A stretch of 62,437 nucleotides of DNA, counting the filler, from Sphacelaria rigidula (Eukaryota), in the NCBI GenBank assembly GCA_964200075.2. It is 7 parts of 7 records of this genome, joined end to end, with 100 filler letters (N's around TTAATTAATTAA, not from the genome) between each part and the next. Parts side by side here need not be neighbours in the genome. Positions count along the whole stretch, not along the records: positions 26,803 to 35,636 come from CAXNAA020009989.1; 6 more parts are not named here. One strand, written 5' to 3'. The translations under genes were made by a program, and so were the position numbers. Positions 1 to 62,437 of this stretch are shown one piece after another. The first letter of the stretch is position 1. Every line of letters starts with the position of its first letter. The notes below the pieces were generated by a model. That model saw only the letters and a list, made by a program, of their open reading frames with translations. It did not search any database and was not told the origin of the DNA.

Positions 1-870
1 GATGTATCATTTGGCTGTTGCAATCCGTTGCGCAGGTGTTGAACGTACAAAGAGAGAATTTTGTATGTTGAGAAGTACCTCGTCTTGGATGTGAGGGACG
101 ATGAGTCACGAATGCTCTGGAATTTAACGTTTGCTGACATTTCCGGTTTCGAGCCGATGAAGAGTCAAGAAACTTGTTTTGGGCGAAGATTTGAGAATTT
201 GGCGCTAGCTATCGCTTTGTAACTCGAAGTGGTGCAAGTAGCGTGATTGCATGTTCATGATGGACGATATTTTTTTGGGATCTCTTGCGAGTTGTTCGGA
301 AGTAGGGCAAGCTTGTATGGAGCTGTTGTCGAAAGCAGCGGAAGAGATTTGTAATCTTTGCGGAAAAGACGGTACTATCAGGCACCAATGATGTCTGAGT
401 TTGTCAAGCTCTGATGTAACTACTTGTTGGTAGTAGAGAGCTTTGGGGGTGCTGTAGACCCTAGCCACCATTGTTACCTAGGGACATTTGTAGGTGGAGT
501 TGCGGGTCTGATTGCCGGACTCTGTGATGGTGACCTCCATGACGAGTAGGCTTGATGTTTCTACTCTGGTGGAGACAGGCTATGGTCCTGTTCTCTTGTA
601 CTATGCTGAGGGTTAATACATAAATAACTAAAGCTGCTGAAGTCCATGTACCCGTGATGGGAGGAGTCCAGATGGCACTCTGATTTTGAGTAACAGAAGT
701 CTACACACAACTCCGGCCGTGGTCTCAACATACATGCAGGTTCGGCGCAGAAGTTCGCCAGATGCATCTCGTTTCCGTCGGTGGTGAAAACATGAGTGTC
801 TGAATAGCAAAGATTTGTATTTGACGACAGTCGACCCTGTGTAGCAGTGAGTGCGGGTCATCATTCAATC
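1..870 (-). mobile_element. Degenerate non-LTR retrotransposon (LINE) coding remnant
   Basis: C/A-rich minus strand with broken frames. Around 400-490 it reads ...SLGNNGG*GL.../ALYYQQVVTSELDKL, resembling the post-RT 'PxxxGGLGL' LINE motif. No intact RT motif seen. Confidence 0.3.
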
Positions 871-889
871 CGCGGTATCAAAACGGACA

Positions 890-966
890 CCGTGTACCAG
901 GGGACAGAGGTGTTGATCCCTCAAGATCACACAATAGTCCCGGGGAAGGGGAGGGTTTGCAAGCGT
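890..966 (+). mobile_element. 3'-tail fragment of SINE/LINE family B
   Basis: gtgtaccaggggacagaggtgttgatccctcaagatcac...gtcccggggaaggggaggg aligns with 9020-9097 and with the reverse complement of 40040-40120. Confidence 0.6.
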
Positions 967-3900
967 GACCACCAAGAGAGAACGAACAAAACAAATTGAC
1001 TCCACACTTCGATGCACACCAAAGCGCACGAGGCGGTCATGCTTAGCACGTCAGACCCGGGCGGCATTCCTAGGGTGCTCTCGGTAAACTGCGCGTTGCA
1101 CAACTGGGCAATTAAGTGTGTTGCCCAAGCCGCCGAACACCTAGGAGTGTCAACCCTCAAAAATACCGGAACGCCACGGTCTAGACGGAGAAACACGTAT
1201 TCCTCAACCATTAAACGTGACAGCCTCAACTCTGCTGAAGGGCGATAGGGACTCTTAGGTGAATAAAGCCTGGTGTAAGGGGAAAATCCAGAATGAAAAA
1301 CATATCCGCGTGAACGGGACCAACAACATTTTTTTTCAAATCGATAACCATGTCCTACTTCCTGAAGTTAGTCCGCCTGAATGACAGACTCTACAGCGAG
1401 GGCACCCCAAGCCTTAGGTTGCAGCCCATACTCACGGGAATAATATGTCTCGTCTATTACAGGTCGTCAATCCGACGACATCTGGAAAAGTTACAACAAC
1501 GACTCTTTAGAAATTGACCATCCAACTAAAAAGGTTCCGTCTTCTGCTCGTATCCACCCATGAATATTCCAAAAAGGCGTGCAAGTTCATCGTATGTTAT
1601 CGGATTGAGAAAAATAGACGTGGTACACCGTTTCCACGCACGAGTAAGGGAAATTCAATCTTTGTTCCGAGTGCGTTGACTGGTTACTCCACAGTTGACG
1701 TCGAAACTGCAGAAAACTGGGATCCATGATCCTCGATATTGTACAAGAAAAGCAGAAAAAATGTGAGGGTCTGGTTTACACGAACATGTTCTTAGATGTG
1801 CCGCACAAATCATCGACCGCACATATGGCAAGTACCAGGAAGTAGTACAGACAGCTGACAGAAGCAGGGCTAATAATTATCAAGGCTGATAGATATCAAA
1901 GGGTGCGCCGCGACTGCCGCAATGCACCGGGCCTCGGCCTCATGGCAGCAGCGCCCTTATTGTTGTGGACTGTATAATCCCTTGCGGTTGATGCTGGAAT
2001 ATGGCTGATCTAGCCCGTAGCGTAATAACTGGTATGGGGAGGGTACCGTACTGTCTGTGGTTTGATCCACCTGTCGGTCTGCTCTGCTGCATCTAGGGGG
2101 CATCTTTTGGCAGATGAGGCTATATTTCAACAACTGTACTGTTCACTGGGGCAGAATTGCGCAGCTCCACAGCAGTAGGCTGCGACGAGCACGCAAGCAC
2201 GCCCAGGTGTACCGTACCAGAAAATGGGAGTAAGCGGCCGCAATTATAGATTGATGGCAGCAGATGCAGCTTTACGCCCATAGTGCCTGGCGATGCATTA
2301 GCTCCTTCAAGTAAGGGTACGCCTTCTGCCAGTCGTACAGGGTGCATGCATGCTGATCGTGATCGGGTAGGAGCGTTGCGGCAAAACTGTCCTGCAGTAC
2401 TAGCGTTGTTAAGGGGCATCCGTCACCGACGGTACCAACAGCGCGTGGAGTTCGTGCTTAGTCTTCAAACTACATCGTTACCCTTGTTATTTAGACACGT
2501 TGGTCGCTATCTGAAATAAAACAGTATCTACCACACCGTGGGCAATAAATGACGTTGTCAAAAAGTGTACTGCGTACAGTATCGGTTATTGGGTCTATTG
2601 TAATAGACGATACATTCCATACTGTACGCGGTACACTTTTTGACAATGGAATTTCTTGTCCAGGGTGTGGTATCTGCAGACTCTTGGCTGGAAACTGTCT
2701 ACTCGTTACATTCGTAGAGTATTGAAATCTCCTTGCTTCGTGATCAACTATTTCGTGATAATGAACTTGCGAAGTTATCTGCTCTTCTCTCACTTGGGTG
2801 GTCGTTCGACCGTTTCCGGTGCGTCAAAGCCCCCCGCGGCATCAAAGTAATCTTTCACCAGCTGCAACCGTCGTTTGTCCGTTCGGTTCATCCATCCCAC
2901 GATTGCCTGGCTCGATACGGGAAAGAGTACCAACGGGACAGCGCGGGGAGAGGTGTGTGTATTCATGATCGTGCATGCCTTAGCCATCTGGCCATTGAGA
3001 GAGGCAGTGGGGAGGCAACCTCCCTTCCTCTTCAGCTCGAAAAACCTTGTGGATATTTACATCCATGAAGTGATGCTCTCGCCTTCCTGGGAACCATAGA
3101 ATAAATAGAACGATCAAAATCCTTGATTAGAATTGTCTCTCCCGAAGTCGCAAGCTAGGACAGTGGCGGACGCTGTTATTTTCTATTTCCGAGGCACGCT
3201 TACCTATGGCGTCGGAAGCTGTAATCAAATGAATTATGCTCTCGCCAAGTTTTTTTTTTCACCGACGTGGATATCCCCAACTGCGAGTTATTTTTCCTTT
3301 TCCCGTCTCCGAAGAAAAAAGTGAGCAACAGCAAAGCGAATAAGACTAAAAAGAGAAGAGCAAGAAAAGAAGAGAACACAAATCGGCGGCGGCCTCTGTC
3401 ACATGGTTTCGGGGGCGAAAAGGTGCCGCGCAGATACCACTCTCACACCCAATCGTAGACAACGAAAGGCCGTGGGAAAATATTGCGGCTCATCCACTAT
3501 GACCTCACGATTTTGGGTATGAAGGCTCTCATCCATAAAAGCTACGGAAGCAAAGGCACCAAACTGCTCAGGCATACACTGGCAGGAAGGAACACAAACA
3601 TCGAGAGAAAGATGGGGAACGGGGGAGTAGAGAACAAGGAGACTGCACAAGCGGTGAGAAATCCAAACGATTCAGAGCAGCAGAGCAGGTACAAATACAC
3701 ACCAGCGGGCACCGCATTACCACCGAAAAAGGACTAAATCAACAACCGATGGGGACAGACACGAGGGTACGTACTGGTATACAGCTTTCGGAAAATATCT
3801 GGCCCGTGCTGAAACCCAACACCCAACATGGTCGTCATCCATCTCTCCCGCAAACTTTCCATACAACGGCATTTCCCCCTGTAGATGTGGTACGATGCAT

Positions 3901-4276
3901 TCAATCCACATCTCGGACAGTGGAACCCAACACGAACATGAATACTCCAGCTGCCGCATGCCAAGCAACTATACCGGACGACTTACACAACATACATGAA
4001 ATAGCTCGAAATTCCTCGAGAATCAACCCCGAATTAATGCAGACGTTTTGAACGACAAGGATCAGCGTAGCCTATTGCTCTGCAAAAAAGATCAGGGGCG
4101 GGTAGGAGATGCTCTTTGGTGTTGGTCTTGCCCCCTCCCCCGCAAACGGTGGGAAACGTTATGGCGAACCACGTTTTTTTTTCAGCATTTTTAACTCCCA
4201 ACGTTCTACGAGTACGTGTGTATGTGTCGTGTGTTATCACTCCATCTATTTCTGGACGCCAGTGTACACCTCTCGG

Positions 4277-4682
4277 TAGAGCTCGGAAATGGCACCAGTT
4301 ATAACTGGCCATTATCAATATAATGGTAATAATGGTAATGGTTTTATGGAAAATTAGGATAATGGTTTCAAACCATTATTCACCGTTACCGGCTTTATAA
4401 GCCGTTACCGGCTACGTCTCTACATACAGCCCTTGAAAAGTGGTCCAAATTGAACGTATTTTTTGGCTCTCGTGAAGCCATATTCGTGTGAAAACGTGCC
4501 TCCCGCACGGCGGGGCCCTCCGGGGGCACCTCCGGCGGGGTCCCCTCTATCAGGGTTGTTTTTCGGCTCGCGGCTGCGCTGCTCGATGACCAAACCATTA
4601 TGTACCATTTAACTGGTTAATGAGTGCGCTACGCGTAACAATTCAACTGGTCAATGGTTAGACAAACCATTTCCGAGCTCTA
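4277..4682. mobile_element. Non-autonomous hAT-type MITE (406 bp)
   Basis: Perfect 16-bp TIRs TAGAGCTCGGAAATGG (4277-4292) and CCATTTCCGAGCTCTA (4667-4682). Perfect 8-bp TSD CCTCTCGG at 4269-4276 and 4683-4690. Subterminal AATGGT/ACCATT motifs. Confidence 0.9.
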
Positions 4683-5929
4683 CCTCTCGGTATTTATGTG
4701 GGCGCGTCAGTATAGAGAAACAGAACAGCTTCAGAACATGGACGGATACGCAAATGCACCAACGCAACGCCTTCTCCTTCCTATGGAACATGCTCGTGGT
4801 TCCCTTTCTTCCCCGTGTCTTCCACCATCACCCTCCTCCTGTGGGATCATGCTCGTTGTACAATCAGTCGAAGCTATAGGAAAATGGAGTATGACATACA
4901 GTGCGGTTAAGTCGCCCGCGACAAATCTGTCATCGTTGGAATATCTCGTCAATATATTGCGGTTAAATTCGACAACATGAAGGTAATACAGGGCGAGACC
5001 GATCGTACTGCCGAGCAGGGCTTTCCTTTCTTGCGTACTGGAGAGGACAAAATCGCGTTTGTTTCCCTCTTTTGTCTTCTTCTCTCATCTTTCCAATCGT
5101 CCCGTAAAATGAGATGTACAGACATACCTCTATATGAGATGATAATGGCTAACGAGCGTTCAGCCTTCATCGTACGGAGGCGTCCATGAGATTCATGCTT
5201 GAATTAGTGTACAAGACCCTCCGCACCCGCCCCGAGAGATGACTGTTCGGTCGAACGGCCGTCCTACGGGTTCAGTCCGCGTGGTTCGTGCTACATTATG
5301 TGTCGATTGTAATCGTACAGCCGCATTCAGGACCGTGTGAACGGACGCGTCATGGCGGGGGTCCTGCGATAGCTACGTTCACGACCGCTCGACAGCCGAC
5401 AAGGAGAACGCAGCCGCCATGTACTTAAGCAGAACCTCGCCCAACCACACCGGCATGCACTCGGCACGTGACCCAGTACTGCACGCGGTCACATGTGCAA
5501 ATCAATTGCGCCCGGAAGAATCTCGCCATGGCATGAGGATTAGATTGTGCCGCGTAATCGGACGTTTATCGTCAGCGTGTGTTGTCCGCGTCTTTTATCC
5601 GTGATAGCACATGACTCACCGGCTACTTCGTGACTGCGGTAATATTGTGAAAAATTATGGTCAGCGATGAGCATCGTTTTGATTTTTGCTTCAATTTGTG
5701 CTGCTGTGACAACATCATTCCGTCTGCACCCACGACCACGACCATGTTCCTGCCTACCTCGACTACCGACTATTATTCAACGGATCATGCGTCGATGAGA
5801 AATTCCTGTTGTCGCGGACACATAGCGCACGAGGTTCCACTATCGTGCTATGGCAGTTTTCGCCGTCGAAACCCATTGATATCGTCAACGCACATCAAAT
5901 TGAAGCGAGCGGTTCGGCGAGGACAGGGG

Positions 5930-6570
5930 CACGTCGAATTTCCCACGCGTTCGTGATTTCAAAATAAATTTAGAGCGGGTGCAGGGAGGTCGTCTACGCC
6001 GCGTCGCGAGCCCCGTCGAATTTTCCGCACGTCCGTGATTTCTACATAAATGTAGAGCGGGTGCAGGGAGGTGGTCTCTCGTGAGCCACTGAAAAGTGCT
6101 CTATTGAAACTCGAACTCGGCTGGCAGCACATATTGACGCCCCGGTTCGAGCCCTCGCCTAGCCGCTTCTTTTTCCCGCTCATGGTGCTCAAAAATAACA
6201 TGATTTTGTCACACCGGGGGTCGAGTTCAAGTCCTGGCTCGGGCATTTATTTTTCCCGTTAATGTTGCGGTATTAGAAGACAGCTTTTGAACATCGGGAG
6301 TCGCTTTTGTTTTCACTCATGCGACGACAAAAACAAAAAAGTGAAAAGTGCTTTACCAAGACTCGAACTGGGCGCTTTCTCCCCCGCTCATGATGCTTAA
6401 GTAGAATTCGTTTTCTTCACCTCGGGGGTCGAGTTCGAGTCCTGGCTCGGGCGTATTTTTTCCTCCCGTTAGTGTTGCGGTATCAGAGCCCAGTTCTTCT
6501 ACACCGGAAGTCAATTCTGTTTTTCTCATGCGACGACAAAAACCACGAATTGAAGAGTGCTCTACCGAGA
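5930..6570. repeat. Complex tandem repeats: an ~83-bp duplication followed by ~210-250-bp units with tRNA T-arm-like motifs
   Basis: cgtcgaattt...agagcgggtgcagggagg occurs at ~5932 and ~6015. Units start gaaaagtgct/gaagagtgct at 6091, 6343 and 6552. The two full units each contain gggggtcgagttc(a/g)agtcctggctcgggc and ctcatgcgacgacaaaaac. Confidence 0.75.
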
Positions 6571-6911
6571 ATCTTACGGGAGTTGATCGGGGTTAAGGTA
6601 GAAACAAACCTAACAGATCTTCCACTGTATGTAGTAAACAGAAGAAAAAGGGAAAAGAAGGAGCGATCTGAATAGCTACCAAGCGAGGGTCAAATCAAGA
6701 GCCCCCCAGGCACCCGCGCCGTTTTCCTGCAAGGGGCGTCGTTGTTCTTCATAATGCGTCGACAAAAACAACGTCAAAAATTGTTCCGCTGAGATCTCAA
6801 AGTCGGGTCTACGTTTCTTGCGACGCACTCGGTAACATTTGTGACCTCCACGATTTTTTTGGCACACCTGCAAGCAGTCACACAGTAACAGCCGTTTATC
6901 CTCACGTATTC

Positions 6912-6950
6912 TTAGGGTTGGGGTTTAACCCTAACCCTAACCTTAACCCT
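6912..6950. repeat. Short interstitial telomere-like (TTAGGG/CCCTAA) inverted motif
   Basis: ttagggttggggtt-t-aaccctaaccctaaccttaaccct. Confidence 0.6.
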
Positions 6951-7777
6951 AGTCAATCACGCAGTACCGGCCGGAACCGGCGCCAAAAGCGTCTCTTTCA
7001 TTCTTCTCGTGCGGTTGTTACACCGCTGCCGGTGTACATAATAATTAGTCCTCTGTTCAGCCTCCGCGTCAACACAAAAACACCAGCTGCAACAAAACAC
7101 GAGAGCTCGAATGCCGATGACGCGTCAGCCGTGACCCGCTAAAAAGGGGACCGCAGCCGGCCGAAGGCCGGCAAGGGCCCCTGTACAGAGAGTAATATTT
7201 ATGCTCCGCAACCTACGGTACAGAAATACGAGGAAAAAAATGGCCTCTCCTTTCATCCGATTATGTTTTGATTGTCTTCGGGAGTCTTCGCCCACAAGTC
7301 TGACTTTCCCTTCTTCATCTCCCCTACTAACCAGACCTTCAAGTGTGGGTTGTGTTACTTTCAGTCACCATCCTTCTTGGCCTGTGAGCATACATCACCG
7401 TATTTTTTGCGGAAAAATACTACCGAAATGTTATATTGAGGCTACAGTTGGCATACATCCATACTGCACGTACTCTGCACCAACAAAGCAAACCAGGAGG
7501 GTACTCACTACTTGTGGTCATGTTTCATGCCCCCGCTACCCGCCCCTTTCCCCCCTAAACATTAGGCGTTGCTTTGACCCACCATCCAGTGGTTACAGAA
7601 CCTAATTCTTCTCAGCTCACCTTTTCAGAAAACATTCGGTTTGAAAACGAAAAAATTGCCACGCCTCCTGGCCTGTGTATGCAATACGATCATCCATGCG
7701 TCATGGTCCACACCAGGAGAAGAAGGAGACGAAAAAAACAGCAAAAGAAAATTGCAACATAATATAAATAATCCTTG

Positions 7778-7830
7778 TTATTATCATCATTATCATCATC
7801 ATCAGCAGCAGCATCATCATCATCATCATC
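7778..7830. repeat. (CAT/CAG)n microsatellite
   Basis: Directly visible trinucleotide run. Confidence 0.85.
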
Positions 7831-8696
7831 GTATGGGCCATGATTCAAAATCATTTTTAACCATCTCGTGGATGATGGGCGGTTGGCAGAAAGTTACCGC
7901 ATGGCTCGTGGGGGGAAACGTCCATGGTTATGGTTCACACATATATGAAACTGCTGCGTTGTTGGGATTTCGACACAAAGTTTTCACTTGAAAATACACC
8001 ATACCAATATTATCTTTGTCTACCGTGGAAAACAATATATAGGATACGACTCCCCCGCCACTGAATGATACCCCCGGTGATGCATTTTCGGTCGTCGTTA
8101 ACACCATAGCAACGCCTCCAGTAATAGATCGGGGTACGGTAGAGGTCACTGGTCACATGACTATGGTATGCAAGATCATGACCCCGTTCTGGGCCGAACA
8201 TTCTCAGCAGGATGCAGCTCACCCTTCAGACGACTCGCCGAACACATCACGGCGCTTGGCGCTTGATGATTGCGAGCCTGATCCGGCGAAAACCCGGCGT
8301 ACTCCATGCCGGGTTTGTAGGGACACTAAGCCAACAGCTTCATGACTACGGCATACAAGATAATACGTACATACCTCACCCCTCCCCCCCCCCCCCCCCC
8401 CTATACGCCACCCCCGGGTCCCAAGATGCCATTCCCGGGGGTCATGCACACCGTCACCCACAGTACCCGATATTCTTGGTGACAGCAGTGCGACAGAGGA
8501 ACAACATGTCGTAGAAATATTATACTCGGTGCAGTCAGTAGTCATCACCCACGCATATGAGATCATTTGACGCCCAAGCATGGACACCGCACAAAATGAT
8601 ACTTTCAACGTGCTTCAAAATGTCATGTTTTAGCCACTTGTGTCATATTTCCCTACTACCTCACTAAGCTTCGCTGCCCCCTCCCCGCCCGCCCGC

Positions 8697-8834
8697 GCTC
8701 CGTCTCAAAAGGGATGTGTGGTCAATGATCAAAGGACGAAGCCAAGCAACAGATGATTACCCCCCTCCCCCCCACCCACCTGCTCCGTCTCGGAAGGGAT
8801 GCGTGGTCAATGGTCAAACGACAAAGGCAAGCAA
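8697..8834. repeat. 85-bp tandem repeat at contig end; the same family begins contig 4 (26803-26857)
   Basis: gctccgtct...gtggtcaatg(a/g)tcaaa...caagcaa starts at 8697 and 8782. A homologous cgtggtcaatggtcaaatgaccaaggcaagcaacaaatga is at 26803. Confidence 0.8.
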
Positions 8835-8934
8835 NNNNNNNNNNNNNNNNNNNNNNNNNNNNNNNNNNNNNNNNNNNNTTAATTAATTAANNNNNNNNNN
8901 NNNNNNNNNNNNNNNNNNNNNNNNNNNNNNNNNN
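8835..8934. other. Artificial 100-nt contig spacer (N44-TTAATTAATTAA-N44); identical spacers at 17769-17868, 26703-26802, 35637-35736, 44571-44670 and 53505-53604
   Basis: Identical six-frame-stop linker embedded in Ns. The segments between spacers are 8834 bp six times, then 8833 bp. Confidence 0.97.
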
Positions 8935-9116
8935 TGAGTTGCTTTATTCTGTGGTTTCGCCACTTCCAGAGACAGCCATGGCTTTTACACTGCCTCATGG
9001 GTGTCTACCCGCCGGACTGTACCGGGGAGAGATGGGTTGATCCCTTGAGACCACGGACTCGTCCCCAGGAAGGGTGAGGGGTTCAATGTGCGACAAATAT
9101 ATATATATATATAATA
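8935..9116 (+). mobile_element. 3' end of a retroposon sharing the family-B tail, ending in (AT)n
   Basis: gtaccggggagagatgggttgatcccttgagaccacggactcgtcc...ttcaatgtgcgacaaa followed by (TA)n. It matches the 3' end of the SINE at 40011-40348. Confidence 0.7.
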
Positions 9117-9392
9117 ATGAAGTGCTGGACGCCGAGCGCGCGGAATAGCTCAATGGTCGAGTGTTGGCTTCTCTGACCGCGCGGTCACGTGTTCTGTGTT
9201 TCCGGACCGACGAAACTGAAAGCCCTCTCGGATCACTTATTATTTTAGTTAGCTGATGAACTGTGCGATGTGTTGAAGCTTGTCTCCACCCATTACAGGG
9301 TGACGAGGAGTAAGTATGAAAACAGCGAGAGGAAACGCATCAGGAGTTTGTGACCCCGTTTCTCTCCCCCTTCCGCCTCCTGCCGTGTCCAG

Positions 9393-10581
9393 GAAGTCGT
9401 TCCGGAGGAGGACGAGGTCGCAACGGGCAATCTTTACGAGATGGTCCCACGTATGAGGATATCGGAGACCCTCTAGAGGCCAGGAGAAAGGAGAGACGAG
9501 AACGGAGGGAAAGGGACGGCGGTACGCACCTCTCTAAGGGTGGATCGGGATCCGGGCGGGGTCGTCAGTACATCACGTCTTTCGAGGTGTCTGACAAGGT
9601 GAACGGCGAACGGCTTTGTTGGTTTGCGGCTCGTCACGTCGTCCAGCTTTTTGATGGGGTGACGTGAATGTATGGGTAGATATGCGCGAGGGGTGTCGGA
9701 AAATTGAGGGAAGAACGCATTCTCCTGATATTTTATTTGTTTCATTTTTCACGCGTGCGCGTGTGTGTTGTTGATATTGCTGACTCGTCTTCGACCATAC
9801 GAATTGCTTGCTTGCCGTTTTCTGCTTCTTCTGCTGCTCTACTCGAAAATACCCAATCTCCTTGAAGTCCATCATGACCACCCACCCTACCTCCATGTCT
9901 TCCTTCCAGGCTGAGCCGGGATGAGGGCCGAAACTTTGTTTCCACCAGATACAGAACGCCAAACTGACCAGATAGAAACATGTGTGGTATCATGCTGACC
10001 CCCACGAGCAAGCGAACAGTGTGACATTGGCCATTTTGTTTCGTGCGTCCTTTGCCGTGGCGCTGGTAGTGAGAGTGTTGCTTGCCCAACCAGGGGTATT
10101 CAAATTGTTCTGAATTAAAACTGCGAATTTGAAACTCAATTTGTACCCACTCTCATCACGAGTCACACCTTGGTAACCGCCATCAGCCAGGGAATCTAGC
10201 GCAAAAAAACAGAGTTATTATCCAAAATGTGGTATTTCGGTGATCGGGGTATGTGGCGTCGTCGGATATCCACTGATAATGTGCGTCGAAGACCCAGAAA
10301 ACCCGTTGACGATTTCCTTGTACCTTGCGTAGAAGAGCCCCGATCGTCCTGAAACTTACTAGGTTGGTAGATATGGGCGCTATGGGTGGGAAAAAAAGTC
10401 GTTCAAGATTTTTTCGAAGTCTATCCACTCTCTACCGGCTTCCGAGATCCCAGCGTGAAGACTACCAGAAGCTGGTACAGATTGCTCCGAAATTGGAAAT
10501 TCAAATTTGACGCGTCCTGAGCTATTCGAGAAACGTCCGTTCAAAGCTTCGTTGCATAGCTCGAAAAGCTCATCCCAATTA

Positions 10582-10650
<69 letters not shown>

Positions 10651-13600
10651 AATTACTTCTGCACATTGGTCCGATCCCAAACGGTCGATTTGAGCTCAAG
10701 CGCACAAGGAAAACGCTGGTGGTATACTAAAATCAAGTAAATAGGAGGATTCCGCGTACATCTGTATACTTCAACGCACACACGGACGGTTGTTCTCGCC
10801 GTTTTTTCGATTGAGGCCCTGAAAGTTTGCACGCAGGTTCTCTGAGATATTTAGAAACGTTGTGGGAATGAGGTCTTTCGATTTTTTTCGCCAGATGTCC
10901 GGGGTGCCAGAAGGCGGTGTCAACTCAACACATATAGCCTTCCTAAATACTCCATATCTCAGAGCATCCGCGTGCAAACTTCCAGGGTCTAACTCGACAA
11001 AACGGCGAGAGCAAGCGCCCCGGAGTAAAGTCCGGTCGTTCACCCTGAACCTTTTTCGGTAATGGCACCAGTCCTTCATGGCTTGACAGTTTTATGTTCC
11101 CCCCCCCCCCCCCCCCCCCCCCCCACACCCCCCCCCCCCTCCCCCCCCCGCCCACCCCCCCGCCNNNNNNNNNNTTCCCCCTCTCCTTTTTTTTCGATGG
11201 CCCCCCTCCTTTTGGTCTTTAACGTTTTTTTTTCCCCCCCCCCCCCCCCCCACCGCCCCAAATGCGCGCTCTAATTACCGCCGCGTGCAGACGGCCGACA
11301 AAGGCGCCAACGATGGCGATGGGTCGCCGGGGCTGTTGAGTTCGGACAGCGACAGCGACGAGGAGGGAAACGGTGGTTCGTCCTCCCACCTCAAGCTTCT
11401 CGATGGTTTCTTCCCCACTCTCGGAGAGACTCTGAGGTTCCATTTGCAGGTAAATCCCCATGACTCACGCACTGCATCACACGAGCTGTGCCGTTCCGTG
11501 TTGGAGAGGAGAGGAGAGGAGAGGAGAGAATAGGGATTGCTGAAGTCATCCCGTGGCGTGACTTTGTGCTTGGCATTAGGCCTAGTCTTGTTGCTTCTGT
11601 CTTCGTTATTTTCGTGACACTCTTTTTTGCCACCCGTCCTCTCTCTTACGGACGATGAATCACACCTGGTCTTACGAAATCAACCCACCCATCTCTCGTC
11701 CGCGATAGTAAACCTGCATGAAAAATAGTCATCGAACATCGAATCTGCACCCCCGTATAACGTCGACCTTGGTTCAGTGTTGCAGTCACATTATTTCGCT
11801 TTTCACGACAGAAACCAAGGGTGGTGAAGCGTTCCCGTCGGGATTAGATTGTACTTTTTGCTCTCAGACTCGTCGATGATGTACGAGTTTGAGGACGGGG
11901 GCGCGGCACCGTTTTCGTGTGGAGGGAAAGAAGGTTGGTGGAGTCACAGTATGGCAATGCGCGATGCAACCTGCCTGTCGTTCGTGTGACCGTGAGTGAC
12001 TTCACCGTGGTTGGACGTTCTTGGAGAACCAAGGCGTAAAACTTTTCACCCGATGCTAACTTGTATTTTTGGCGCACAGCAGTATATGCATACCCACAGA
12101 GGAACGTCAAACGAAGGGTGCTCTGAGCAGCGAAGGCACGAACTTTCAAGCCTTACGTCTGCGTTACTCTGCCTCGCGCTGCGACGGAATGCACTCACTG
12201 TTGGTAATGTAACGCCAGTCCGTGTTCCGTTTCACAGAAATATTGTCCCGCAGCATATCGACCAGTCGTTTCCGAAAAGTCAAATTAGCCACAACCAAAA
12301 CGCCAGAAACTTGGCAGCTGACAAGAACTTTCCAAAAAGCCTCGCAAAAATGGCAACTGCAGATTTTGCAGAAGATGATGCGGAATGTAGCGTCGTTCAT
12401 TTCGCTGCGTACGCTTTAAGAGCAAAGCTCTTCACTCTCAGGAATATCTCCCCGTCTCGATAGTGAGGAGCTTGTATCGCAGAATGAAGAGAGAAAATGC
12501 CTTCGTTCTTGGATGTGCTCTGAAAAAGAACAAGAAGAAATCTGATGACCAGATGGTACACTAGATCCTGCACGGCCGTCAACAGGAAGCTCCCGGATTG
12601 TTTTTGAGATTTCCCCTCCGCCAGTTTCCCCAGCGTCAATACTGTTGCAAAACCAAGAAATTAGTCACAGTTGAGTTTTGTCAAAGATATGCGGTTCGAA
12701 TCCCGGCATGATCGATTGCGGAAGGAATGAGTTTGACAGGTGAACAGTGAGGCTTGCGAGGGGCACGAGGTCCCGGAGATCACTGATGTGTCATGCCGGG
12801 ACGGACCACGCAACATATCTCTTGTTACAATAATTCAAGGGTTTTGCTCGGAACTGGTCGTTGTTGAGTTGTTCTTTTGGCGGGGGGGGGGGATCCGCCA
12901 CACCGAGTCGAACATGCCAACTGGTTATATCAAAATAATAGGATGCGTGTTCCAGTTAAACCCGGATTCCCAATGGTTGAAGGAACTTTGTTTCCTCAAA
13001 CCCCAATGCCAAAAAGTCCCATCTCACACTTAACCTGAGGCAGACCTAGAGCCCTCGGACAAAGGCGGTGCGCAGTGTCTTGAGAAAAGTACGCTCCGTT
13101 TGACGCGCCGATTTGTACCGAAAAAACGGGTGCTGCGTGCGCTGCGTACGCCCTGGGCGAGCCTTTGGGACGGGGAGCCCTTCCGGAACATTTGAATTAG
13201 ATTATTTACACAATTCAGAACCAAGCGAGTATGATGTTAAACATCGGATTTCCCGGCCAATGTGGAACAAACTCTGCGATACAGTAGCGGCAGCTCGATC
13301 CTTACTCCCCTGCAGGGTAGACACTCCGGCAATTGATCAAGCAGAGGGAGTGTGTTTTAGTTTTTGATGCTCTGTAGTAAGTACGAGGTAGGCGGTACTA
13401 GTCAGTCTTCTTTTCTTGGTCAGCGACGTATTTTGATGGAAAACGCCGAGAACTCGACGCTTTCAAAGCACCCGCGAAGTGATGAGGAGGCAACAGAAAG
13501 TGTTGTAGCATGTGCTGAATGTACGGGTGATTGACTGGTCTTGGATTTACCGAGACGATCCGGGTGGCAGGAGGCTTCAAGGTTCGACGAAGGTCCCAGG

Positions 13601-16600
13601 CACCTATATCCCTGAACTGGCTTCATACGGCTTCACGTCCTTAACCCTAACGAGGTACTCGTATCTTCTTAGCGTGTTGGCAGTGCAATCTCCTGTAGCG
13701 AAAGACTCCTGCTCTACGGGGATAGAAACGCGTTAGGTGTGCCTCTGGAAATTTAGGCGAGCGATGTGCACTTTGACCCGAGAGTTCCAGATATGATGAG
13801 CAGCACTTTACACCACGCGCGAAAATTGTAGAGGAAGACACACCCACATGGATATGTAGGTACTTCCTCTGTCCAATAAGTAAAGGTACCTTAATTTGTA
13901 CGGGCCCTTAACGATGTCTGATCGGTTTTTTTTTCATGAACTCTACGGTGTTTTTTGGGTTGAGAAAATGTGTTTAAAATTTGCAGCTCGTGCTTGATCC
14001 ATGCCGCCGAACGGCTATAAAAGATTTAGTCGGCCCCAAGATGGCCGTTTTTTGCCCCTTTCCGAGGGGGAAAAAGTGTCGATATTTTTCCGATATTTTT
14101 TGTCGGGTGGGACTTCCTGGCAGCAAGCTCCAGTGAAGACGGGGGCTATTGAAAAAATATTTTAAAAAAAATCGACACTTTTTTCCCCTCGGAAAAAGGC
14201 AAAAAACGGCCATTTTTGGGCCGACTACTTTTTTGCAGCCGTTCGGCGGCATGGTTCAAGCACGAGCTGCAAATTTTAAACACTCGTTCTTCACCCAAAA
14301 AACACCGTAGAGTTCATGAAATAAAAAAAAAAGATCGGACATCGTGAAGGGCCCGTACAAATTCAGGTACCTTTACTTATGGGACAGGAATCATGTATGT
14401 ATGTATGTATGTATGTATGTATGTATGTACGTACGTATTTCACCTGTGATGCTGCAGAGTGTAGAGCGATCGGTCCGGTCAGTCACACCAGCAACCATAG
14501 GCAACACCTCAGAGTATCCCCCTTCCACACTTCTATACGCCTATACGCCCACTTATCCACTGACCCAGGAAAAGGAAACTCGCGCAAAAGAGGTCGAGGC
14601 AGAGAGACAGAAAGACCTCGAGCGCGCGCGTCAGCGAGATGAAGAGAGGGAGATTGAGTGGAGACAACGGCGGGCCGAAATCAGGCGCCGGTCTAGATCA
14701 AGGTCTAGGTCTAGGTCTAGGTCTGAGTCTACTAGGTCTCGCGGAGGTTCACGAGATCACCGCAGTGACAGGTGTGTGCGCGTTATACTCCAGTGTGCGT
14801 GTGCGTGTTTTTGCGTTGTAAGTGCATAGTGCAGATGTACATTATTTGGTACAAGACCATGTACCACCCCTTTTTCAGGTGTTGCACTTTGTGGGGTGAT
14901 ATTTCGTCGATCGTGTATATTTGTACACACGTCACATTTTTAGCTGGGCCGCCGAAGATGCGAACATGAATATTGAACGGCGATCGTGTTGCTCAATTTG
15001 TTGTCGTTTTTATGAGATTTTGACACGATATACATTGTATATGTGCGGAGACCCTAACTTCGCCCTTTTTTTGTGAGTTATCCGCGATTCAGTCCCGAAA
15101 AAATGTTTAGAAAGTTTCATAGAAAACGACTCAAAATTGAACCGCAAAATCTCGTTTTTTTGTCGAAAACCGGTTCCAATGTGGAAACGGACCGACCAAG
15201 GTGCGAACAGGAAAATTTGAGGCGCGGTCGCGTTGTTCAATTTTGAATTCAAATTCCATAAAACTCTGATATGATGTACATGAGGAATGTGCCAAGACCC
15301 TACTTGTACCCCCTCACTATTTGTTTTGGTGAGTTACCGACGTTTTTTATTTTTACCGGAAGCGGCTGTTGCGAGATCTGTGTCATCGATAGCTCACAAA
15401 GAGAAGTAAAAGAGTGGGAGGGAAATGAATGTATTTGCACCTTCATGTACATCATGTCAAAATTGTGTAGAAAACAACTTGAAATTAAACAGCGCAACCG
15501 TGTTTTCTGGCGAGAACCAGTTGACTTGCGTTCAGAGTTCAACAACCTCACCCGAAACTTGAACGTTCTACAAATGTTTTTCACCCACTACTCACCGATT
15601 CGCACACTACTACTAGATGCTTCGCGCGCTGGGGGCCTCGCCTGCTTCCCATCTTCGACATTGCGCGCCTACAGTAGAACACATACTGTTTCACAAGCAC
15701 ACCTTGTGCGGCACCACGACTTGCGACGGCAGCACAACCGACTGTAACCGAAAATTCGATTTGAGCCGTTTTTGTTTCTTCTAGTTCCGTCCTATATGTC
15801 ACCCTCAACTCTCTACATTTCGCAGCCAGTTACAGTTAGGCATTTCGTGTGGACGGAATCTTGTTGGATCGCAGTGCCACGTGAATTGAGAGACGCGCGT
15901 TGATTTGTCGATTACCAAGATCTGTCACAGTAGGCACAACTCGCGGTACATGGTGAGTTGGAACCGGCCGAAGAAAAGTGAGCCTCTGAGGCGGCCCAGC
16001 TTGTACCAGCCGCAAGGGTGGAGAGACATTGGTCGCTATCAAATAGCTCTTTTTCGCCTTCCGCGCCTGCTGCTTTTGCTCGCACTGACAAATATCGTAG
16101 CGGTGAACGTCAGATCGCGAGGTGCCGAGAACAACCTACATTGCATGGCGGGAATAATTTCAGTGGACTGTAGTGGCGTAGTGGGCTGGTGATGAAATTT
16201 ATGAAAAAATTGCTCGCTGTTCCGCCGCGTTCCTCTCCTATGCATGACGCATAGTGCTTGATGATCTCAGTTCTTGCTGTACATGTAGGATACCAGATAA
16301 GACTCAAAATTGGTGGTTTGGGGGTAGAATCATACGTGCAGATGGGATTATGGAATGTGTTTTTTCTCCCGACGAGACACGAGTATATTCTAAAACTCAG
16401 TGACCCGGTGTTTTTGTTCCGAAACGGCACTTTGTCATCCGAGATGTCACATTTTGTACCCGGCGATATTATTCCGACATGGCGACCCGATTCGGCGGAT
16501 TTACCCCGACTGTTGCGCGGATATATATAATTGACTCTTCCGAAGCATTTGCCATGCCCCTCTTGAATCCGAAAGGCAAAGTTTAAGATCTCACATGCCC

Positions 16601-17365
16601 AGCTCCGAACCGCGCATAACTTTTCCATTAGCATCTTCAACTCGGACGGCAAGAGTGCATCTCTCACGCAACCGTGTTCGAACCGCTATATGTTGAAGAC
16701 AAAGGGCACGTGGACGAAACACACTCAACAGCATCCACCGTTCATGTAGAGAATCTTGACTCTCGCCGAGCTCAGCATTCACTGCACCTTAGATGCCCCC
16801 CGCCCCCGCCCCCGCCTCCGCTCCCCGTCCAACAAATCGCGTACTACTCAGTGAAGCAGAGGTTGCATTGTGTTCCCTGAGCATACTGTACCGCGATGTT
16901 TATGCAGGGCATTACTCTAAAAATTATCTTGGAGCCATTTGCTTCTGCCTTATCCGTCCGTCCGCCTGTTCCGCGTTCGGGCCCATTTTCGAAATGTGCT
17001 TCGGGGGCAGACACCGAGACAGGGATAGACACAAGCACAGAAGCAGAGACAGGCACAGAAGTCGGGACAGAAGGAGAGACAGGAGCAGGGACAGGAGGGA
17101 CAGGAGCAGAGATAGTGATGACAGCAGAGACCGGAATAATGGCAGAGACAGGGAGAGGCGAAGCGGCAGAGACAGAGATAGACATAGAGGTAAGGGCAGG
17201 GACGGCAGAAGCGGAAGAGATGACAGAGATGGCCGTGACGACGACAGCGACGATTCCGTACCTCGCGCTTCTTCGAGGAGTTCAACCGGGGGTAAGAGTG
17301 GTGGCGGAGGCGGGAGTGGAAAGCAGCAGAGCGGCAAGACTGGGGGCAAGACCGCCGAGAAGAAG
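9393..17365 (+). CDS. Partial multi-exon gene for an Arg/Ser/Asp-rich splicing-related protein, CLASRP/SFRS16-like
   Basis: Phase-consistent GT-AG exons 9393-9598, 11291-11449, 14569-14771 and 17011-17365, with a possible 11-nt microexon at 9299-9309. Product includes RDGPTYEDIG...RQYITSFEVSD (cf. CLASRP RDSPTYDPY...ITFITSFGGSD), RSRSRSRS and a long RD/RS tract ending KTAEKK. The 5' and 3' exons are off-contig. Confidence 0.75.
10581..10652. repeat. (ATT)n microsatellite (intronic)
   Basis: Long perfect ATT run. Confidence 0.95.
10792..11012. mobile_element. MITE-like imperfect inverted repeat, same family as 25574-25855
   Basis: gttctcgccgtttt...ccctgaaagtttgcacgc...ctctgagatat pairs with atatctcagag...gcgtgcaaacttccaggg...aaaacggcgagagc. 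Confidence 0.65.
13861..14390. mobile_element. Stowaway-like (Tc1/mariner) foldback MITE, ~530 bp with ~230-bp inverted arms
   Basis: Left end TA-CTTCCTCTGTCCAATAAGTAAAGGTACC and right end GGTACCTTTACTTATGGGACAG. The arms are complementary over most of their length. An intact right terminus of the same family (cctttacttatggcacagaggaag-TA) is at 36134-36159. A (TATG)n run follows. Confidence 0.85.
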
Positions 17366-19811
17366 GTGCCAAGCGAAGAGTTTCCCCCCCTTGATGTCCC
17401 GATGTCGTAGTTTCTTTTGTTTCTGTGGTTGTGTGTCTTGTGTGTTCATGTGTGCGTATGTGGTGTGTGCGTTGCATTTGTCGTTGTTGTATTTTGTTGT
17501 CGGTTGTTGCGTGTTTTGCATCACTGGATTTGTTACGTCAGGCGGTGATATGTATACCCACGTCTTCGTCATGTGTAGACGCAAAGTGGAGGGCAGGCGG
17601 AATGATAGGGCTGCAACAGTGGAGTGTAAGCTGCTTGGGCGCTGTCGTTGGCGGTCGTTGGTGGTCCATCTGTCAAATATATATACATGTATATCGTTTT
17701 CGTTGCGGCGAACGACAAGCGAACCACCCCACCCCCGAAACCGCACACATCCACACCACCGCGCTGCANNNNNNNNNNNNNNNNNNNNNNNNNNNNNNNN
17801 NNNNNNNNNNNNTTAATTAATTAANNNNNNNNNNNNNNNNNNNNNNNNNNNNNNNNNNNNNNNNNNNNCAATCTCGAAACCTCGGAGCCAAGCGAGTCTG
17901 AAAAGTGGGCTAGACTCCTCTCTGTGGGGTGATGCAAAGTGTCCAAGACGTGTGTTGGCGGTTTTCCCTGTTTGGGGATCAAAAGGGGGGTCAAATGTTC
18001 CCAAGGTGAACAATCCGTGGGCCAAAAATCTGTTTGCCATAACCCCCGGCCTTAGAGCGATTTGAAGTTTTTGCAAATACTATAAAATGTTACTACAATT
18101 CCGTGAAGAAAAAATGTGGAGGCATCTCCAGAAATTTTGTGCGTCCTGGTGTATTTTCGGCCAAATTATCTGGAAATTTGGCCGATTCGGCAATTTTTCG
18201 TGCGGCACGGCTGCGCCCTGGTGTTCAACCTGGTAGAACTGCTTCTTATTACAGAGAGTTCGAACCCCGACACGACCATTTTGTTTTTTGCGCATATTCT
18301 GGAATAGGGCCTTGCATCTAGGGGGTATATAGCGCAGTTTGAGGTCGTACTCTTCCCTCCTACAGTAGTCAATGACCGTCGGCTGGGAGATTCCATCATG
18401 ATGGAGCTGTTGACGACCTTTATGCCATCTTGCAGCACTACTCGTACCAGTGTACTTTTGCCTGTGCATGTCGGGGCTTCGCGTGCCTGTGCCGCGCAAT
18501 TCTCTACCTCAACTCCACCGCATTTCGGGAAACGAAACGTTTCCAGATTAGTGACGCTACTACGGTAGGGTTCCACTTTTTGAGCCAAAATGTTTCTCGC
18601 GGTGTTACACGGATCATTTTGAAAATCGACATCATTTTCACTTGGAAAAAGACCTAAAATAATCCCGATTCACGAAAAGGCCCCGGTGTGCATCTCCACG
18701 TTATGTCCCCGGAGACACGCTTTGACGCAACGACACTGAACGTTTCCGGTACTCCATGCAGTACAATGATATCATCGCCAGAACTTTGCCAATCGATCAG
18801 CGGCGGTGCCGTGCATTACCAGGTTGGTCTGCAGTTCACAACGACATGCTCGAGTCGAGCTGATTTGGTAAACTTGACGAGTCATGGCTGGAGATGCAAA
18901 TGCGGGATATACTGCTGGCCCAGCTCGTTATCTGCGTAAACAGGGTATCGTTGGTACGGTACCCCCAGGAGGAAAGAAGCACCGAGAGTCGTCCCCACGA
19001 GCGCAGTAACATCGTTACGCTGCGGCAAAAAACGATGGATGACCAGCGGTGAATTACGTTGCGTTCCAAGTGTCGAGTAGGAGCGTGGGGCTCCACATTC
19101 AGTCATCCGAATGGTCGCCTGGGCCACCGGTTTTTTTGGGGCTGCCATAATTTCTGGTGATTGTATCGCGTTGGTGTTTGTTTTGCTAGGTTATACTTCA
19201 ATACTTGATTATACTCTATTTTGGGTCGTCAGTCCGTGACCTTGGAAGGTGTCTGTATCTGAATACGGAAGTAACAAGTATTGACCAGATGTTGAAACGG
19301 TTTTGAATGTGAAGACAACAACAATCAAGAACTTCAGGGGAGCTCGAATAGTAGAAACCAGCGTCTCTGGCATATGTTTATATAATTGTATCCATGTACG
19401 ATACTTTTCCATATCGCTCGGCACCCTCCCCTCGATCCTCAGGAAAAGCTTCTTGCAACAACAGCAATTTCCGCGTATAGCAAGATGACGCGTCCTGAAG
19501 CAAACCCTGCAAGCCGGCCAACCCCTTATGCCCCTTCCCGTCCATCTTTGCTACATGACCAGCACCATCATAGGTTACGACCATTCCCTAGAGTACTGCC
19601 GGTGCCAGAGGTGCACAACACAGCAAAGTATAGACGTCGAGTACACCTGCGACGAACGGAAGCACGGCTCCGTTTTCCCGCACCCTCCTGAAAGTAAACG
19701 TCGTCTTAGAGGGAGACCTCGTGAACAAATATCGAAATGGACCCTAAATTGCACATCTTCACGAGCTAATGAAAGACAAAACTCATGAGAAGCACGGCAG
19801 TTTGTTAATGT

Positions 19812-20959
19812 CTACTTGTGAGCCGCCGCTGCCGCCTCATCTTCCGCGCGCTTCTTGTAGTACGCCTGAGTTGCATCAGTGACAAGTGCAGGCAAGACGT
19901 TTTGAGGAGAATATCAACGCACGGGGACCGGGAGGGGTTGAGTGAAAGGTGTTTGGACATGGCTGAAGGGCGCCAAGGACAAAATCCGATGACGTGGAGG
20001 ACGATCAAAGGGTCCCCCTTTGGCAGAACGCTACACGTTACAACACTTTGTTAACATTTCGGGGAAGAGGATGAGAATAAGTGTGAGTACGTGCCAGAGG
20101 AAGCGAGAGGTGATATGACGGACAGAGGAGACGGAGGTCAACGACACGAACAACAAAGAGAACAGTAGTAAGACCTTGCCCCGTATCCTGTCATCAACCA
20201 TCACCAGCAGTATTCCGCAATCCACAGCGATCGATAACATCCACTCTCCGTTCTTCAGCACTATAAATATTTCTCGGTGCCTTCACATCAAGTCTCGCGC
20301 AAGTGTGAAAACACATCATCTCCACACGTGCTGCCTAGCTCGGCTTGGCCAGTGGTCTTCGATAGATCCTCTCACTTCCAGATCTCACTACACGTGCAAT
20401 AGTTTCCACCAACAAGAGCTTCTCGACCAACACCCCTCGTACTCTCTCAACACCCTCCGTTACATCCTAGATAATGTCGAAAAAAAATATACCACCACTT
20501 TGAAAAATGGACCTTTCTCGGAAGTGTGTGATTTCAAGATACCACTAACCGTGAACCCAAACGAAGACATACGAGAAGCAGAACCCTCGGGCAAGGGGGG
20601 TGCAAAGTGTTCCCTCGACAAAGTGTGGCGTTGGTAGACCTCAACCCGGCGCTTGCGGCATTGGTTTGAACAAAAACGCGTTCTGCGCACATCAGGAGCA
20701 CTCAGGGACTGTCCGTCCCACTAAGGATCCGAATTTTGGTGTTCGCGCTCTCATCAAGTGAGAATATCCCACAATAGTTTCTTATTACCAAGCGATAACA
20801 TATACTGCATTGAATGAACAGGCCCAACTTCACCTTAATTCTCGCTTCGTCCGGCTTCGATACCGCCACATAGTACGCCGACGCCGCGGTAAGTCCCAAG
20901 GCCAGCCCCTTCGCGGCTTCTATCATGAAGTTGCGGTAAAGCTGTGGTGAGCCCGCCAT
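19812..20959 (-). CDS. Complete 2-exon 59-aa single-TM microprotein resembling cytochrome c oxidase small subunit (yeast Cox9 / COX6C / plant COX5c)
   Basis: Exon 1 is 20959-20834 (ATG...AAG|GTGAAG) and exon 2 is 19865-19812 (CTCAG|GCG...TAG). Product: MAGSPQLYRNFMIEAAKGLALGLTAASAYYVAVSKPDEARIKAYYKKRAEDEAAAAAHK. The E-x3-GLALGL TM followed by R-x2-(A/F)Y matches the Cox9/COX5c pattern. Confidence 0.8.
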
Positions 20960-21669
20960 CGTTCTTATAGGTTAAACAATGTAAGCTGCAGACACAAACT
21001 GTTATTTACACAAGGGTGGAAGAACCAGCAATCAGACGCACGCACAAGCGATATTTGCGGAGCAAGCATAATTAGATGATGACGTGAATGAGGGCATTGG
21101 GGGGCGAACGTGAAGTATTTCCAATACCACAGCACAAAATACGGTATGCACGAAGGCACAGTGACCCGTCTGAGAACAGCAGCGCGAATCGAGTACGGCG
21201 TAGTGTCCGCCGTGACTACATTCGAAAGCTGCTCGCTGGCAACATTGACAGGGTCTACTGTATATGGTTATTCGACGCCCTTCCTCCACGTAAATTTTGC
21301 TGATCGTAAGTCGCTTATGATTCCGGAAATTGCTTTGGTCCCTCCGTACACTGCACTTTCTTGGGCGCAAGCTTTTCGAGATGTCATATTCCGTCTACAG
21401 TACTCATCTGCTTTGCTATCACGTATCCTCCTACATAGGCTACGACCCCCCCCTCCCCCGTGTACACAGATGGGCACAGGATGAAATTGAGGATCTGGGG
21501 GCAGCATTGTAAATACACCAACACAAGCACGCATCAAGATGGGCGAAGTTGACGAAACACAGGACCGCAATTCGCCCACCGACGGCAAGATACATCCAAT
21601 TGGATTGATTGCGATTGCATACCGCAGATCAGCCCCCCTCCGTATACCTCAAATGTTTGACATTACTTT

Positions 21670-21898
21670 GATGCACAAAACTCGACTTCGCGGTCGACGA
21701 GGGAAATCGACCGCTGAACCCCTGTCGAGATGAAACTTGAAGGCAACCACCGCAGAAGGAAGGTGGAGAACTAACACATAAAAAAGAAGAAAAAACTCCC
21801 GTGTTGGCATTCCTCCTGTGTGACCCCGGCTGATACGCGCACATACACGGAAAGGTGTACACTGGTGTCCAGAATAGATGAGATGACAACACACAACA
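21670..21898 (+). mobile_element. SINE family A, 5'-truncated copy
   Basis: Aligns with the reverse complement of 51588-51810 (cggtcgacgagggaaa...cctcctgtgtgaccccggctg...tccagaatagatg...gacaacacac). Confidence 0.8.
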
Positions 21899-24029
21899 TG
21901 GACTATTGTAATACAACAACAGATTGCGAATACGGTACTGAAGTCACCTAATTTATACCCCCAGAGCATACTCGAGTGAACGACACGCCCATCGCAGATG
22001 TTTTGCACCCGACAGTCGGGCCGGTAGTTCTGCGATACAAAACATTTTCAGCATCTCTTGTGGGCCTGACGGGCCGGGATTGAAGCCCATCGGAGTTACT
22101 CAGGCAGCCCTCTCGATGTTCCATGTCTCGCGATGTTTCCTGGCGTCCTCATCAGCGTTCCACCCAGCACTATTTTCTTGTTTTGTCGTTCACGTCTGAT
22201 CGCGTATTTTCGTGTAAAATGACGAATATCCCAGGTTTCGGGCTGGACGCTACACACTGTACACCAACTGTTATGGTGAACTCCAGCACGCATCGAGAAT
22301 GCCTCATCAAGCAAACAATCGAACTGTAATATATATTTAAGGTGCCATGTATAAGAAGGGACTCGGGAGAAACCTGAGGTGGAGTACGGTGAGTTCAGGC
22401 GTATTTCATCGCTGCTTTGGCGTTCACCACCGTCTACCCCCGCGGACCAGCGCCGTTACGTTGCCGGAGACTACTGCTGTAGTACCACATCGCTTGCTAG
22501 CTGACAAAGGCGACTCCCGCTCACGATTAAATCATCAGCACTCTCTTGCAAGAGGTCCGGCGGTTTAATCTTCACCTCGCCGATTGAGCACCTTGTTGAA
22601 AGCCCGCCAACGTGTCGACACTTTACATTCAAAATCCCGCTTGTAATTGCCTCTATTACCAAATGTTTATGGGCAGCAAAGTTTGGGATATTATGCCGTG
22701 CTGACATCAGATGCAGAAATCTTCTGGGCCAACAGGTATACTATACGCACGTGATGTAAGGACGATTAGCAGTCAATCAATTGCAAAAGGTGTCACGAGA
22801 TTGTTTCCATGCCGCACATAACACGACTCCATATACGTTGGACAACTCTACAAAACACCGGGATATCACAGCGTACTCGACGCATCTTAAGCACCCAGTC
22901 CGCACCCAGCGCTGAAGATCTGTACCGACGTTTCAAATACGGACAAGTTTTCAAACAAGCACACTACACAACTCTTGATAGCGGCCCGACGTGCACCACA
23001 CATCAAAATGTCCATCGCAATTGCAGCGCGAAGCCCGGGGAGCTTGGATTCGCCAACATTAGTCCCTGCTGCTTTAGGGGTGATAGTTTCGACCGCGTCT
23101 TCCATGCTCAAACGTCCGAAACAGAAATTGATGATACTTCAATCGATGAGAGCACTGAACGACACAAGATCTACTTGCTACACATGGAGAGCCGAACCGC
23201 ATTTCCATCAGCGCATGACAAAATAAGTCCCAACGCGATAAAACGGTTGCCGCAAATGAAGCTAGGGTGACAGACCAAGTCACGAGCAGCAGAAATCAGT
23301 AAACTCTAGCTTCAACTGGTCGAAAAACCCATGGCTACGTTAATACTTGGTTCCACCATAGACGATCACATCGCATCTTTTTGGGGCTCACTCAGTCCCA
23401 GGTACCCGCCAGCGTCTGCAGGACGCGTTTTTGCCGAACGCACACCTTACCTACGTAGGACGCCATGCGGACCACCCCTGCTCAGAGGGTTCTCGGCACG
23501 CCTTGGATTGGGGCTAGGGTTACAGTTAGCGTTAGCGGTATGTGTGAATCCCAGTTCCTCGAACCCAACATGCCTTCCTGGTTTTGTCCATAAGGAAACA
23601 TTCGGCCACCAGGAAGGTTCCTCGGGTTGTGGCCTAGACCTCTCTCGGAGAGATGTTCTTTACTCCTTGTAGCAGTTCGTTTTCTGTTCCCCCTGTCCGA
23701 GACGAGATGCGACGCTACCCCTCGCACCCCGTCTCACACTCATGTTCTCCCACACTTCTTCGTCAAGCTCTCCCGAGCATTATCCTCAACGAGCTGTCGT
23801 AGCTCAACAGACTGAACACTCTGGTGTCCGCGGAGAGACGAGGGCTCGTAACCCTCCGGCGGTTTCCTACAGTGTACAACCCTTATTGACGTCGACCGGT
23901 CAAGCTCAACCGAACACGGTATCTACAGTGATTACAGATTGTTTTCCGATTGAGGACCCTCCGCCCCAGCACTACAGGTCAGGTGGCAAAAGCTCAGGAA
24001 AAGAACCCACCGGCCAAACCACAACGGTC

Positions 24030-24760
24030 CGTTATTTGCGAGGGCGACAATTCAGGAGCCGATCTTGACATCACTTTACGAGTAGCCCGCAACAACCCCA
24101 ACCTCGACGCTGCCTCTTAAACCTGCTATCTACCGAGGCGAAGATGTAGCAGACGCTCAGCCAGCTGCTGGACTAACCGGCAGCCGGGCGAAGACTCGTC
24201 ACCGTCGAGGGTTACAGTGGTGACAACTCCGATTGTCGAGAAAGGACATACCCCTGCCCGACCGCCGTGGTTCGCGCAACCGCAATGGGGAAGACAAGAT
24301 ATTAAGCAGCTCAACAGTGACGACGATGGCGATGACGAAGGGGTCAACATTCACACGTGTGCACATTGCGACGCTTGCGATAAGCGTGCAATGCGCCCAC
24401 GTGCGAACGCTGACCCCTTCGCCGTCGTCATCGCCGTCACAGTTCTGTTGGTCAATATCTTGTTTTCCCCATTGCAGTTGGACAATCCGCGGCGGTTGGT
24501 GCTGGTGCCCTCGGGCGCTCGAGGGCGGCGGGTGTACCGGGCAGCGGGGTGGCCTTCGGTGCGAAACAGAGCGATCATCGATGTTACCCTCCATAGTGGC
24601 AGGTCTCCGCTCGAGGCCGGCCGGGAGTCCAGCAGCTGGTTGAGGGTATGCTGCACCTTCGCCATGGTAGACTACAGGTTCTGGCAGGCTGGGTCAAGGT
24701 TGGGCTTGTTACGGGCTGGAGAGGTGTCGAAATCGGTTCCTGAAAAACAGACAAATAGCA
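24030..24760. repeat. ~730-bp imperfect foldback flanked by ~45-bp direct repeats; possibly the internal region of a non-autonomous LTR (LARD-like) element or a hairpin-RNA locus
   Basis: Arms pair from the loop at ~24377-24381 outward, e.g. caaccgcaatggggaagacaagatatt with aatatcttgttttccccattgcagttg, and cagctgctggact with agtccagcagctg. Direct repeat gagggctc(g/a)t(a/g)accct(c/a)cggc(g/a)gtttccta...gtgtacaaccc at ~23840 and ~24782. Confidence 0.8.
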
Positions 24761-25094
24761 CTTCACTCCCCGTTGAGTGAAGAGGGCTCATGACCCTACG
24801 GCAGTTTCCTACCGTGTACAACCCATGTGCGAATTGACAAGAAAACCAACTGTGGTCAACCATAAAATTCATCAACCGCTTCGCATAAACGTACGTCACA
24901 AAATCATACTACTGCGTGAAGCTTAGAGCACAATCCTCGCCTTCAACGATGGCTGCCAGCATGCATTACCTTCCTTGCAGAGTTCAAGTATACGCTGGGC
25001 AGTATGGCGTGAGTTTTGGGCGATAGCGTATCACATGTCGGAGTGAAGAATGACCATGCAGTTACTGTACAGTTTTCTTACCTTGACGTGAAAT

Positions 25095-25900
25095 TCACCC
25101 AAAAAGACATCTCCATACCAAAACCAAGTAGCTAGGAGTTGCACATTTCAAACCCACGTCCTCCACAAAGGCGCAGACCTTCACGCCGTTATAAGGAGTT
25201 AGACCCTGAAATATTGCACAAATATAATAGGTGTCATTACGCAACTTTGTATGAACGAAATTTTCCCACTTCTTGAGGTTTTCATCGTTTTTCGGGGGTC
25301 CGACGGGATCCAAGTCGTTCTTCGAAGTATTCTCCATTCGGGGACCCCAGAAAACCGGCACTACGTTTCTTTCCTTCCCCCTTTTTTCGTGAACGAGCTG
25401 TCGCCGCATAACCCAAGGAAGAGCCTCACAAAATTTCGTCGCAGAATTCGATCAGCTGATGCTTGAGTTTTCATTTTCACGTCAAAGAAGGCCCAAAAAC
25501 GCCGTTTTCGTGCCAAAATCAAGTAGTTTGCGGTTTCACCGCGGCACGTCAAAGTTCATCGCACAAAAGCGAGAAACCTCACGCCGTTTCAAGGAATTAG
25601 ACCCTGAAATTTTGCACAACTGTCCTATGGATCATAACGCAACTTCGGAGGAATGAATTTTCTTTAGTTTTCTTTTCTTTTCCGCTTCACGGGGATCCGA
25701 TTGGATCGATGTTTCCCCGAAAACCTGGGACTCCCGGAAAACCGTGGAAAAAGTCAAAGAGTCGAAAATCCTCGACCTTCGAAAGTTGTGTAATGCCCCC
25801 GTAGAACATCTGTGCAAAATTTCAGAGTCTAACTACTGAAGACGGCGTGAGGTTTTGCCGATGAGTATTTTTTGGGCGATAAGCCTGAACCAGCCTGTAG
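25095..25900. mobile_element. Cluster of MITE-like inverted-repeat elements
   Basis: aaacctcacgccgtttc...agaccctgaaattttgcaca (25574-25618) pairs with tgtgcaaaatttcagagtctaact...acggcgtgaggttt (25811-25855). A third arm lies at ~25178-25220. Confidence 0.65.
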
Positions 25901-27273
25901 TGCAAAAGTGTTTATGTTGAGTCATTTTTTGGGAAATACCCGAGGTTGTCCTTCAATGGGTACGGTTTTTTGTTATGGCTGGGGTATTTTCCCGGGTATT
26001 ACCTGTTCCCGAAAGTTTTGAAACTTGTCAGAGTCAGACTTTTAAACCCCTACCCGAAAGTTCTGGGAGTCCTGCTCGCCTTTCATATCCTTACCGGGGG
26101 CACGGGTATACCCCAACAAAAATACCCGGTTGTGGGTCCGGTATTCTGTTCAACCTCCATACCCTACCCAACAAGTTCTGTAAACCTCGCATACCCCTAC
26201 ACGGGGTTACGGCATATCCTTGTACATGTACCTGATGCAGATACCAGCACAGGTATATACCCTGGGGAGGTATGGATACAAGGTCACACAGTTTGATAAC
26301 CTGAACTTGTTTTTCACCCTCCATCAACGAACCCCCTCATTCTTTCAACATCCACAAAGAATTAAAAGTTGAAAGGTTTGTACTCTGACGACTGCTGGGG
26401 TACCGTTGAGTGGAATAAAGACCGTCAGGATAAATCACCCAGACACGAGTGATGGCTCGAGTGGGGACGGTTCAACTGGCCACCGGGGGAATGAAGTAGC
26501 AACGTGCAGGTGATTGACGTTAATGGTGGTCATGTCCAAGATTGTGTTCTGTAGGGTACGAGTATTTTTTTGGGCAATGGCCTAGAAAAGGTATACCTTG
26601 TCGTTTGTTGCCTAGGAAAGGTACGAAAAACGGCCAGAATCGCGAAAACAGCCAAAAACGCCATTGCGACCGTTTTCGCTCCGGATTTTTCACGCACATC
26701 GTNNNNNNNNNNNNNNNNNNNNNNNNNNNNNNNNNNNNNNNNNNNNTTAATTAATTAANNNNNNNNNNNNNNNNNNNNNNNNNNNNNNNNNNNNNNNNNN
26801 NNCGTGGTCAATGGTCAAATGACCAAGGCAAGCAACAAATGAGTACGCCCCCCCCCTATTGTAGGATCACTCAAGAGTTGTTCCCAGCAGAAATAGACGC
26901 CAGGGTGCTGCGAAAGAACTCACAGCAAAGCAGCACCAGATAAATGAACGTTTTGCAGTACGCCTTACGTGTGCCAATCAATGGGACACGCATCGCTGTG
27001 TTTATGCCCGCTAAAACAACAAAAAATACACTTATGCGAAATGCCTTTTCCACGAAGAACTTAGTTGAACCGATAACAGTACGTCGGCGCAGGCATCATC
27101 ATGGTCACACAAGAACAGCTCCACCCTGTCGCAACGACACGCACGAAATCCGGGGCTGAGGCTGCGGATATTAGTATACCATCGAACTCTTCAGGCGAAC
27201 CGGGCGCTGAGCTACAGATCGGCGGGCAGCAAGCATGTCACCATCACCCTAACTTGCGTTCGTGTTGATGACA

Positions 27274-29343
27274 CTAGGACAGGCGGGGGGACGAAGCCGA
27301 AACTGCCAGCTCAATCTTCACGCCTTCCTCTTTCCCATGAAATACCACTGAAAAAGCATCGACGGCAGCGTCTTCTACCCGAAGGTGTTCACCAACCATC
27401 GTCGGCCTCCTGCAAATCCGCTTCTTCATTCTTTCATCGCAATTATCGCTAGAGCTACAGCCAATCGTGCTGCTCTCACTTTCATCAGAGTACGTGGCCC
27501 CGCCATCATCCCTTCGCAAACTCTGCCTGGAACACTGAAGGGGAGCAGACGCTTCCAATTTCACCCTCGTGTGCGGCCTTGTCCATAGAGGTTCCCCTTC
27601 GGCACCCTCGGCGGGCTGCGGCGGCGCGGTACCAGCAAGTTCAGAACTCACGAGCAAACCAGGACCGAACCCGACATCACCTACACCACCCTTGTGACTA
27701 GTGGAATACTTGGGTTGTCCGTCCTTGGTTGAACTTCCATCGAAGATGTCTCCATGTTGCCCTTGCCCAATTGCTCGAGATCCGGCATGTTGGCACACGT
27801 TAATCTGTTCGACGCTATCAACGCGGTACACACACCGATTCGAACAGCCTTTGTTGCCGTACTTCTTGCTCACTACACTGACCATCCCCGGCCCTGCGTG
27901 GTCGCCACAGAAGAGTCCTACCCTACTTCCCGCTGCACCGTGCGATGGTCGTTTGGAGCAGCCCTCGCTGCCGCACTTCTTGTTCGCTACATTGACCATC
28001 CCTGCCCTGGCGTGATCGGCACAGAACTCCGCCAACCAACTTCCCGCTGCACCGTACGCGGCATGTTTGGCGCAGCCCTCGTTGCCGCACTTCTTGTTCC
28101 TCACATTGACCATCTCCACCCTCGCGTGATCGGCACAGAATTCCGCTTTCCGACTGCCCGCTACACCGTACGATGGTTGTTTGGAGCAGCCCTCGTTGTT
28201 ACACTTCTTGCTCGCTACATTAACCATCCCTGCCATGGCGTGATCGGCACAGAACTCCGCCTTCCGGCTTCCCGCTACACCGTACAGTGGATATTTGGCG
28301 CAGCCCTCGTTGTTGCACTTCTTGCTCGCTACATCGATCATCCCCGGCCTAGCGTGGGTAGCACAAAACTCCGCCAACCGGCTTCCCGCTACACCATACG
28401 ATGGTTGTGTGGAGCAGCCCTGCTTGCCGCACTTCTTGCTCGTTACATTTACCATCCCCGCCCTAGCATGACTGGCACAAAACTCCGCCTTCCCACTGCC
28501 CGCTACACCGTACGATGATTTCTTGAAGCAGCTCTCGTTGCCGCACTTCCGCTTCGCTAAATAGATCATGTCCGCCCTGGCGTGATTGGCACAGAATTCT
28601 GCCTTCCTGCTTCCCGCTAAACCGTATGATGGTTGTTTGGAGCAGTCCTTGTTGCCGCACGTCTTCCTCACAACATCAATCATCCCTTCTCTGGCATGAT
28701 CGAAACAGAACTCCGCCAACCGGCTTCCCGCTATACCGTAAGATGCACGTTTGGAGCAGCTCTCACTTGCGCACTTCTTGTTCGCTACATTAACCATCCC
28801 CGGCCTCGCGTGATCGGGACAAAACTCCGCTTTCCGACTGCCCGCTACACCATACGAAGGTATCTTGGCGCAGCCCCCGTTGCCGCACTTCTTGCTCGTC
28901 ACATTAACCATCCCTGCCCTGCGGTGATGGGCACAGAACTCCCCCTTCCGGCTTCCCGCTATACCGTGAGATGCACGTTTGAAGCAGCTCTCATTTGCGC
29001 ACTTCTCGTTTGCTACATCGACCATCCCCAGCCTCGCGTGATTGGCACAGAATTCCGCCAACCGGCTTCCCGCTACACCGTACGATGGTTTTTTGGAGCA
29101 GCCCTCGTTGCCGCACTTCTTGTTCGTCACATTGACCATCTCCACCCTCACATGATCGGCACAGAATTCTGCTTTCCGACTCCCTGCTACACCGTACGAT
29201 GGGTGCTTTGGGCAGCCCTCGTTGCCGCACCCCTTCTGCTCTTTTTTCACCATCCCAACCCTGTTCGCCGGCTCTTCCACGACGTCGACGCCCGTTGCGC
29301 TATCTCGTGAAACTTTCAAGCTGCCCTCCGAGCGTTCTACCAA
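27274..29343 (-). CDS. EsV-1-7 cysteine-rich repeat protein: 12 full and 1 degenerate 38-aa C-x4-C-x16-C-x2-H repeats plus a low-complexity C-terminal tail
   Basis: Uninterrupted 689-codon ORF; the track start is TTG and the first in-frame ATG is at 29253, giving 659 aa, so an upstream exon is possible. Tandem 114-bp units with consensus KKCGNEGCSKxPSYGVAGSRKAEFCADHARAGMVNVxx match the EsV-1-7 motif of brown algae and phaeoviruses. Confidence 0.92.
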   Translation of the reverse strand: MVERSEGSLKVSRDSATGVDVVEEPANRVGMVKKEQKGCGNEGCPKHPSYGVAGSRKAEFCADHVRVEMVNVTNKKCGNEGCSKKPSYGVAGSRLAEFCANHARLGMVDVANEKCANESCFKRASHGIAGSRKGEFCAHHRRAGMVNVTSKKCGNGGCAKIPSYGVAGSRKAEFCPDHARPGMVNVANKKCASESCSKRASYGIAGSRLAEFCFDHAREGMIDVVRKTCGNKDCSKQPSYGLAGSRKAEFCANHARADMIYLAKRKCGNESCFKKSSYGVAGSGKAEFCASHARAGMVNVTSKKCGKQGCSTQPSYGVAGSRLAEFCATHARPGMIDVASKKCNNEGCAKYPLYGVAGSRKAEFCADHAMAGMVNVASKKCNNEGCSKQPSYGVAGSRKAEFCADHARVEMVNVRNKKCGNEGCAKHAAYGAAGSWLAEFCADHARAGMVNVANKKCGSEGCSKRPSHGAAGSRVGLFCGDHAGPGMVSVVSKKYGNKGCSNRCVYRVDSVEQINVCQHAGSRAIGQGQHGDIFDGSSTKDGQPKYSTSHKGGVGDVGFGPGLLVSSELAGTAPPQPAEGAEGEPLWTRPHTRVKLEASAPLQCSRQSLRRDDGGATYSDESESSTIGCSSSDNCDERMKKRICRRPTMVGEHLRVEDAAVDAFSVVFHGKEEGVKIELAVSASSPRLS

Positions 29344-31659
29344 GCTAGCATCGCCGCCATGTCGACAGAACGAAAGGCTCTAGCACTCTCAATATCGGCT
29401 GCTTCTGGCAGTCCCACTGACGAATGGCCAGAAAACAGGGGCAGGCTGTCCCTCCGGATGCTGCCTGAGAACAACCAACGGATTCAACAGCCGGGTCGAG
29501 GATTCTCAAGTGTTTGTCAAATGCGGCATACAGTACTTCGAGGGGAATAGTGAGTGCAGGATGTTCATATCTCGCGTGGGCCTCAACTATGTGATAAGCC
29601 CGGGTAGGCCTTCGCTCTGTCGAATGTTCCATTTCCACACGTAGGGCTGCCGCTTCGTAGAGAGCTTTACAAAATCTTACCTATTTCCTCCACTGAATCC
29701 GCCACTGGATTGCGCAACCCATGAAAACAAGCAACACAAACACAGGGTATCTTAGTTGGCCTATACGAGAAAATCGTAGCCCACCCTCTGTTGCCGTCAG
29801 GTGTGCCATGCAGAAAGCTTGACACAATTCAAATGCATGTGTTTCACAAATGTCTTTGCCTGAGAAAACCTCCTTCACTCAACTTTAGCTATTTGCGCCT
29901 TTAAAGCGACATGATTCAGAGGATGGTAACGTCCTCGTCGTAAGTACCACCCTGAAAATTTGTGCACTAGTACGTGCTGCCGCTGTAGTTGTGAATATTG
30001 ACACAACTGGTCGAGAACTCCGGGCCTCGAAAGGAAGGCAGATTTTTCGGCGACTGATGTCCACAAAACCTTCAATTTCCGCAACACTCACTGACATGCT
30101 TGCAACAAACGAGTACGGAAAACTATCGAATAAGCACGCGAAGCTACAATACAAAAGACACGGGATAAACAACCGGAGTTGGTTTTTCCAAGAATGAGTC
30201 GGGAGACCTTTCAAAAATGCACGGAGTCCTGATCTATCCTCGGTCAATTCTGACCCATCTTCCAAGCGACAGCTTAGGAAGATGACATACTCGAGGGAAG
30301 GCAATTGAAACGACTGGTGGCGATAATAAAAGCAACGAACGCCAGAGTTCCTACTTTTTCATGCGAGAAGCGGGAGTCAATGCCTTGCTGAATGCCAGAC
30401 CTACTCAGTACACTTAGACTCAACGTAACCAGGAGATGATGGGAAAAACCTATACAATTCGAAATGTACGATAATCAAGCTACCCAAGTTAACGTTTTGA
30501 AGGAGTAGTGAGTATCGGCGTCTACAGACTAAGGACTGTCCATTACGTGGGCACGTCGCCCAGTCACGGTATAGCTCGAGCGGTGAAGCTCATGATCGAA
30601 GACATTCACTTCGCGGTGGTTGGAAATTATAAAAAGCTCAGGTACCGCCTTAGCACCGGTACATGACAATCCCAATGAATTCTGGTCAACAGGTCATAAC
30701 GAATGCATGGCCACATCATCTACGCTCAACAAATACACGATCCTTGACGAAGCCATGATGGTCTGCGCCATTTACTTGAAGTTCCTCCATATTATGCCTC
30801 GAGGGTTGATGCTGAGTTTGCGAATAAAAATGGCTTCACATGTGCAGGGAGATACACCATATGCACCGCCCCCCGTGTGTTTCACGAAATACAACAAAAT
30901 ATGTGATTGGGACATCCTTTTGTATGTGGTCGGCGTAATCTTGGATCGTTTGGCATGGATTGGAACCGAGGTGCTGGAGAAAAAAAAAGGAGTCAGGAGC
31001 ACACGAAGGTAAAGCGAGTTTAGCACGAGCACTTTGGTCACATTAGCCCCCGAAAAAATTGCGATTTCTGCAAACGATAGGATCAAGACATGATAGCGCC
31101 TCCAAGTTATACCATCTCAGTGCACAGGACGTGTGAATATTGCTATACGAGCAAATTACACCCAGCCTCAAACACGAGACTAGGGGCGATGGTTCTGAAG
31201 CACTTAATTCAGCAGGTCGATGGACTCCGGTTCTTGTAACCTTCGCGTTTTGTTCATGATCACGTTGTACATGTGGCATTTGTTCATTTGTTCATTTGTT
31301 CCTGGTGCCGCATACGGGCTCTCCGTCATATTCGATTGTCGCACACTAAGTGATCCCCTAGTAGTGCAGGCGTGGTCACAAGATAGGCGTGCTCCAGCGA
31401 CGAAAGGTGATCATTCGCTATCAACAGTGGAAACTCGAGCGAGGGTAATGATGAAACAAATGTGATGAAAATAGGGTACACATGGAACACGTGCTACAAA
31501 CGTACTACATGTGCCGTCACGTAGACCACTCTTGAACTTACTCTCGTTCGACGATACTGAGTCTGACTGCAATCCTGTCTGATTATTTGCTCCCACGCCG
31601 ATGACATATTGTTACGTGTCTTGTTAAGAGCGACATCACCGCTGGCGTGCAATCAGTTC

Positions 31660-32960
31660 TTCAGCTATCACGCACAAGCGCTTCTCCATAGACAGGACCC
31701 TTCCGAACTCCCCTCGTCATGCTCCCAACTTGCCCTCGGACGGTACAACATTGTGAGTAGGAGCCAAACCTAGACGGGCCGCTAAGGTTTTCGATACATG
31801 TCGATACTTTGCATCGTAGACAGCACCCATTCGGGTCTTGACGTGCGCTATAGTTGGGAGTATCGAGGCCGGAACGTACGTTGGGTTCGTGTCGGCATGT
31901 GCTTGACACGAGGTTGCCCCCCAAGCAACATGTTTCAACATGTACTCCCCCGCCGGCTCTGGATACATCGACAGATCGGTATGTCGAGTCAAGACAGCAG
32001 ACAATAGTTATCGGACAACGTACGTCGAGCACAAACAATGCAAAAGGCATTGATACATTATCCCACAAAGTTCCCCTTCGGGAGGTTGGTACGGGCCTCC
32101 CGGGGGTGATGCGAGTCGAAAATAAAAGGTTAAGAGACGCTGTTGAATCTCAACGCCCAGTAGAGTTCGTGGCTGTACAAAATATCGCACGTGTTATCGG
32201 ATGGTGGCTCCGGATAGGGTTTACCGACTTGAGTAACACGGATCTGAAGGTTGTACAATTGTTGGGCGGCAATAATTTCGATATGTGTGGCATATGCGTA
32301 CGGATACGACATGAGCTGAATGTAATGTTGAACGCCAGTGTACGTTCTGTCGGGAAAACCAGCAGCCCGTATCTGTTCGAGATCAGTTCCAGCCGCGACC
32401 GAAGCTTGCAGTGTCATTCACCCAGAATATGGAATTGGATCATGAAGGTGTTCGGAAATGCGTTGGATAAGTTGCATCCCACTAATGTGTGCGCATTTGG
32501 GTAGTTGGAAGCTCGTCGGGCAATATATCGTAGCGAGCAAGCTCCGTCTATAATTTCATTGACTTATTCCCCAGTTCGTCGCGGATGTTGTTGGTAATCG
32601 TTATCATCGTTTCCGTAATTGTGGCCGCCACGGCCGCTGTCAGCGTCATCGCTGTTGGAGCCTGTGTCACCGCTGACGCCGGAACAATTGGCGTGCGACA
32701 TGTGCGGTATTCCCGAGGTGGCAGAGTGCGAAGTAGCTCTCGTGTCACGAAGACATGACAGCGGGAGGCACTTATAAATTATTAGAATGCGTGGAATATT
32801 GTTGGCATGCTCTTCTTCACTTGGGAAGCTCGCGGATATGTTCTTTCGTGCTTCGCTCTTTCTCTGCACGTGAGAGTTGCGTCTTTTTTCAAAAGTCGGC
32901 CGAACTTTCCACCGGGCCTTTTTCATCGGTCTTTTTTTCACCGGGCATGTTCTTGAAGTG
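31660..32960 (-). pseudogene. Degenerate OTU-like cysteine protease domain with flanking basic and Cys-rich segments; probable transposon (Helitron-like) remnant
   Basis: Minus strand reads IDGACSLRYIARR...PNAHTLV (DGxC box at ~32537-32548), then after a frameshift YIQLMSYPYAYATHIEIIAAQQLYNLQIRV...DILYSHELYWAL. Downstream, CLRC...E...YSQCC..RGQV resembles the Helitron N-terminal Zn motif. Confidence 0.55.
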
Positions 32961-33639
32961 CTGTCGTTTTTCGCCGCTCATGAAAGTTTGCATTTCTCCG
33001 GATAAAGGAGTGGTAGTTCTTGTCTGAAACGATTGCATATCACTGTGGCTACCGCATCACCGGGCCTTTTGCTCCAAACAGGTTGATTGCTTTTTGCGGG
33101 AAGATATTGCTGTGCCTTGTTCAACTCGCCAACAGCTCACTGCACGGTCCAAGGCAATCTTCGACTGTTTCCAACTGCTTTGCTCTCATGATTTCGTGGA
33201 ATTGGCGGCATAACCGGTGTGTTCGTGCTCCCAAATGAACGAGAAAGCGACAAAGAGAAACACGGGGGTGAAAAAAAAAATACCCCGCCGAAAGTAATCC
33301 TGTTTCAACTTTTCCGTCACCTTGCAAAGGCTTTCGTGGTTCGGGATCGACACCTCGCGAAAAAGGGGAAGTTTGAGCGAGTTTCGGTGGTCGGAACACG
33401 CGCCACAGGTGTCGGATGACACCCACACCTGAACGGCAATGTACCGCTGAGCTTTTTCAGTGTGCTGCAAAAAAAAGCGCGGGAAAAAATACCTCGCCGC
33501 CAGAGAAAACTCGGGAAAAATGGTGAAACATGTGGAATGATATGTGTACATGTGTAGTTTACACCGCGGGCCGTCGACGTAGTGCAAGAACAGTACATAT
33601 TCAGAACATACCGGAAAACGTGTCGGGGGTGTGTCGATA

Positions 33640-33893
33640 GGTTGCATCCAACACAAGATTGCACCCTTCTCGAACTCGCGAAAACAGTACAAACTCAAAT
33701 ATGCGACCTTTCGTCACCGGGAAAACGTCATTTTGAGTTCGGCGCACGAATCTGTCCCGGTGGTATACTTGAACTTAGAGTGGTTCACCGTTTTGATGGG
33801 CTGCATCATCAACAGTAACAGAAAAACAACCATATCTTGCCCAACAAAACGTCGATTGTAATCGTCACTTTTCCATCAACGGTTCCGAGAGGG
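33640..33893. mobile_element. piggyBac-like element terminus
   Basis: Ends ...ttttccatcaacggttccgagaGGG|TTAA (33894-33897). Homologous to 40572-40800 (inverted) and 56270-56345. Confidence 0.65.
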
Positions 33894-36800
33894 TTAAATG
33901 TCTCGTCGGCACATGTTGCACCTTTAGGTCCACCCGTATATCCCACGCCCAATACACATCCTGAACTCATTTACGTCCACCCTCTAAGGCACTCACTCAC
34001 GCACAGTATGTTGTGCCGGCAATATATCGCCCCTTTCGGGCGTGAAACATGTTGCACGGTCAACACATATTGCGCTTGTCCAGTATGTAATGTTATGCAC
34101 AATCGATATGTGTCACTGCACCTACCGAAGGAACATGCTGCGCGGATAACATATCTCCAAGTCATTCGTGACCGGCTATATGTACGACGGATAAAAACTA
34201 CATTCCTGAATCGGTCTACAAGTTGTTTGCTTAATACATACCGACTCGCCTTTGCGCCAGGATATCGTTCAGTCAACATATGTAGCATTCCGCAAATGAC
34301 GTGATTGTAGAGTACATTATATCACGTCAGGCACAAATTCGAGACAAATTCAAGGTTATCTTCAATTCCCCGTGAGTTCGGACGGATTCCCTGTTTGATT
34401 GACGAGATATCCCGCCAGGACGTAGAGGCGTGTCCATTTTTTTCATCTCTCCATCACATTAGCCAGGTTTTTCAGACCCGCAGTCGAAAGGTAACGTTCC
34501 GGGGTAGCCACGCAAAGAGGCATTACTTCTCCGGAGGGGAGCATCTTACTGCGGAAGCGAGCTGCAGGCTGGAATGCTTGCCCTCTGGAAAAAGCATAAC
34601 ATCAACACGGAGCTCGGACGAGAAAACCCTAGGGCCGCTTTTTGTAGACTGAAAAACGTACCTGGGAAGAGTCGTTTTTGTCAGTCTCCAGAGACTTTTT
34701 TGCAGAACGCGACCTCAAAGGGCCATTTTGCATGAAAGACTCTGGGAACTGGTCACAATTAGCAGACAGCGGGATTTCGCCAAATCTCTCTGCGAAAAGT
34801 AATCGACTCGCAGAGACTTTTCTCTGTCTGGGAATTGTCGTTCCATCACACATTCCTCGCACACCGCACCCGCAATGGTACAGTCAGTGCTCCATCGCAC
34901 ACTCCTCGCATACAAGCGTAGTACAGCCAGTGCAAAAGTATGAATAGTTGTCCATGTTGTGTGTGCAGTACCGTGGCAACAGCATAGCTGCTGCCGCACT
35001 CTGAGCATTCCCTTCATGACCGTAGGACCAGGTGGCTGCGTTGACTGCTCGTATCGCTTCATACTCGTCGCGCCCGTCACCGATTGCGGACTCTGTGGTA
35101 TTCTGCGTCCTGAGACGGTTGCTACCGCACTACGAACTGTCAGGTGAGTTTGTTGTGTGCGGTATGGCACAAACCGTCTGCTGCACACATTGCACCGCTT
35201 GCGACAAGACTACTGTACCAAGCGGCGATCGGCTGAAGTAAGACTTGATACGCTCATCATTTCGATCCCTATAATACCAGTAGCTACTGTGCGTGTGCGT
35301 GTGCGTGCGTGAGTGTATGTGTGTGTGTGTTGCCACCCCATCCATCCTGTACCTCGACAGGATTATTTACGTGTTGGTTTACCTCAGGTGGCACAAGCAC
35401 AAAATGCAAATGACCACTACCAGCGTCTGCACGCAGGCTAGGTGATGGCCTTGGGTGTACAAATCCACAGGATTTTTTTTTCATAGACTATAAGGTGGGT
35501 TCTGAAAACTAATTTCTCTGGAGAAAGTCTCCGAGAAAAGTCATCCAAAATGACTTTTCTCAGGGGCAATCGCCAAAAACCGGTATACCGACGGTGTTTT
35601 CGCCAACATCCGGTATAGCTCACCCCCCCCCCCCCCNNNNNNNNNNNNNNNNNNNNNNNNNNNNNNNNNNNNNNNNNNNNTTAATTAATTAANNNNNNNN
35701 NNNNNNNNNNNNNNNNNNNNNNNNNNNNNNNNNNNNAATATTGGGAATTTTGGCGGGTTTTCTGGGATATATTTGAGAACTATTATGAGAATTGCCTTGG
35801 TTTTAGTGTGGGGGTTCACTAGTATACTGTTTTTAGTATGGGGGCGCGTCATGGTTCGTTGAGTAGAGGGGGGGGGGCTAGGTTTGGGGTTAGGGATAAT
35901 TCTTGGTTTTTTCCTCTTGTTTTTGTCAGTGCCCCGCCCTGGAGGGGGGAAAAATACTTGCAAAATGCGGCCTTTTTCAGGCCGACTGGTTTTTCCTCGG
36001 CCGCTCATGCACGCGGGGTGGTGCGTGCAACAACAAAAAAAACCCGGACTTTAACAAAAAAAACTTCAAAGATTTTAAAAAAATGGTCGCCGGCGGCATC
36101 GGACACCGCTAAAGGTCTGTGTAAACATAAGGACCTTTACTTATGGCACAGAGGAAGTACACTGCCTCATGGGTGTCTCACCTTTCAATCACTACGTAGT
36201 ACGATCATCCCCTTCGCGCTGAGTTAAGGTTTTCCCACCCCGCACAATATGATCTAGCTCGACCATCATCATGGTGACCGCAAAAAAAATGCAAGCAAGC
36301 AAAAAAAAACGGATACCTGGTTGCCTAGCTTACGCAGTGAGAGGCGTGTTTTACAACGTCATCGCCAACCGACGACAACCTCAGCGGGGATCCGCCCCTA
36401 CAAAGCCAGGACGGAGCACGCCGGGTTTTCGCTGGACCAGAGGGAGGGGATAAAATGAAAGATACGATCGCGCACCCTTGTTTTACTTCGATTTCGGATC
36501 TCGCGTCAATTTTTCTCAGGCGCTGACGGCATGCTACAGCATTTCTGTTTCAGACGACAGAGAGATCCAATCTCCTATTGGAGCTTGGTGGGAATACTTG
36601 ATGGAGGACAAAATAAGCACCGGTGCAGACCCGAGCTAAACCTTCGAGCGTGACAATTGGGTACGACTCGCTCAAGATAAATTGACGCGTTGCTGGGCGT
36701 TTAAAGCAATTTTCAAGCGGTTGGGTCCTACCGGGTTCATGCCATGCAGGTATCTTTCAAATTTGTGAGTCTCGCGATATTTTTGTCTACCTCTTGTGGC

Positions 36801-37099
36801 TACGCCAATATTGAGTGCTTTCTGTTACCTGGCACTAAAATGAAGTAATTGCTTGTGGTATTCTATAAGCAATTGAATTGAAGAACACAATATCGATGCA
36901 GTTTGGCAAGCCTCCCCAACTCCAAGCAGATTTTTTTCCTTTCGCTCAGGATTAGAACTTCTACAATCACGGTCCAAAAAAGTGTTCCAAAACGTGACTT
37001 CTTGTGTTGAAGGTACCTCGTCCAGGGAGCAAGGCTCCGCTATGACCTGCAAGTCGCAGCGGGTGATGCTTATCATAATCTCGCCAATCCCCCTCGTTC

Positions 37100-37160
37100 G
37101 ACCCGATTGTGTCCTTTTCAGACCCGATTGTGTCTTTTTCAGACCCGATTGTGTCCTTTA
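37100..37160. repeat. 21-bp tandem repeat x3
   Basis: gacccgattgtgtc(c/t)ttt(tca) three times. Confidence 0.85.
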
Positions 37161-40010
37161 CACTCCCTGTCGGATTCCTCGTGCTCTTACTTCGTCAAAA
37201 CTTATTACAAGGCCCTTCGCCTACGCTCTCTTGACACTTCTGTTATAGGTCAAATCATACATCGATGTATACAGATCTCCAGGATTTCATGCGCCAATGC
37301 ACCCCCTCTTCAACAATTTAGGCTGTAGCTTCACTGAGGCCTAATGATTCAATATCTACGCTCACAAGGTCTTTTATTTTTCTCTACAATTAATATCACC
37401 CCCCTTCACCCAGCCAACACCACCACCGGCGTCATCAGTGCCAACTTCGGGCAAGTCGGACGCTTGTCGAATCTCCTCCCTCCAGTCCATCACCCTCGCC
37501 TCACACACTGTATCAGGCGCAGAAGGCCCTTCCAGGGCTGTTTCTGAGCTAGTAGAATCGGGGATATTCGGACCAGCGGCAGGCCCAGGCAGTATCCTTC
37601 CTGTGAGAGGGTGGACATTTCTTCGGCATTGGCTTTGCAGCCTTTGGTCGGTTAGGCGAATGTCGTGCCCACTATTGTTCGCTCGACGCAGGCAGGGTTC
37701 CGCCGGTTTGTTGTGGGCAAATCGGATTTGAAGTAGTACGCCAAGATGAAAACGTGGCAAAGCAGAATGGACAGCGGTGGGCGATAAGAGAGGGGGATTT
37801 AACCGCTGTGAGAAAAATAATTAATCGTGGCGACAGGGCGTCAGAGCGTGGTCTGTCCCATTTTGATCTTACCCTGTCTTGTCTAACTTCAAATAGCTTC
37901 CGTCACTTTTCTCCGAGCCATGTTTCCACACACCTCAGCCAAGGTTCGTTCTGTGGCATGTCATGATGTGCTGTGAGGTGGGTGGTCAAAAATGAGGAAA
38001 TATGCCCATGTTTCAAATCATACACGCTGTGTTAGCTTGTAAAAACGAATCGCAAGCAGTCACTGCGTGTACCATGTCGTTCCCTGTGACACTATTTTTT
38101 CCTTGCAAGCGCCTGCACAATTATTTGGGTGGGTCACGTGTTGTTCCGAGGCGCCGCAGCGACCGCACAACAGCACCGAGTCTCCAATCTCAGTCTACCG
38201 TAAACGGCGGTGTATACCACCAGTTATACGTGAAACACCACCTCATGAATGATACCCCGGGATGAATTTTTGTGTCCGGGAAGCACTCAACCGGGGGTTG
38301 TATATGTGCACCCTGTCTTCTACGGCATGGCACAGTCGTTCGACGATAGAGGGGGGTCAGAATCCCCATATTTTTTACGAAGTGGGTCATGCCCGTTATG
38401 GACAAAGAAAAAAACACGACGTTGTCTGAGACAGCATTTCGTCCTCCGGTCTGACCGAATACAACTATGATCTGCACTTAGAATCACGAGAGAGGACTGG
38501 GGTGCGGCGGGGATGATGCTGTAATATCCCCCCCACACACACACCTCCATCGTTGAACGACTCATCAGGCCGCTTCTTACTACACGGCAATCCTACATGA
38601 AAAAAACTCGTCAAGTGCCGTTTGGACCTTTTCCGTCGTTTTCGGCCTCAAGGAGAGCCAGGTGGATTTGACACCCTAGAATGTCTTGCTGTACTCGCTG
38701 AGACGGTTCCAGCACAACTGTGTGTTTCTCCGGTGGCCGCAGTTTTTGTCTTGACCAAACTTGCATTTTTTTCGGAGGCCGCTCATTTTTCTGGGAGATC
38801 GGTCGAGTCCAGACAAATTTCGTCCAAGAATGTTTTGTTCGTTTGCCATAAAAAGCGGTCTCAGCAAGGGGAAAGGCTACGTATGGAAAATCTGAGTTGC
38901 ACTTCGTGGTGTGGGAGAAGAAGTGCTCTCAACAGCCTTGACAAGGCTTACACCTGACTCCACCTTCCGTCGACGTACGGCCAGACAAATCGCGGGCGAA
39001 CATCGATCCACACGCAATCTCAGACGACAAATGTATGTGACAAGAAATCAAGCTGCCAAGGGAAAGGGGGGCTCTACTATGACTTCACCAACCCCTCCTT
39101 CGCGAAACTTTTAATATGAATTCTCGTACTTGATCATTATCCTGTACACGAAGGGAGATTACTTGGGCTCTGCATAGTGTATGTAGGCACTCACGTTGCG
39201 GTCCGGTAATCCGCCAAATTGAAGGCGCTGACAAGAGCAGACAGTCCTCGACCCACCGCAACCACACCGATTCCCGCGATGACAACACCTTCGCAAAAAA
39301 AGTCGCAGCGAAACTGGTATAAGTGCCATTTATTTGATTACCGACAACGGCAACACTGCAAAACTGGGAGTATCCAAGGATGATAAATCCCTGCCCCAGT
39401 GCGCCACCTCACTCCTGCTCACCCCGCACTATGTTACAGGTTAGACGCTTGTCCTCATGCCCATATGATGAGTGATGGGTGCAATGAGAAATCAACGTCG
39501 TCACTACAGTACGACTTGCATATTTCTCATAGTGTCTCGATCTACAGAATATGCTTCGCCAAAACAGCGATAGAACCCTTCACAAGCCACTATTTTTCAT
39601 CTTACCAATACTAGTTGCCAACGTTCCATCAACAAGCTGAACGCAGCTATTCCGCCGGCGTTGATGGGTACTAGCAAATGTGCTACTCTGCCGACTGGGT
39701 TTTGTCCCCAGCGCCTTTCTTGCGTCGACCGTTGCTGCGCTCCAGCCGCCAACGGAAACATAACGTGTTTGAGGGTGTATATTGACGTGGAACCCCTGAG
39801 ATGATTGGCACTTCAAGACGAACATCAGAATACCAATACCGACGGAGAGGCATGTCATCGTGCCGATCAGTACAGGAAGCCTCAGAGGCGGCAAGTGACT
39901 AGTGGGAGCTGGGGTGTAACTCATATTTTCTTGATCACATTAGGTTACAGGTGAGCAAGTCCCGTTGGTCAGGAAATACTCGCGTTCGACTTTGGCAAGC
40001 TCTGAGTACT

Positions 40011-40348
40011 CAATTATTTATTTTTATTTTTTACGTTTATTTATTTGTCGCAAATTGAACTCCCCTCCTCAGGATGAGTCCGTGGTCTGAAGGGATCAGC
40101 CCATCTCTCCCCCCGGTACACGCCTTGCATTTTGGTCTCGCGGATCGGGTGAGCCCTCCCGCACCGCGTCAACTCATCATCATGTCAAACGAACTCACAC
40201 GACTACTTTGTTTACTCACGTTCTCACGCTTTTCACTGTGGAAATCAGACATTACGAAGAAACAACCCAACCCATCGGGAATCGAACCCTCGTTCTTTCC
40301 ACCCTAATGGCGACAGTCGGACGATTACATCACCGGGGTGCGGCGGCC
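40011..40348 (-). mobile_element. Full-length tRNA-derived SINE, family B
   Basis: Minus-strand head ggccgccgcaccccggtgatgtaatcg... with B box GGTTCGATTCC, conserved 3' tail and A-rich (AAAT)n end. Candidate TSD AGTACT at 40005-40010 and 40349-40354. Confidence 0.75.
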
Positions 40349-40571
40349 AGTACTATAGCTCGCATTTTTTGACGGCGCAAGGTATAGCATTGTTCTTAAT
40401 ACATACCCAATACCCAATACTTGGATGGCATGGCACAAGCGACAGTCAAATGCATCATATGTGAGGGGCGCACACGTGCACCCCCCAATCTCCCTGCTCC
40501 ATCTCGATTATCGGGATTAATACAAGCAAGGTGGGGCGATAGATCGACTGAGCGTGCTCGATCTCTGTTTT

Positions 40572-40810
40572 GCCCTTTTGGGAGCGTTGATGGAAAAGTG
40601 ACGATTTACAGTTGTCGTTTTCTTGGGCACGATATGGTTGGTTGTTCTTCTCCAACTGCATGACTGTTGATGCAGCCCATCACATCGGTGCACCACTCTG
40701 ACTTCAAGTGTACTTTTATGTGACAGATTCGTTCCGTGACGTTTTCCCGTTGACGAAAGCTCGCATATGAGAGTTTGTACAGTTTTTCGTGAGTTTCAAA
40801 AGCGTTACGC
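40572..40810. mobile_element. piggyBac-like terminus, inverted homologue of 33640-33893
   Basis: cccttttgggagcgttgatggaaaagtgacgattt...tcttgggcacgatatggttg...gatgcagcccatca aligns with the reverse complement of 33790-33893. Confidence 0.6.
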
Positions 40811-41904
40811 TGTAAAAGCAATGCAGAACGACGATTTGTCGCAGGCATAGTTTTTGCTCATTTCTCTCTCGATGGCTGCTTCTGCAGCGAGGATGTACAT
40901 GTGGTGTGTGTATACTTGCTCCTCCTGATACTACACTATCCCCTGTGTGGTGGTATCACGTTCCTCCGGTTGACGGTGGTCTATCGGTTCGAGCTGAACA
41001 AGAGGACGCCCTGACAGCAAACCTTGGCCGAGGCAACTCTTACGACCACAACTTCTCGTATCGTTTCATCCGCATCGCACATAAGCGTGGTTGCACCATA
41101 TCTCGTGTTAACGGCCACTCTCGTTTTCCACGCTTGCGTTATCCGTGTTCCCCGACCTGTTTTGCCCATCACCGCGGTTCGACGGGGTTTGGTTTCGAAC
41201 TCGTTCTCCATGCTCTTGGTTGGCATCTGTAACGAAAATACTGCAGAAAGGAAAACTAGTGTGTGTAAAGCGCACACCATCTGATGCTGCATCCTCAGAG
41301 CATGAGATCGTCATGACTAGTATCTGTTGTTCCCAACAAGGGAACGGGGCATCGTGGAACGCGAAGGCGTTGTTTCAATCAAAGTCTATAAACCTGACGA
41401 TATCTTAGAAACAGCCAGACGCTACCTTAGACATAGCATGCTAATGTAACAATATACATGGGACAGACAGGCGCCATCACCCTTGCAAAATCAGTCAGAA
41501 GCGATACAGGGGGCACGCCAATCACGATACGATGCATGTAGCACAGCGGTATTGTACACCAACCGAGGCGTCCAAACGCTATGAGTAAAAGCAGAACCGA
41601 CAGCGGTAGTGCTCATGCCTTTGAGCGAGATACACGTACCGCAAGGACGCGTCCCACAAGCGATAACATATACATTCGGGCGATGATGAACCGCAGCTCA
41701 CAGCCTTTCTTCCACATCGTTCATCAAGAGACAAAGAGAAGGAAAACACAGAGATACGAACGAACCATCCCTCACTCAAAACAGCTAAATCGCGCTCCAC
41801 GAGACACAACTCGCACCATAGATACATACACCCCCGCGCCCAATACCGTACAGCATATGTGTTTGCAAAAACGGCAAGCACCGGCATGCAATCCGATAGT
41901 CATG

Positions 41905-44375
41905 TCACTGCTCTTGGCCCACAGAGTCCTCCCTCGTCCGCCCGCTCCTGTTCCTGGGGCTGCCACCCCCCTGCCCTAGCTCGCGCACGAGCTCTCGGCG
42001 CAACACTGCATCGAGGCTCTCCGCCAAGATTCGTTCTTCTTCCAAGTTGCCCCTATTGCTCCGGGCCGCACGTTCCGCAAAATCTCGTGCTTGCTCGCCT
42101 GGAGACGATGTCGGTCGGTGGATACATAGAGTCGGTTCCGGGAAGGCGGGGGGTGGGGGAGGGATACTAGAGAGAAGTGTATCGGTAATTGTTTCCTATT
42201 TCTTGTGTGATAGCCTGGTTTTTGTTCTTCTTACTTCTGTGTCATGTCACTAATACAGCATTGCTCGATGAGCCTCGCGATAAAACCAGTCACCCATGTT
42301 TCAGAACAGTTTGTCGCATGACAGAAATGCAAGGGTAATAACTAGTTGAGTACACCCTGAAATATTCCAGCATTTAACGTCATGTCAGGCTCTCCCATGA
42401 AGTCTACAATACTGACACTTCTACTCTCCCCTCATGACACTGCGATCCAAACCCTGGTCTGTTTCACCACTATCTTGTCCTGCAACAAAATATTGTCAGC
42501 AGTCATGTAGGGATTAAGGCACATGACGTGCGACGTTTAGTCGCAGCAGCGAGTTCATCACGAGAACAATCCTTAATAAGGCCTAGCAGAATTGATTGGA
42601 ACAGCTTGCTGACAAAGACGTTCCCGCACCCTGTAGTTACATATTTGTCTTCAAAGGCGATGCTACAAGAATCGTTCAAGATGCTGCAACCCATATTTCA
42701 ACGGTGTGTTCATGGCAAGCGCTTCGAGCTACCAAACGTCCATCAGGGTCCCACTGGGCAGCAAGCTCCACCGCTTTTTTTCTCAGAGTTGAGGCGCCGT
42801 CCTGCGCATAATATCCTCCTATTATAGCGTGGGAAATTCATCTCGTGAACGAGGAAAGAACAAGCAAAAAGCCATATGACTCGTACACCCGTTGCTGCAG
42901 CACCGTTCACAAACAAACCGCTACGCACCCTTGGCGGAATTAGCGCAATCAACCGTAAGGCGCTCACCTAATGAACACAGACACACACGTAAGCGCACAT
43001 GAACACGCACGCACGCACACAAATCAGAGTAAAGGAAGTACAGATGAAACTTGCCTGTGGGTCGGACATGTCTCAGCGCGAATTGAAAGTCTTGCCTCGT
43101 AACAGGGCGCATTTGTACAGTTGGCGAAGCTCCGCTTTCACCGTTCGCCGCCTCCGCTGCCGCAGAACTTCGTTGCGCGCGAAGAGCCTGGGCGAATTCC
43201 CGGGCTGATAATGTCTGGGCAGCTTGGCATAAAGCATGCAAGTCACTCCCAGAGTATCTGTGCTCCATCCATTGGGTTACCCACCGAATGATGCACGCGA
43301 AGACAAGAAGAAAAAAAGTACAAAATCAACACTTGAAAAACAAACACGAATAATTGCGCAGGATCCATCTGATAATTTTTGCGCAGCAAGAACGAAATGA
43401 AGACAAGAAGTACAAACAAACGGCCGCAGCAGTCGAAACGAACGTTTGCCGCAGGGCAGCGAATAATACAACAAGGGTATTCTGTACATACCTGTTGTCT
43501 ACATGACAGATTTTTCTACAGAACGCTATTTTTTGTTGTTGCGCACACAGGGTCGACTGCGGATATATTACGGGCATGAAAAATAGAGACGAAGCGACTA
43601 TATGTGAAAAGAAAGACTGACGCGTGCAGGATTGCACACCAATTTTGAGGTGCGTTGTACTTGTCGAGTCGTTCACGACCTTTGCTTTCTCAACCGCATG
43701 ATATCTTCACCATAAAGCAGGACATCATGCCACCGGCTCCTGGTCACCACACTACTGTCACCGCCGCGTATCAACATTCCAAGCTGCCTATCATCGACTG
43801 CATACTACTGCAGTGCGAGGGACAACACCGTCTCAAGCACAATCTCTGTCCTCGTCCTGTCTGGCACACTCTATGCCCCAGATTCCGTGGGGGTGGCAGA
43901 GGAGGACGAGTCGTTTGCTGGCGGATCATGTTCGTAAAACGGACGCTGGATCAGATGATAATCCGGGCTTTCGCTTCGTCACGGCATCATGGGGACGAGA
44001 CTATATAAGTCATCAGCGTAGTGTTGGCAATAGTTGCCACGAGCTACATGCTGTGTGCTGCTGTTTATCGAATGTGTGTGGACTGCGTGAGCGGCAGAGA
44101 CTACTACCGAATCGAAAACAAAAAGTAATACACATCAGTACACTCGAAAACCACAACCCCCCTTACTCACCGCTCAGTGTGACGCGCCACGTACTCCAGG
44201 CAGACGTTCGCGTGGAGATTAAACCCACTCGTCATGATGGATAGAATCTCCCGTCTCGCGTCGACCGTCGTCGGGAGACCTATCTCGAACTGCCGAGACA
44301 ATCGCCGCAGGATCGCAGGGTCGACTTCCGCTGGCCGATTGGTAACCCCCAATACAATCACCGTGTTGCTCCCTT
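41905..44375 (-). CDS. 3' exons of an AAA+ ATPase, ATAD1/Msp1-like (meiotic clade)
   Basis: Exon 44375-44171 encodes VIVLGVTNRPAEVDPAILRRLSRQFEIGLP (sensor-1 and Arg fingers). Exon 43257-43055 encodes YSGSDLHALCQAA...RPVTRQDFQFALRHVRPT. Exon 42098-41905 encodes GEQARDFAER...QEQ*. All junctions are in phase and the second intron has a GC donor. Walker A/B exons are off-contig. Confidence 0.88.
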
Positions 44376-46189
44376 CTACGGTGCAAAGACACGGAGTTGG
44401 AAGCGCATTCAAAATGAAGAGTGAAGCGAAATAACGCGAAGAGGTGAAGAGCGTGCGCGCGCGCGCGCGGGGGGGGGGGGGGGGGGGGGGGAAGGGGAAA
44501 GGGGCCCGGGGGGAAATATTTTATTTTTTTTGTTTTTTTTAAAAAGGGGGCGGGCGGAAACGAACCCCCCNNNNNNNNNNNNNNNNNNNNNNNNNNNNNN
44601 NNNNNNNNNNNNNNTTAATTAATTAANNNNNNNNNNNNNNNNNNNNNNNNNNNNNNNNNNNNNNNNNNNNGGGAGTACATACTGCCAACCTCACAAGATC
44701 CGGTGCCGCTGGTGGCCATTCGGACTTCAGGGAGTGAAACTCGGTTTTTCAAAGTCGACGCGCGACAGGTAGACATGACATGGGGTCCGACTACTGGCGA
44801 GACTCAACGCCCCAAATATCGTCAACCAAATAAATAAAATCGGATCGGTAAAGTTCGGAGCGTGGGCCGCTCACCGGCCCACGTTTGGTTCTTGGGTGCC
44901 GGTGATGAATATTGCGTCGCCAGGTTAAATCCGTCTCTGGGCTGGCCCAGCTCGTAGTCAACCCAGGCGATTTCACAGTCACCAACTGAGCCAAACGGGG
45001 CGACAGGGGGGGATAAATTCAATCCCGCGAGATTTGTGCAGTACAGAATTATAGTGACGTGAGACGAGCTGAACAAATAAATTTGTGTCGTGTTCCAACT
45101 CACTCCACGACAGATCAGCTGATGAATGTTGTGTACACGGGGGTTCGTTTCTTGAATGTACACCTGAAAGCTTGTTCTTCTTTGTCAACAGACAATTTTC
45201 GGAAGCATTCCGTGTAACCGATTCACGTGTCCGAGCCCGCTAGCTGAAAGTCACTAAATCACCATTATAGCTGGCACAAGCCGTTCGTGGGTCTAGCTTC
45301 AGCTGTACATCGTCGCGGTCCGCGTACTGTAATTCCAGTTGAGGGGTGAATGTACAACACAAAACCCACAGTATGACAGCAGTGACATCACGTGACGACA
45401 GTGCGCAAAAACGTCAACATGGACGACACGCGAAGTTCGTCTCGGACGTGGCACGGATTTCTTGGGGCGTCCGCGTACCGTCGTCAGATTGCCGGTCACA
45501 CCAGCGTGGGGGTGATTGACTCGACTGTTGACGAGCGGCAGCTGACCCGTGATAAAAATTTTCACGGTTTTCGTGGGAGGTAGGATCCGTATGAATCCTA
45601 GGCGATGGAGATAAGGTGAACGTCTCGAGATATTTCGCCCTCTCGGACGAGAGGTTCTCGTGTGCGTGGCGTGTTTCGTGGACATAAGATCCGTATAAAT
45701 TCTGCGCGACGGGTCATTACCCCTCTTGCTCAGAGGTATCTCCCTCCGTAGAAAACGGGTCATCAGTGCTTTCATATTCCTTCACGTTTCCATTTCTGTA
45801 TGCTCCGGGTGCTTCTCTGGCATCAAGTCAGAGCAACCACGAGGATCGTGACGAAAGACGTGCCAACGGCGGGATTCCCCGAAACATGATATGGGCCGAA
45901 ACCATCCCGGGCTCACGGCAGATGGAGTCAAGAAGAGGTGGGGGTAGCTTGAAATCGACTCGCTACTCGCCTACAATTAGTCAACACATGGAAAATAAGC
46001 CACGCTTGGGCAGACGTCGCCACCCGGCAAAGAGGTTATGGGAACTAGGGGTCAATCGACCGAACAACGCTGAATGACAGCCAACTAAAATCTGTTTGTG
46101 CCAAGCGCTGCTGTTGGTTCTCGATCTCCTTCGAAGCTGCAGCACAAGTCATAGATCGACGAGTGTGAAAGACGCGGTTGAGAGCTCGC

Positions 46190-49100
46190 CTAGTAGTCTC
46201 CTCCTGATAGCGATAAAACAAGCACATACAGAGATCGAACACGAGAAAAATGATCAGTGGCCGAGAGGGAAATTCATCAAGTACACAATACAAAATGATT
46301 GCGGTCTGAAAAATGTCGAACCCCAACCCCGACCGTTGCCCTCGCGCGGTCACGTCGTACCCTAAAGGGAAAACGTCGTTAGGGAAACCAGAGAAATCCA
46401 GATCGGAAAGTGTTGGGTATTTGCCGCCGCGCCCCGGTGGAGCTCCTCGAGTTAGTTCCATGTGAGCATATCGATGTGAACTACTGAACAACCTGCAGAT
46501 GCACACTCCGCTGCTTGAATGACTTGTTGGTGCAAAATGAACCTCCGTGACGGAACCACATCCTTCAGTCCAAGCATATCGGAATTTTCCCGGTTTTTTC
46601 AGTCTTAGGTATCACCAATTCTCTGTGTTCTTCACTATTTCAAAGTGTAATGCGTTGTGGGTTTCGCCAACCTCGTCCCGTGTTTCAGCGTTCAACCCTG
46701 CAAAGCTGGTTAGGCGCCAAACACGGGTTTCAGTATTTCCCGCATCTCATTTTGCACAAAAAATCGGGGGACATCGGATTTCAACATTTGATTAGTAGTG
46801 CGTCGTGTCGGAGATGGGTGCCATCGCTTCCGCTCGTTACCTCGAACCCGAGTACACACCAAATACCCTCCACCAAGCGGGCGATAGTTTTCCACATACC
46901 AGGCACCGCAGAACCAGACCGACCACACGATCACGAAAATACCAAGATCTGACGAGTCTTGCAAACTGTCCAAGATTGTCGTGCTTCTGGCGGCTTCCTC
47001 AAAAACTGAACCCAATCGACATCTTCGACGCGATGTACGCCTCCATCACTGTCTCCCGAAATATCGTACAGAACAACCGATGTTCAGAGTCGACTCATTC
47101 CGTCACACGCTGATTCATTTCACTTCGACGTCGATTCACGTTCGTGTAACAAAATGAGGAACTCCGCTCGTACCGTGGTGACATGTTCCTGTAGTTCAAA
47201 ATGATACTAAAAACCAACTGGTGTACCAAGGAAAAGATGCCGCAAGTCTCTACGAAGTCCTCCCCCAACTTCGTGATATGTCGTTTTCCGCCGTGTCACT
47301 CAAGGTTCATCAATCTTGAATGTGGGCGTCGTTCGGATTCTCGTAACTACGCTGGTGGCGTCATTGCTCTGATTTTGTTTCTCAAGTTGTGGCGGTCAGT
47401 TCAACATCCACCGATCATGTTGATGCACTTTCTCATGGAAAATGGTCCTCACCCACCATTTGGATTACTTCGACTAGTAAGATTCCGCGCAGTCTTCCGC
47501 CAAACAAGGGACATCGACATTCCAAGATAGTGAAGGTCGGTCGATTTTCAAAAACTCTGGATTGCTTCTTGAATCCACAGCTTCATACCGAGGGAGTCGG
47601 GAGATCCGACACCATCGACATGAAGCCACTACTTGACGCACAGCCAACAGTCGAAGTGCGGTAGAGGAAACAAATGACACTCCAAGACATCCCCCTTACA
47701 TGAATCCATATCAACACTGAATCCTCATCGACGAGATACTCCCATCGACACTTGTTATATGAGCACAGATATACCACAACGAATGACATGGTGAGGAGAG
47801 GGTACAAGGAGCGACAACAAATTGCCGTGTCGCGAAATTTCTTCGAGTGCGGTACAATATTTCTCGTCTCCGGCAATAATAATGTCTGTGCTGGAGGCAG
47901 GTACTACGGTACTACTCAGTGGGTGATGCAACTACTCATTTTGTAGCATTCCGTGACTTTTCAGAATTGATCGTCTATACGAACTTTTTCCTCTTTCCCC
48001 GCTGGTCATGCTGAGGATTTAGAGATTTTCATATTTACCACACATTCCCAGGAGAGGATCTTGCAATCAATATTGATTGACTGAGGGCCGACCAGTCATG
48101 AGGGGTCCTGCCTCGTTTTGGTTCAGATTTTCCTGATTATATTGGTAAAAAATGTCCAGTTCATTCCTCTAGATTCCACCTATCCATTGCACTAGAGCCC
48201 AAGAACTGTGTATAACGTTTCGTCACACCCTCCTGATGAAGGTTATCACTCTTATCGCCCGAAGACACCAACACTGACCTAGGCATCGTGTTTCGGAATT
48301 CCGTGTTTGTCGTACCGTGATTTACGCACCTTAGCAATTCCGAGTTCTATCGCGTAGTACCTGAGTAAAACCTCCAACACCCTGGAACAGTTGGACCGCG
48401 CAGTTATTCGCGACTTCAGATCAAGTGCCGAGTATGAGAAGGTTATACAAGAGAAACACTCACCGCCCTCGCCCCCGTCGCCGAACATGTCCATGCCACC
48501 GCCCATGTCGACCTCCTCCTCTTCCTCCTCTTCTTTCTTCTCCTCGGCAGCCGGGGCGGCGTCACCGCCACCGCCGCCTCCTCCGCCGCCTCCACCACCA
48601 CCACCCCCTCCACCGAAGGAGGCAAGCTTGCCCTTGCCGGACTCGATCAAGGCGTTGAGGTCCTGCGGGAAAAAGCCATGAAATAAGCGACACGAGATTG
48701 AAAAGACTGATTGTTTCGCGTACGGAGTGACTGTAGCGTGGTTTTACCCTGGTTGGTCGTGGGCACCCGGGCCCTGTAGGGCAATTACACCAATCTTCCA
48801 GACCTCACGAGGTTGATATGGATTCATATTGCCGACGAGTAGTCGCCGTGGCGAATATCAACGTATTCGTTCACCCTGCACTCTAATTCTTGTAATAAAA
48901 AGTTGTTAGCCGTGAAATGACCTCGTACTTGCGCGTTGATCGTCCAGTCCGAACCAATTTCACTCAAAATAAATGGAATATTTAATTGACAATCTGTTGC
49001 TCAGAGTGACGATAGAGGAAGGTCGACGTACACAAAGTGGAGGGAAGGGTGCCGTTGGCACTGCAGGCGGGACAGTGACGCAGTTAAGACCTCTCACCTT

Positions 49101-49728
49101 GCCCGCCAGCTCCGCGATGAGCTGATCGAGGCGCTCCTCGTCCGCCTTGTGCAAGAAAAAACATGCGTGAAGTTGGGTGTCGAGGACGGTTGAGGAGAAG
49201 GGAGACATGAAAATTCGGGGTTTGACGGGGCTTTATTCGATGATGTTGAGCACAGCAAGTGTTCACGGGGATTTTCGCCATGGCACAAAATGAGGTGTCC
49301 GACCAAGTGACGAAATTCCCCCGCACCAAAGCTCAGTGAACCCGCCTTAATCGGGAGCACCCCACGATGTAGTTTACCCTGGAATCATCCAACAGGAATG
49401 CGTCGCCGATGCCGAAATGGGACACACCAGCAGGCGCCTTGAACCATGGAGAGTCATGCGCTTTGCTGCGGCGTAGAGGTCGACTGTGGACTGGCAGCTC
49501 GGGATGGAAACTAGCGATATCCATGTACTCTATTTCGGCCGTACCCGCCATTTGCGCGTGATCATCACTATCAGAGTATTTCGTGCGCAAAAATCTGTGA
49601 TCCTCAACCTCCGCCAGTTTGATACTTACATCGACACCGACAGCGGCGAGGGCAGTGGTGACGTCCTCCTTGGTAGGGGCAGCATTGCCGCCGAGCACAA
49701 GGAGCATGTAGGTAGCCAGGTGACGCAT
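46190..49728 (-). CDS. RPLP2: 60S acidic ribosomal protein P2 (complete, 4 exons, 119 aa)
   Basis: Exons 49728-49630 (MRHLATYMLLVLGGNAAPTKEDVTTALAAVGVD), 49145-49098 (ADEERLDQLIAELAGK), 48662-48464 (DLNALIESGKGKLASF, poly-G hinge, EEKKEEEEEEEVDMGGGMDMFGDGGEG) and 46203-46190 (GGDY*). All introns are GT-AG and in phase. Confidence 0.96.
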
Positions 49729-51077
49729 CTTTTGATGAAGTTGGTCGTGTGCAATAGTCGCCGACAAATTATTTTCGCGTTAGAGACCCAGAGGGCCGAC
49801 CAGTAGCATCGCGGTGAAGCGAAAGACGGGCAGCACAGACACAGGTGAAATCGGTTCAGGACGGCGAGACAGGCAGGAGTTGGCGGGAGGCGTCGTGTTG
49901 TGGCATGACCGGTTTATGAGCATGGTTCGTGTGTATATTTCGTTTTGGGGGTCGACTGTAATTTTGTGTACCGTCATCCATCACTCGAAGATACGCATCA
50001 AATTCAGCGGTCATCGGAGGCGCCAGGCGGAGCGCTGAGCGTGATGCCCACACATCAAACACGATTTGCTCCTGAAGGTGGCCTGCCAACAACTGATTTC
50101 ACAAGTGGAGAATACCACGAACGCCAGGCGTGGTTTCAGCTGTCAAGATATCAAAAGGGGTGTCACAGGTACAACACCCTCCTTCAACGGGATTATGTTG
50201 ACTGAAGACCCACAACGCACAACCGGCGGAATAGCAGTGTTCTCTTCCTACGCAGAACGGTTCATGCAGGTGAGCTCACGACAAGTACCAGGGTACAGCA
50301 GAGATTGCCAACCTTTACTTTTGCACGCGAAACGGCGTCCTCACCTATGGCCCACACACCTCAACCCCTGCCTGTCAATCCACTTGATTTGAGTGGCCCA
50401 ACACAGCACGACACACCGATGCAGCCATGAACAACCACACACTGAAACCGATATCACGGAGAGGCTAGCAATGAAGCATGGAGTGATGAAAAACAAGGTC
50501 AATAATCCATCGTTCCAACCAAATCGAAGCACTCTCGGGTCTCTTACCTTGAATCAATTAAGGCTGGGCCTGAAACAAGATGTACGTGCACTGTGAGGGA
50601 GGCTGCTATCACACACCACACACACATCAGAACATGACAATAGAATGTGCGTAATATCGTAGGAAAATGGCATTAGGGAATGCGTATTGTATCAATGCCT
50701 TTCCCTCTCGACATGACAGTCCCGCGAAGTCGACAAAGTGCTTGCCTTTTCGAGATTGTCTAACAGTGTGTCGTCGTCGAGTCCACCGCACTGGCGCGCT
50801 GGTTGTGCTGCAGTGCGCACTGCCTATAATCAAATTCCTTTATAAAATTATGCTTCATCAGTTATAGGCTCTGTGAAACTCCAGCACTGGGAACAGCTGT
50901 TCTTGCCGCAGTACACTGCACTGTATTCTACTCCTTTACTGTCTGTACTGGTACGTGTACTACGGGACGAATTCCACGACGGGCCGGGCAGGCAATATCT
51001 AACGGTGTCAGAGCAACAATAGTGCAGCTCTACCGTCGGTGTGCCACCTACGTCACCGCGCTGTGCTTTCGCCTCCA
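49729..51077. promoter_or_regulatory. Probable shared (bidirectional) upstream region between divergent genes
   Basis: The ATG of RPLP2 (49728, minus) and the ATG of the next gene (51078, plus) are 1.35 kb apart, head-to-head. No specific promoter motif was identified. Confidence 0.4.
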
Positions 51078-51515
51078 ATGGCGAGCTTTGGTTTCTTGGT
51101 GGGGACCTCGGTGGTAGTGGGGCTGCTCGCCTTCCTTGGGTATAGGTGGTGCCGCAGCAGCGTGAAAGTTGGTGAAGAAGACGACATTGAGGTACTGTAC
51201 TGTACACAACAACAGTGGATCTTTGTCACCGTACTAAGCTACATTTTTCTGCCAACAGTACAGCACGGTAAAGTGCAGTGCAGTAGTGTCGCATGTGTCT
51301 GGCGTCTGTTGTGTACTTCAAGGTAAACAACCGAGAGGGGGGGAGAGAGGGTTTCTTAATTGCACAACGTATTGTGCGGCAAGTCCTCACTATAGCCAGC
51401 ACAGCGATGTTGAGCACAACAGTGTCGTGTTTCATTGATGTTTTCAGAACATTTATTTGTTCCCCCTCTCGAATCCTGGCGTTGTCTGGAGGAGGCTGGA
51501 CCAGGCCGAGCAGCG

Positions 51516-51588
<73 letters not shown>

Positions 51589-52976
51589 GTCGTCCCCTCT
51601 ATTCTGGACGCCGGTCTACATCTTTCGTTGTATGTGGGCGCACCAGCCGGGGTCACACAGAAGGGAGGTCAACACAGGGGTTTTTTCTTTTTGCTTGTTT
51701 TTAGTACTCTACTTTCCCTCTGCGGTGCTTGCCTTTACTTTTTATCGCGAGAGGGGTACAGCAGTCCCTTTCCCTCGTTGACCATTACGTCGAATGTCGT
51801 GTACCCACGACATAGTCGCTCTCCACTTTTGGGCATGGTGTGAGAAAAAATCCCAGATCGCTCCGAGGTTTGAACCCACGACCCAACCGTCAGAAGGTTT
51901 CGAGGTTACCGACTGAGCCACCGGGGCGACCGGCAGCTGTTGTAGGGCTTGAAAATGCTTGAGAAATCCTAGGGTTGTTTAACGCTAGCATACCTCTGGC
52001 ATCAGTGATTACCAGGCCACTAAACTCCATGCTCTAATTGGAGCAACTTACATCATCAATGCTTGCGCCCCTATATCAAGAATCGATAATAATGTTTCCG
52101 CAAGAGTCTAGAAAACGATTGAGAGTGAGTAGCCGTCGATTGATGAATGAATAGTTCCGGTTCCGAAATACCCCTCCATGAGGTCCGGATACGCTTTCTG
52201 TAGTAGCTTGCCACTAAAGCCCTTGATATCCCTGAGTAGAATATCGACGTGTAGCTGTAGGCACACGCCAGTCTTACCGGCAAAGAAAAGCCCTCACGGA
52301 ATGAAAAATTGGTCAAGTTAACCCTTTTGGGACCGCCCCCCCAGTAACACAGGGTTGATCCTGCGTGAGTAAAATAATGAAAAATCAATCAGGGAGCGAC
52401 CTGCCCGATGACGGCGAGGTGAAATTTATCGACCAGAGCGACTATGTCGTAGGTACACAAAATTCGACTTGACGGTCGACGAGGGAATGGGAATGCTGAA
52501 CCCCACTCGCGATAAAAAATAAAGGCAAGCACCGCAGAAGAAAGGTGAGGTACCGAAAAAGAAGAAAAAAACTCCTGTGTTGACCTTCCTCCTGTGTGAC
52601 CCCGGCTGGTGCGCCCACATATAGCGAAAGGTGTAGACTGGCGTCCAGAATAGATGGGACGACAACACACACAACACACAGACCCGAACCAGCGCGGGGA
52701 CTGTTGTCGAGTGTGATGCCACTGCAAAGATCGGGTGGGGGCCCTATCCCTGGCCTAGACAAGCCTTCCCAGGTTTCCAAATGCAAGGTGGTCGCAGCTT
52801 GGTTTTATGGTATTACTTGCATTCAGTATAGCGTTCCCGGGATTTTCCTGGAGGGTTTTAGGGTCTCCAGCCTATACTAAAGCGTACTTATTCACTAACA
52901 CAGGGTGGAGTGGGAAACATCGGGAAGGAGTGTACATGCCACCATGTGGTCATTTTCACGAGGCACCCAAAACCAG
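51078..52976 (+). CDS. First two exons of an N-terminally membrane-anchored protein; putative DUF2064/TIGR04282-family GT-A glycosyltransferase (partial)
   Basis: Exon 1 is 51078-51191 (MASFGFLVGTSVVVGLLAFLGYRWCRSSVKVGEEDDIE|GT). Exon 2 is 52904-52976 (CTAAC-ACAG|GGVGNIGKECTCHHVVIFTRHPKPG|GT), in phase. HVVIFTRHPKPG resembles the family N-terminal motif HLIIFTRYPEPG(KTKTRL). The remainder is off-contig. Confidence 0.6.
51517..51934 (-). mobile_element. Full-length tRNA-derived SINE, family A, with (CA)n tail
   Basis: Minus-strand head gccggtcgccccggTGGCTCAGTCGGtaacc... (A box) and GGTTCAAACC (B box). The body is shared with 21670-21898, 52350-52681, 53425-53504 and 4225-4710. The tail is seen as (TG)n at 51517-51587. 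Confidence 0.85.
52350..52681 (+). mobile_element. SINE family A copy, inverted relative to 51517-51934
   Basis: High-identity reverse complement of 51588-51820, ending gacaacacacacaacacaca. Confidence 0.82.
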
Positions 52977-53424
52977 GTAGGCCGTGGAAAGACAAAAGGA
53001 GCTACCGTCATGAATTCTGCTTATCCGTGTGCTGATGACTTGCAGAACACTGTGAACATGTGTGTAGTGAGCGGAGATGAACAAGCTGTGTATAGGCAGC
53101 TGATCTCCGTCGATGAGAACTGCTCAGAACGTGCAAGGGAGTATGCAGCGGTAGCTGCTGCTGCGGTCGGACAGGCATACTGCACTGTACTGTTATGGGG
53201 ATGATGGGGCCCGATTTTGGGCACTATTTATCGGTATAATGGACCGGCCACTATCCACTGCAGAAAAAATGACCCGTAATCGGGCCAATAACGACCTCAC
53301 TCATATGAAATGTAGTCTAACTTCAGTACATATTTACAAGCCTGTGAGCGGTCGGTGTCGCGGAAATGTAGTTGCTGCGGCGACTGCACTGATCTATAGT
53401 TCTGTGCCTGTATCGTTTAGCTGT

Positions 53425-53504
53425 TGCACTCGAATTCGACTTAACGGTCGACGAGGGAAAGGGACTGCTGAACCCCTTTCGCGATAAAGTAGAAAAAGCA
53501 AGCA
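53425..53504 (+). mobile_element. SINE family A fragment cut by the contig end
   Basis: aattcgacttaacggtcgacgagggaaagggactgctgaacccctttcgcgataaa. Confidence 0.75.
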
Positions 53505-53639
53505 NNNNNNNNNNNNNNNNNNNNNNNNNNNNNNNNNNNNNNNNNNNNTTAATTAATTAANNNNNNNNNNNNNNNNNNNNNNNNNNNNNNNNNNNNNNNN
53601 NNNNCAAAATACGTTCTTATTTTTCTGGCAACCCTGTTT

Positions 53640-54254
53640 CACGTGTATTTTGTGCAGATCATTGTTTCTGGCGCCGTGCACTCGGCCCATGTCGCTCGTT
53701 TACGTTTCTATGCCGACTCGCAGTTGCACATCACTCGGAAACAAAACATGTATTTTAGCATTCGTATTCTCAAGGTGAATGTCGGATGAATGCTTTGGTG
53801 CACGTCGCTGAAGATGGCATTGGTGATGTCATTGTTTTGGTCTATTGGGAGGGGTTTGGTGCTGAAGACCGTACGTGGGAGTCTCTTCGCAAGATTCATT
53901 CTTCTGCGCCTGAGTTTGTTTCGAAGGAACTGCGTAAAATGCGGTTGACTCGGGCGGTGACAAGTAAATTAGCGTCGGAGTATGGTATTTCTTTGTGATC
54001 TGGTGCATGCGATACCAAGCCGTAGGTTTCAGTATAATCGCATGCATGATTAGAGCAGTGGCAAAGAATAGGGGATGCTGGATTGATGACCCTTATCTGA
54101 GTGGCCCCTCGCTGTCTGGCTCTTGGTGTGATCTGTAGAGGATCACTCCGCAAAAATGAGGAGTTAGAAGAAAGAACTTGTCGAGCACGAGGCCAGTGCT
54201 ACTGGAGGAGTCCCTCATGGATAGTCCTCTTGTCCAGATCGACTGGCAGAGGCT
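53640..54254 (+). mobile_element. Truncated Ty3/gypsy chromovirus copy (integrase C-terminus/chromodomain, PPT, partial LTR)
   Basis: Near-identical reverse complement of 59200-59893. ORF 53786-53998 encodes VLVYWEGFGAEDRTWESLRKI. PPT aaagaatagggga at 54063-54075, then LTR start TGCTGG at 54076. Confidence 0.88.
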
Positions 54255-54828
54255 ATGCTACGCAGTCTCATTGTGGATTTCCTCTAATAAATAAGTCGAC
54301 CAAGGCTGCGCTGTAGATGTTGTATAACAGCGGGGACAAAGCGAAACCTTTTCTTGGTCCGTGGAAAACTTGGGGCTACGCTGATAGTTTGCCATCCTCC
54401 AGCTGTACCCGAACTTGCAGGCCGTCGAGGAACATGCCGATGATGGTGATCAGTCCCGGCGGGACTACGAACTAGGTAAGCGCTTCCCACGGGAGCGCGC
54501 AGAGAAAATCCGATATATGGATCTTCTTACTCCTGCTGTGACGACCTCGACGGGACGTAATCTCACCTCCGGTGATCTATAAAGTCATGTGTCGATTGCC
54601 CATAATCTGTTGGAAAGCTTGTGCGCTGTGTTTAGTCGACAGACTTGGAGACCAACGCCTGGACGGGAAGTTGACTCGTGTACGGAGTCGAGCTGGGGGA
54701 CATCGCATGGAGATTTTTTCGGTCAGGATCATTTCCTAGGTGACGATGATAAATCATCCAAGTCTGAACCTACCTGGGTGGGGGGGCACCCCCACCTTTG
54801 TGCCTACCCGTACACCAGACTGTCTTAA

Positions 54829-56345
54829 CCCTTTTGGCACCCTCCCCTCCTGCCCCCTGGTCAAACGCCTCATTATGAGAAGCCCTGACGAAGCGGAAAA
54901 GATGAAAACAGAAAAGGCCGACGGCAACCATTTTTACAACGGAAGATCGGAGAAGAATGTCCTCCCCGGAGAGATCGGGTGAGGTTTATCCAATCACACA
55001 ACGCACCGGATAAAGCGTGTCCAATTGCATCCATCGACAATAATCAGCAGAACCACTATAAAACATTCCATTCAGAAAACAGCAATGGGTTCCAGGGTCC
55101 AACCGGGCACGTTTGTATATTAGAATTTGTAAATGAAGGAAGCACCGCTTTGTCGGGCTGCAGCATTAGGTGACGAGTCTGCCAAGCCACACCGTACATA
55201 CAGCATAGTATGGGTGAACCCAGCGAAATCCCGTCACCACATGTGGAAGGCACAGTGGGTTGTGCGGGCGGTACATGGCGGGTGTAATCGCAGGCGTCCG
55301 AGCAGGCGATATACATGTACACCGGAGGGAGCCGACGGACACCGCCTACCGTAATCAGGCCAGATGAAAACACTACAGTCAGTAAATACAGTAGGTTACA
55401 GTATTGACTTGCGGCTACACTCCGTGCAAGATAAATATGGGCATGTCGTGAAACGTCGGTCACGAGAGTAGACGGCACGAGACGATAGCGGTAGCCGGCG
55501 TCATGAATCTCATGCAGCATGAAGTATGTCTATGCAACGGTCGGGAACGATCAACCCGCGGTATAGATGTGGTGGGGCAACTGTGCCTTTCGCTACGCCG
55601 TTGTGGAATAGTCGGCCTGGAGTATGATGTTGTCGGCACGTGCTTGGCAGAGCGCAGTTCTGTACATGCCCCGCGTTTTACAGAGATATTCTCAAAATAC
55701 AAAACAGACATGACACGAAGCAGTAAGGTATTACCTCTGGGGCGACGGCACTTGGCAGATTCTACACCAAAGAGACGGTGTATAACTGCAGGGTACATGG
55801 CGTCTGCGTCGCCTTTACCCATTTTTCAAAGGGCGGGATGGTGCTGTCGGAACGTGCATGGGCGCGATGTTGTGCATGACGTGAGTCTGCAGTCGAGATT
55901 ACCTCAAACTGCTGTAAAGACACCCAGCACTGTACAGGGCAGTGTCGCAGCACCCCCCGCGGCACGGAAAGGTCACTGCCTGGGATTGCATACCGCCAGT
56001 TCATACATTTAGCGAATGTGCCATCGGCGTTGCCCTTGTTGCTATGACACTGCAAAGAGCATAAACTGCAGCGGACAGGGCGTGCAGGTCAGGCCGGAAT
56101 CATGCTTCACAGAGGCCTGCCGCGCACTGTGGCCGAGCAAGGACCTCATGAGTGTAGAAAAAAAAGCCGACGGATCGAAGCAAGAAAATAGGTAACCTTC
56201 TCTTGTTCCACTTATCACTCGTACGGATCTGAAAAATACGCGTTTAGCCTAAATTGTTGCGTCTAAGCTATGAACCATCAACCATATCTTGCTCAAAAAC
56301 CGTCAATTGCAAATGATCGATTTTCCATTGTGAGGTCCAAAAGGG
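54829..56345 (+). mobile_element. Non-autonomous/degenerate piggyBac element (~1.5 kb)
   Basis: TTAA (54825-54828)|CCCTTTTGG...CCAAAAGGG|TTAA (56346-56349). Internal decayed peptides TRVDGTRR, RGIDVVGQL (cf. GGVDxxDQL) and a Cys-rich end. Confidence 0.7.
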
Positions 56346-57272
56346 TTAAGGACAGTTGAACTAAGGGGCTGAGTTCGGAGCGGCGGTGGGGTGGCACGCA
56401 CTCGAAAGCGCTGTCCGAAACTTAAAGTACCGAAGTAAACGACAAAGGTTCCTACCTGCCTTCTGAGGACGAAAAGAAACAGACAGACTCGCTCTGAAGG
56501 TAGAAAGAGTTGCAGGGGATGCTCATCAGCTGTGAAGTGCACTTGCATTTGCGGCAAAAGACACAAGTCCGATGGTTTTCATAGGCGCTAATTTGGCCAA
56601 GACAAAAGACAACACAATGGTGGGGGATCGAGATTGTTGGACCGAAACTACAATGTCTTCTGCAACGAAAATCAAATCTGCTTCACTGAGACACACGTTC
56701 AACACTATTTGATAATCGCATTTAACGTGCAGTTGACGCGTCAGTCTCGTCATTTTTCAAAACTACTGCAATCTACGTGGCCGAGATATTTCGCAATAGT
56801 GCCTTACTGCGACAAGCCATTGCGGTACGAAATCCACCTCAGTGTCCCGCGTAATATGTTGACTTTAAAGAAAGGTCAAAGATATACAATGGAACGACTA
56901 GATATATTCTTTAGGGTTTCGCCAAACTATCGCAAGCTGTATCGCATGTTTACTGTTGAGCCGACTTTCGAACACAAAGATCTTAGCTCTGTGGTCCTGA
57001 ATCGTAACGAGATATAGTATCGACGACCCTCTTTCTCATCCTCCTTAACCACCTGTCCCCTGCTGTGGCCCCGCTCTTCTTGACAGAACCTTCCATGTTA
57101 ACGCCTCGCATTGGTTGTCATTTTATTGCCCCAATACACAATATATCTGACATCCGTGTGATTCGACCACGCCTATCACCCCTTCTTGGAAGATATATCG
57201 AGAACGAGCCAAGTATGATTTGTGTGGGCACAGGGTGCTGGTCTGTCCACGTTCGCTAAATAAGCATCCTTT

Positions 57273-58389
57273 TCAAGGGTTCAAGCCGGTCTCGTCTGCG
57301 GAACGCACAGCCGCACGCACCAACCTGCTTTCAGTCGGCAGAACCACACCACGTTTCCCAGATTGCCGTCCTGAGACACTGGTGATAACTCGCTTCGTGT
57401 CACCCATGCCGGTGTCGGGCAGAGCGGAAAGTGATGCGCCCAGAGATTTATAACTTGTCAGCGCGAAGCTTCTCCAGCCTGATTTCATGGGTGCTACTAC
57501 CCGTGACGGCAGGGATTTTCGAGAGTGCAGAAGAAGATTTATTTCGAACCAAACCGTGGGCGCTAAATCCAAGGGCAGCCCGAAGAACAAAATGGGGGAT
57601 CCACGCCCGTATGGGGTCGCAGTATCGATTAGCATGAGAGCGAAGATTAATGGATTCACCACAAGAACGAAACCTATCACTAACTTTATTTTCTTCCTGA
57701 GTCCATCGATGCGTGCGTCTTGTATGTTCCTGGCGGTCATCATGCCCCGATCCCCCTTCTTGTGTGGAGCAGGTCCCCGATTGCTCGCTAGAGAATCCTC
57801 GATGTTCCGAACAACCGACAATCCACCTGCGATGGTAAAACCAGCCGCGAGGACAGCCTCTATGCACATGGCACTTATACCCACCTGACAGCCCAACACT
57901 GCCAGGTTCATCGTTGCCAACACGGCCATAGCGACTCCAGCCAGCGGTAATACAGCAAGGATGATATTCACGTAGCCCGACTTCGACAGCACAGCAGAAG
58001 CCCAGCAAATAAGGGGGCTGTGCTTGATTAACCGGAAATCGTTGCTGGCATCCATGATTCGGAGAAACAGCAGGAGCGACGGTGAAATCACAAAACGTAC
58101 GTGCGTGTTGTGGGGTATCAGAGATGTGGACCGAGCCAGTACCAGTCAACCTTGTATATACTGCAATAGTTAAGAGCAGGTCTACCTTCTACCACAAGGC
58201 ATGGGCGGGCGGAGAGAAGTTGACTCCGTTATTGAATGTAACACGATGTTCCACATGATTAGACAACCATTTTGTGCTGTTTGTCGGGGCAATAGCGTTA
58301 GAACTGCGGTTTCAAGACCGTCACTGGCGATATACGCCCTCATTCGTACGGTCCAAATGCTGGTGGCTAAGATAAGCAATTCCCGTATT
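57273..58389 (-). CDS. 3' exons of a multi-pass membrane protein, 7TM/GPCR-like architecture (partial)
   Basis: Exons 58389-58186 and 58044-57273 join in phase (AG|C gives Ser). There are about six hydrophobic helices, a long basic loop (RIDGLRKKIKLVIG) before the penultimate helix and a Ser/Thr-rich cytoplasmic-type tail. Upstream exons were not resolved. Confidence 0.65.
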
Positions 58390-58896
58390 CTACAGGTGCA
58401 ATAGCGCATTTTGTTTTTTCTTTTTCTTTCGGCTTTACCTTATCCTCATCCTACCGTGGCAGTGTCCCTCCGGAGGTGGCAACCTAGACTTCCTCCCAAC
58501 AGTATGGGATCAACATTGCTGGGCTCTACTCCTCAGGTCTTGCGTTTTGATGGGCTCTTTACCTGAAGCCCTAGAAGGGGTCTGTAAGGGTGCGTGCAGA
58601 CTAGAGAGACTGCTTAGCTTGGCGTCTACAGTTATCTAGCATCCCTGTATTCATTCCTCTATTTTGCCTCTTCTCTCGAGTCTCAATGAGCGGTTCCTTC
58701 GTGTAAGGGTGGCAATTGTGGGTACATCTATTTTGTGATTATGGCTGGAATGAGTCGATGTGCCACAATCCGCTATTCGACCGATGAGCCAGATACGCGA
58801 AATACATGAATTATACCAATCAGCGGACAGTTCTAGGATGCAGCAACCAACATGTTTTTACAGTATTTTGTTGCCGGAGTTGTCAGCAAGTTCCCT

Positions 58897-59381
58897 TGCT
58901 GCATGCAGCGTGCCGCAGTTTAACAAGATCGGAGACCATACATGCGAGAGCAGCTCTCAAGCGCGCTTATCAGCACCCGTAACCCTACCCTCCTCGTAGT
59001 TGCGAGGTTGTCGATAACTTTGAGAAACGACTGTTTATCACTCTCATCAGCGAAGCAACGGTTTTGCTTCAAATTCAGGCAGGATAAAATGGTCTTCGTG
59101 ACGCAGGCCTCACCAGCAATAAGTATAAAACGCTTTCTGCCATCGAACAATGCATGCAAGTCAAGAATATAACCATGCAACAAAGTTTATGAAATAGTCT
59201 ATGACCTCTGCCAGACGATCTGGACAAGAAGACTATCCACGAAGGACTCCGCCAGTAGCACTGGCCTCGTGTTCGACAAGTCCTTTCTTCTAACTCCTCA
59301 TTTTTGCGGAGTGATCCTCTACAGATCACATCAAGAGTCAGACAGCGAGGGGCCACACAGATAAGGGCCATCAATCCAGCA
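58897..59381 (-). repeat. 3' LTR (~485 bp)
   Basis: Starts TGCTGGAT immediately after the PPT and ends ATGCAGCA (TG...CA, 7/8 terminal inverted match). Confidence 0.7.
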
Positions 59382-62102
59382 TCCCCTATCCCCTGCCACT
59401 GCTCCAATCATGCATGCGATTATACTGAAACCTACGGCTTGGTATCATTTGGCTACAGCACCCTTAAAGCGAGTTCAAGACGAACGAACGAGCTTCACAA
59501 CCAAAACAAACCAAGGCAAAATCGCATGCACCAGATCACAAAGAAATACCATACTCCGACGCTAATTTACTTGTCGCCGCCCGAGTCAACCGCATTTTAC
59601 GCAGTTCCTTCGAAACAAACTCAGGCGCAGAAGAATGAATCTTGCGAAGAGACTCCCACGTACGTTCTTCAGCACCGAACCCTTCCCAATCGACCAAAAC
59701 AATGACATCACCATTGCCATCTTCAGCGACGTGCACCAAAGCATTCATCCGACATTCACCTTGAGCATACGAATGCTGAAATACATGTTTTGTTCCCGAG
59801 TGATGTGCAACTGCGAGTCGGCATAGAAACGTAAACGAGCGACATGGGCCGAGTGCACGGCGCCAGAAACAACGATCTGCACCGAATACGCGTGAGCGTG
59901 ATCGGCTCCGACCACTCGCCACGGACCTGTCCATGTGGACATCAACTTTGGCGTCACACCTTGCCTGCGAACACGGACGTGTACATACAACACGAAATCG
60001 CCAACTGCAAACTTGGGCAACACAGCCTGGCCCTGAGCAAGCTTGCGTTTGGTTTCGTGACACACCGCGACAGCAGCTTGCACTTCGTTACAAAACTGCA
60101 CTTGCTCGTCAACCACGCCTCGAACCTCGTCACGCCACGAATCAGCCCCCATGACATCGATGTTCCACTCGCCGCCAGTGACAGAAGCCAGCGCGGAAAA
60201 CGCTCTACGCGGCGCACGCCCAAACATCACCCTATACGGAGTGTTACGGCAACGGTCACAAAGAGAAGTATCCAACGCCCACTGAGCGGCTGACGAAACA
60301 TCAACCCATTCAGACACCGGCCGTCTCTATTCCGACAAAATAGGCGGCAACACGCAAATAGCCTCTTTCGTCATGCGTCCACAAGCACAATTCGACCAAT
60401 GGGTATACGCAACAGCAAGTTGGTGTTGCACCTTGAGCGCGTCGCTCAGCTGCGCGATCGCTCGATTCTTGAAGTGCGTGACGGTATCACCAACCCACAT
60501 GCGCGGCACCCCCAAAGTCTTGCACGAACGGAGCAAGTGCTTAGCCGTATCCTCGGCGGTGCAAGCCTCGGTCGGCTCCAAGCAAACGGAATTGGACAAA
60601 CCATCTATGATAGCCGAAACGCACCGAAAACCATCCTTACCGGGCAAACCATTAGCACCTTCAGGTCCGCCACTTCCGGCGTACAGAAAATCAAAGTGAA
60701 CAACTTCACCTGGTGCAGTACCATGCACAGTATCGCCATACAGACGAGGTACAATCGCACCAGCACGAGTGTCTGCACAATGCAAACACTGGCGGACGAA
60801 CTCGCAAACGTGGGAATCCATGTGAGGCCACACACGGTATTTTTTCAAAGGAAACGGAGTCGGCGCCACGCCACGGTGACCAGCCGACTGTATGTGAGCG
60901 CACATCATCAAGCGAGTTTGTAGAGCCTCATCATCCGACGGAACCCGCAGAACATCACTACTGCCAACCCGCAGGCGAGACAAACCATCGTCAGCCAAAG
61001 CAGCTTGACCGAAAGTCGTAGGGAAAGAAAGAACACCGTCACCGACTGTTTTGCGCTGCGCGGTACGAATGACATCTAACGAGGGCAGGGAACCATCGGC
61101 ATCACACGGGCTGTCCACGGCAATAGAACGAACAGGCACGCTAGGAACCTTAGCCAAGCAAGCTTAACCTGACGTAAACAAACCGCCAGGCGTTACGATC
61201 GAGAAGATCTCCCGAGCCTGCGGTGCCAGAGGCATCTGCCAATACCCATGTAGCAGGTCCAACGTGCCGAAGCATTGGGCTCCCAGCAATTCCCGCATGT
61301 CTTCTTGGCTTGGCATCACCCCCCGGAGACTGTTCCACTTGCGCGTTCACCGCCTGGTAGTCGCTGACCAAACGGAATGTGTCCCTCACGGGCACCGCTA
61401 TCGCCGGACTCGCCCACATAGCCTGAATGTTCCTCACCACCAAACCAAACGCCACTATATTTGCGATGCATAAAGCAAGCCACACGGTCTTCACCGGATC
61501 GTAGCGGCGAGGCTTGATCCTCACAGTCTCCACCATTGGCTCTACGCGCTGGTGGATCACTACGCAGCGCACGACAATGTATCCACGCGACGAGCCAAAA
61601 TAGCACGCAGACACTGTGCGCCATCGGCGCTCAGACCCTTCTGCTCGGCCTGCTGCACGCTATCCTCCAGCGCACGTTCTCTTGCACCTCTCTCCTCCAC
61701 AGGGTCCATGAACATGTCGGGCTCCCGATCGACCGAGCGCTCCACCGCTTCATCCGCAGGAGCCCCCTCCTCATTGGCGCTCTGAAATGACCGTATAGAT
61801 ACAACCACACGCCTTGCAGCACGATAGCTGGGATTTTCCACGCCGGCTTGCACCGGCACAGCACGCCGGCGTAACTTATCGAACACCAGCGGGTACAAAT
61901 CACTCCCGAACTCCTTCATCGTCGCCATTCCAGCTAGGACCACGTTGTCCCTACCGGGCATGACAGCGGGGGTAATGGGCTGCAACCCCACAGCCCTCCA
62001 CGGTGTACGCACGCTAATAGTAATAGGCACCGTTTTACGTATAACCGTCACGACAGCACCCGTGGTGGTCTGAGTCGTTTGCGGTCCGTTTACGAACAAC
62101 AA
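58897..62102 (-). mobile_element. Internally deleted, frameshifted Ty3/gypsy chromovirus-type LTR retrotransposon
   Basis: In order on the minus strand: protease/linker remnant (61560-62102); RT N-terminus RRYDP...SPAIAVP...FRLVSDYQAVN...LQGYWQMPL...TPGGLFT; deletion of RT core/RNase H near 61170; integrase HHCC (AHIQSAGHRG...RQCLHC) and DDE (VHFDF, WVGD); WTGPWRV; chromodomain (VDWEGFGAEERTWE); PPT at 59382-59394; 3' LTR. Confidence 0.93.
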
Positions 62103-62437
62103 TATTTTCGTGAGATTGAGGATCTACGATACGATTGAGAGCAGGCTTTTCATGGCTTTCAGCGGCCGGGTGTCGCTGCATCATTAATGGACAAAACGCT
62201 TACCTCGCACATTGGTGCAAAATCCTACCGGATAACCTGATAATGTTTCACACCTCGGATAACGTAGTATGATATGTTACCTATGTTACGTTATTTGGCT
62301 AGGTTGGCGGGTATTGTAACACGAGAAACACATACTGCGACGAGTTCTACTGGTCTCATGTTAATGGGTAACTTATGTTACAGCCGACACTCACCGCTCT
62401 AATGACAGTGTAGTATGGTGTTAGATATAGAACCCTG

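Follow-up and report, generated by a model that had tools for sequence, protein, structure and literature searches.

A twelve-repeat EsV-1-7 gene of Sphacelaria rigidula: repeat shuffling, site-specific selection and a possible role in nuclear DNA recognition

Gene structure and genomic context

The window analysed here – 62,437 nucleotides from the Sphacelaria rigidula assembly GCA_964200075.2 – consists of seven unrelated contigs of ~8.8 kb joined end to end, with identical 100-bp N-linkers at positions 8835, 17769, 26703, 35637, 44571 and 53505 (period 8934 bp). The gene described here occupies the minus strand of only one of these (CAXNAA020009989.1, 26803-35636), and the other genes of the window are therefore not its neighbours. 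It codes for an array of EsV-1-7 repeats followed by a tail (Table 1). Elsewhere, the window contains the remains of a disrupted LTR retrotransposon that match integrase and chromodomain families (59536-61961, minus strand), a set of Arg/Ser/Asp-rich frames that are probably exons of a splicing-factor-like gene (14401-17410, plus strand; one frame was scanned, with no Pfam match), and a 260-aa frame with several hydrophobic stretches and no Pfam match (57273-58055, minus strand).

Table 1. Features of the EsV-1-7 gene and its surroundings (positions within the window)
Feature	Position	Strand	Basis or remark
Artificial contig linker (N44-TTAATTAATTAA-N44)	26703..26802	.	True context of the gene is 26803-35636 only
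Segmentally duplicated block	26869..34631	-	~67-89% identical, non-coding, common to ~40 other contigs
Single-exon CDS of 659 aa (12 EsV-1-7 repeats and tail)	27274..29253	-	ORF and Pfam scan
SUMO-consensus site 2, VKIE, near C-terminus	27310..27321	-	Motif search
Basic NLS-like motif RMKKRICRR	27406..27432	-	KKRI nearly invariant in subfamily
SUMO-consensus site 1, VKLE	27553..27564	-	PH..VK.E nearly invariant, 26 aligned tails
13th repeat, degenerate, first Cys replaced, running into tail	27757..27870	-	Residue inspection
Array, 12 exact 38-aa C-x4-C-x16-C-x2-H repeats	27871..29238	-	TRF, residue inspection
Exon start, untranslated	29254..29464	-	In-frame stop 29382-29380 between acceptor and ATG
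Splice acceptor AG behind T-rich tract	29465..29466	-	35/37 paralogues; RNA-like contigs end at 29465

The open frame spans 701 codons (27274-29379), of which 659 remain when translation begins at the first in-frame ATG (29253); the start at 29343 given in the initial annotation is a TTG codon. The gene had also been described as intronless, which applies to its coding part but not to the transcript as a whole, because a T-rich CAG/G acceptor (29466-29465) lies 211 nt upstream of the ATG. Only 15 of 2648 nearby dinucleotides equal this acceptor in conservation. In three RNA-like runs from two studies – their RNA status being a guess – exact-match pieces cover the gene and end at ~29465, whereas coverage in a DNA-like run carries on past this point; these contig ends are a weak hint of a spliced and expressed transcript, with contig depth being no measure of expression. 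The gene is thus very probably spliced, with its coding region within one exon, and the in-frame stop between acceptor and ATG places the intron in the 5′ UTR. A search for the donor site and first exon did not locate them, and no KRAB-like coding exon was seen upstream of the gene.

Organization of the repeat array

The repeats are spaced at exactly 38 aa (114 bp), and PF19114 recognizes 12 stretches (E 1.6e-173; 562.6 bits against a curated cut-off of 25), with TRF reporting a period of 114 and 12.2 copies. The array is basic (pI 9.3; 70 K/R versus 36 D/E). Its count of repeats, the twelve pentapeptides at C+1 to C+5, the string of residues at C+3 (HKRIRQKQYQHR) and the patches shared by repeats 1/10, 3/5, 2/5/8/11 and 9/10 are all as initially annotated, although the accompanying portrayal of a nearly invariant scaffold is overstated: the C, C, C and H residues are invariant in 12/12 repeats, with omega of ~0 at these four sites, but protein identity between repeats is 47-82% (mean 65%). 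Within the gene, variability peaks at C+3 (2.46 bits), with positions 28, -3, 24, 6 and 34 close behind; the C+3 codon of repeat 1 is at 29205-29203 and the later ones follow at 114-bp steps. Position 30 is a near-invariant Met in every repeat, so that 5′-broken copies could restart at the next repeat, and several paralogues have long frames opening mid-array.

An AF2 model of five repeats, built on a 98-row alignment, has a pLDDT of 83.5 and a pTM of 0.50, and predicts small, well-formed modules, each combining a hairpin of short strands with a one-turn helix, whose arrangement along the chain is only loosely fixed; from a single sequence the pLDDT is 35. No solved structural relative emerged from three PDB structure searches, which is not evidence of a new fold, and the only matches to treble-clef domains were weak 28-residue ones to ArfGAP (E >6), small modules being easily missed. 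An Atlas search with PF19114 excluded gave no usable match.

A drifting tail that retains SUMO-consensus and NLS-like motifs

The 200-aa tail behind the array evolves almost neutrally, with divergence at second codon positions of 0.140 compared to 0.152 in the flanks. Near-invariant columns number 22/185, among them PH..VK.E, KKRI and K.E, and the motifs RMKKRICRR, VKLE and VKIE reported earlier are all present, their types being conserved across paralogue tails. The psi-K-x-E motif – described in part of PMC7915335 as the SUMO consensus – is found in 28/28 closed tails of the same subfamily and in 46/48 of other subfamilies (shuffle means of 3.5 and 6.0), mostly twice per tail (24 and 37 tails, respectively); the other subfamilies have RGTKRKR-like motifs in place of the RMKKRICRR type. 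The tails therefore drift neutrally yet keep psi-K-x-E (74/76) and a basic NLS-like motif.

The pattern extends beyond this genome. Among the best 120 homologues listed, psi-K-x-E occurs in 39 of the 76 that do not have the nuclease-like domain described below (6.4 expected), although many are proteins of the same or a closely related species and hence not independent cases, and it is also present in Ascophyllum, Pylaiella and Scytosiphon proteins. SUMO-like domains were found in the S. rigidula genome. Conservation of psi-K-x-E is suggestive rather than proof of SUMOylation, and SUMO is not always repressive.

A large family spread by segmental duplication

A first look at the 244-Mb genome gave 4575 candidates for the repeat, and the core repeat motif has 2878 exact matches compared to 31 for a control. 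With 11.2 matches per sampled gene, this corresponds to a family of at least ~255 genes; long arrays are over-represented in the sample, so that this figure is a minimum. Among named proteins, the closest homologues come from brown algae.

The non-coding sequence shared by the copies (Table 1) probably comprises intron, promoter and 3′ UTR. Where homology ends is specific to each pair of copies, reaching 13.7 kb upstream with no common terminus, and there is neither codon periodicity nor a conserved second ORF upstream of the gene; segmental duplication rather than transposition accounts for these features, and a transposon reading of the shared flanks was ruled out on the same grounds. The DDE_3 and THAP families, searched in the genome, gave no match. 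Dispersed repeats found on many other contigs have inserted upstream of the gene at 32065-33551 and 34633-35563, the former (~32065-33551) nested within the duplicated block. Contig ends (26803-26860, 8677-8834) carry a short repeat of very high copy number that finishes in a run of C, and it cuts off the 3′ homology of this copy at ~26869.

Many copies appear to be maintained. Excluding 12/40 subfamily genes that are not scorable, the ORF is intact from first repeat to tail in 20/28, against a neutral expectation of 0.4-11%, and it is broken in the other 8/28.

Arrays shuffle faster than their flanks diverge

The nearest paralogue has 17 repeats, and repeats 1-8 of the two genes are collinear, whereas repeats 9-12 of the gene described here correspond to repeats 12, 14, 15 and 16 of the paralogue. 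None of the 12 other pairs listed, some with flank divergence of 4-15%, is collinear throughout, and the C+3 strings differ in 120/120 sampled genes. Repeats are added, dropped and rearranged as whole units at a pace exceeding that of flank divergence. An incompatibility-versus-distance test is significant in 32/51 arrays, to which within-codon linkage may contribute, but not within this one array (p 0.14). The intragenic recombination initially proposed from the shared patches is thus borne out as modular shuffling across paralogues, but not by this array taken alone.

Selection at three of the 38 repeat positions

Codon evolution was analysed in 1529 repeats from 120 genes, using repeat pairs that are mutual nearest neighbours from different genes, in windows centred on the test codon with that codon left out. 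Four-fold sites served as the clock, with a divergence of 0.147 compared to 0.152 in the flanks. Pooled repeat omega is 0.5-0.6, and 3/38 sites lie above neutrality: C+3 (omega 1.75, LRT 14) and two neighbouring linker positions, 34 and -3 (MVNV-x-x-KKC; omega 2.0, LRT 31 and 32), with values at all three stable across four thresholds. Positive selection had been anticipated from C+1 to C+5, but C+3 is the only one of these that shows it, C+1 being neutral (1.15) and C+2, C+4 and C+5 under purifying selection (0.6, 0.4 and 0.6); the strongest signal, at the linker pair, had been missed.

Neutral evolution with duplication and conversion was simulated 160 times: C+3 attained an LRT of 14 in two runs, both in the heaviest recombination regime (2/44), while any site did so seven times (1/28 in a separate set) and none reached 31. 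Heavy recombination raises the omega of neutral sites to a mean of up to 1.27. Within the gene's own subfamily alone, C+3 is marginal (LRT 3.9, or 1.8 with a longer clock) and -3 is neutral. Taken together, the codon tests support diversifying selection at C+3, 34 and -3. The C+3 alphabet (Q411 R340 H186 K171 L106 versus E15 P7) is 75% R/K/H/Q/N and 1% acidic, and it is chemically filtered, since E and P are also one step from Q codons yet are rare. Site 34 alternates mainly between V, R, K and A and site -3 between S and N, sets that form no obvious base-reading alphabet. Covariation among the variable sites is weak and mainly between near neighbours.

Giant-virus relatives carry a nuclease-like domain

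In 44 of the 120 best homologues listed, the array is followed by a domain with an invariant PD..ExDExxH..RxNPD motif, a pattern that we take to be typical of Vsr/PD-(D/E)xK-type nucleases. Pfam, PHROGs, NCBIfam, PDB sequences and phage records provided no nuclease family for it, and we refer to it as nuclease-like from the shape of the motif and from database names: among the structural matches to the array are Faunusvirus, cedratvirus and Pithovirus proteins that carry the name Endonuclease, as well as EsV-1-7 itself. Atlas clusters for the domain are 80-100% viral. It is absent from the tail of the gene described here and was not found in the S. rigidula genome with one query, and psi-K-x-E is not enriched in the 44 proteins that carry it (5/44). 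Helicase-associated (HA) repeats precede the array and nuclease-like domain in two homologues (P0074 and P0081).

With the viral alignment as query, IMG/VR contains 492 matching stretches; a viral scan with the algal sequence as query gave no match. Among the IMG/VR loci fetched (L181-L260), 77/80 have at least three repeats and the motif in one ORF. Flanking ORFs from 62 loci were scanned (89/129), and a major capsid gene adjoins the array gene in 13/62, with RNA polymerase, topoisomerase, thymidine kinase and helicase as other neighbours; varied core-gene neighbourhoods are expected of free-standing homing-type endonucleases. These widespread giant-virus proteins, joining a repeat array to a nuclease-like domain, are unnamed in the profile libraries searched.

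Discussion

The gene belongs to a known family – PF19114, which includes IMMEDIATE UPRIGHT (IMM) and EsV-1-7 – as the same repeat is present here, far above the Pfam cut-off. Excerpts of published work describe EsV-1-7 genes as the largest brown-algal orthogroup, with a developmental regulator among its members and a molecular function that is not known (10.64898/2026.04.27.720984; PMC7457493), and those of 10.1101/2024.02.19.579948 put the expanded family at as many as 335 genes in one brown-algal genome, suggest that the domain is a zinc finger of a novel kind and name no ligand; family expansion, a possible zinc finger, viral affinity and IMM have thus been published, as far as these excerpts extend (10.1101/2024.02.19.579948, 10.64898/2026.04.27.720984, PMC7457493, PMC12993054). 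IMM combines five repeats with an N-terminal domain unique to it, whereas the gene described here has twelve repeats, almost no N-terminus and a tail with two SUMO-consensus sites. Per-site selection, SUMO tails and a viral nuclease link were not found in the EsV-1-7, brown-algal and giant-virus-endonuclease literature searched, a scope that excludes the IMM paper and preprint supplements, and the main text of 10.64898/2026.04.27.720984 has no occurrence of DNA-binding, endonuclease or SUMO. The family is therefore known, and the functional reading that we propose is new and testable.

We propose, with a probability of about 0.58, that the protein reads DNA in the nucleus and acts through SUMO by way of its tail, working in the manner of KRAB zinc-finger proteins without being one of them. 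The gene would be functional and belong to a large family with rapid turnover, whose products are nuclear repeat proteins that bind DNA sequence-specifically. Each 38-aa repeat would form a small self-contained module built on three Cys and one His, probably holding zinc to judge from the ligand pattern. The modules would chain flexibly, and the target would be set by how many there are, how they are ordered and which residues occupy the three hypervariable sites (C+3 and the linker pair). The tail may act as a freely drifting spacer with an NLS-like motif and two psi-K-x-E sites, and because it keeps only these, its effector is probably SUMO, recruiting co-repressors. The array may derive from the one that would guide free-standing giant-virus endonucleases to their targets, or the two may have a common origin; the alga would have retained the reader, with a SUMO tail where the viral proteins have the nuclease. 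A target in transposons or viruses would be plausible. Arrays that scramble so fast could, on the other hand, forfeit any specific target, which counts against this explanation.

Several known systems offer parallels. With KRAB zinc-finger proteins, which in tetrapods combine one-exon arrays, segmental duplication, finger turnover and selection on few residues (PMC4592553), the gene shares a single-exon array, segmental duplication, gain and loss of repeats, positive selection on few residues (here 3/38) and a small putative repression module. It is unlike them in its C-x4-C-x16-C-x2-H pattern with no zf-C2H2 match, in a predicted module without a long recognition helix, and in having the array N-terminal and the putative effector C-terminal; the 659-aa ORF has no match to the KRAB domain, and the in-frame stop parts any upstream exon from it. 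Giant-virus array endonuclease-like proteins (Nucleocytoviricota) have the same 38-aa repeats, ~3-17 per array, and share with algal arrays a preference for Q/R/I at C+3, but end in a CxxC and PD..ExDExxH..RxNPD domain where the algal protein has its low-complexity NLS/SUMO tail. TALE and PRDM9 likewise evolve in concert as near-identical tandem repeats with few hypervariable residues that include an adjacent pair. TALE repeats are helical hairpins of 33-35 aa, however, and the fold and length differ here, with 38-aa Cys/His repeats predicted to form a hairpin plus short helix and no match to the TALE family in the Pfam scan. The WRKY19-type zinc finger (PF24906), a shorter model of 24 positions, matches several homologues (e.g. 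P0073, E 5e-13) but not this protein in the Pfam scan.

The initial annotation had envisaged a programmable DNA or RNA binder, and its nucleic-acid-related context is upheld by the giant-virus nuclease-like fusions and by an Ectocarpus Mariner transposase with an N-terminal EsV-1-7 domain (reported in part of PMC12477816). Basic three-Cys-one-His modules with an R/K/Q/H-rich variable site would suit RNA equally, and small RNAs are involved in Ectocarpus TE control (same source, in part), so that the arrays might bind transposon or virus transcripts instead. The fusion partners nevertheless act on DNA – a nuclease-like domain in DNA viruses and a DNA transposase – which, together with a repeat spacing unlike that of CCCH RNA fingers and no CCCH family in the Pfam scan, makes RNA as the ligand improbable. 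Alternatively, the arrays might serve as scaffolds for protein binding or as sensors akin to immune receptors, with viral proteins as one conceivable ligand, diversified like the LRR/TPR of brown-algal ROCO and NB-ARC genes; brown-algal immune candidates (from part of PMC3341825) show the same combination of birth-and-death, shuffled repeats and diversifying selection, and the best weak PDB matches (E >0.8) are mixed zinc/cysteine-rich domains, several of them protein- or sugar-binding. We consider this distinctly unlikely given the near absence of acidic residues at C+3, an ORF in which the Pfam scan shows no signalling domain, signal peptide or GTPase, and the same DNA-directed fusions and NLS-like and SUMO-like tail.

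Two further explanations do without a specific ligand or a host function. The high pooled omega, the near-neutral tail, the broken copies and the C+3 signal attainable under the heaviest simulated recombination would all fit a duplication-prone, loosely constrained family, in which unequal crossing-over makes the repeats unstable, gene conversion inflates omega at surface sites, and the proteins bind chromatin non-specifically or are largely redundant. Linker sites above all 160 simulations, a filtered C+3 alphabet, motifs kept across otherwise very dissimilar tails, and ORF retention make this explanation unlikely. A virus-related domain and ~40 dispersed copies sharing several kb of non-coding flank might also suggest that a transposon or an endogenous giant-virus insertion carries the gene, and that it does not belong to a host family. 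This is highly improbable in view of the pair-specific homology ends, the lack of an upstream coding signal, a spliceosomal-type acceptor, and a genome in which one query did not find the viral nuclease-like domain.

A fuller version of the DNA-reader proposal is more tentative, and we regard it as doubtful in its entirety. Here, brown algae would have converted the array of giant-virus homing-type endonucleases into programmable DNA readers of a third kind, independent of C2H2 fingers and TALEs, with modules that read bases through C+3 and the linker pair and acquire new specificities by shuffling; the SUMO tail would silence transposons or integrated giant viruses, providing H3K79me2-type repression with a sequence-specific guide in organisms that have neither DNA methylation nor H3K9me or H3K27me3. 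Ectocarpus is described as being without H3K9me and H3K27me3 and as having negligible 5mC, and the mechanism of brown-algal transposon silencing as ‘largely unknown’ (both in the part of PMC12477816 concerned); any downstream silencing must therefore differ from the KRAB-zinc-finger type.

The analysis singles out three residues in each repeat, two lysines in each tail and the viral array-nuclease fusions, so that the function of EsV-1-7 proteins and the silencing of transposons become directly testable. Where the viral enzymes bind or cut could reveal a code and, should the repeats prove modular, the 38-aa unit would offer a new scaffold for targeting DNA.
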